The notes under the pieces are model-generated. The model ran no database searches. It worked only from the letters and a program-made list of their open reading frames with translations, and had not been told where the DNA came from. Positions 1 through 26,338 of a stretch of DNA of 26,338 bases are shown in pieces; positions within the stretch are counted from its first letter, which is position 1; every line of letters begins with the position of its first letter. The stretch covers positions 1 through 26,338 of the forward strand of contig JBPCOR010000100.1 of assembly GCA_051000035.1 (NCBI GenBank), given 5' to 3'. The position numbers and the translations under genes are program-made. Source of the DNA: Mycobacteriales bacterium. GTDB taxonomy: Bacteria; Actinomycetota; Actinomycetes; Mycobacteriales; QHCD01.

Positions 1-264
1 GTGCGAGGCCGGGACTGCGCCCCGCCGCCGGTCATCGTGCGGGTGCTCGGCGCGCGGCAGGCCGTTCAGGGCATCGCGCAGATCGCCCGCCCCCGCCGCG
101 GAGTCCTGCTCGGCGGCGCCGTCATCGATGTCGTCCATGCCGTCAGCATGGTCGCGCTCGCAGTCCTCGATCCGCGCCACCGACGGCTCGCCTCAACCAG
201 TGCAGCGGCCGCGATCGGATCGGCGGCCCTCGGCGTCGCCGGCGCCCCGGCCGGCCGTCGATGA
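1..264 (+). CDS. Small hydrophobic hypothetical protein (possibly 5'-partial)
   Basis: VRVLGARQAVQG...DVVHAVSMVALAVLDPRHRR pattern recalled from small actinobacterial membrane proteins; its stop overlaps the GH15 start (ATGA 261-264). Confidence 0.55.
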   Translation: MRGRDCAPPPVIVRVLGARQAVQGIAQIARPRRGVLLGGAVIDVVHAVSMVALAVLDPRHRRLASTSAAAAIGSAALGVAGAPAGRR

Positions 265-2027
265 CACCCCGGGCGCGGTCGTCGGAGCCCTTCGACTACC
301 GGCCGCACGTCCTGCGCGAGTATTCGCTGCTCGCCGACGGCGAGCGTGGCGCGATCATCGGCCCGCACGGCGACGTCGTCTGGATGTGTGTCCCCCGCTG
401 GGACAGCGGCGCGGTCTTCAGCACTCTCATCGGCGGCCCCGGAGGGTTCGCGATCACCCCGCAGGAGCGCTTCGTCTGGGGCGGATTCTACGAGGAGGGC
501 TCGCTGATCTGGCGCAGCCACTGGGTCACCGGGCGCGGCACCATCGAGTGCCGCGAGGCCCTGGCGATGCCGGCCGACCCGCACCGCGCCGTGCTGCTCC
601 GCCGGGTCAGCACGGTCAACTGTGACGCGGCGCTGCAGATGCATCTGGACCCGTGCGCGGAATACGGCGAGGTTCCGCTGACCGACCTGCACCGGCACGG
701 CGAGGTGTGGACGGCGCGCGCCGGCGAGCTGCGGATCCGGCTCACCGGTGCCGGTGCGGCCCGCGGCGCGAAGAGTGGCGCATCGCAGCGGCTCCACATG
801 CCGCTGACTGTGCCGGCCGGATCGGACCACGACGTCGCACTGGAGATCAGCGACGAGGAGCTACCGGAGCAGCCGCCGTCGCCGCCAGAGTTGTGGCGAG
901 CCACCGAGGCCGCCTGGCAGGCAGCCGTTCCCACCTTCGAAGCCGGCCTGGATCCGAGAGCAAGCCGGCACAGTTACGCCGTCCTGCGCGGGCTCACCAG
1001 CGCGTCGGGCGGCATGGTCGCCGCCGCGACCACCAGCCTGCCCGAGCGCGCCGAGGCCGGCCGCAATTACGACTACCGCTACTTCTGGATGCGCGACCAG
1101 AGCTTCGCCGGGCAGGCGGCTGCGGCGGCCGGCGGCGGCGATCTGCTGCAGGACGCGGTGACCTTTACGACGGCACGGTTACTCGAGCACGGCGACCGGC
1201 TCGCACCGGCGTACACCACGACCGGTGATCCGGTGCCCGACCAGCGGCGGCTACGACTCGACGGCTATCCCGGCGGGTCCGATCTGATCGGTAACTGGGT
1301 CAACAAGCAGTTCCAACTCGACGCCTTCGGCGAGGCGCTGCTGTTGCTCGCCGCGGCTGGACGGCACCGACTCGATACCGACAATTGGCGGGCCGCCGAA
1401 ATTGCCGCCGAAGCCATCGGAAAGCGCTGGACCGAGCCGGATGCCGGCATCTGGGAGATCGACGACCAGCCGTGGACGCACAGCCGGCTGACCAGCGTCG
1501 CGGGGCTTCGGGCGATCTCGGCGCACCATCCCGCCCCGCATAAGGTGGCCGAGTGGCTCGCCCTGGCCGACCGGATCACCGCCGACACCGCGTCGACCTC
1601 ACTGCACCCCGACGGGCACTGGCAGCGCTCCCCGACCGACCCGCGCACCGACGGTGCGCTGTTGCTGCCGTCGTTGCGCGGTGCCCTGCCGGCCGACGAT
1701 CCGCGCACGATCGCCACCCTGCGGGCGTACACCCGCGAACTCGTGGTGGACGGTTACGCCTACCGGTTCCGCCACGACGACCGGCCGCTGGCCGACGCCG
1801 AGGGATCGTTCGTGCTGTGCGGCTTCTTGATGGCGCTGGCGACGGCCGCGCAGGGTCGGCGCGACGAGGCCATCGGCTGGTGGGAGCGCAGCCGCGCAGC
1901 CTGCGGGCCGCCGATGCTGCTGGCCGAGGAGTACGACGTCGGCGAGAACCAGATGCGCGGGAATCTCCCCCAGGCGTTCGTACACGCATTGCTGCTCGAG
2001 TGCTCCGCACGGCTGGCAGCGACATGA
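261..2027 (+). CDS. Glycoside hydrolase family 15 (trehalase/glucoamylase-like)
   Basis: N-terminal LLADGERGA..WMCVPRWDS; NYDYRYFWMRD motif; acid-Glu region GIWE; base-Glu region LLAEEYD; C-terminal GNLPQAFVH. Confidence 0.93.
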   Translation: MTPRARSSEPFDYRPHVLREYSLLADGERGAIIGPHGDVVWMCVPRWDSGAVFSTLIGGPGGFAITPQERFVWGGFYEEGSLIWRSHWVTGRGTIECREALAMPADPHRAVLLRRVSTVNCDAALQMHLDPCAEYGEVPLTDLHRHGEVWTARAGELRIRLTGAGAARGAKSGASQRLHMPLTVPAGSDHDVALEISDEELPEQPPSPPELWRATEAAWQAAVPTFEAGLDPRASRHSYAVLRGLTSASGGMVAAATTSLPERAEAGRNYDYRYFWMRDQSFAGQAAAAAGGGDLLQDAVTFTTARLLEHGDRLAPAYTTTGDPVPDQRRLRLDGYPGGSDLIGNWVNKQFQLDAFGEALLLLAAAGRHRLDTDNWRAAEIAAEAIGKRWTEPDAGIWEIDDQPWTHSRLTSVAGLRAISAHHPAPHKVAEWLALADRITADTASTSLHPDGHWQRSPTDPRTDGALLLPSLRGALPADDPRTIATLRAYTRELVVDGYAYRFRHDDRPLADAEGSFVLCGFLMALATAAQGRRDEAIGWWERSRAACGPPMLLAEEYDVGENQMRGNLPQAFVHALLLECSARLAAT

Positions 2028-2057
2028 CACCGCGCGGCTCGCCGCGACATGACACCG
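2019..2057 (+). repeat. 14-bp direct repeat GCGACATGACACCG, two copies
   Basis: Exact copies at 2019-2032 and 2044-2057; the first spans the GH15 stop codon. Confidence 0.8.
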
Positions 2058-2135
2058 GGCGCAACTGACCGAACGGCGCGACACGGCGTGCTTTACGTGA
2101 AATCGTCTCGGTCAGCGCGATGATGTGATCCGGCC

Positions 2136-2891
2136 ATGGGAGGGATGACCACGGTGCTCGGCCTACCCGATGACGTCACCTGCTGCTTGTTCGACCTGGA
2201 CGGCGTGCTGACCCAGACGGCAAAGGTGCATTGCGCTGCCTGGAAGCAGATGTTCGACGGCTTCCTCCGGCAGCGCGACGGCGATGACTTCCAGCCGTTC
2301 GATCCGCACCGTGACTACGACGAATACGTCGACGGCAAACCCCGCGAGGACGGGATCCGCGATTTCCTCGGCTCCCGCCAGATCACCCTGCCGGAGGGAG
2401 ATCGGGACGACCCGGCTGAGGCCGAGACGGTCTACGGGCTGGGCAATCGCAAGAATGCCCTGCTGCTGCAGCGGATCGAGCGGGACGGCGTCGAGGTGTA
2501 CGACGGTTCGGTTGCCTACCTGCGCGCCGCGAAGGACGCCGGACTGCGACGTTTCGTGGTGTCCTCCAGCGCCAATACCAGGCAGGTCCTCGAGGTCACC
2601 GGCCTGGTCGACCTCGTCGAGGGCCGGGTCGACGGCGTCACCCTGGCCGAACAGCACCTGCGCGGCAAACCGGCCCCGGACTCGTTCCTGGCCGGCGCCG
2701 AACTCGCCGGCGTGAAGCCGGCGCAGGCGGCGGTCTTCGAGGACGCGCTCGCCGGGGTGCAGGCCGGCCGGGACGGCAACTTCGGCTACGTCGTGGGCGT
2801 CGACCGGGTCGGGCAGGCCGACGGGCTGCGGGCGCACGGCGCCAGCGTCGTCGTGCAGGATCTCGCCGAGCTCCTCGACGAGGCGCGATGA
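2136..2891 (+). CDS. HAD-family beta-phosphoglucomutase-like hydrolase
   Basis: FDLDGVLT (DxD), VVSSS, GKPAPD and VFEDA motifs; adjacent to GH65. The start could be ATG 2145. Confidence 0.92.
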
Positions 2892-5254
2892 TCACCGAGT
2901 CGCGATTCCGCGCCGAGCCGTGGGCGGTCCGCGAGCTCGGACTGAGCCTCGATCAGCTCGCTCAATCCGAGTCGGTATTCGCGCTCGCCAACGGCCACAT
3001 CGGCGTGCGGGGCAATCTCGACGAGGGCGACCCGAGCGGACTGCCCGGCACCTACCTCAACTCCTTCTACGAACAGCGTCCACTGCCCTACGCCGAGGCC
3101 GGCTACGGCTATCCCGAGTCCGGCCAGACCGTTCTGAATGTCACCAACGGCAAGCTGATCCGGTTGCTCGTCGACGACGAACCACTCGACCTGCGCTACG
3201 GCACGGCGCGCCACCACGAGCGGATCCTCAACCTGCGTTCGGGGCTGCTGCACCGGGTGATGGAGTGGGAATCCCCATCGGGACGGGTGATCCGGCTGCG
3301 TTCGACGCGACTGGTGTCCTTCACCCAGCGCGCGATCATGGCGATCCGGTACGAGGTCGAGGCCATCGGGGCGCCGACCCGCGTCGTCCTGCAATCGGAG
3401 CTGGTGGCCAACGAAGAGCTGCCGACCGCGTCGGCCGACCCGCGAGCGGCGGCGGCTCTGGAGCATCCGCTGGAGGCCGAGGAGCACAGCACCAGTGGCA
3501 ACCGGTCGTTGCTGATCCACCGGACCCGAGTGAGCAACCTGCGGATGGCCGCGGCGATGGACCACCTCGTCCACAATAGAGCCGGCGCGATCCCACACAC
3601 CTACATCCGGCCGGACTGGGCGCGCACCACGGTCGGCACCCGGCTGGAACCCGGCGAGCGCCTGGGTATCACGAAGTTCGTCGCCTACGGCTGGTCCAGT
3701 CAGCGCTCCCTGCCCGCCCTGCGCGACCAGGTCGACGCCGCCCTGTCGGCCGTCCTGCACACCGGCTGGGAAGGGCTACTCGCGGAGCAGCGAGCCTACG
3801 TCGAAGAGTTCTGGGACGGTGCCGACGTCGAGGTCGACGGCGACCCGGCCGTGCAGCAGGCCGTCCGATTCGGCCTCTTTCACGTTCTGCAGGCCGGCGC
3901 CCGCGCCGAGCGGCGGGCGATCCCGGCGAAGGGCCTGACCGGATCGGGCTACAGCGGTCACGCGTTCTGGGATACCGAGAGTTTCGTCCTGCCGGTTCTC
4001 ACGGCGACCGCGCCGCACGCCGCGGCCGACGCGCTGCGCTGGCGACTGTCCACCATCGACCTTGCCCGCGAGCGGGCGCGCACCCTGAATCTTCGCGGCG
4101 CGGCATTTCCGTGGCGCACCATCCGCGGGCAGGAATGCTCGGCCTACTGGCCGGCGGGTACCGCGGCGTTCCACATCAATGCCGACATCGCTCTCGCGGC
4201 CGTGCGGCATGTGCAGTGGACGGGCGACGAGGACTTCGATCGCGAATGCGCGCTGCCGTTGCTGATCGAGACCGCGCGGCTGTGGCAATCCCTCGGCTAC
4301 TACGACGACGCGGGTGGTTTCCACATCGACGGCGTGACCGGCCCGGACGAATACAGCGCCGTCGTCACCGACAACACCTTCACCAATCTGATGGCGGCCC
4401 GCAACCTGCGCTATGCCGCGGAGACGGCCCAACGCTGGCGCACGGAATGCGATGCCTACGACGTCGCCGATGAGGAGATCGCTTCCTGGCGACGGACGGC
4501 CGGAGCGATGACGGTGCCCTACGACGACGGCCGCCGGCTGCACCAGCAGGACCGCGGCTCGACCTACCACGAGGTCTGGGACTTCCAGCAGTCGGCCGAC
4601 ACCGATGCCTACCCCCTGCTGCTGCACGCGCCGTATTTCGACATCTACCGCAAGCAGGTGGTCAAGCAAGCCGACCTGGTGCTGGCCATGCACTGGTGCG
4701 GTGATTCGTTCACTCCGCAGGACAAGGCCCGCGGGTTCGCCTACTACGAGGCGCTGACGGTCCGGGACTCCTCCCTGTCGGCGTGCTCGCAGGCGGTCAT
4801 CGCGGCCGAGGTCGGCCACCTGGATCTGGCCCACGACTACCTCACCGAGGCCGCGCTGATGGATTTGCGCGACCTGGAGCACAACAGCCGCGACGGCGTC
4901 CACGTCGCCTCGCTGGCCGGCGCGTGGCTCGCCCTCGTGTGCGGCTTCGGCGGCCTTCGCGATCACGACGGTGAGCTCACCTTCGCCCCCCGGCTGCCGG
5001 CGACACTGCACAGCATGTCGTTCTCGGTGCGCTGGCGCGGCGCCAAGGTGCGGCTGCGGGTGACGCGCGACGATGCGACGTACACGGTGGAGAACGGCCA
5101 CGACAGCGTGGTCCCACTGCGACACCACGGCAAGGATTTCGAATTGCACATGTCCGAGGCGGTGACGCTGCCCATTCCGCCGATCACGCCGCTGACGCCG
5201 CGCCCGACCCAACCGGTCGGTCGCGAACCCACGATGGCGCTGTCGGTCGAGTAG
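2888..5254 (+). CDS. Glycoside hydrolase family 65 (trehalose/maltose/kojibiose phosphorylase type)
   Basis: [30 protein letters not shown] (catalytic Glu), KQADLVL, DSSLS; ATGA overlap with the HAD gene. Confidence 0.95.
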
Positions 5255-5885
5255 TGAGCAGGAGCTGCCCCACCTGTGCGGCGGCGGCGTGCTCGCCGGC
5301 CTGTCGGGCGCTGCCGAGCGATCCGCGCGAATCCTCGGGAACGTCCGTCGCGAACGTTGCCTCGGCCAGCAGCAACTGCACGCCCGCTGCCAGCTCCACC
5401 ACCCCGGGGCTTGCTCCGCCGTCACCGGTGTAGGCGATCGCGGCATCTCCGATGGTCAGTCGTACGCCGACATTGGGCCCGAAATGCTGCAACGACATGG
5501 TCGCGAGCCGGAATGGGCCGGCCGTGAGCCCATCGCCCGGGGCGAACTCGCGCAGGTCGTAATCCGCGGCGAGCATCTGCCCGTCCAGGGCCAGCACCGC
5601 GTCCACGGCACCGGCCAGGGCGTACACCGGCAGCGCAGGCGGCGGATCCTGGCCGAGGTGACGGGCCCGCAGCAACGGGTTGAGGTCCGCGCAATGGTCG
5701 GGATGGCCATGGGTGATGAATACGGCATCGACGTCGCGGGCCGGCACGTAGGCCAGCAATTCCGGCATCGTGGCATACCCCGGATCCACGAGCAGCCGAA
5801 AACCGGCCGCTTCGATCAGGTAACCACCGCAGGCTCGCTCCGGAGTCGGCCACGCGCCACCGCCGCCCAGCACCGTCATCCGCAT
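5184..5885 (-). pseudogene. MBL-fold metallo-hydrolase (RNase Z/phosphodiesterase-like), apparently 3'-truncated
   Basis: MRMTVLGGGGAWP, LLVDPG, THGHPDH (HxHxDH), YTGD, LAEAT. Similarity stops at LLLT, where the conserved LTH His is expected, exactly at the GH65 stop; the remaining tail is antisense read-through. Start re-called at ATG 5885. Confidence 0.7.
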
Positions 5886-5940
5886 GACGGCCGACCGTAC
5901 CGGTGCCGCGCGGTGAAGACGCGCACCGTCCCCCGAGCCC

Positions 5941-6166
5941 GTCGCCGCGCACCCGGGCACGTCGCTCTCGGCTGCCAGCAACCGTCTCGTGGACGAGGCG
6001 CTGCGCGGCCAAGACCACCCGCTGATCGTGTTCCGGTCCGGCAGGCCGTCGCGCCCGCCTGATTGGCGGCCCAGACGGGTGGCAGGTGATCCGTGCCGTG
6101 CGGGCTGCGCGTCGGGCAGAGCCGTCACTCGAGGCGGATGGGGTGCTGGGTGTCCTGTCCGGATGA
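5941..6166 (+). pseudogene. Relic of a putative RHH/DUF433-like antitoxin gene (frameshifted, truncated)
   Basis: Frame A (5941-6033) VAAHPGTSLSAASNRLVDEALRGQDHPLIVF; frame B (6035-6166) GPAGRRARLIGGPDGWQVIRAVRAARRAEPSLEADGVLGVLSG*. Joined, they match from memory the actinobacterial family ..LVDEALRxxEHP.IVFRDGPAGRRA.L.GGPDVWEVI. Confidence 0.55.
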
Positions 6167-6584
6167 AGGTTGCGGGCGGCCCGTGGGGAGACATGGGCTT
6201 CGCAATCTGGGTCCGGACGTTCCTATGCGGACCTGTCCGAACCTACTTTGCAAGTTGGACGAGCGTCCGGAAAGCTGCAGCGGTCGCCGTAGCAGGAGAG
6301 CGGAGCTGGTCGTTTTCGGTGTTGCACTTGTCGCACCATCACCGGCATTATCGCGGGCGGGGTATCCGGGCAGCTCGGTGTTCGCCGGAGCCTTCAGGCT
6401 CGGCGGCGCTGCCCTGATCCGTAAGCGGTTCGCCCTCCATCATCTTCATCGGCCTTCCCATCGTGGCTATCGCGTTGGCCTTCGGCTATAGGGGACTGCG
6501 CCGAAACCGGCTCTCAGCACGCCAGGCCAGAGGGAGCTGAGGTCGAGCTGTTGGAGACGTCCGAGGTCGGCGGGAGTATCACGA

Positions 6585-7064
6585 TCACGTTCCTTGTGCT
6601 AGTTGGCGGGCGCGGCGGCGCTTGAGGGCCAGATCGGTGGGACGTCCGGCGATGAAGGCGGACAGCAGATCCATGGTGGCGGCGAGATCGCGTCCTCGGA
6701 TACCTGTGTTGATTTGCTCGTAGAGAGCATGTTCGGCTTGGGTGACTGCGTCAGCGACGCGGTGGCCGTCGTGGCTCAGGCGTAGCTCGACAGCGCGCCG
6801 ATCAGCGGCAGCGCTGCGCTCAACCCAACCCAATTGCACCATCGCGCTGACGAGCCGGCTGGGGCTGCCGGTTTCGGAAACCAGGAGCGCACCAAGCTCC
6901 CTGAGCAACAACGGCTCGTGATCCGCCAGCACGCGTAGCGCTTCGGCTTGAGTGGGTGTGACACCGAGCGGGCGCAGCGCAGCAGCGAAGATCCGCTGAC
7001 CCTCACGCTGGGCAGCGAGCACCAGGAAGCGCAACTGTTCGGCTGCCTCGCTATTAGATGGCAT
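6585..7064 (-). CDS. MarR-family transcriptional regulator
   Basis: LGVTPTQAEALRVL, winged helix SPSRLVSAMVQLGWVER..DRRAVELRLS; start re-called at ATG 7064. Confidence 0.88.
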   Translation of the reverse strand: MPSNSEAAEQLRFLVLAAQREGQRIFAAALRPLGVTPTQAEALRVLADHEPLLLRELGALLVSETGSPSRLVSAMVQLGWVERSAAADRRAVELRLSHDGHRVADAVTQAEHALYEQINTGIRGRDLAATMDLLSAFIAGRPTDLALKRRRARQLAQGT

Positions 7065-7101
7065 GTCACGTATTATCCAGGAATCGACGCCGGGAGGCTG
7101 C
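7065..7101. promoter_or_regulatory. 37-bp divergent promoter region marR/doxX with overlapping -10 hexamers
   Basis: + strand TATTAT 7071-7076; - strand GATAAT 7077-7072, 7 nt before the marR ATG (leaderless geometry); GGAGG 7093-7097 before doxX. Confidence 0.5.
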
Positions 7102-7455
7102 ATGTTGCTCGCTGCGAATGTGCTCGCCGGGATCCTCGCCGTGATCTACCTTGCCGTCGGCGTACCCAAGGTGGCCGGTTCCGCAGCCCTGGCAGGCGAA
7201 TTCGTCCGCTTCGGCTACCCCCGGCCGCTGCTCACGCTGACCGGCGCGGCGGAGGTCGCCGGTGCCGGGCTGCTCGTGGCAGGCATCGTCTCAGTGCACG
7301 CGGCCGCGGTAGTCGGGTCGGCACTGCTGATCGCGGTGATGGCTGGCGCTGTCGCCACTCACGTCCGGGTCAGTGACCCAGCCACGAAGATTGCCCCGCC
7401 GGCGCTCCTGCTGCTGCTCCTGGTCGCCGAACTCGCGCTTCGTGCCGCATCCTGA
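7102..7455 (+). CDS. DoxX-family membrane protein
   Basis: YLAVGVPKVAG...FVRFGYPRPL..LTGAAEVAGA..MAGAVATHVR; several hydrophobic segments; GGAGG RBS. Confidence 0.88.
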   Translation: MLLAANVLAGILAVIYLAVGVPKVAGSAALAGEFVRFGYPRPLLTLTGAAEVAGAGLLVAGIVSVHAAAVVGSALLIAVMAGAVATHVRVSDPATKIAPPALLLLLLVAELALRAAS

Positions 7456-7519
7456 CCAATCGGGCGAGGCAGACCAGATCCTGAGCGATCAACGACCCGG
7501 ATGGGATGGAGATCCACGA

Positions 7520-8122
7520 GTGAGGATTCCGAGCACCGAGCAAACCTGCAGGCCCTGGCGGATCCACCAGGTCACCCGCGACTTCCGGCTCGAGGACGTC
7601 TGGGCGCTACCGACACCCGGAGGCCCGGACGACTTTTCTCGCCTGGTGCAGCTGCTGGCCTCAGACGACCCCTCGCAACGCGCCTCCCGCGCCGTCCGCA
7701 CACTCTTCGCGATCCGGTGGAAGATCGGGCGGCTCCTCGGTTGGGACGGCCCGACTGCCAGCCAGGGCTCGCAGTTGCCGACGCTCCGCGACCAGTTGCC
7801 GGCCGATTTGCGCGACGCTCCATCCGGCCCGGACACGCTGCACTTCGCCTCGCTCTACCTGACAGAGGACGAGTGGGCCGCGGAGATCGTCAACCGGACC
7901 GTTCACGGGATCAAGCACATTAGCTGGGTACCAGACGGGACCGGCGGCTACCGCGGCCAGATGGCCGTCTACGTGAAACCAGACGGACTGCTCGGATTGG
8001 CTTACATGGCCGCGATCATGCCGTTCCGACGCCTGATCGTGTACCCAGCGATGATGCGACAGATGAAGCGGGACTGGCGGGCACGCACCGACAATCCAAC
8101 ACCGACGCACGGCGAGCAATAG
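7520..8122 (+). CDS. DUF2867-type protein
   Basis: RPWRIHQVTRDFRLEDVWALPTPGGPDDF and AVYVKPDGLLGLAYMAAIMPFRRLIVYP; GTG 7520 with GGAGA RBS. Confidence 0.8.
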   Translation: MRIPSTEQTCRPWRIHQVTRDFRLEDVWALPTPGGPDDFSRLVQLLASDDPSQRASRAVRTLFAIRWKIGRLLGWDGPTASQGSQLPTLRDQLPADLRDAPSGPDTLHFASLYLTEDEWAAEIVNRTVHGIKHISWVPDGTGGYRGQMAVYVKPDGLLGLAYMAAIMPFRRLIVYPAMMRQMKRDWRARTDNPTPTHGEQ

Positions 8123-8266
8123 GGCGCCGGCGCCGAGCCATCCCGAGCATGGACGCGATCATCGGCACCCCCTCGGCCGCGCTCTGTTGTTCCAGCAGTC
8201 CATCCTCATCTGACGTTGCAGGCGAATTTGCGACGTGCCTGCTGATAGTTGACAGCTCTATCGCGC

Positions 8267-8524
8267 TCAGTGCGCAGGGGCGTCCACGAGCGCGACCGGG
8301 CGGCCGTCGGGACCGTCCAGGTACGCCCGTTGGTGACCGGAGGGATGGCGAAACGGCTCGCGCCGGATCGTAAGACCTCGAACGCGCAACCGCTCCACTT
8401 CGGCAGCCAGGTCGTCGCAGAACACCACGAGTTCGACGGTGTTGCCTTGCACTGGGTCGAGGCCGGACCCCCGCGGTGTTTCTGGAGAAGAGACAGCGAG
8501 CACGCTCGGACCGAGACGCAGCAC
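8267..8524 (-). pseudogene. VOC/glyoxalase-family protein, C-terminal portion only
   Basis: VELVVFCDDLAAEVERLRVRGL..EPF..PSG.RAYLDGPDGRPVALV; in-frame TAG at 8530-8528 just upstream, no RBS, upstream DNA is IS3 sequence. Confidence 0.65.
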
Positions 8525-8525
8525 C

Positions 8526-8746
8526 GTCTATCTCGGTTCGCAGTCGACCTTCTACCGGCTGCTGCGCATCGCGAGTGGCACCGCTGACCGCCGCCGCCAC
8601 GCCGTCCATCCGGCGGCGGTGAAACCCGAACTGGCCGCTGCCGCGCCGAACCAGGTGACTCGTGGGACATCACCAAACTGCACGGGCCGGCGAAGTGGAC
8701 CTACTACTACCTCTACGTGATCCTGGACATCTACTCGCGTTACGTC
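8526..8746 (+). mobile_element. IS3-family transposase internal fragment, frameshifted
   Basis: VYLGSQSTFYRLLR...HPAAVKPELAAAAPNQV / SWDITKLHGPAKWTYYYLYVILDIYSRYV (start of the rve domain with the first catalytic Asp); one base missing at 8658-8659; no terminal inverted repeats seen. Confidence 0.85.
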
Positions 8747-8764
8747 TGTGATCCACTCGGCTGC

Positions 8765-9349
8765 CTAGCTCGGTTGGATCACCTTGCGCATGACGCAGTG
8801 GTTCTTGCCTTTGGGACGCTCGTAGGTGAAGCCGGACCGCTCGAGCATGCTGCGGGTGCCGTTGTAGAGGAACGACCCGGAAACCTTCTTGCCGGCGATG
8901 TCGTACGGATAGGCCTCGACGACGCCACCGCCGGCGGCCGCGATCAGCTCCAACGCGCCGCCGAGGGCGGCGTCGGCGACGCCCTTGCGCCGGTGCCGCC
9001 GGTCGACGAAGAAGCAGGTCAGCCGGTAGTCGGGCACCGGCGCACCCTCATATTCGACCTCCGCGCGGTGCGTGATGCCCGGCAGCTCTTCGGGACTGCC
9101 GTACTGACACCATCCCACCGGGGTCTCGCCGTCGAACACCAGAGCGGCGTGCGCCCTGCCCTCTCGCACCAGCCGCTCCTTGTAGCCACGCCAGTCACCG
9201 GCCCCGCACGCGCGTCGCTCGGCGGAGGTCGCGTTGTGGAACCAACAGCACCAGCAGCCGCCCATTCCGGCGCCGTTGTTCCGTTCGCACAGATCGGCGA
9301 ACGCGTCCCAGGTCTGGCTCGTCAACGCCTTGATCCGGTACTCACCCAT
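8765..9349 (-). CDS. GNAT-family N-acetyltransferase
   Basis: GCWCCWFH, VGWCQYG, TCFFVDRRHRRKGVA (acetyl-CoA motif A), VEAYP, ERSGF; AAGGAGG RBS. Confidence 0.9.
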   Translation of the reverse strand: MGEYRIKALTSQTWDAFADLCERNNGAGMGGCWCCWFHNATSAERRACGAGDWRGYKERLVREGRAHAALVFDGETPVGWCQYGSPEELPGITHRAEVEYEGAPVPDYRLTCFFVDRRHRRKGVADAALGGALELIAAAGGGVVEAYPYDIAGKKVSGSFLYNGTRSMLERSGFTYERPKGKNHCVMRKVIQPS

Positions 9350-9402
9350 CGCGCCGTCCTCCTTCGTCGTGACGCAGGTTCGGTCCCTCGGACCTGTGGC
9401 CG

Positions 9403-9434
9403 ACGGTACGGTGAGTCACGGACGAAAGGCTTCC
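9403..9434 (-). promoter_or_regulatory. Putative WYL-activated promoter of the GNAT gene
   Basis: - strand GGAAG-CCTTT-CGTCCG-N10-TACCGT; same layout as 11145-11176. Confidence 0.6.
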
Positions 9435-9442
9435 TCGACGCG

Positions 9443-10428
9443 ATGAGCAACGATGTAGGCCCGGTCGGACGTGCGCTGCTCGCACTCGAGGCGATCCAGG
9501 CGGCGCCGGGCATCACCGGCGCCCGGCTCGCCGCCCGGCTCGGCGTGACCGATCGGGCCGCGCGCCGCTATGTGACCGTGCTGCGCGAGGCCGGGATCCC
9601 GGTCGAGTCGGCCAGTGGTCCGTACGGCGGCTACCGGATCGGGCGCGGTGCTCGGATCCCGCCGTTGATGTTCAGCACGTCCGAGGCGCTTGGGCTGGTG
9701 ATGGCGGTGCTGCAGGGGTGGCACGGATCGGTCGAAGCCGACACCCCGCCGCGACCGCGCTTGCCAAGATCCTGCGCGTGCTGCCGGCCGCGACTGCCGC
9801 GCCGGCCGAGGCGATGCGACGCGTACGGGCGCAGAACCCGAGCGACAAGGCCGCCACGCCCGACGCGGAACTGACGGCCACGACCACGCAGGCTTGCCAG
9901 AACCGCAAGCGGATCCGCCTCACCCACCGCACCGGCAGCCGGATGCGGCTCGAACCGTGGGCCGTCGTCGTCCGGCACGGGCGGTGGTACCTGCTCGGCT
10001 GGCTACCCGACGCCGACGCACGCCGGGTCCTGCGCCTGGACCGCATCACAGACGTCGAGACGACTGGTGAGTCATGCACACCACCGGACGACCTGGACCC
10101 GGTACGCGAGGTCGAGGACCACCTCGCCGACGGCTGGACCTACCCGGTTCAGGTCCGCATCGACGCGCCGGTGACAACGGTTGCGCCGTGCATCCCGCGC
10201 ACGCTCGGTCGGCTCGACGCAAGCGGCGAACACAGCTGCATTCTGCGCGGCAGCACCGACGAACCCGCCTGGTACGCCGAGCAACTGGCAGCCATACCTG
10301 CGCCGTTCACGGTCCTGACCTCGGCAGAGATACAGGCCGCGGTACGAACCCTCGCGCACCGCCTCACCCAGGCCGGGGGCGCCGCGATCAGCGGGAACCC
10401 GGAGCGCACCGGACCGGTATCGCGGTGA
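9443..10428 (+). pseudogene. HTH-WYL(-WCX) transcriptional regulator (YafY/PafC-like) with a 1-nt frameshift
   Basis: HTH ITGARLAARLGVTDRAARRYVTVLREAGIPVES..GPYGGY in one frame; ALAKILRVLP...EPWAVVVRHGRWYLL..RVLRLDRI in the next; shift at the C4 run 9744-9747; span 986 nt, one short of 329 codons. Confidence 0.85.
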
Positions 10429-10471
10429 CAAATCGGTCACCAGGACGGCGCCGCGAGGCCGGTCGGGGCGA

Positions 10472-11137
10472 TCAATCGATTCCCCAGATCGCCAGGTCGA
10501 CCTCGTTGCCCTCGGCGTCGGCAAGCGTCCACCAGCCCGGCGCATGCGCGTCGCTGACGACGTGCCCGCCGGCTGCGACCGCGGCTGCGATGCGGGCTTG
10601 GACCTGGTCGTGGGGAAGGTAGACGTCGACGTGCATCCGGTTGCGCTGCGGCCGGGGTACGTCCATCTCTTGGAAGGTGAACGTGGGCCCGCGTCGCAGC
10701 GGATCGAAGGCGTCCTCGTCGCCCATCTCGTCATACCCGAGCACCGCACACCAGAACGGCCGGGCCGTGGCGGCCAGAGTCGCGTCGATCGACACCTGGA
10801 CGTGCTGCACCCGGCTGGGGTCAGCCTGGATGTGCAGCTCGCGGGCAGCGACCGAGATCTGCCGGGCCAGCTCGGTGTCGCGGCGGCTCAGTAGCCCGTA
10901 AACACCGGAAAACAGCCGGACGGTGACGCCCTCGGCACGCAGGTCGACGTCGAGATCATGGCCCGCGGCGGCCGCCAGCGCACCGATCTTCTCGACCAGC
11001 GTCGCCCCGATCGTGAACGACCCGGTCCGGAAGTATGCGCACGCCCAGGCGCCACCCCAGATGGGCCAGTCCTCCACCCCATCGGCCTCGAGGAATTGCC
11101 GCCCGGTGATCTGATCTGTCATCTCGTCGCTGGTCAT
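10472..11137 (-). CDS. Pterin-4a-carbinolamine dehydratase-like domain fused to a VOC domain
   Basis: FRTGSF..GATLVEKIG..DVDLR..VTVRL..LSRRDTELARQIS (PCD-like), then RPFWCAVLGY..PRPQRNRMHVDV..WWTLADAEGNEVD (VOC). Start ATG 11137 (leaderless geometry) or 11122. Confidence 0.85.
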   Translation of the reverse strand: MTSDEMTDQITGRQFLEADGVEDWPIWGGAWACAYFRTGSFTIGATLVEKIGALAAAAGHDLDVDLRAEGVTVRLFSGVYGLLSRRDTELARQISVAARELHIQADPSRVQHVQVSIDATLAATARPFWCAVLGYDEMGDEDAFDPLRRGPTFTFQEMDVPRPQRNRMHVDVYLPHDQVQARIAAAVAAGGHVVSDAHAPGWWTLADAEGNEVDLAIWGID

Positions 11138-11144
11138 CCTCCGG

Positions 11145-11176
11145 ACGGTAGACGCTGTTCCGGACGATTTCCGTCC
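11145..11176 (-). promoter_or_regulatory. Putative WYL-activated promoter of the PCD-VOC gene
   Basis: - strand GGACG-GAAAT-CGTCCG-N10-TACCGT, then 7 nt to ATG 11137. Confidence 0.6.
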
Positions 11177-11450
11177 TATATGACGGTCTCGTGCGGTCAC
11201 CGCCGAGAAGAAGCCGGGCGACACGTGGCCCCGCCCCACGGCATCATCATTGACCGGGACGTTTCGATTGAGGAACTCAGGACCGCAGCCCCGGCCCCGA
11301 CCACTCCACCCGACTTTGCTGTTGCGGTGAGCGATCGGTGACCGGGCGTCCGACGGTGGCCGGCCATTGGGCCAGCGGTCAGCTGATCGGTCGCGTCGGT
11401 GGCGCGCTCATGCGAAACTTGGATCGCAACGACGCCAGTGGAGGTTGAGG

Positions 11451-11735
11451 ATGAGCATCGGCTGGGTGGCCTTCCACTACCCGAAACCCGAATATCGCGA
11501 CGACATGATCCGCCGCGTCCATGCTGCTGCACAAGTCCTGATCGAGGTCCCAGGATGCCCCGATGTTCACTGCTGGGAGACCGTGGAGATTGGGGCAATC
11601 GTGGCAAGCGGAAGGTGGGAGTCCAACGAGGCCCGGCAGGCCGGATTCGCGGCAGCGAGGGAGGCAGGTGTCGACTTCGACTACGATGATCGACAGTTGC
11701 GACCGTGGGAAGTCTTCCACCTGTCGCCGGTCTAG
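11451..11735 (+). CDS. Antibiotic biosynthesis monooxygenase-like (dimeric alpha+beta barrel) protein
   Basis: FHYPKPEYRDDMI...VPGC..VHCW..GAIVASGRWESNEA; GGAGG/GAGG RBS before ATG 11451; 94 aa. Confidence 0.6.
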   Translation: MSIGWVAFHYPKPEYRDDMIRRVHAAAQVLIEVPGCPDVHCWETVEIGAIVASGRWESNEARQAGFAAAREAGVDFDYDDRQLRPWEVFHLSPV

Positions 11736-11864
11736 GCCATTGGTAGCGCCATCGTCCAAGCGATCTCCGTTCGCCGTCCGGTAGCGGGACTCCTTCTGCG
11801 GCACACGCCTTACGGATCAAGCGACGGCGAAGGCGCTCGCGATCGACTCGATGTCCTCTGCCCT

Positions 11865-11960
11865 GACTGCTTCGTTCTTGTACAGGCCCATGAACGACTC
11901 GGCCGCGGCGTTGTCGTAGGCGTCGCCGACGCTGCCGATGGACGCTGAAAGCCCCTTCAG
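11865..11960 (-). mobile_element. IS3-family transposase C-terminal fragment
   Basis: LKGLSASIGSVGDAYDNAAAESFMGLYKNEAV, the IS3 DNAxxE(S) catalytic-Glu region; the flanks are not transposase-like. Confidence 0.8.
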
Positions 11961-12277
11961 GGCTGCCGGTTCGGCGGCCGACCTCGCCGGCTGGTCCGGT
12001 GCCCAGGTCGTCGCAGGAGCTGCCGACGCTGCCTTCGTCCGCGGTGACGAACCGGGGCCCGCCTCCCACGTTCACGCCCGCTGAGCAGTGGCTGCACGCC
12101 GTCGTCGCCACGGACCTGGAGCCATCGATCATCGTCGTCAGCCGTGGGCATGCGCGAAGCCCCACACCGTTGCGCCGCCTGTCGCGGGCACGGCGCCGCC
12201 GGGACGACACCGACGGCTTCGAACGGCGTTCACCGCGGCGATCGTGATCTCGGCGATCGGACGGCTGCCGGCGATCG

Positions 12278-13150
12278 TCACACGGCGGTCGGCGCGTGCC
12301 GTGCCACCGGCGTCTGTACCTGTGCCTGTGCAAGCACCCAGTCACACCACTCGCGGACGCCGGCACCCGTGCGAGCGCTGACCTCGATCGTCCGGACGGT
12401 CGGATTCACCGCCGTGAGATTCCGGCGGAAGCCGGCAAGCTCGAAGTCCAGGTGCGGCAGCAGGTCGATCTTGTTGATGACCACCAGGTCCGCGGAGCGG
12501 AACATGACCGGATACTTCAGCGGCTTCTCCTCCCCCTCGGTGACCGAGAAGACCATCGCCCGGGCATGCTCGCCTACGTCGAACTCCGCCGGGCAGACCA
12601 AATTGCCGACGTTCTCGATCATGACGAGGTCGAGATCGTCGATCGGGAGCCGGATCAGTGCGGACCGGACCATCGGCGCGTCGAGATGGCACTCGCCGCC
12701 GTACCCGTTGCCGGTGTTGACCAGCTCGATCGCGGCACCGAACCCCTCGAGCCGGTCCGCGTCCAGGCTGGTCTCTATGTCGCCCACGATGACGCCGATG
12801 CGCAGCCGGTCGGCGAGCACACGCAGGGTCTCGCGCAGCAGCGTGGTCTTGCCGGCACCGGGTGATGACATCAGGTTGATCGCGCGGGCCTGGGCTCGAG
12901 CGAGATCGGCCCGATTCGCCGCGGCGAGCCGGTCGTTCTCATCGAAGATGCGTTCGAGCACCTCGATCCGCTCCGGACCGGTCTGGTATGCCGAGTGGTC
13001 GCCGACGTCGCGCTCGTTGCCGTGCTGGTGATCGGCAGCGTGATCGGGACGGTGCTCGTGCTCGCCGTCGTGCTCGTGCTCGCCGTCGTGCTCGTGGTCA
13101 TGATCGTGGTCATGATCGTGCCCATCGTCGTGCCGATGGAAGCGACCCAT
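12278..13150 (-). CDS. hypB: Hydrogenase nickel-insertion GTPase with His-rich N-terminus
   Basis: MSSPGAGKTTLL, GGECHLDA, ENVGNLVCPAEFDVGE, GEEKPLKYP, NKID. Confidence 0.97.
   Translation of the reverse strand: MGRFHRHDDGHDHDHDHDHEHDGEHEHDGEHEHRPDHAADHQHGNERDVGDHSAYQTGPERIEVLERIFDENDRLAAANRADLARAQARAINLMSSPGAGKTTLLRETLRVLADRLRIGVIVGDIETSLDADRLEGFGAAIELVNTGNGYGGECHLDAPMVRSALIRLPIDDLDLVMIENVGNLVCPAEFDVGEHARAMVFSVTEGEEKPLKYPVMFRSADLVVINKIDLLPHLDFELAGFRRNLTAVNPTVRTIEVSARTGAGVREWCDWVLAQAQVQTPVARHAPTAV
13052..13120. repeat. In-frame tandem duplications within the hypB His-rich tail (2.5x18 bp and 2x12 bp)
   Basis: GTGCTCGTGCTCGCCGTC at 13052 and 13070, partial at 13088; GTCATGATCGTG at 13097 and 13109. 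Confidence 0.85.
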
Positions 13151-13153
13151 CTT

Positions 13154-13495
13154 TCACACCTTTCCGAGGTCGAGCGCGGTCACGAGGAACTCCTCGCCGG
13201 CCAGCACCGCGCTGTCCAGGCCGCCACATGCCGGGCACCCGAAGGTCACGTTGTTTCCGAGGTCGAATTCGTCGCCGCAGGCGCGGCACTTCAGCCGGGC
13301 GGCGACCCGCTCGATCTGCAGCTCCGCTCCCTCCAGGGTGGTCTCGGCGACGACGAGTGACCAGCAGAAGAGCAGCGTGTCCGGGATGACCTGACGGAGT
13401 TGACCGATCCGCACGTGGATGACGTCGACACTGCGGTCCTCCGCCCGGCGGGTGACGATGTCGGCGATCGCCCCGCAGAGCGAAAGCTCATGCAC
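13154..13495 (-). CDS. hypA: Hydrogenase nickel chaperone
   Basis: (M)HELSLC, RIGQLRQVIPDTLLFCW, CRAC and CPAC zinc motifs, GEEFLV. Confidence 0.96.
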   Translation of the reverse strand: MHELSLCGAIADIVTRRAEDRSVDVIHVRIGQLRQVIPDTLLFCWSLVVAETTLEGAELQIERVAARLKCRACGDEFDLGNNVTFGCPACGGLDSAVLAGEEFLVTALDLGKV

Positions 13496-13892
13496 GGCGC
13501 TGCTCGATCGATTCCAGGATGTGACGATCCGGGATTTCCGGACCGAGGATCCAGCTGACCGGCTCGGCCGGCGCCGCGAACGGCGTGGTGACGTCGACCG
13601 TGACCGGCACCGAGATGTCGTCGGGAGTCCACCGCCTCGGATCGGCCGTCAGGCCGAGCAGGTAGGTGACGGTGCAGTCCAGGGCTACGGACAGTTCGGG
13701 CAGCCGGGCGACGTCGAGCCCCTGACCGTGCTCCATGCCGCTGAGCATCCGGTTGGTGGCGGCGACGCCCAGAGCTGCTAGCCGCTCCACGATCTCGTAC
13801 TGGGTCAGACCGAGGTCGTGCCGTCGTTCGCTGATCCGGCGGGCGCACACCCAGTGTCGCTCTCGATTGTGACCGTGTGCCGTCGACGACAT
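13488..13892 (-). CDS. XRE-family helix-turn-helix regulator
   Basis: RISERRHDLGLTQYEIVERL...LSGMEHGQ..LPELSVALDCTVTYLLGLT; start re-called at ATG 13892 (GGAGGG upstream); stop overlaps the hypA start by 8 nt. Confidence 0.85.
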   Translation of the reverse strand: MSSTAHGHNRERHWVCARRISERRHDLGLTQYEIVERLAALGVAATNRMLSGMEHGQGLDVARLPELSVALDCTVTYLLGLTADPRRWTPDDISVPVTVDVTTPFAAPAEPVSWILGPEIPDRHILESIEQRRA

Positions 13893-13918
13893 CGTCCCGC
13901 GCCCTCCGATCGCTCTCG

Positions 13919-14060
13919 GCACAGTTGTCCGCCCAGGCACAGTTGTCCGCCCAGGCGCAGTTGTCCGCCCAGCCAACGGTGTCCGCCCAGCCAACGGTGT
14001 CCGCCCAGCCAACAGTGTCCGCCCGGGCACAGTCTTCGCCCAGGCACAGTGTTCGCCCCT
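13919..14060. repeat. Tandem array of six 18-bp and two 17-bp units
   Basis: GCACAGTTGTCCGCCCAG at 13919 and 13937, GCGCAGTTGTCCGCCCAG 13955, CCAACGGTGTCCGCCCAG 13973 and 13991, CCAACAGTGTCCGCCCGG 14009, GCACAGTCTTCGCCCAG 14027, GCACAGTGTTCGCCCCT 14044. Confidence 0.95.
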
Positions 14061-14105
14061 GGCGCAGGCTCGTCAACGGCGGTTCACCCGAGCGTGGCAG
14101 ACCGG

Positions 14106-14369
14106 TCACTCGGACATGTCGGACAGCGCGGTGACGTCATAATGGGAGAAGTTGTAGACGGGCGAGCCCCCGAGGAGCCGTTCCAACTCCTCGTGCGAGT
14201 CGACGTCGACGATCCAGACTCCTCCGTGCGCGCCGACGATGTGGTAGCGCGACACGATCTTGCCGACCCGTTCCAGCTCTACGGCGTATGCGGGCACCCG
14301 GGTGATCGCCGCGGCCATCTCACGGGACAGCAGGGTGAGCTCCAGATGCCAGGTCACCAGAAATTTCAA
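14106..14369 (-). CDS. Muconolactone delta-isomerase-like/DUF3303-like small barrel protein
   Basis: MKFLV...ELERVGKIVSRYHIVG..GGVWIVDVDSHEELERLL..SPVY...DVTAL pattern; TTG start with AGGA upstream. Confidence 0.65.
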   Translation of the reverse strand: MKFLVTWHLELTLLSREMAAAITRVPAYAVELERVGKIVSRYHIVGAHGGVWIVDVDSHEELERLLGGSPVYNFSHYDVTALSDMSE

Positions 14370-14579
14370 CGGCTCGTCCTATCGTCGGTGCGCGCGCCGG
14401 TGGACCTACGAAGTAACTGATTCCCGGATTCGGTAACTCAGCATAGCGGCGCACCCCCTCCCCCATAAGGGTTTTGATGCTTGTGTCACCGGCTGACTGG
14501 CGTACAGTCCAGAGCCTCACGCCATCCCATTGGTCGGAGCGGGCACGTCTTCGTGTCCCCGCGGAGGAGGTGCGCTTCG
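14370..14579. promoter_or_regulatory. Divergent control region of the hydrogenase locus
   Basis: + strand TTGTGT(14481)-N16-TACAGT(14503) and GGAGGAGG RBS 14563-14570; - strand TATGCT at 14445-14440; GTAACT direct repeats at 14413 and 14433. Confidence 0.45.
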
Positions 14580-15659
14580 GTGTCTGCAACAACCGAGGAA
14601 CGTTCAGGCAAGCACGAGCAAGAGGACGAAGGTGTCGTTCATATTCTCTGGATGAACGGTGGCCTGAGCTGTGACGGAGATTCGGTCGCGCTCACCGCAG
14701 CAACCCAGCCGAGCATCGAGGAGATCGTGCTCGGTGCCCTCCCCGGCCTGCCCAAGGTCGCGGTCCACTGGCCGCTGATCGACTTCGAATCCGGACCGGA
14801 GCAGGGCGCGGACACCTTCATCGAGTGGTGGCACAAGGCAGATCGCGGTGAACTCGAGCCCTTCGTGCTCGTCGTCGAGGGATCGATCCCGAACGAGGAG
14901 TTGAACAAGGACAACGGCGGCTACTTCTGCGGCTTCGGCAACGACCCGGACACCGGCGAGGTGCGCACGACCAACGAGTGGCTGGACCGGTTGTCGAAGA
15001 AGGCCACCGCGATCATCGCCGTCGGCACCTGCGCCACCTACGGCGGCATCCACGCCATGGCCGGCAACCCGACCGGCGCCATGGGCGTTCCCGACTTCCT
15101 CGGGTGGGACTGGAAGTCCAAGGCCGGCCTGCCCATCGTCTGCGTGCCGGGCTGCCCGATCCAGCCGGACAACCTCTCCGAGACGATCCTGTACCTGCTG
15201 TACCAGGTCGCCGGGCAGGCACCGATGATCCCGCTGGACGCCGAGCTGCGCCCGCGCTGGCTGTTCGAGGCGACCGTGCACGAGGGCTGCGACCGGGGCG
15301 GCTACTACGAGCAGGGCCAGTTCGCGACCGAGTACGGCTCGCCGTTGTGCCTGGTCAAGCTCGGCTGCTGGGGCCCGGTCGTCAACTGCAATGTGCCCAA
15401 GCGCGGCTGGATCAACGGCATCGGCGGGTGCCCGAACGTCGGCGGCATCCGCATCGGCTACACCATGCCGGGCTTCCCGGACAAGTTCATGCCCTTCATG
15501 GACGAGCCACCGGGCGGCAAGGTGTCCTCGACCGCCAGCGGGGCCTACGGAAAGGTCATCCGTACGATGCGGAAATTCACCCAGAGCACGTTGAACAAGG
15601 AGCCGTCATGGCGTGTCCGCGGCCCCGAACTGAAGACCGGCTACCGGAAGGGGCGATGA
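14580..15659 (+). CDS. hhyS: Group 1h [NiFe]-hydrogenase small subunit (medial-cluster CxxC altered)
   Basis: GLSCDGDSVALTAATQP, GTCATYGGI, VPGCP, TVHEGCDR, CLVKLGCWGP; no Tat signal; start re-called at GTG 14580 after GGAGGAGG; GGIRIGYTMPGFPD where CIGC is expected. Confidence 0.95.
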   Translation: MSATTEERSGKHEQEDEGVVHILWMNGGLSCDGDSVALTAATQPSIEEIVLGALPGLPKVAVHWPLIDFESGPEQGADTFIEWWHKADRGELEPFVLVVEGSIPNEELNKDNGGYFCGFGNDPDTGEVRTTNEWLDRLSKKATAIIAVGTCATYGGIHAMAGNPTGAMGVPDFLGWDWKSKAGLPIVCVPGCPIQPDNLSETILYLLYQVAGQAPMIPLDAELRPRWLFEATVHEGCDRGGYYEQGQFATEYGSPLCLVKLGCWGPVVNCNVPKRGWINGIGGCPNVGGIRIGYTMPGFPDKFMPFMDEPPGGKVSSTASGAYGKVIRTMRKFTQSTLNKEPSWRVRGPELKTGYRKGR

Positions 15660-15664
15660 CCTAG

Positions 15665-17470
15665 ATGACCACGACGGCAGCGCGACCGAGCGAAGCATCC
15701 AGCACCACGGCCAAGAGCGACCTCACCGAGATGGCGTGGGATCCCATCACGCGGATCGTGGGCAGTCTCGGCATCTACACAAAGATCGACTTCAAGAAGA
15801 AGGAAGTGGCGGAGTGCTACAGCACATCGTCGATCTTCCGTGGCTACAGCATCTTCATGAAGGGCAAGGACCCGCGCGACGCGCACTTCATCACCAGCCG
15901 TATCTGCGGCATCTGCGGTGACAACCACGCCACCTGCTCGGTCTATGCACAGAACATGGCCTACGGCGTACACCCGCCGGCGCTGGGCGAGTGGATCATC
16001 AACCTCGGCGAGGCCGCCGAATACATGTTCGACCACAACATCTACCAGGAGAATCTGGTCGGGGTCGACTTCTGCGAGAGGATGGTCGGCGAGACCAACC
16101 CGAGCGTGCTGCAGAAGGCCAACAACACGCAGGCCCCGCACGCCGCCGACCACGGCTACCGGACCATCGGCGACATCATGCGGGCGCTCAACCCCCTCGA
16201 AGGCGACTTCTACCGCGAGGCGCTGCAGGTCAGCCGCTACACGCGCGAGATGTTCTGCCTGATGGAAGGCCGGCACGTCCACCCCTCGACGCTGTATCCC
16301 GGCGGGGTCGGCACCACGGCGACGATCCAGCTCTTCACCGACTACCTCACCCGGCTGATGCGCTACATCGAGTTCATGAAGCGTGTGGTTCCGCTGCACG
16401 ACGACCTGTTCGACTTCTTCTACGACGCCATCCCGGGCTATGAGAACGTCGGCCTGCGGCGCACCCAGCTGATCTGCTGGGGCGCGCTGAACGACCCGGC
16501 GCACTGCGACTTCAAGTACGAGCACATGACCAACTGGGGTCGCAAGGCATTCGTCAGCCCGGGCGTCGTCGTCGATGGCAAGCTGGTCACCAACGACCTG
16601 GTCGAGATCAATCTCGGTATCCGCATCCTGCTCGGCAGCTCGTACTACAAGGGCTGGGAGAACGAGCCGATGTTCGTCAATCGCGACCCGCTCGGCAACC
16701 CGGTCGACCGCAACCACCCGTGGAACCAGACGACCCTCCCGGACCCGCAGAAGCGCAACTTCGACGACAAGTACAGCTGGGTGATGTCGCCGCGCTGGTT
16801 CGACGGCAAGGACTACCTTGCGGCCGACACCGGTGGCGGCCCGATCGCTCGGCTGTGGGCGACGGCGCTGGGCGGCCTGGTCGACATGGGCTATGTCAAG
16901 TCCACCGGGCACAGCGTCGAGATCAACCTGCCGAAGACGATGAACAAGCCCGAGGTCAACCTGGAGTGGAAGATCCCGAAGTGGAGCAACGCACTCGAGC
17001 GGGGCCGCGCCCGGACCTACTTCCAGGCCTACGCCGCGGCTGCTGCGCCGTACTTCTGTGAGCAGGCGCTCGCCGAGGTCCGTGCCGGGCACACCAAGAC
17101 GTGGAGCTCGTTCGAGGTGCCGGACGAGGCGGCGAGCTGTGGCTTCACCGAGGCCGTGCGCGGCGTGCTCAGCCACCACATGGTGATCAAGGGCGGCAAG
17201 ATCGCCAATTACCACCCCTACCCCCCGACGCCATGGAACGCGAGCGTCCGGGACGAGTACGGCACCCCCGGCCCGTATGAGGACGCCGTACAGAACACGC
17301 CGATCTTCGAGGAGAACCCACCGGACAAGTTCAAGGGCATTGACATCATGCGGACGGTTCGCAGCTTCGACCCGTGCCTGCCGTGCGGGGTGCACATGTA
17401 CCTCGGGACGGGCAAGACGCTGGAGACCATCCACAACCCCGCTTCGATGCCGACGACGCTGGCGGTCTGA
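15665..17470 (+). CDS. hhyL: Group 1h [NiFe]-hydrogenase large subunit
   Basis: L1 TSRICGICGDNH and L2 SFDPCLPCGVH as in group 1h; 24-residue extension after the L2 His. Confidence 0.97.
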   Translation: MTTTAARPSEASSTTAKSDLTEMAWDPITRIVGSLGIYTKIDFKKKEVAECYSTSSIFRGYSIFMKGKDPRDAHFITSRICGICGDNHATCSVYAQNMAYGVHPPALGEWIINLGEAAEYMFDHNIYQENLVGVDFCERMVGETNPSVLQKANNTQAPHAADHGYRTIGDIMRALNPLEGDFYREALQVSRYTREMFCLMEGRHVHPSTLYPGGVGTTATIQLFTDYLTRLMRYIEFMKRVVPLHDDLFDFFYDAIPGYENVGLRRTQLICWGALNDPAHCDFKYEHMTNWGRKAFVSPGVVVDGKLVTNDLVEINLGIRILLGSSYYKGWENEPMFVNRDPLGNPVDRNHPWNQTTLPDPQKRNFDDKYSWVMSPRWFDGKDYLAADTGGGPIARLWATALGGLVDMGYVKSTGHSVEINLPKTMNKPEVNLEWKIPKWSNALERGRARTYFQAYAAAAAPYFCEQALAEVRAGHTKTWSSFEVPDEAASCGFTEAVRGVLSHHMVIKGGKIANYHPYPPTPWNASVRDEYGTPGPYEDAVQNTPIFEENPPDKFKGIDIMRTVRSFDPCLPCGVHMYLGTGKTLETIHNPASMPTTLAV

Positions 17471-17472
17471 GC

Positions 17473-18360
17473 GTGGCCCCATCGGGCGGCGACATCGGCG
17501 AGCAGGTGGAGGCCCTGCTGGGGCGGTTGACCCAGCAGGGCGGGGAGATGGCTGGGACGACGGCGGACGAGCTGGTGCGCCTGCTCGTCGAGTTCTACGG
17601 TGCGGGGCTCGAGCGCATCGTCGACGTGATCGGTGCCGACCGTCCCGAGCTGCTGCACACTCTCGCCGACGACCCGCTCGTCGAGAGCCAGCTCATCCTG
17701 CACGGGCTGCACCCGCTCGGTCCCGACGAGCGGATCGAGCAGGCCCTGGACAAGGTGCGTCCCTACCTCGGCTCACACTCCGGCGGCGTGGCGTACCTCG
17801 GCATCGACGACGAGGGGGTCGCGCACCTGCGCCTGGACGGCAGCTGCAGCGGATGCCCGTCGTCGACGGTCACGGTCCGGCTCACTATCGAGGAAGCCGT
17901 CCTCGGCGCGGCGCCGGAGCTGACCGGGATCGACGTGGCCGGCCAGACCGAGGAAGCACCGAAACCGCTGTTGCAGATCGGCAAGCGACCCGGCGCCCCC
18001 GAACCCGCGCCGGCGGCGGCCGGGCCGGTGTGGTTGCACCCCTCGGCGATGGAGCTACCCGCCGATGGTCAGGCCAGGCGGGTGCACCTGGACGGGCGGC
18101 CGGTCTTGATGTGCCGGCTCGGTGAGACCTACTACGCCTACGCCGACAGCTGTCCGTCCTGTGGCGAGTCGCTCGTGAGCACCTCCCCTGACGCCGGCGC
18201 GCTGGACGGCGACCTGCTGAGCTGCTCGTCCTGCAGTACCCGCTATGACGTACGGCTGGCAGGGCGGGCGGCTGACCGGGCGGGCGGGCACCTCGACCCG
18301 CTGCCGCTGCTCGACGACGTGTCAGGTATCCGGGTGGCGCTGCTCGCCGAGGTGGTGTGA
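17473..18360 (+). CDS. hhyE: NifU-like Fe-S protein with a C-terminal Rieske-like four-Cys domain
   Basis: HGLHP..RIEQALDKVRPYLGSHSGGV...GSCSGCPSS (Nfu CxxC); CPSC...CSSC; start re-called at GTG 17473. Confidence 0.8.
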   Translation: MAPSGGDIGEQVEALLGRLTQQGGEMAGTTADELVRLLVEFYGAGLERIVDVIGADRPELLHTLADDPLVESQLILHGLHPLGPDERIEQALDKVRPYLGSHSGGVAYLGIDDEGVAHLRLDGSCSGCPSSTVTVRLTIEEAVLGAAPELTGIDVAGQTEEAPKPLLQIGKRPGAPEPAPAAAGPVWLHPSAMELPADGQARRVHLDGRPVLMCRLGETYYAYADSCPSCGESLVSTSPDAGALDGDLLSCSSCSTRYDVRLAGRAADRAGGHLDPLPLLDDVSGIRVALLAEVV

Positions 18361-19028
18361 TGGCCGGCGCGGCCGGCCTGCGGCGGTTCGTATCCGCACC
18401 CGAACCGGAGCTGCCGTTCGCGCTGCGCCAACCCAAGCCGCGCGGTGAGGGCTGCGAGATGTGCGGAGCCGACATCACCGACGAGCACTCCCACGTCGTG
18501 AATGTCGACTCCCGCAGCCTGCTGTGCGCCTGCCGGCCCTGCTACCTGCTGTTCACCCAGGAGGGCGCCGGCCGCGGCAACTACCGGGCGGTGCCCGACC
18601 GCTATCTCACCGACCCGGACTCAGACATCAGCGAGGGCCAGTGGGAGTCGCTGCAGGTCCCCGTCGCGATGGCCTACTTCTTCTACAACTCCGCGCAGGA
18701 CCGCATCATCGCGCAGTACCCGAGCCCGGCCGGCGCCACCGAGTCGCTGCTCGACCTGTCCGCCTGGGAAACGATCGCCGCGGAGAACCCGCTCGCCGCG
18801 GCACTGACACCCGACGTCGAAGCCCTCATCGTCCGGCGCTCGCAGCAGGGCAACGAGACCTATCTGGTCCCCATCGACACCTGCTACGAGCTGGTCGGGC
18901 GGGTGCGGATGCACTGGACCGGATTCGACGGCGGTTCGGAGGCCCGGCAGGACATCGACGAGTTCTTCGACGCCGTTCGCGACCGCAGCCGCCCGCTCGA
19001 GCACCGCGGCGGACCCGGCGATGGCTGA
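18357..19028 (+). CDS. Hydrogenase-associated Cys/His-rich protein (DUF5947/HhaA-like)
   Basis: CEMCG..HSHVV..LLCACRPCYLLF; YPSPAGATES; typical position after hhyE. The start could be ATG 18360. Confidence 0.8.
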   Translation: MMAGAAGLRRFVSAPEPELPFALRQPKPRGEGCEMCGADITDEHSHVVNVDSRSLLCACRPCYLLFTQEGAGRGNYRAVPDRYLTDPDSDISEGQWESLQVPVAMAYFFYNSAQDRIIAQYPSPAGATESLLDLSAWETIAAENPLAAALTPDVEALIVRRSQQGNETYLVPIDTCYELVGRVRMHWTGFDGGSEARQDIDEFFDAVRDRSRPLEHRGGPGDG

Positions 19029-19671
19029 GCTGGTCTTCGACTGCGTCGACGCACGGTCCGATCGCTACGCCGCCGGCCCGACGCTCAATTTCCGCCTGCG
19101 CATCGCCGAGACGAGCGGCGATCGGATCCATGCGATCGCGTTGCGCTGCCAGCTGCGGATCGAGCCCCAGAAGCGCCGTTATTCGTCCTCGGAGGCCGAT
19201 CACCTCGGCGACCTCTTCGGTGACCAGTCACGCTGGGCGACGACGCTGAAACCGCTGCAGTTCGCGTACGTGTCGGTCATGGTCCCAAGCTTCACGGGCA
19301 GTACGGAGATTGACCTACCCGTGCCGTGCACGTACGACCTGGAGATCGCGTCCACCAGCTATTTCCACGCGCTGTCCGATGGCGAGATCCCGCTGCTACT
19401 GCTGTTCAGCGGCACGATGTTCACCAAGGGCGAGACCGGTTTCACGGTCGGGCAGGTGCCGTGGCACAAGGAGACGAACTACCGGCTGCCGGTCGCCGAA
19501 TGGCGCGCGATGATGGACGGATTCTTCCCCAACAGCGGCTGGCTGCGCCTGCACCGGGAGACACTCGAGGCGCTGGGGGCCTTCAAGAACGCGCGCGCCC
19601 TGCCGACCTTCGAGCAGACGATCACCGCACTTCTAGACGAGGCGGCCGCGTCGACGGACCACCCGGCATGA
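19021..19671 (+). CDS. Hydrogenase-associated protein (DUF6084/HhaB-like)
   Basis: YAAGPTLNFRL, IALRCQLRIEPQKRRY, PCTYDLEIA, LLFSGTMF, VPWHKE. Confidence 0.8.
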   Translation: MAELVFDCVDARSDRYAAGPTLNFRLRIAETSGDRIHAIALRCQLRIEPQKRRYSSSEADHLGDLFGDQSRWATTLKPLQFAYVSVMVPSFTGSTEIDLPVPCTYDLEIASTSYFHALSDGEIPLLLLFSGTMFTKGETGFTVGQVPWHKETNYRLPVAEWRAMMDGFFPNSGWLRLHRETLEALGAFKNARALPTFEQTITALLDEAAASTDHPA

Positions 19672-21149
19672 ACGAGGAGGCGCCGGGAAGCCCGACGGGA
19701 CCGGCCGGCGCCGTGGGCGCCGCGAGCCCGTTCGATGCCGCCCGCTCCGTGGCCGACGCCGTGCTCTACGAGGGCTACGTGCTGTATCCGTACCGTGCGT
19801 CGTCGCGGAAGAACCAGTCCCGTTGGCAGTTCGGCGTACTGATGCCGCCGTCCTACGTCGAGGCGGACGCATCCGAGCGGTCCGCGTGCCAGACCGAGAT
19901 CGTGTTCGAGCCCAGGGCGGGGTCGGTGCTGCGGGTGCAGTTACGCTTCCTGCATGTCGCACACCGCACGGGCGGCGACCTGCCGGAGTGGGATGAGACG
20001 GTGGAGCGCGAGCTGGAATTCACGGTTCCGGTCGGGCCACTTCGAGACGCTATGCACGTGCATTCGTTCTCATTCCAGGGCACGACCACGGTGGACGGCA
20101 AGGGTGTGCGGCGCCAGACCCGCGACGTCGATGGTGTCATCACCGTTGCCGTGACCGAGGTGCCCGGGCCGTTCGGCGCGCTGCGGCTGACGAGCCGGGT
20201 GGAGAACCGTACCGCCGTCGAGCCGGCCGGCCCCGCCGGCCCCGCCGGGCCGGCAGCTGCGGCAGAGCCGGCGGCGGCGGCAGAGCCGGGACAGCGCGAA
20301 CAGCCAGCCGATCGCGACACCGCCCTGCGCCACGCCCTCGTCGCCGCCCACAGCATGTACGCCCTGGATGCGGGCAGCTTCCTGTCGATGACCGACCCGC
20401 CGGAGTGGGCGAGACCCGCCGTCGAGGCGTGCGACAATGTCGGCACCTGGCCGGTACTGGCCGGATCCGATTCCGTCGTGCTCTGCTCGCCGATCATCCT
20501 GGGCGATCACCCCGAGATCGCGCCGGAGAGCCCAGGCGACCTCTACGACGCGACCGAGATCGACGAGATCCTGACGCTGCGCACGATGGCACTGACCGAC
20601 GCCGAGAAGATCGAGGCGCGAGCGACCGACCCGCGCTCGGCAGCCGTCATCGACCACGTCGACGCGCTGCCGCAGGAGCACCTGGACCGGCTGCACGGGG
20701 CGCTGCGCTACCTGCGCCAGGTCACCGGCGACGAGGGACCGCAGACCATCAAGACGCCCACGGCTGGCTCTCCCGCCGGGCTCACGATGCCAGGCGGCGA
20801 GCCGGCCGCCGTGATGACGCCAGGCACACCGTGGTGGGATCCCGGCGCCGACGGCTCGGTGTCGCCGGACTCCGACGCGATCGTCATCGACGGCGTGCGC
20901 GTCTCGCGCGGCAGCCGGGTGCGGCTGCGCCCGGGCGCCCGGCGTACCGACGCCCAGGACCTGTTCCTCAGCGGGCGCACCGCCACCGTCGAGGCGGTCT
21001 TCTTCGACGTCGACGGCGAGCAACATCTGGGCGTGACACCCGACGACGACGCAGAGCTGGCCGAGATCCAGCGGTGGCACGGGCGCTTCCTCTATTTCGC
21101 GCCGTACGAGGTCGAACCGATCCCCGAGCAGAGGCCGGCGCGCCCGTGA
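19668..21149 (+). CDS. Hydrogenase-associated protein (HhaC-like)
   Basis: ADAVLYEGYVLYPYRASSRKNQSRWQFG, SPIILGDHPEIAPES.GDLYDATEIDEILTLR, RFLYFAPYEVEP; start re-called at ATG 19668 (ATGA overlap). Confidence 0.8.
   Translation: MNEEAPGSPTGPAGAVGAASPFDAARSVADAVLYEGYVLYPYRASSRKNQSRWQFGVLMPPSYVEADASERSACQTEIVFEPRAGSVLRVQLRFLHVAHRTGGDLPEWDETVERELEFTVPVGPLRDAMHVHSFSFQGTTTVDGKGVRRQTRDVDGVITVAVTEVPGPFGALRLTSRVENRTAVEPAGPAGPAGPAAAAEPAAAAEPGQREQPADRDTALRHALVAAHSMYALDAGSFLSMTDPPEWARPAVEACDNVGTWPVLAGSDSVVLCSPIILGDHPEIAPESPGDLYDATEIDEILTLRTMALTDAEKIEARATDPRSAAVIDHVDALPQEHLDRLHGALRYLRQVTGDEGPQTIKTPTAGSPAGLTMPGGEPAAVMTPGTPWWDPGADGSVSPDSDAIVIDGVRVSRGSRVRLRPGARRTDAQDLFLSGRTATVEAVFFDVDGEQHLGVTPDDDAELAEIQRWHGRFLYFAPYEVEPIPEQRPARP
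20226..20285 (+). repeat. In-frame low-complexity repeats (about 3x9 bp and 2x18 bp) encoding a Pro/Ala/Gly linker
   Basis: GCCGGCCCC at 20226 and 20235, variant at 20244; CCGGCAGCTGCGGCAGAG 20250 and CCGGCGGCGGCGGCAGAG 20268. Confidence 0.75.
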
Positions 21150-21655
21150 GGAAGGTGCTGGTGGCGGGTGTCGGCAACATCTTCCTCGGCGACGACGCGT
21201 TCGGTGTCGAGGTTGCCGCTCGAATGGCGGGCACCCCCCTGCCGGAGGGTGTCGAGCTGGTCGACTTCGGCATCCGCGGCGTGCACCTGGCCTATCAGCT
21301 GCTCGACGGCTACGACGTGCTGGTGCTCATCGATGCCGCGCCCCGCGGGCAGCCGCCGGGCACCGTCTCGTTGCTCGAGGTCGACCAGAGCGAGATCGAG
21401 GACGCGGCCGCTGCGATCCAAGGCGGCGAGTCCCCCCTGGTCGACGCCCACGGCCTGGAACCGGGCGCGATCCTGAAGATGCTCGGGTCGCTCGGCGGGC
21501 GGGTGTCCAGGGTGCTGGTCGTTGCGTGCGAGCCCGAATCCGTGGCGGAGGGGCTCGGCCTCAGCGACCCGGTCACGGCCGCGATACCGCGGGCGATCGC
21601 ATTGGTGGAGAAGGTCATGCACACCGAGTATCCGACGAAGGAGGTGTCGAAATGA
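21146..21655 (+). CDS. Hydrogenase maturation endopeptidase (HybD/HupD family)
   Basis: VAGVGNIFLGDDAFGVEV, LIDAA, DAHG; GTG 21146 overlapping the upstream stop. Confidence 0.93.
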   Translation: MRKVLVAGVGNIFLGDDAFGVEVAARMAGTPLPEGVELVDFGIRGVHLAYQLLDGYDVLVLIDAAPRGQPPGTVSLLEVDQSEIEDAAAAIQGGESPLVDAHGLEPGAILKMLGSLGGRVSRVLVVACEPESVAEGLGLSDPVTAAIPRAIALVEKVMHTEYPTKEVSK

Positions 21656-21756
21656 TCGTGCGGATCCTGGCGGTTGCGCTCTTGGCCGCCGCCGCCGTGG
21701 CCGCGTCGGTGTCCTACCCGGACGCCAAGCGGTACGCAGAGATACGGAGCATGTGA
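21652..21756 (+). CDS. 34-aa single-helix hydrophobic protein
   Basis: MIVRILAVALLAAAAVAASVSYPDAKRYAEIRSM; AAGGAGG RBS 21638-21644; ATGA overlap with the protease gene; resembles from memory a small-protein family ending PDxxRYxxIRxM. Confidence 0.75.
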   Translation: MIVRILAVALLAAAAVAASVSYPDAKRYAEIRSM

Positions 21757-21834
21757 GGCCCTGTCAGCCCGGCCGGATTGCGCGTAGCGTGCGTGGGATC
21801 GAGCGTGCGCGTATGAGGCTGGGGGTCGCGGCAG

Positions 21835-24261
21835 GTGGGCGTCGAACCGACGGTGGTGGGCCAGCGGCGGGGCGCTGAGTCACGGGCCCGGCAGCGGATC
21901 GCCGTCCGTGGTGTCGTGCAGGGTGTCGGATTCCGCCCGTTCGTCTATGCCCTCGCTCGCGAGCTCGCGCTGAGTGGCCTGGTCGGCAACACCGACGACG
22001 GCGTGCTGATCGAGGTGGAGGGCCGGCCCGGCGCGCTCGGGCAGTTCGCGGCTCGGCTGGCCGGCGAGGCGCCACCGCTCGCGCAGGTCGACGACGTCAC
22101 GGTCGAGACCGTCGCCTGCCGAGGGGGCACCGACTTCGTCATCCAGGACTCGCGCGGCGGGCCGGGACGGACGCTCGTCTCGCCGGATGTCGCGACCTGC
22201 GCCGCGTGTCTCGCCGAGATGGCCGACTCGGCCGACCGCCGCTATCGCCACCCGTTCATCAGCTGTACGAACTGCGGGCCGCGCTTCACGATCATCGTCG
22301 ACCTGCCGTATGACCGGCCAGCCACGACGATGGCCGGGCTCCCCCTGTGCGCCGACTGCGCCACCGAATACGCCGATCCCGCCGACCGCCGGTTTCACGC
22401 CCAGACCGTCGCCTGCCCGGCGTGCGGGCCGACGGTGACCCTGCGGTGCCCGGGAGCGCCTGATCTCGCCGGCGACGCCGCCGTCACCGAGGCGCGCCGG
22501 CTGATCTGCTCGGGCGGTGTCCTCGCCGTGAAGGGCCTCGGCGGCTACCACCTCGCCTGCGACGCGACCGACGAGGCGGCCGTCGGCGCCCTGCGCCAAC
22601 GCAAGGACCGCGGCGACAAGCCGTTCGCCGTCATGGTTGCCGACCTCGCGACCGCAGCGCTTGTCGCCGCCATCTCGCCGGCCGAGCGCGACCTGCTCGC
22701 CGACCCGCGGCGCCCGGTCGTCCTGCTGGCCAAGCGGTCCGGCTCGTCCGTGCCGCTCGCCGGGTCGGTGGCGCCGGACAGCCCCGATATCGGCGTGCTG
22801 CTCGCCTATACCCCGCTGCACCACCTGCTCTTCGGGTTGCCCGGCGACCCACCCGGGCCGCGGGCCCTGGTCATGACCAGCGGCAACGTCGCGGGCGAGC
22901 CGATCGTCACCGACGACGCGCAGGCGCAGGCGCGGCTTGGGTGCCTCGCCGACGCGTGGCTCGCGCACGACCGACCGATCCAGGTGCCGTGCGACGATTC
23001 GGTGATCCGGGTCGCCGCCGGTGCGCAGTTGCCGGTTCGCCGCTCCCGCGGTTACGCGCCCCTCCCCGTCGCGCTGCCGGTGCAGGTGCGGTCCGCCCTG
23101 GCCGTCGGCGGTGACCTCAAGAACACGTTCAGCCTTGCCGAGGGTGGCTACGCGTGGATGTCGGCACACGTCGGCGACATGGACGACCTGCAGACGCGGC
23201 GCGCCTTCGAGGCGGCCACGGCGCAGCTCCAGTCGATCACCGGCGTGCGTCCCGAGGTGCTCGTGGCCGACCGGCACCCGGCGTACCGGAGCGCGGCGTG
23301 GGCGAGGCGCAATCCCGGCGGGCTGCCGGTGCGAACGGTGCAGCACCACCACGCCCACATTGCTTCGGCGATGGCCGAGAACGGCCACGACGGTGCGGCG
23401 CGGGTGATCGGGTTCGCCTTCGACGGCACCGGCTACGGCGACGACGGCGCGGTCTGGGGCGGCGAGGTCCTGCTCGCCGACTACGACGGCTACGAGCGGG
23501 CGGCCCAGCTGCGTTACGTCTCGCTGCCCGGCGGCGACGCCGGGGTGCGCAACCCGTGCCGGATGGCGCTCTCGCACCTGCACGGCGCCGGTGTGCCGTG
23601 GGATCCCGCGCTTCCGTGCGTCGCGGCGTGTACTCCGGCCGAACGCTCGGTGCTCGCCCGGCAGCTGCAGACCGGCCTGCGCTGCACCCCGACGTCGAGC
23701 ATGGGACGGCTCTTCGACGCGGTGTCATCCCTCGCCGGCGTGTGCCATCGCGTCGCCTACGAAGCCGAGGCGGCGATGCGCTTCGAGGGGCTGGCACGTA
23801 CCGCGATCGAGGGCTGCGACCGGCCCTACGCCTTCGGGTTGAGCACCGACGCGGGCGGCTGGCCGCTGACGGCCGACCCGGGACCGGTGATCGCCGCCGC
23901 CGCCCGCGACGTGCTCGCCGGGGTGCCGGCCGAGATCGTCGCCGCCCGCTTCCACCTCGGCGTCGTCGCACTGGTGGGCGACCTGGCCCGATCGCTGCGG
24001 GCCCGCACCGGCCTGGACACGGTCGCCCTGTCCGGCGGCGTGTTCCTCAACGTCCTGCTCACGACGCTCGCCGCCGACCGGCTGCGCGACGACGGCTTCG
24101 CCGTGTTGCGCCATCGGGTCGTACCGCCGAGTGACGCCGGCCTCGCTCTCGGGCAGATCGTCGTCGCCGCCCGGCGGCAGCCAGCAGGCTCGCCCACCGA
24201 CAGCACCCCCGAGGACAGCGCGAATCCGTCGACCGACAGAAGGAGAACGCCATGTGCCTAG
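21835..24261 (+). CDS. hypF: Carbamoyltransferase
   Basis: GVVQGVGFRPFVY, zinc fingers CAAC/CTNCGPR/CADC/CPACGP, KGLGGYHL, HHHAH, DGTGYG, SSMGRLFDA. Confidence 0.97.
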   Translation: MGVEPTVVGQRRGAESRARQRIAVRGVVQGVGFRPFVYALARELALSGLVGNTDDGVLIEVEGRPGALGQFAARLAGEAPPLAQVDDVTVETVACRGGTDFVIQDSRGGPGRTLVSPDVATCAACLAEMADSADRRYRHPFISCTNCGPRFTIIVDLPYDRPATTMAGLPLCADCATEYADPADRRFHAQTVACPACGPTVTLRCPGAPDLAGDAAVTEARRLICSGGVLAVKGLGGYHLACDATDEAAVGALRQRKDRGDKPFAVMVADLATAALVAAISPAERDLLADPRRPVVLLAKRSGSSVPLAGSVAPDSPDIGVLLAYTPLHHLLFGLPGDPPGPRALVMTSGNVAGEPIVTDDAQAQARLGCLADAWLAHDRPIQVPCDDSVIRVAAGAQLPVRRSRGYAPLPVALPVQVRSALAVGGDLKNTFSLAEGGYAWMSAHVGDMDDLQTRRAFEAATAQLQSITGVRPEVLVADRHPAYRSAAWARRNPGGLPVRTVQHHHAHIASAMAENGHDGAARVIGFAFDGTGYGDDGAVWGGEVLLADYDGYERAAQLRYVSLPGGDAGVRNPCRMALSHLHGAGVPWDPALPCVAACTPAERSVLARQLQTGLRCTPTSSMGRLFDAVSSLAGVCHRVAYEAEAAMRFEGLARTAIEGCDRPYAFGLSTDAGGWPLTADPGPVIAAAARDVLAGVPAEIVAARFHLGVVALVGDLARSLRARTGLDTVALSGGVFLNVLLTTLAADRLRDDGFAVLRHRVVPPSDAGLALGQIVVAARRQPAGSPTDSTPEDSANPSTDRRRTPCA

Positions 24262-24538
24262 CGGTACCCGGCAAGGTCCTGAGCATCTGGGACAAGGACG
24301 CGACCCGGATGGCGAGCGTCGACTTCGGCGGGATGGTCAAGGAGGTCTGCCTGGAATTCGTCCCTGACATCGAGGTCGGCGAATACACCATCGTGCACGT
24401 GGGCTTCGCGCTCCAACGCCTGGACGAGAAGTCCGCGCTGGAGACGCTCGAACTGTTCAAGACATTGGGCGAGCTGGATATGGAATTCGGCGACGCGTGG
24501 GAGCGCGCCGCCGCCGAGTCAGGACAGGAGGCCACCTC

Positions 24539-24542
<4 letters not shown>
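24252..24542 (+). CDS. hypC: Hydrogenase chaperone
   Basis: MCLAVPG, IVHVGFA. Confidence 0.96.
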
Positions 24543-25661
<1,119 letters not shown>

Positions 25662-25669
<8 letters not shown>

Positions 25670-26338
25670 CACGATGCAGCCGGCCGCACCGGATTTCGAC
25701 AGCTGGACCTGCCCGGTCCCGCTGAGGGACAGCCCGACGGTGCTGATGGGGCACGGCGGCGGCGGTCAGCTGTCCGCCGAACTCATCGACCACCTGTTCG
25801 TGCCCGCGTTCGGGAATCAGCCCGGCGCGGGCAACGGCGACTCGGCGGTCTTCGAGCTCGGTGGCGTCCGGATCGCCTTCTCCACCGACACATTCGTCGT
25901 CCAGCCGCTGTTCTTCCCCGGCGGCTCGATCGGTGACCTGGCGGTCAATGGCACGGTCAACGACCTCGCGATGAGCGGCGCCGTGCCGAGCCACCTGTCG
26001 TGCGGCTTCGTGTTGGAGGAGGGCACGGACCTGTCGGTGATCGGCCGGATCGCCGCCGACATGGGCGCTGCGGCCACCGCCGCGGAGGTGGCCATCGTAA
26101 CCGGGGATACGAAGGTCGTCGACGCCGGGCACGGTGATCAGGTCTACGTGAATACCGCCGGCGTGGGTCTGGTCCCCGCCGGCGTGGACATCCGCCCACC
26201 CCGCGCCGAGACCGGCGATGTCGTGATCGTCAGCGGTCCGATCGGGGTCCACGGCATCGCCATCATGAGCGTGCGCGAGGGCCTGCAGTTCGGCTCCGAG
26301 ATCGTCACCGACAGCGCGGCGCTGCACCCGCTGGTCGC
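25662..26338 (+). CDS. hypE: Carbamoyl dehydratase (3'-partial; absent from the supplied ORF track)
   Basis: Manual translation from GTG 25662: ...[21 protein letters not shown]...[34 protein letters not shown]...TGDTKVV; runs off the window. Confidence 0.95.

Follow-up and report, generated by a model that had tools for sequence, protein, structure and literature searches.

Two genes in the window, by which we mean the whole stretch of 26,338 nucleotides analysed here, lie on either side of the gene for a WYL-domain regulator and carry nearly the same 32-nt element in front of them. The locus raises the question whether this element makes a regulon of the neighborhood, which protein reads it, and whether the genes are switched on or off by it. 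Our main reading, to which we give a probability of roughly 0.7, is that the element is a composite operator and promoter of the local wHTH-WYL-WCX regulator, which would activate both genes.

Two copies of one element flank the regulator gene

The first target gene encodes a GNAT acetyltransferase (8765..9349, minus strand) and is divergent from the WYL gene (9443..10428, plus strand). The second encodes a fusion of a PCD-like Pterin_4a domain with Glyoxalase_6 (PCD-VOC; 10472..11137, minus strand) and is convergent with the WYL gene. These gene calls, confirmed by Pfam, agree with the arrangement in the preliminary description, and both elements with their TACCGT hexamers and spacers were borne out by direct reading of the sequence. 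The GNAT element, read on the minus strand from 9434 to 9403, is GGAAG-CCTTT-CGTCCG-TGACTCACCG-TACCGT, consisting of the distal half-site GGAAG (9434-9430), the proximal half-site or -26 element CGTCCG (9424-9419) and the -10 hexamer TACCGT (9408-9403), and the whole promoter and operator extends over 9403..9438. Its transcription start is predicted at about 9396, which leaves about 47 nt of leader, including a ribosome-binding site, GAAGGAGG, before the ATG at 9349. The PCD-VOC element, read on the same strand from 11176 to 11145, is GGACG-GAAAT-CGTCCG-GAACAGCGTC-TACCGT, with the upstream half TAGGACG at 11178-11172, the proximal half-site CGTCCG at 11166-11161 and the -10 hexamer at 11150-11145, within a promoter and operator of 11145..11180. 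Here the ATG (11137) stands exactly 7 nt 3' of TACCGT, so that a leaderless mRNA is predicted. The operator common to both is a 15-bp inverted repeat, GGAMG-N5-CGTCC, equivalent to GGAM-N7-GTCC.

It may be asked whether this is a chance or compositional likeness of two GC-rich upstream regions with no regulatory meaning, as the element occurs just twice in the window and the G+C content of the genome is 71%. When up to two mismatches were allowed, the pattern matched the window only at the two known sites, and none of 100 dinucleotide shuffles reached two matches. CGTCCG-N10-TACCGT also occurs only twice in the entire metagenome-assembled genome (MAG; 2.45 Mb, 72% complete). A position weight matrix trained on 75 loci of other genomes was scored at 4.9 million positions of the MAG and gave 31.3 bits to the PCD-VOC site, 30.4 bits to the GNAT site and 14.4 bits to the next best position, and this independent matrix thus sets both sites 16 bits above the remaining genome. 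Moreover, the element is kept across dozens of genera with constant spacing. The two copies are identical at 16 of 17 family-conserved positions and at only 3 of 15 spacer positions, indicating that they did not arise by a recent duplication. The chance explanation, now of negligible probability, is already effectively refuted, and the two shared 32-nt elements are real and strongly conserved.

The operator and its promoter geometry are conserved in Actinomycetota

Of 80 homologous loci, drawn from many families of Actinomycetota, 75 have the operator in the 160 nt before the WYL gene, pointing away from it, a count that was anchored on the operator core with TANNNT not required and that overstates independence, since the compared loci share phylogenetic kinship. 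The family form is wTCCGGAAG-N5-CGTCCGGAA, and conservation extends to columns outside the anchor, namely wTCC to the left, GAA to the right, and TA and T of the -10 hexamer. Together with the GNAT homologues and a congener's PCD-VOC orthologue described below, these loci bear out the preliminary description in its expectation that the motif is conserved at orthologous loci. A stricter search, which required TANNNT and allowed up to three mismatches, was dropped because it missed 22 of the 80 loci despite the presence of the operator there; in those loci the target -10 has decayed (TAGCGC, TAGCAC, etc.), often with no divergent gene remaining. The GNAT site of the window has no GGA after CGTCC, unlike most family sites (CCGTGA versus CCGGAA). 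Its score is below the family median (30 versus 42 bits).

The spacing is rigid. In 56 of the 75 loci the distance to TANNNT is exactly N10 and in two it is N11, with no other spacing, and all six sites away from the divergent position, including the PCD-VOC site of the window, keep the same distance. At 43 of 76 sites, an ORF of 90 aa or more has its start codon 6-8 nt past the hexamer, as does the PCD-VOC gene of the window, which implies leaderless mRNAs. The rigid spacing and the position of these start codons support the assignment of the -10 hexamer and the start site. No sigma-70-type -35/-10 promoter was found in 9300-11300, and only about 8% of sampled words were present in the RNA runs.

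With regard to the regulator's own promoter, a candidate -10 hexamer TACGGT is present on the plus strand at 9407..9412, as had been described, and shares its TA with the GNAT -10 of the opposite strand. The operator starts 7 nt 3' of this hexamer and hence would be located right at the 5' end of the predicted WYL transcript. A plus-strand TANNNT sharing TA with the target -10 is conserved in 57 of the 75 loci and is found at none of the six sites that do not adjoin a WYL gene. This pattern fits autoregulation and lends support to the earlier idea of self-regulation.

The regulator belongs to a sister subfamily of SiwR

In the window, the WYL gene is frameshifted by a 1-nt deletion after 9741. 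Read through as 9443-9745~9748-10425, it gives 328 aa that align end to end with intact orthologues, and Pfam domains HTH_11, WYL and WCX are found over the two halves. Contigs of four metagenome runs carry an extra C behind 9741 that restores the frame. Thus, an intact regulator gene exists in the population, and the frame-repaired protein for which the preliminary description had seen a need is dispensable.

In the protein, the Arg pair of the HTH, R38/R42, which is essential in SiwR, is invariant, as is the R-x-x-R of the WYL domain (R195/R198 in the numbering of orthologue L003), which is equivalent to R204/R207 of SiwR and falls, in the alignment, on WRSLRLDR of the mycobacterial SiwR orthologue. 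The regulator is predicted to be a homodimer: modeling of L003, an 87% orthologue, gave a score of 0.66 against 0.00 for the best control, with a mark that 21 of 30 known homodimers and none of 23 monomers reached. The nearest solved structure is PafBC (6SJ9, E 3e-9), and the same search of solved structures gave no match to DriD, BrxR or CapW. Identity to the mycobacterial SiwR orthologue (L021) is about 32%, and in the tree the window regulator falls into a distinct clade behind a branch of 100/100 support and length 1.1; the outgroups (a PafB-like protein in the wrong frame, a PafC-like protein and C270) formed long branches, and their placement was disregarded. By sequence, the regulator is a member of a SiwR sister subfamily and not the orthologue of MSMEG_1359.

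Target genes in relatives and the possible role of PafBC

In relatives, the element is carried by ten genes closely homologous to the GNAT or the PCD-VOC gene. In seven relatives, GNAT homologues of 55-65% identity have it with the ATG 7-8 nt after the -10 hexamer and with no WYL gene nearby. The PCD-VOC orthologue of a congener (G001) retains its site (L120), and an operon of a PCD-VOC paralogue and GNAT in the same congener bears two sites, whereas the motif was absent from the remaining PCD-VOC loci compared in relatives (L121-L148, with identity as low as about 34%). Exact sites number two in the MAG of the window and two to four in close relatives. The local regulon of the preliminary description therefore holds for the MAG of the window, where the genome-wide scan gave the two local sites only, and does not hold for relatives, in which some GNAT sites are unlinked.

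In G001, the orthologous regulator is reduced to a 58-residue remnant and the sites are still there; since these sites outlast the regulator, another regulator, a paralogue or PafBC, presumably can serve them. The MAG itself has a tandem WYL pair, pafBC-like in appearance, on another contig (C334). These facts, and a register and GTC triplet equal to those of the PafBC motif, lead to the alternative that the organism's PafBC reads CGTCCG-N10-TANNNT, so that both genes belong to its ordinary regulon and the local WYL protein is irrelevant or only modulating. We regard this as quite improbable. The element nearly always accompanies a WYL gene of this clade (75 of 80 loci), its conserved upstream half-site TCCGGAAG is foreign to the PafBC motif, and its fifth base is C against the conserved G of tGTCgG. 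Furthermore, CGTCCGCAACTG is common to the unlinked GNAT site and the site beside the 85-87% orthologue within G003 and G007, while the site of the other WYL paralogue is CGTCCGGAAT, a pairing by paralogue that suggests regulator-specific recognition.

Across the clade, most targets belong to the MST/DUF664 family (36 of 57). For SiwR-type regulators, targets of the DinB/YfiT superfamily or of PF18029 are expected; the window targets are GNAT and Pterin_4a with Glyoxalase_6 (PF18029), with no DinB member among them. Neither solved structures nor NCBIfam yielded an informative match for the GNAT or PCD-VOC proteins, and a link of the targets to bleomycin- or mitomycin-type resistance proteins would be speculation.

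Proposed mechanism and its meaning

From sequence comparison, we infer binding by this protein, activation, the single-stranded DNA signal and autorepression alike. That this protein pairs with this operator is suggested by adjacency and co-occurrence, and that it activates rather than represses is suggested by homology and geometry. Most likely, the regulator turns on the neighboring acetyltransferase and glyoxalase-like genes. A homodimer would bind the inverted repeat GGAMG-N5-CGTCC such that the proximal CGTCCG, 10 nt upstream of TANNNT, falls at -28 to -23, the position of the -26 element of PafBC, and the distal half-site would occupy the place of a -35. Because a canonical -35 is missing, transcription of the GNAT and PCD-Glyoxalase_6 genes probably depends on the regulator, which would recruit or adapt sigma-A RNA polymerase. 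The trigger may be single-stranded DNA from genotoxic stress, bound by the WYL domains by analogy with SiwR and PafBC. At the intergenic site between the GNAT and WYL genes, the regulator, once bound, probably restrains its own promoter and at the same time drives that of the target gene. The sequence-based checks proposed in the preliminary description all agreed with its reading. The earlier claim that the WYL protein activates both promoters through a variant site thus stands for the variant site and the spacing, and activation keeps the conditional form given here.

An operator in the range -38 to -23 could just as well keep the polymerase off. The same operator and the same local WYL protein might accordingly form a pure repressor like BrxR or CapW, which would block polymerase at both targets and leave on binding of a ligand. 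The operator overlaps the target -35 region and the beginning of the transcript of the regulator itself. BrxR and CapW, WYL regulators of defense systems, are repressors, several WYL regulators repress by binding in the ligand-free state, and SiwR also binds its own operator without ligand. On the other hand, the nearest characterised relatives that share the half-sites or the register, SiwR and PafBC, are activators. Besides, the base-exact -10 spacing (56 of 75 loci and all sites not adjacent to a WYL gene) is a usual trait of activators in contact with the polymerase, and the promoters have no -35-like hexamer from which they could fire by themselves. Pure repression is therefore unlikely in our judgement, though less remote than control by PafBC, and we retain activation by the local regulator.

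A wider reading is tentative, and we would not bet on it: a large unnamed sister clade of SiwR in Actinomycetota may perform PafBC-like sigma adaptation by a symmetric homodimer bound to a palindrome, the proximal half of which serves as the -26 element, and its cargo may be a mobile toolkit directed at genotoxic natural products. As one TA is common to two back-to-back -10 hexamers, the regulator of such a system might switch the polymerase back and forth between its own promoter and that of the target. In this reading the cargo, interchangeable and mostly leaderless, would comprise MST/DinB, GNAT, VOC, DUF1905, and dienelactone and alpha/beta hydrolases.

These results provide a sequence grammar for widespread actinobacterial stress switches, that is, a palindrome, 11 nt, a -10 hexamer, 6-8 nt and a start codon. 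SiwR, the sole published example, would be one branch of a larger group with the promoter register of PafBC. The GNAT and PCD-glyoxalase fusion genes, which are poorly annotated, can be placed in a probable DNA-damage or genotoxin response. Moreover, the conserved unlinked GNAT sites and the exact PafBC-like spacing make two questions raised by the SiwR paper (PMC10693628), those of targets outside the operon next to SiwR and of sigma adaptation, accessible to direct tests.

Comparison with known systems

The finding is a well-supported member of the SiwR/PafBC type of system and reveals no new kind of mechanism. The preliminary description compared it with PafBC; this was right for the register, which equals the published tGTCgg(N10)tA(N3)T, and not for the closest known system, which is the homodimeric SiwR (PMC10693628). 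SiwR has the same half-sites and geometry, and the finding is therefore less novel than first thought.

DriD of Caulobacter, BrxR and CapW are likewise homodimeric wHTH-WYL-WCX proteins that act on inverted repeats near promoters, and DriD and CapW sense single-stranded DNA. They are, however, distant in sequence from the window regulator; BrxR and CapW repress defense systems, and DriD binds further upstream of its promoters.

In PafBC, the -26 element lies at -23 to -28 and its GTC triplet is read by the HTH (Muller et al., 2021; PMC8635444). As in that system, an activator-specific hexamer containing GTC stands exactly 10 nt before TANNNT in place of a -35, here in the variant form cGTCCG, which is a likeness of mechanism and not of membership. 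The WYL domain as a sensor of single-stranded DNA is a feature of PafBC that is extended to our regulator by analogy. In contrast, PafBC is a heterodimer from tandem genes of the pafA operon and controls about 150 genes via a non-palindromic site, while here a single gene encodes a predicted homodimer for a palindrome (second half at about -37) with two genomic sites.

SiwR (MSMEG_1359) acts at the dinS promoter of Mycobacterium smegmatis (Keller, Flattich & Weber-Ban, 2023; PMC10693628). The EMSA oligos of that paper give its operator as TAGGAC-CGGAACT-GTCCTA, and from their sequences the geometry reads GTCC, 11 nt, CAGGGT, 7 nt and start codon; the same layout is seen at five SiwR-clade loci (L021, L025, L027, L028 and L030). 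A palindrome abutting the -10 hexamer (TATATG), which would be an 11-bp shift of geometry, was considered for SiwR and dropped, as the oligos and these loci give GTCC-N11-nAnnnT-N6/7-start. The 'GGA at -26' of the same paper agrees with the complement of the proximal GTCC.

The differences from SiwR are the identity of about 32% and the separate clade behind a long, fully supported branch, the operator extended to TCCGGAAG-N5-CGTCCGGAA, a good TANNNT instead of the degenerate nAnnnT, and two separate target promoters that flank the regulator, the cargo being GNAT and PCD-Glyoxalase_6. Here, the promoter of the regulator itself also appears to overlap the target -10, whereas in M. smegmatis, as far as the oligos tell, it is mirrored across the palindrome. 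The likenesses are the wHTH-WYL-WCX architecture of about 320 aa, the homodimer (predicted here), the retained essential Arg pairs and the divergently adjacent small genes of detoxification type. The palindrome GGAC-N7-GTCC, whose half-site at about -26 is required for activation in SiwR, corresponds to GGAAG/GGACG-N5-CGTCC here, with GTCC 11 nt before the -10 hexamer. Glyoxalase_6 (PF18029) neighbors are noted at some SiwR orthologue loci in the same paper (PMC10693628), and MST/DUF664, the family of most clade targets, is that of MSMEG_1356.

Paired elements at a WYL regulator locus

It is evident that the likeness of the two elements far exceeds chance. They read GGAAG-CCTTT-CGTCCG-TGACTCACCG-TACCGT at the GNAT site (9434->9403, minus strand) and GGACG-GAAAT-CGTCCG-GAACAGCGTC-TACCGT at the PCD-VOC site (11176->11145, minus strand), exactly where the preliminary description had placed them. 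Pfam assigns the three genes concerned as a GNAT acetyltransferase (8765-9349, minus strand), an HTH_11/WYL/WCX regulator (9443-10428, plus strand, split by a frameshift) and a Pterin_4a and Glyoxalase_6 fusion, PCD-VOC (10472-11137, minus strand); in each, G+C varies by codon position as expected of real genes. Allowing up to two mismatches, the element pattern matched only these two sites in the window, and none of 100 shuffles reached two matches. In the whole MAG as scanned (2.45 Mb, 71% G+C, 72%-complete), CGTCCG-N10-TACCGT occurs twice, both times at this locus. The two sites are identical at 16 of 17 family-conserved positions, whereas in the spacers they agree at no more than 3 of 15; it is selection on the motif, not recent duplication, that keeps them similar.

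Nearby, an 85-aa ORF directly downstream of the GNAT gene (8267-8524, minus strand) has weak coding statistics and a Pfam Glyoxalase match (PF00903; E 2e-5) confined to the domain's C-terminal part, and is probably a remnant VOC gene; no convincing gene was found in 8123-8764. The His-rich CobW/HypB-type GTPase gene at 12278-13150 (minus strand) is unrelated to the WYL unit.

Conservation and promoter geometry

Comparative evidence supports the earlier proposal that the local WYL protein would activate both promoters via its own variant site. Among 60 relatives, intact regulator orthologues were found at 87, 85 and 79% identity, with a further tier at 46-56%, and in nearly all of them the element lies directly upstream of the WYL gene, facing away. 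A scan of a species-representative genome collection gave 80 further loci (Jatrophihabitans, Nakamurella, Ilumatobacteraceae, Kribbella, Streptomyces, Nonomuraea, Micromonospora, Pedococcus and others), 75 of which carry the operator core no more than 160 nt from the start of the WYL gene, so the motif is indeed conserved at homologous loci. Their consensus in the target direction is wTCCGGAAG-caGAa-CGTCCGGAAc-cGA-cc-TAgCgT, and strong conservation extends to columns left out of anchoring. A weight matrix was trained on these 75 sites, all from other genomes; under it the window sites scored 31.3 and 30.4 bits, and the next best among the MAG's 4.9 million positions 14.4 bits.

CGTCCG lies exactly 10 nt from TANNNT in 56 of the 75 loci, 11 nt in two and at no other distance, and no sigma-70-type -35/-10 pair was found in 9300-11300. 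A start codon (ORF of at least 90 aa) follows 6-8 nt past the hexamer in 43 of 76 sites; such spacing after a -10 typifies actinobacterial mRNAs that lack a leader. In the window, PCD-VOC is arranged in this way (TACCGT, CCGGAGG, ATG at 11137), and GNAT instead has a leader (53 nt, with a GAAGGAGG ribosome-binding site). Judged from these sequences, the element would be a promoter with the hexamer as its -10. In some metagenome contigs CC is inserted between the -10 and ATG of PCD-VOC (11143-11144), or T immediately 5' of the WYL ATG (9438); such differences may reflect other strains or relatives and would alter leaderless spacing.

The regulator

The frameshift in the WYL gene is probably not real. 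Logan contigs from all four rock/sediment metagenome runs have an extra C behind 9741, which restores ...EADHPAATALAK... exactly as in orthologues and points to an assembly error or minor variant in the window, though the runs are not fully independent, as some may be the MAG's own source. Five substitutions and the missing C separate the window from these contigs, all within 45 bp (9718-9762). The flanks match almost perfectly, and the patch looks mis-assembled or strain-chimeric.

Read through, the gene product can be aligned over its whole length with intact orthologues, and both R38/R42 and the WYL-domain R-x-x-R pair are invariant. It is 32% identical to a mycobacterial orthologue (L021) of SiwR, the M. 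smegmatis WYL activator, and falls in a separate clade on a long, fully supported branch, which makes it a sister subfamily of SiwR and not an orthologue. Its nearest solved structure is PafBC. For the 87% orthologue, homodimer prediction gave 0.66 against 0.00 for the best control, a mark that 21 of 30 known homodimers but none of 23 monomers attain; the predicted homodimer is compatible with the palindromic site, and is no demonstration of binding.

Proposed targets and regulon

Among 57 motif-driven first genes, the window's two included, MST/DUF664 proteins dominate by Pfam (36), followed by GNAT (7), DUF1905 (5), Glyoxalase_6 (4, three also with Pterin_4a), dienelactone hydrolase (3) and F420-dependent reductase (1); alpha/beta-hydrolase-GNAT operons also occur. 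A second site is present in 5 of 80 loci, in four of which it drives the gene convergent with WYL, as in the window. In the congener (G001), the PCD-VOC orthologue (86%) retains the site and leaderless ATG, and the GNAT orthologue (80%) follows a PCD-Glyoxalase_6 paralogue that has two sites. Seven relatives have the element at GNAT homologues (55-65% identity; ATG 7-8 nt past the -10) with no WYL gene found within 1.5 kb. In two relatives (G003, G007), CGTCCGCAACTG is common to such an unlinked GNAT site and the site beside the 85-87% orthologue. Close relatives hold 2-4 exact sites per genome. The regulon would thus be small, and its membership would outlast linkage. These comparisons support placing both GNAT and PCD-VOC in the putative regulon.

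Some loci appear to be eroding. In G001 (L150, G001:C58, 2997-3170) the orthologous regulator is reduced to its first 58 residues (91% identity); the neighbouring -10 is TGCCGT, and a second good site still precedes the PCD-Glyoxalase_6-GNAT operon. The regulator appears to be decaying while sites persist, and paralogues may cross-serve them. Compared with the locus of the 87% orthologue (L003), a deletion in L004 (G007:C272, about 2510-2560) removed the start and first codons of the divergent PCD-Glyoxalase_6 target, with operator and WYL gene intact. Seven sites in the 9.2 Mb Kribbella genome G063 match the motif exactly, and several more do so with one mismatch. Many paralogous regulator/operator pairs seem to coexist in large genomes, posing the question of how they escape cross-talk.

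Possible autoregulation

The plus-strand TACGGT suggested earlier to allow self-repression is present at 9407-9412 as a candidate regulator -10. At consensus position 22, 58 of the 75 sites next to a regulator have A, against none of the six sites that lie elsewhere than the divergent position (Fisher p = 4e-4); this A and the TA of the target -10 form an equivalent opposite-strand TANNNT in 57 of the 75. The operator begins 7 nt downstream of TACGGT and would cover the first bases of the regulator transcript, a position compatible with self-repression or competition of both promoters. A subclade (L078, L086, L096 and others) has instead a candidate mirror-image promoter and a leaderless regulator gene; judging by the SiwR EMSA oligos, the M. 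smegmatis siwR side would be likewise.

At other loci (L061, L066, L071, L073, L079, L087, L089, L101, L108 and others) the target -10 has another base in place of its final T (TAGCGC, TAGCAC, TAACAC) and the operator is kept, often with no divergent gene behind it; the regulator's hexamer on the opposite strand is frequently kept too, as if autoregulation alone survives.

Comparison with PafBC and SiwR

PafBC promoters carry tGTCgg(N10)tA(N3)T, as the preliminary description had stated; the GTC triplet of the -26 element (-23 to -28) is read by the PafB HTH, and the -35 is dispensable (PMC8635444). This register is identical to that of the window elements, and a tandem pafBC-like WYL pair exists elsewhere in the MAG, so that the sites might be recognised by PafBC; alternatively, the WYL regulator might be purely a repressor. 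Both alternatives are less likely given that the spacing is rigid, a -35 is missing, the homology is to activators, an additional half-site lies upstream, and linkage to this WYL clade is near-universal.

The proposed activation by the local WYL protein resembles that by SiwR. The SiwR study (PMC10693628) describes a homodimeric wHTH-WYL-WCX activator that senses ssDNA, recognises an imperfect palindrome of 19 bp within the promoter of the divergent dinS operon, and requires the -26 region, HTH R38/R42 and WYL R204/R207. The 62-bp intergenic sequence, from the supplement's EMSA oligos, reads TAGGAC-CGGAACT-GTCC, 11 nt, CAGGGT, 7 nt and start codon in the target direction (PMC10693628). In these oligos, half-sites and spacing (GGAC-N7-GTCC) equal the window's GGAMG-N5-CGTCC, with the same distance from proximal GTCC to hexamer; the paper's 'GGA at -26' would be the complement of this GTCC. 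Five SiwR-clade loci of our sample (L021, L025, L027, L028, L030) have GTCC-N11-nAnnnT-N6-ATG. Thus the nearest known system is SiwR, closer than PafBC, with a PafBC-like register, to which this locus makes modest additions: promoters on both flanks, GNAT and PCD-VOC as cargo, -10 hexamers that overlap, and unlinked sites.

What the first reader, a model, noticed from the sequence alone, without database searches (positions are those of the whole stretch)
15450..15461. Hydrogenase small subunit has lost two medial Fe-S cysteines (CIGC to RIGY)
Seen: GGC ATC CGC ATC GGC TAC ACC gives GIRIGYT (R291 and Y294 counting from GTG 14580). Established: this segment is GICIGCT in group 1h enzymes and the CxxC supplies two ligands of the medial cluster. 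Each change is a single transition from TGC. The other two medial Cys (C270, C284), the proximal and distal ligands, both HhyL motifs and the maturation genes look intact, with no frameshift in the locus. Options: recent inactivation of H2 oxidation, a rewired electron relay, or sequence error.
Basis: partly seen in the sequence, partly recalled or inferred. Interest (0 to 1): 0.75.

Follow-up and report, generated by a model that had tools for sequence, protein, structure and literature searches.

The report
Hydrogenase cysteine loss private to one assembly
The deposited sequence does replace two iron-sulfur cysteines of an air-hydrogen-scavenging hydrogenase, but only this one metagenome assembly shows the change; the same organism elsewhere reads normal cysteine at the second codon and probably at the first, so it is most likely an assembly artefact or a rare dead allele.

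Summary
Codons 291 and 294 of hhyS (window 15450-52, 15459-61) read CGC and TAC. This gives GGIRIGYT where the solved group 1h enzyme (PDB 5AA5) and every relative checked have GGICI[G/A]CT. These two residues are half of the four-Cys site of the medial [4Fe-4S] cluster.

The change is not a trait of the organism. The window is a whole contig of a 72%-complete rock-metagenome MAG. Logan contigs from four public runs (three studies) carry the same species. Three of them carry the window's haplotype at every neutral site covered. All contigs read G (Cys) at 15460, and one read-through very probably reads T at 15450.

The same runs also disagree with the window at a second patch in hhyL (17004, 17041, 17049). 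There the window has G447 and P462, residues seen in none of 120 homologues.

The private changes are 4 non-synonymous to 1 synonymous and fall into two short patches. HypF, RpoB, DnaK and GyrA look normal.

No x-I-[G/A]-Y variant exists in 185,579 species genomes or in the JGI metagenome contigs.

Verdict: an ordinary group 1h locus with assembly-private, unselected changes. Functional rewiring is very unlikely. Raw reads of the source run would settle whether this is an artefact or a rare null allele.

The parts
14580..15659 (+). hhyS, small subunit of a group 1h [NiFe] hydrogenase (359 aa, no twin-arginine leader)
   Evidence: translation; E 9e-157 to 5AA5_A; homologues carry PF01058 and PF14720
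15450..15452 (+). Codon 291, CGC (Arg), where all homologues have Cys (first Cys of the medial CxxC)
   Evidence: X4 contig 15362-15458 differs from the window by one letter, inferred to be this one
15459..15461 (+). Codon 294, TAC (Tyr), where homologues have Cys (second Cys of the CxxC)
   Evidence: Every Logan contig of four runs reads G at 15460; no run holds the A-containing 31-mers
15387..15431 (+). The two retained medial-cluster cysteines, C270 (15387-89) and C284 (15429-31)
   Evidence: Cys positions; alignment to 5AA5 and 1CC1
15665..17470 (+). hhyL, large subunit (601 aa), with L1 RICGICGDNH, L2 DPCLPCGVH and a C-terminal tail for the protease
   Evidence: (5AA5_C, 1068 bits)
17003..17050 (+). 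Second patch of assembly-private letters: 17004 G (G447; population reads A = Asp), 17041 T (synonymous; population G), 17049 C (P462; population T = Leu)
   Evidence: table 3 (all four runs differ from the window)
17374..18360 (+). NifU-like accessory gene (start uncertain)
   Evidence: PF01106
18357..19671 (+). Two conserved accessory genes (DUF5947 at 18357-19028, DUF6084 at 19021-19671)
20840..21655 (+). HupD/HycI-type maturation protease (start uncertain)
   Evidence: PF01750
21835..26336 (+). hypF (21835-24261), hypC (24252-24542), hypD (24497-25669), hypE (25485 to contig end, cut)
   Evidence: HypF deviates at only 2 of 314 conserved columns
12278..13495 (-). hypB (12278-13150) and hypA (13154-13495), divergent from hhySL
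   Evidence: PF02492 and PF01155

Best explanation
This is an ordinary group 1h (Hhy-type, atmospheric-H2) [NiFe]-hydrogenase locus. The letters that give RIGY are private to this one metagenome-assembled contig and do not represent the gene as the species carries it. I judge it most likely that the assembly captured non-native letters while threading a stretch of hhyS shared almost base for base by many co-occurring organisms. Those letters would come from error-bearing or damaged template molecules, or from a very minor variant. On this reading the organism's working enzyme has the normal CIGC and a normal medial [4Fe-4S] cluster. Taken at face value, the encoded protein keeps only two of four medial ligands. 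It could not hold a cubane cluster, so the proximal-to-distal electron relay would be cut and the enzyme dead or nearly so. Shown: the letters are absent from the species elsewhere, and the private changes look unselected and clustered. Inferred: their technical origin.
For: (1): the window's haplotype occurs at organism-level depth in run X2 (about 33-51x, rock), X4 (about 4-6x, soil, another study) and X5 (about 4-6x, sediment, a third study). These pieces have zero differences from the window at every neutral site they cover. X1 holds a sister strain that differs at about 9 synonymous sites and 1 non-synonymous site. In all four runs every contig over 15460 reads G (17, 22, 15 and 24 contigs; other_depth equals all_depth).
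(2): X4 contig 15362-15458 carries the organism-diagnostic T15392 at organism depth. It spans 15450, differs from the window by exactly one letter, and ends where the 31-mers become shared with other organisms. That is expected only if 15450 is the canonical T.
(3): none of the three sampled 31-mers from 15430-15490 (every 31-mer in this stretch contains A15460) is held by any indexed run, whereas 20 runs hold words of the gene.
(4): a second private patch in hhyL gives G447 (N or D in 120/120 homologues) and P462 (L, V or M in 120/120). Organism-level contigs of all four runs read D and L there.
(5): the private changes are 4 non-synonymous to 1 synonymous, against 1 to 9 for the natural X1-versus-window polymorphism (Fisher one-sided p = 0.017; 0.041 without 15450). 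Five changes falling into one patch of 11 nt or less and one of 46 nt or less has p = 4.5e-5 under random placement.
(6): HypF, RpoB, DnaK and GyrA show no excess of private deviations, so neither the genome nor the hydrogenase system is generally decaying.
(7): the sister MAGs G001 and G002 break inside hhyS and lack its C-terminal part. Logan contigs of X1 and X2 break at 15390 and 15485. In X1 and X2 total contig depth there is 6,000-9,000x against 40-200x for the organism. This stretch is an assembly trouble spot.
(8): no x-I-[G/A]-Y variant in 185,579 species genomes or in 241 million JGI metagenome records.
Against: Assemblers do not invent letters, so reads with both changes must have existed. 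Two random read errors 10 nt apart at usable multiplicity are very unlikely, so a special cause is needed (a duplicated damaged template, very low local coverage, or a minor real variant). Hitting both cysteines of one CxxC looks biological rather than random, although the finding was selected for being striking. Logan contigs drop rare variants, and none of the four runs is proven to be the assembly's source, so absence there does not prove absence in the source reads. The k-mer look-up rested on only three sampled words. The letter at 15450 in the population is inferred, not listed by the tool.
Confidence: 0.55

Rival explanations
1. A genuine null allele. The clone behind this MAG really carries C291R and C294Y in HhyS, plus D447G and L462P in HhyL. 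H2 oxidation was inactivated very recently by missense changes, and the maturation genes have not yet decayed.
For: The letters must come from real reads. A 4:1 non-synonymous to synonymous ratio is what neutral evolution of a dead gene predicts. Single Cys-to-Arg changes at the same first cysteine occur in four unrelated public records, one of them in a clearly degraded gene (L022), and one homologue has C-to-F at the second cysteine. So such lesions do occur in deposited sequences. The assembled 72% of the genome has no second hydrogenase. A contig may have assembled through the shared stretch precisely because private letters made its path unique.
Against: The same haplotype in three other studies is canonical. 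Five differences in 57 nt against none in about 1,300-1,500 nt of other organism-level sequence would need two independent multi-nucleotide mutation events and no ordinary ones (clustering p = 4.5e-5). HypF is fully conserved. One hit would be enough to kill the enzyme.
Confidence: 0.35
2. A functional rewiring. The enzyme works without a canonical medial cluster, either by long-range tunnelling from the proximal to the distal cluster, or with an unusual cluster held by C270, C284 and Arg or Tyr.
For: All other ligands, both HhyL motifs and the whole maturation set are intact. From general knowledge: Arg can ligate a [2Fe-2S] cluster in biotin synthase, and high-affinity hydrogenases turn over slowly, so a slow relay might be tolerated.
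Against: The variant is not fixed even within the species. It has no recurrence in any collection scanned and none among the 120 nearest homologues or the 14 relative loci read. It comes with a helix-unfriendly Pro and a never-seen Gly in HhyL. In the only broad ligand-substitution survey found, no multiply substituted small subunit gave detectable activity (PMC4070099).
Confidence: 0.04
3. A chimeric contig. The two patches were taken from a different, rare organism or a decayed extra copy of hhySL in the community, and were spliced in where the assembly graph is tangled.
For: Both patches lie in protein blocks conserved across community members. In X1 and X2, foreign contig depth at patch 1 is 30-200 times the organism's depth.
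Against: Between and around the changed letters the sequence equals the organism's own haplotype. No donor contig with these letters appears in four runs. No nearby template explains them. The MAG has only one hhyS.
Confidence: 0.05

Closest known systems
Actinobacterial-type (group 1h/5) [NiFe] hydrogenase of Cupriavidus necator / Ralstonia eutropha, HofK-HofG, PDB 5AA5
   Same: The small subunit matches at E 9e-157 and the large subunit at 1068 bits. There is no Tat leader, the first cluster motif is C-x-x-D, the distal site is His plus 3 Cys, and the L1 and L2 motifs are identical. The 27-residue block around the site is identical except at the two cysteines.
   Different: 5AA5 has CIGC and the window has RIGY. 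The window also has G447 and P462 where 5AA5 has D and L.
Mycobacterium smegmatis Hhy (group 1h) and its accessory and maturation genes
   Same: Same enzyme class and the same kind of gene neighbourhood: hhySL followed by NifU-like and DUF genes, a protease and hypFCDE, with hypAB nearby. The function of this class, scavenging trace H2, is from the literature (PMC6883350, PMC10017518).
   Different: Not compared residue by residue here. No mycobacterial variant lacking the medial cysteines is known to me.
[NiFeSe] hydrogenase of Desulfomicrobium baculatum, PDB 1CC1 (all-Cys medial [4Fe-4S])
   Same: The four medial positions align..DC....WC.. and CIGC against the window's C270, C284, R291 and Y294.
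   Different: A distant group (E 1e-33), periplasmic, with selenocysteine at the active site.
Engineered Fe-S ligand substitutions in Alteromonas macleodii HynS (Yonemoto et al. 2014, PMC4070099)
   Same: These are replacements of cluster-ligating cysteines in a [NiFe] small subunit. They give the experimental expectation for what such changes do.
   Different: There, single swaps to Asp, His, Asn or Gln were often tolerated, and no multiply substituted construct was active. Here there are two swaps, to residues outside the set tested there (Arg, Tyr), in one cluster.
Sporadic C-to-R variants at the same codon in public records (L021 Actinomycetota MAG, L022 Streptomyces sp., L023 Sphingomonas MAG, L024 JGI contig)
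   Same: The same T-to-C change at the first cysteine of the CxxC.
   Different: All four keep the second cysteine. L021 and L022 are frameshifted or degraded copies; L023 and L024 look intact.

Membership tests
Group 1h (Hhy / actinobacterial-type) [NiFe] hydrogenase, small subunit | Full-length similarity to a solved group 1h small subunit | tested here: met
   5AA5_A, E 9.3e-157, residues 19-356 aligned. The next best PDB chain scores 1e-33.
Group 1h (Hhy / actinobacterial-type) [NiFe] hydrogenase, small subunit | No twin-arginine export signal | tested here: met
   the N-terminus before the first cluster motif has no RR motif (read directly from the sequence).
Group 1h (Hhy / actinobacterial-type) [NiFe] hydrogenase, small subunit | Proximal cluster site with Asp in place of the second Cys (C-x-x-D) | tested here: met
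   LSCDGDS, with C31 and D34 plus C151 and C192. That Asp is the ligand comes from the literature (PMC5364354).
Group 1h (Hhy / actinobacterial-type) [NiFe] hydrogenase, small subunit | Four-cysteine medial cluster site (C ... C ... CxxC) | tested here: not met
   only C270 and C284 remain in the assembled sequence; R291 and Y294 replace the CxxC. Same-species contigs from other runs read Cys at 294 and probably at 291.
Group 1h (Hhy / actinobacterial-type) [NiFe] hydrogenase, small subunit | Distal cluster site with His plus three Cys | tested here: met
   H234, C237, C257 and C263 align with 5AA5.
Group 1h [NiFe] hydrogenase, large subunit partner | L1 (TSRICGICGDNH) and L2 (SFDPCLPCGVH) signatures and a C-terminal tail | tested here: met
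Group 1h hydrogenase locus | Accessory and maturation genes alongside (NifU-like, DUF5947, DUF6084, protease, hypFCDE, hypAB) | tested here: met
   All frames are open; hypE is cut by the contig end.
Group 1h hydrogenase | High-affinity H2 oxidation activity | not testable with these tools
   Needs an H2 uptake assay.

The most novel reading that the evidence does not exclude
The RIGY allele is real and is the working gene of this rock-dwelling actinobacterial clone. On this reading its group 1h hydrogenase oxidises H2 without a canonical medial [4Fe-4S] cluster, either by slow long-range electron transfer or with a non-cubane centre held by two Cys plus Arg or Tyr. That would be the first natural three-cluster-type [NiFe] small subunit with a gap in its relay.
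Probability: 0.03. Interest if true: 0.8.

Novelty: not a real feature. Interest (0 to 1): 0.15.

Why it matters
If the change were real and functional, it would overturn the view that the three-cluster relay is indispensable in uptake hydrogenases, and it would bear on how trace-gas scavengers tune electron flow. As things stand the lesson is practical. hhyS and hhyL are so conserved among co-occurring soil and rock bacteria that metagenome assemblies break there or pick up non-representative letters. Single-MAG 'ligand loss' calls in these genes should therefore not be used to infer loss of atmospheric H2 oxidation without read-level support. Marker-gene surveys of H2 oxidisers would still count this genome as a normal group 1h carrier, and that is probably correct.

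Tried and rejected
(a) A second hhyS or another [NiFe] hydrogenase in the genome: none in the 72%-complete MAG.

(b) The same variant in relatives: all 14 relative loci read (from 12 family- or order-level genomes) have C..C (two of those loci, L009 and L017, come from the unpublished genome G015 and the conclusion does not depend on them). The same-genus genome G001 and G002 lack this part of the gene.

(c) The variant anywhere in public collections: no x-I-[G/A]-Y hit in genome contigs or metagenome contigs. Four records have R-I-[G/A]-C.

(d) Runs holding the variant 31-mers: none listed (only 3 sampled words).

(e) Same-species protein copies in the 15-billion-protein collection: the window's HhyL sits in a 210-member cluster, but none of the 15 listed members is above 91% identical. 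The window's HhyS was not found by exact look-up with two start choices.

(f) General decay or a general error load. HhyS has no other private deviation at conserved columns: E127, V128 and M330 recur in the nearest relatives, and position 140 varies within that clade. HypF is normal. RpoB and DnaK are unexceptional (the DnaK set includes one G015 locus). In GyrA, G000 has 10 private changes and its sister G001 has 6, all conservative.

(g) Templated (quasi-palindrome or repeat-directed) mutation: no nearby donor covers the changed letters beyond chance matches of 10-12 nt.

(h) A first attempt at the RpoB and DnaK control picked wrong reading frames in these high-GC loci. It was redone with BLAST-guided frames.

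(i) Structure prediction was not run. The tools return no coordinates, so it could not add to the 5AA5 alignment.

Full report
**Observation.**
The window carries hhyS at 14580-15659 and hhyL at 15665-17470 on the plus strand. Codon 291 of hhyS (15450-52) is CGC and codon 294 (15459-61) is TAC, so the peptide reads GGIRIGYTMPGFPD. A search of solved structures gives the group 1h small subunit of Cupriavidus necator (5AA5 chain A) at E 9e-157. The 27-residue block around the site is identical except that 5AA5 has C at both positions. The alignment with the all-Cys medial site of the [NiFeSe] enzyme 1CC1 places C270, C284 and these two positions as the four medial ligands. The proximal site (C31, D34, C151, C192) and the distal site (H234, C237, C257, C263) are complete. 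Relatives mostly use TGC at both codons, so each change is a single transition.

**How unusual it is.**
A motif search of the 120 nearest homologues (89% identity or less) found C at both positions in 118. One has C..F, and one did not match the motif search. In the full alignment position 291 is C in 120/120 and position 294 is C in 119/120. All 14 loci read from family- and order-level genomes have C..C (two of these loci are from the unpublished genome G015 and are not needed for the conclusion). A degenerate pattern for any x-I-[G/A]-Y form of the block found nothing in 185,579 species genomes or in the JGI metagenome contigs. The R-I-[G/A]-x form found four records, all R..C. Two are in frameshifted or degraded genes (L021, L022) and two are in intact genes (L023, L024). 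The double change is therefore unique to this window.

**What the sequence comes from.**
The window is one whole contig (C317) of a MAG of 2.45 Mb in 395 contigs, 72% complete. The MAG holds only this one [NiFe] hydrogenase. The locus is otherwise complete. It has NifU-like, DUF5947 and DUF6084 genes, a protease and hypFCDE downstream, and hypA and hypB upstream on the other strand.

**Same-species evidence.**
Twenty public runs hold parts of hhySL. Logan contigs of four runs were laid on 14580-17470.
- X2 (rock), X4 (soil, another study) and X5 (sediment, a third study) hold pieces at organism-level depth with zero differences from the window at every neutral site they cover.
- X1 (rock, about 200x) holds a sister strain that differs at about nine synonymous sites and one non-synonymous site.
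- At 15460 every contig in every run reads G (17, 22, 15 and 24 contigs), which gives TGC, Cys.
- The organism-specific contigs of X1 and X2 stop at 15390 and resume at 15485. In between, contig depth in those runs is 6,000-9,000x against 40-200x for the organism, because many community members share this stretch.
- X4 has one contig (15362-15458) with the organism-diagnostic T15392 at organism depth. It crosses 15450 and differs from the window by one letter. It ends exactly where its 31-mers stop containing anything organism-specific. I infer that the one letter is T at 15450. The tool did not list it, apparently because rows need about 31 letters on each side.
- A look-up of the 61 bases whose 31-mers all contain A15460 found no run (three sampled words, so a weak test).

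**A second private patch.**
The same table shows that all four runs, including the organism-level contigs, differ from the window at 17004, 17041 and 17049. In the window these give G447, a synonymous Ala459, and P462 in HhyL. The runs read Asp and Leu. Among 120 HhyL homologues position 447 is always N or D and position 462 is always L, V or M; 5AA5 has D and L.

The assembly therefore differs from its own population at five letters, in two patches of 11 nt or less and 46 nt or less. Four of the five are radical amino-acid changes to residues never seen in the family. About 1,300-1,500 nt of other organism-level sequence show no difference.

The private set is 4 non-synonymous to 1 synonymous, against 1 to 9 for the natural difference between X1 and the window (Fisher one-sided p = 0.017; 0.041 if 15450 is left out). 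The clustering has p = 4.5e-5 under random placement.

**Is the genome or the system decaying?**
- HhyS has no other private deviation at conserved columns. E127, V128 and M330 recur in its nearest relatives, and position 140 varies within that clade.
- HypF deviates at 2 of 314 conserved columns, against a median of 3 for homologues.
- RpoB (5) and DnaK (3) private singletons are unexceptional for a lineage without close kin in the set.
- In GyrA a relative-rate comparison with the same-genus genome gives 10 against 6 private changes, all conservative.

There is thus no general error load and no long relaxed selection on the hydrogenase system. The anomaly is confined to two conserved blocks of hhyS and hhyL.

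**Assembly context.**
The same-genus MAG G001 ends its contig at residue 245 of hhyS, and G002 has only a fragment. Neither bin contains the C-terminal part. Together with the Logan breaks, this marks the stretch as an inter-genome repeat that assemblers handle badly. No nearby repeat could have templated the changes.

**Function if taken at face value.**
With two of four ligands gone, the medial [4Fe-4S] site cannot hold a cubane cluster, and the relay between the proximal and distal clusters is broken. In the broad ligand-substitution survey of A. macleodii HynS, single swaps were often tolerated, but no multiply substituted construct gave detectable activity (PMC4070099). The expected phenotype is an inactive or unstable enzyme.

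**Conclusion.**
- The species carries the canonical Cys at 294 (shown) and very probably at 291 (inferred).
- The RIGY letters, like G447 and P462, are private to this assembly and behave like changes that selection has not seen.
- My odds: about 55% that they are non-native letters captured by the assembly (error-bearing or damaged templates, or a very minor variant, in a graph-tangled region); about 35% that they are a genuine null allele of the clone behind the MAG; about 5% a chimeric contig; and about 4% functional rewiring.
- The main point against a purely technical origin is that reads with both changes must have existed. The main point against a real allele is that two multi-nucleotide events would have to occur with no ordinary divergence.
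- Only raw reads of the source run can decide. Read laying had Logan contigs only for these runs, and its single call is used.

Noticed in passing
L021:6054-6088(-), L022:2442-2476(+), L023:4751-4785(+), L024:331-365(-): The first cysteine of the medial CxxC is Arg (TGC to CGC or CGT) in four unrelated public records. Two sit in frameshifted or degraded hhyS copies (an Actinomycetota MAG and a Streptomyces genome). Two sit in apparently intact genes (a Sphingomonas MAG and a JGI contig). Homologue P0065 has C-to-F at the second cysteine. These could be errors, null alleles, or natural three-Cys ([3Fe-4S]-type) medial sites.
   Followed up: partly
window 14580-17470 versus runs X2, X4, X5: Rock, soil and sediment metagenomes from three different studies hold this organism with an identical haplotype at every neutral site they cover in hhySL. 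That is unusually uniform for an environmental species. It may mean a very widespread clone, related sampling, or a shared contaminant.
   Followed up: no
window 16043-16045, 16112-16114, 16130-16132 (HhyL Y127, Q150, Q156): The species carries Tyr, Gln and Gln where at least 95% of 120 homologues have Phe, Glu and Glu. Y127 and Q156 are also present in the X1 strain's contig, so they are real lineage traits. Position 150 is His in X1.
   Followed up: partly
G001:C64 (L012) and G002:C114 (L014): The two closest MAGs break their contigs inside hhyS (at residue 245, and as a fragment covering residues 99-162). The conserved C-terminal part is missing from both bins. This shows that the gene is a recurrent assembly breakpoint in metagenomes.
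   Followed up: yes
G008 loci L013/L018 (hhyS) and L053-L055 (rpoB): A same-family genome in 3 contigs has hhyS, rpoB, rpoC and gyrA each split into several frames. This looks like indel errors of a long-read assembly rather than real pseudogenes.
   Followed up: no
window 23191-23193 (HypF residue 453): HypF has Gln where 115 of 119 homologues, including the eight nearest, have Ala. It is a single private deviation and was not checked against population contigs.
   Followed up: no
   Followed up: partly
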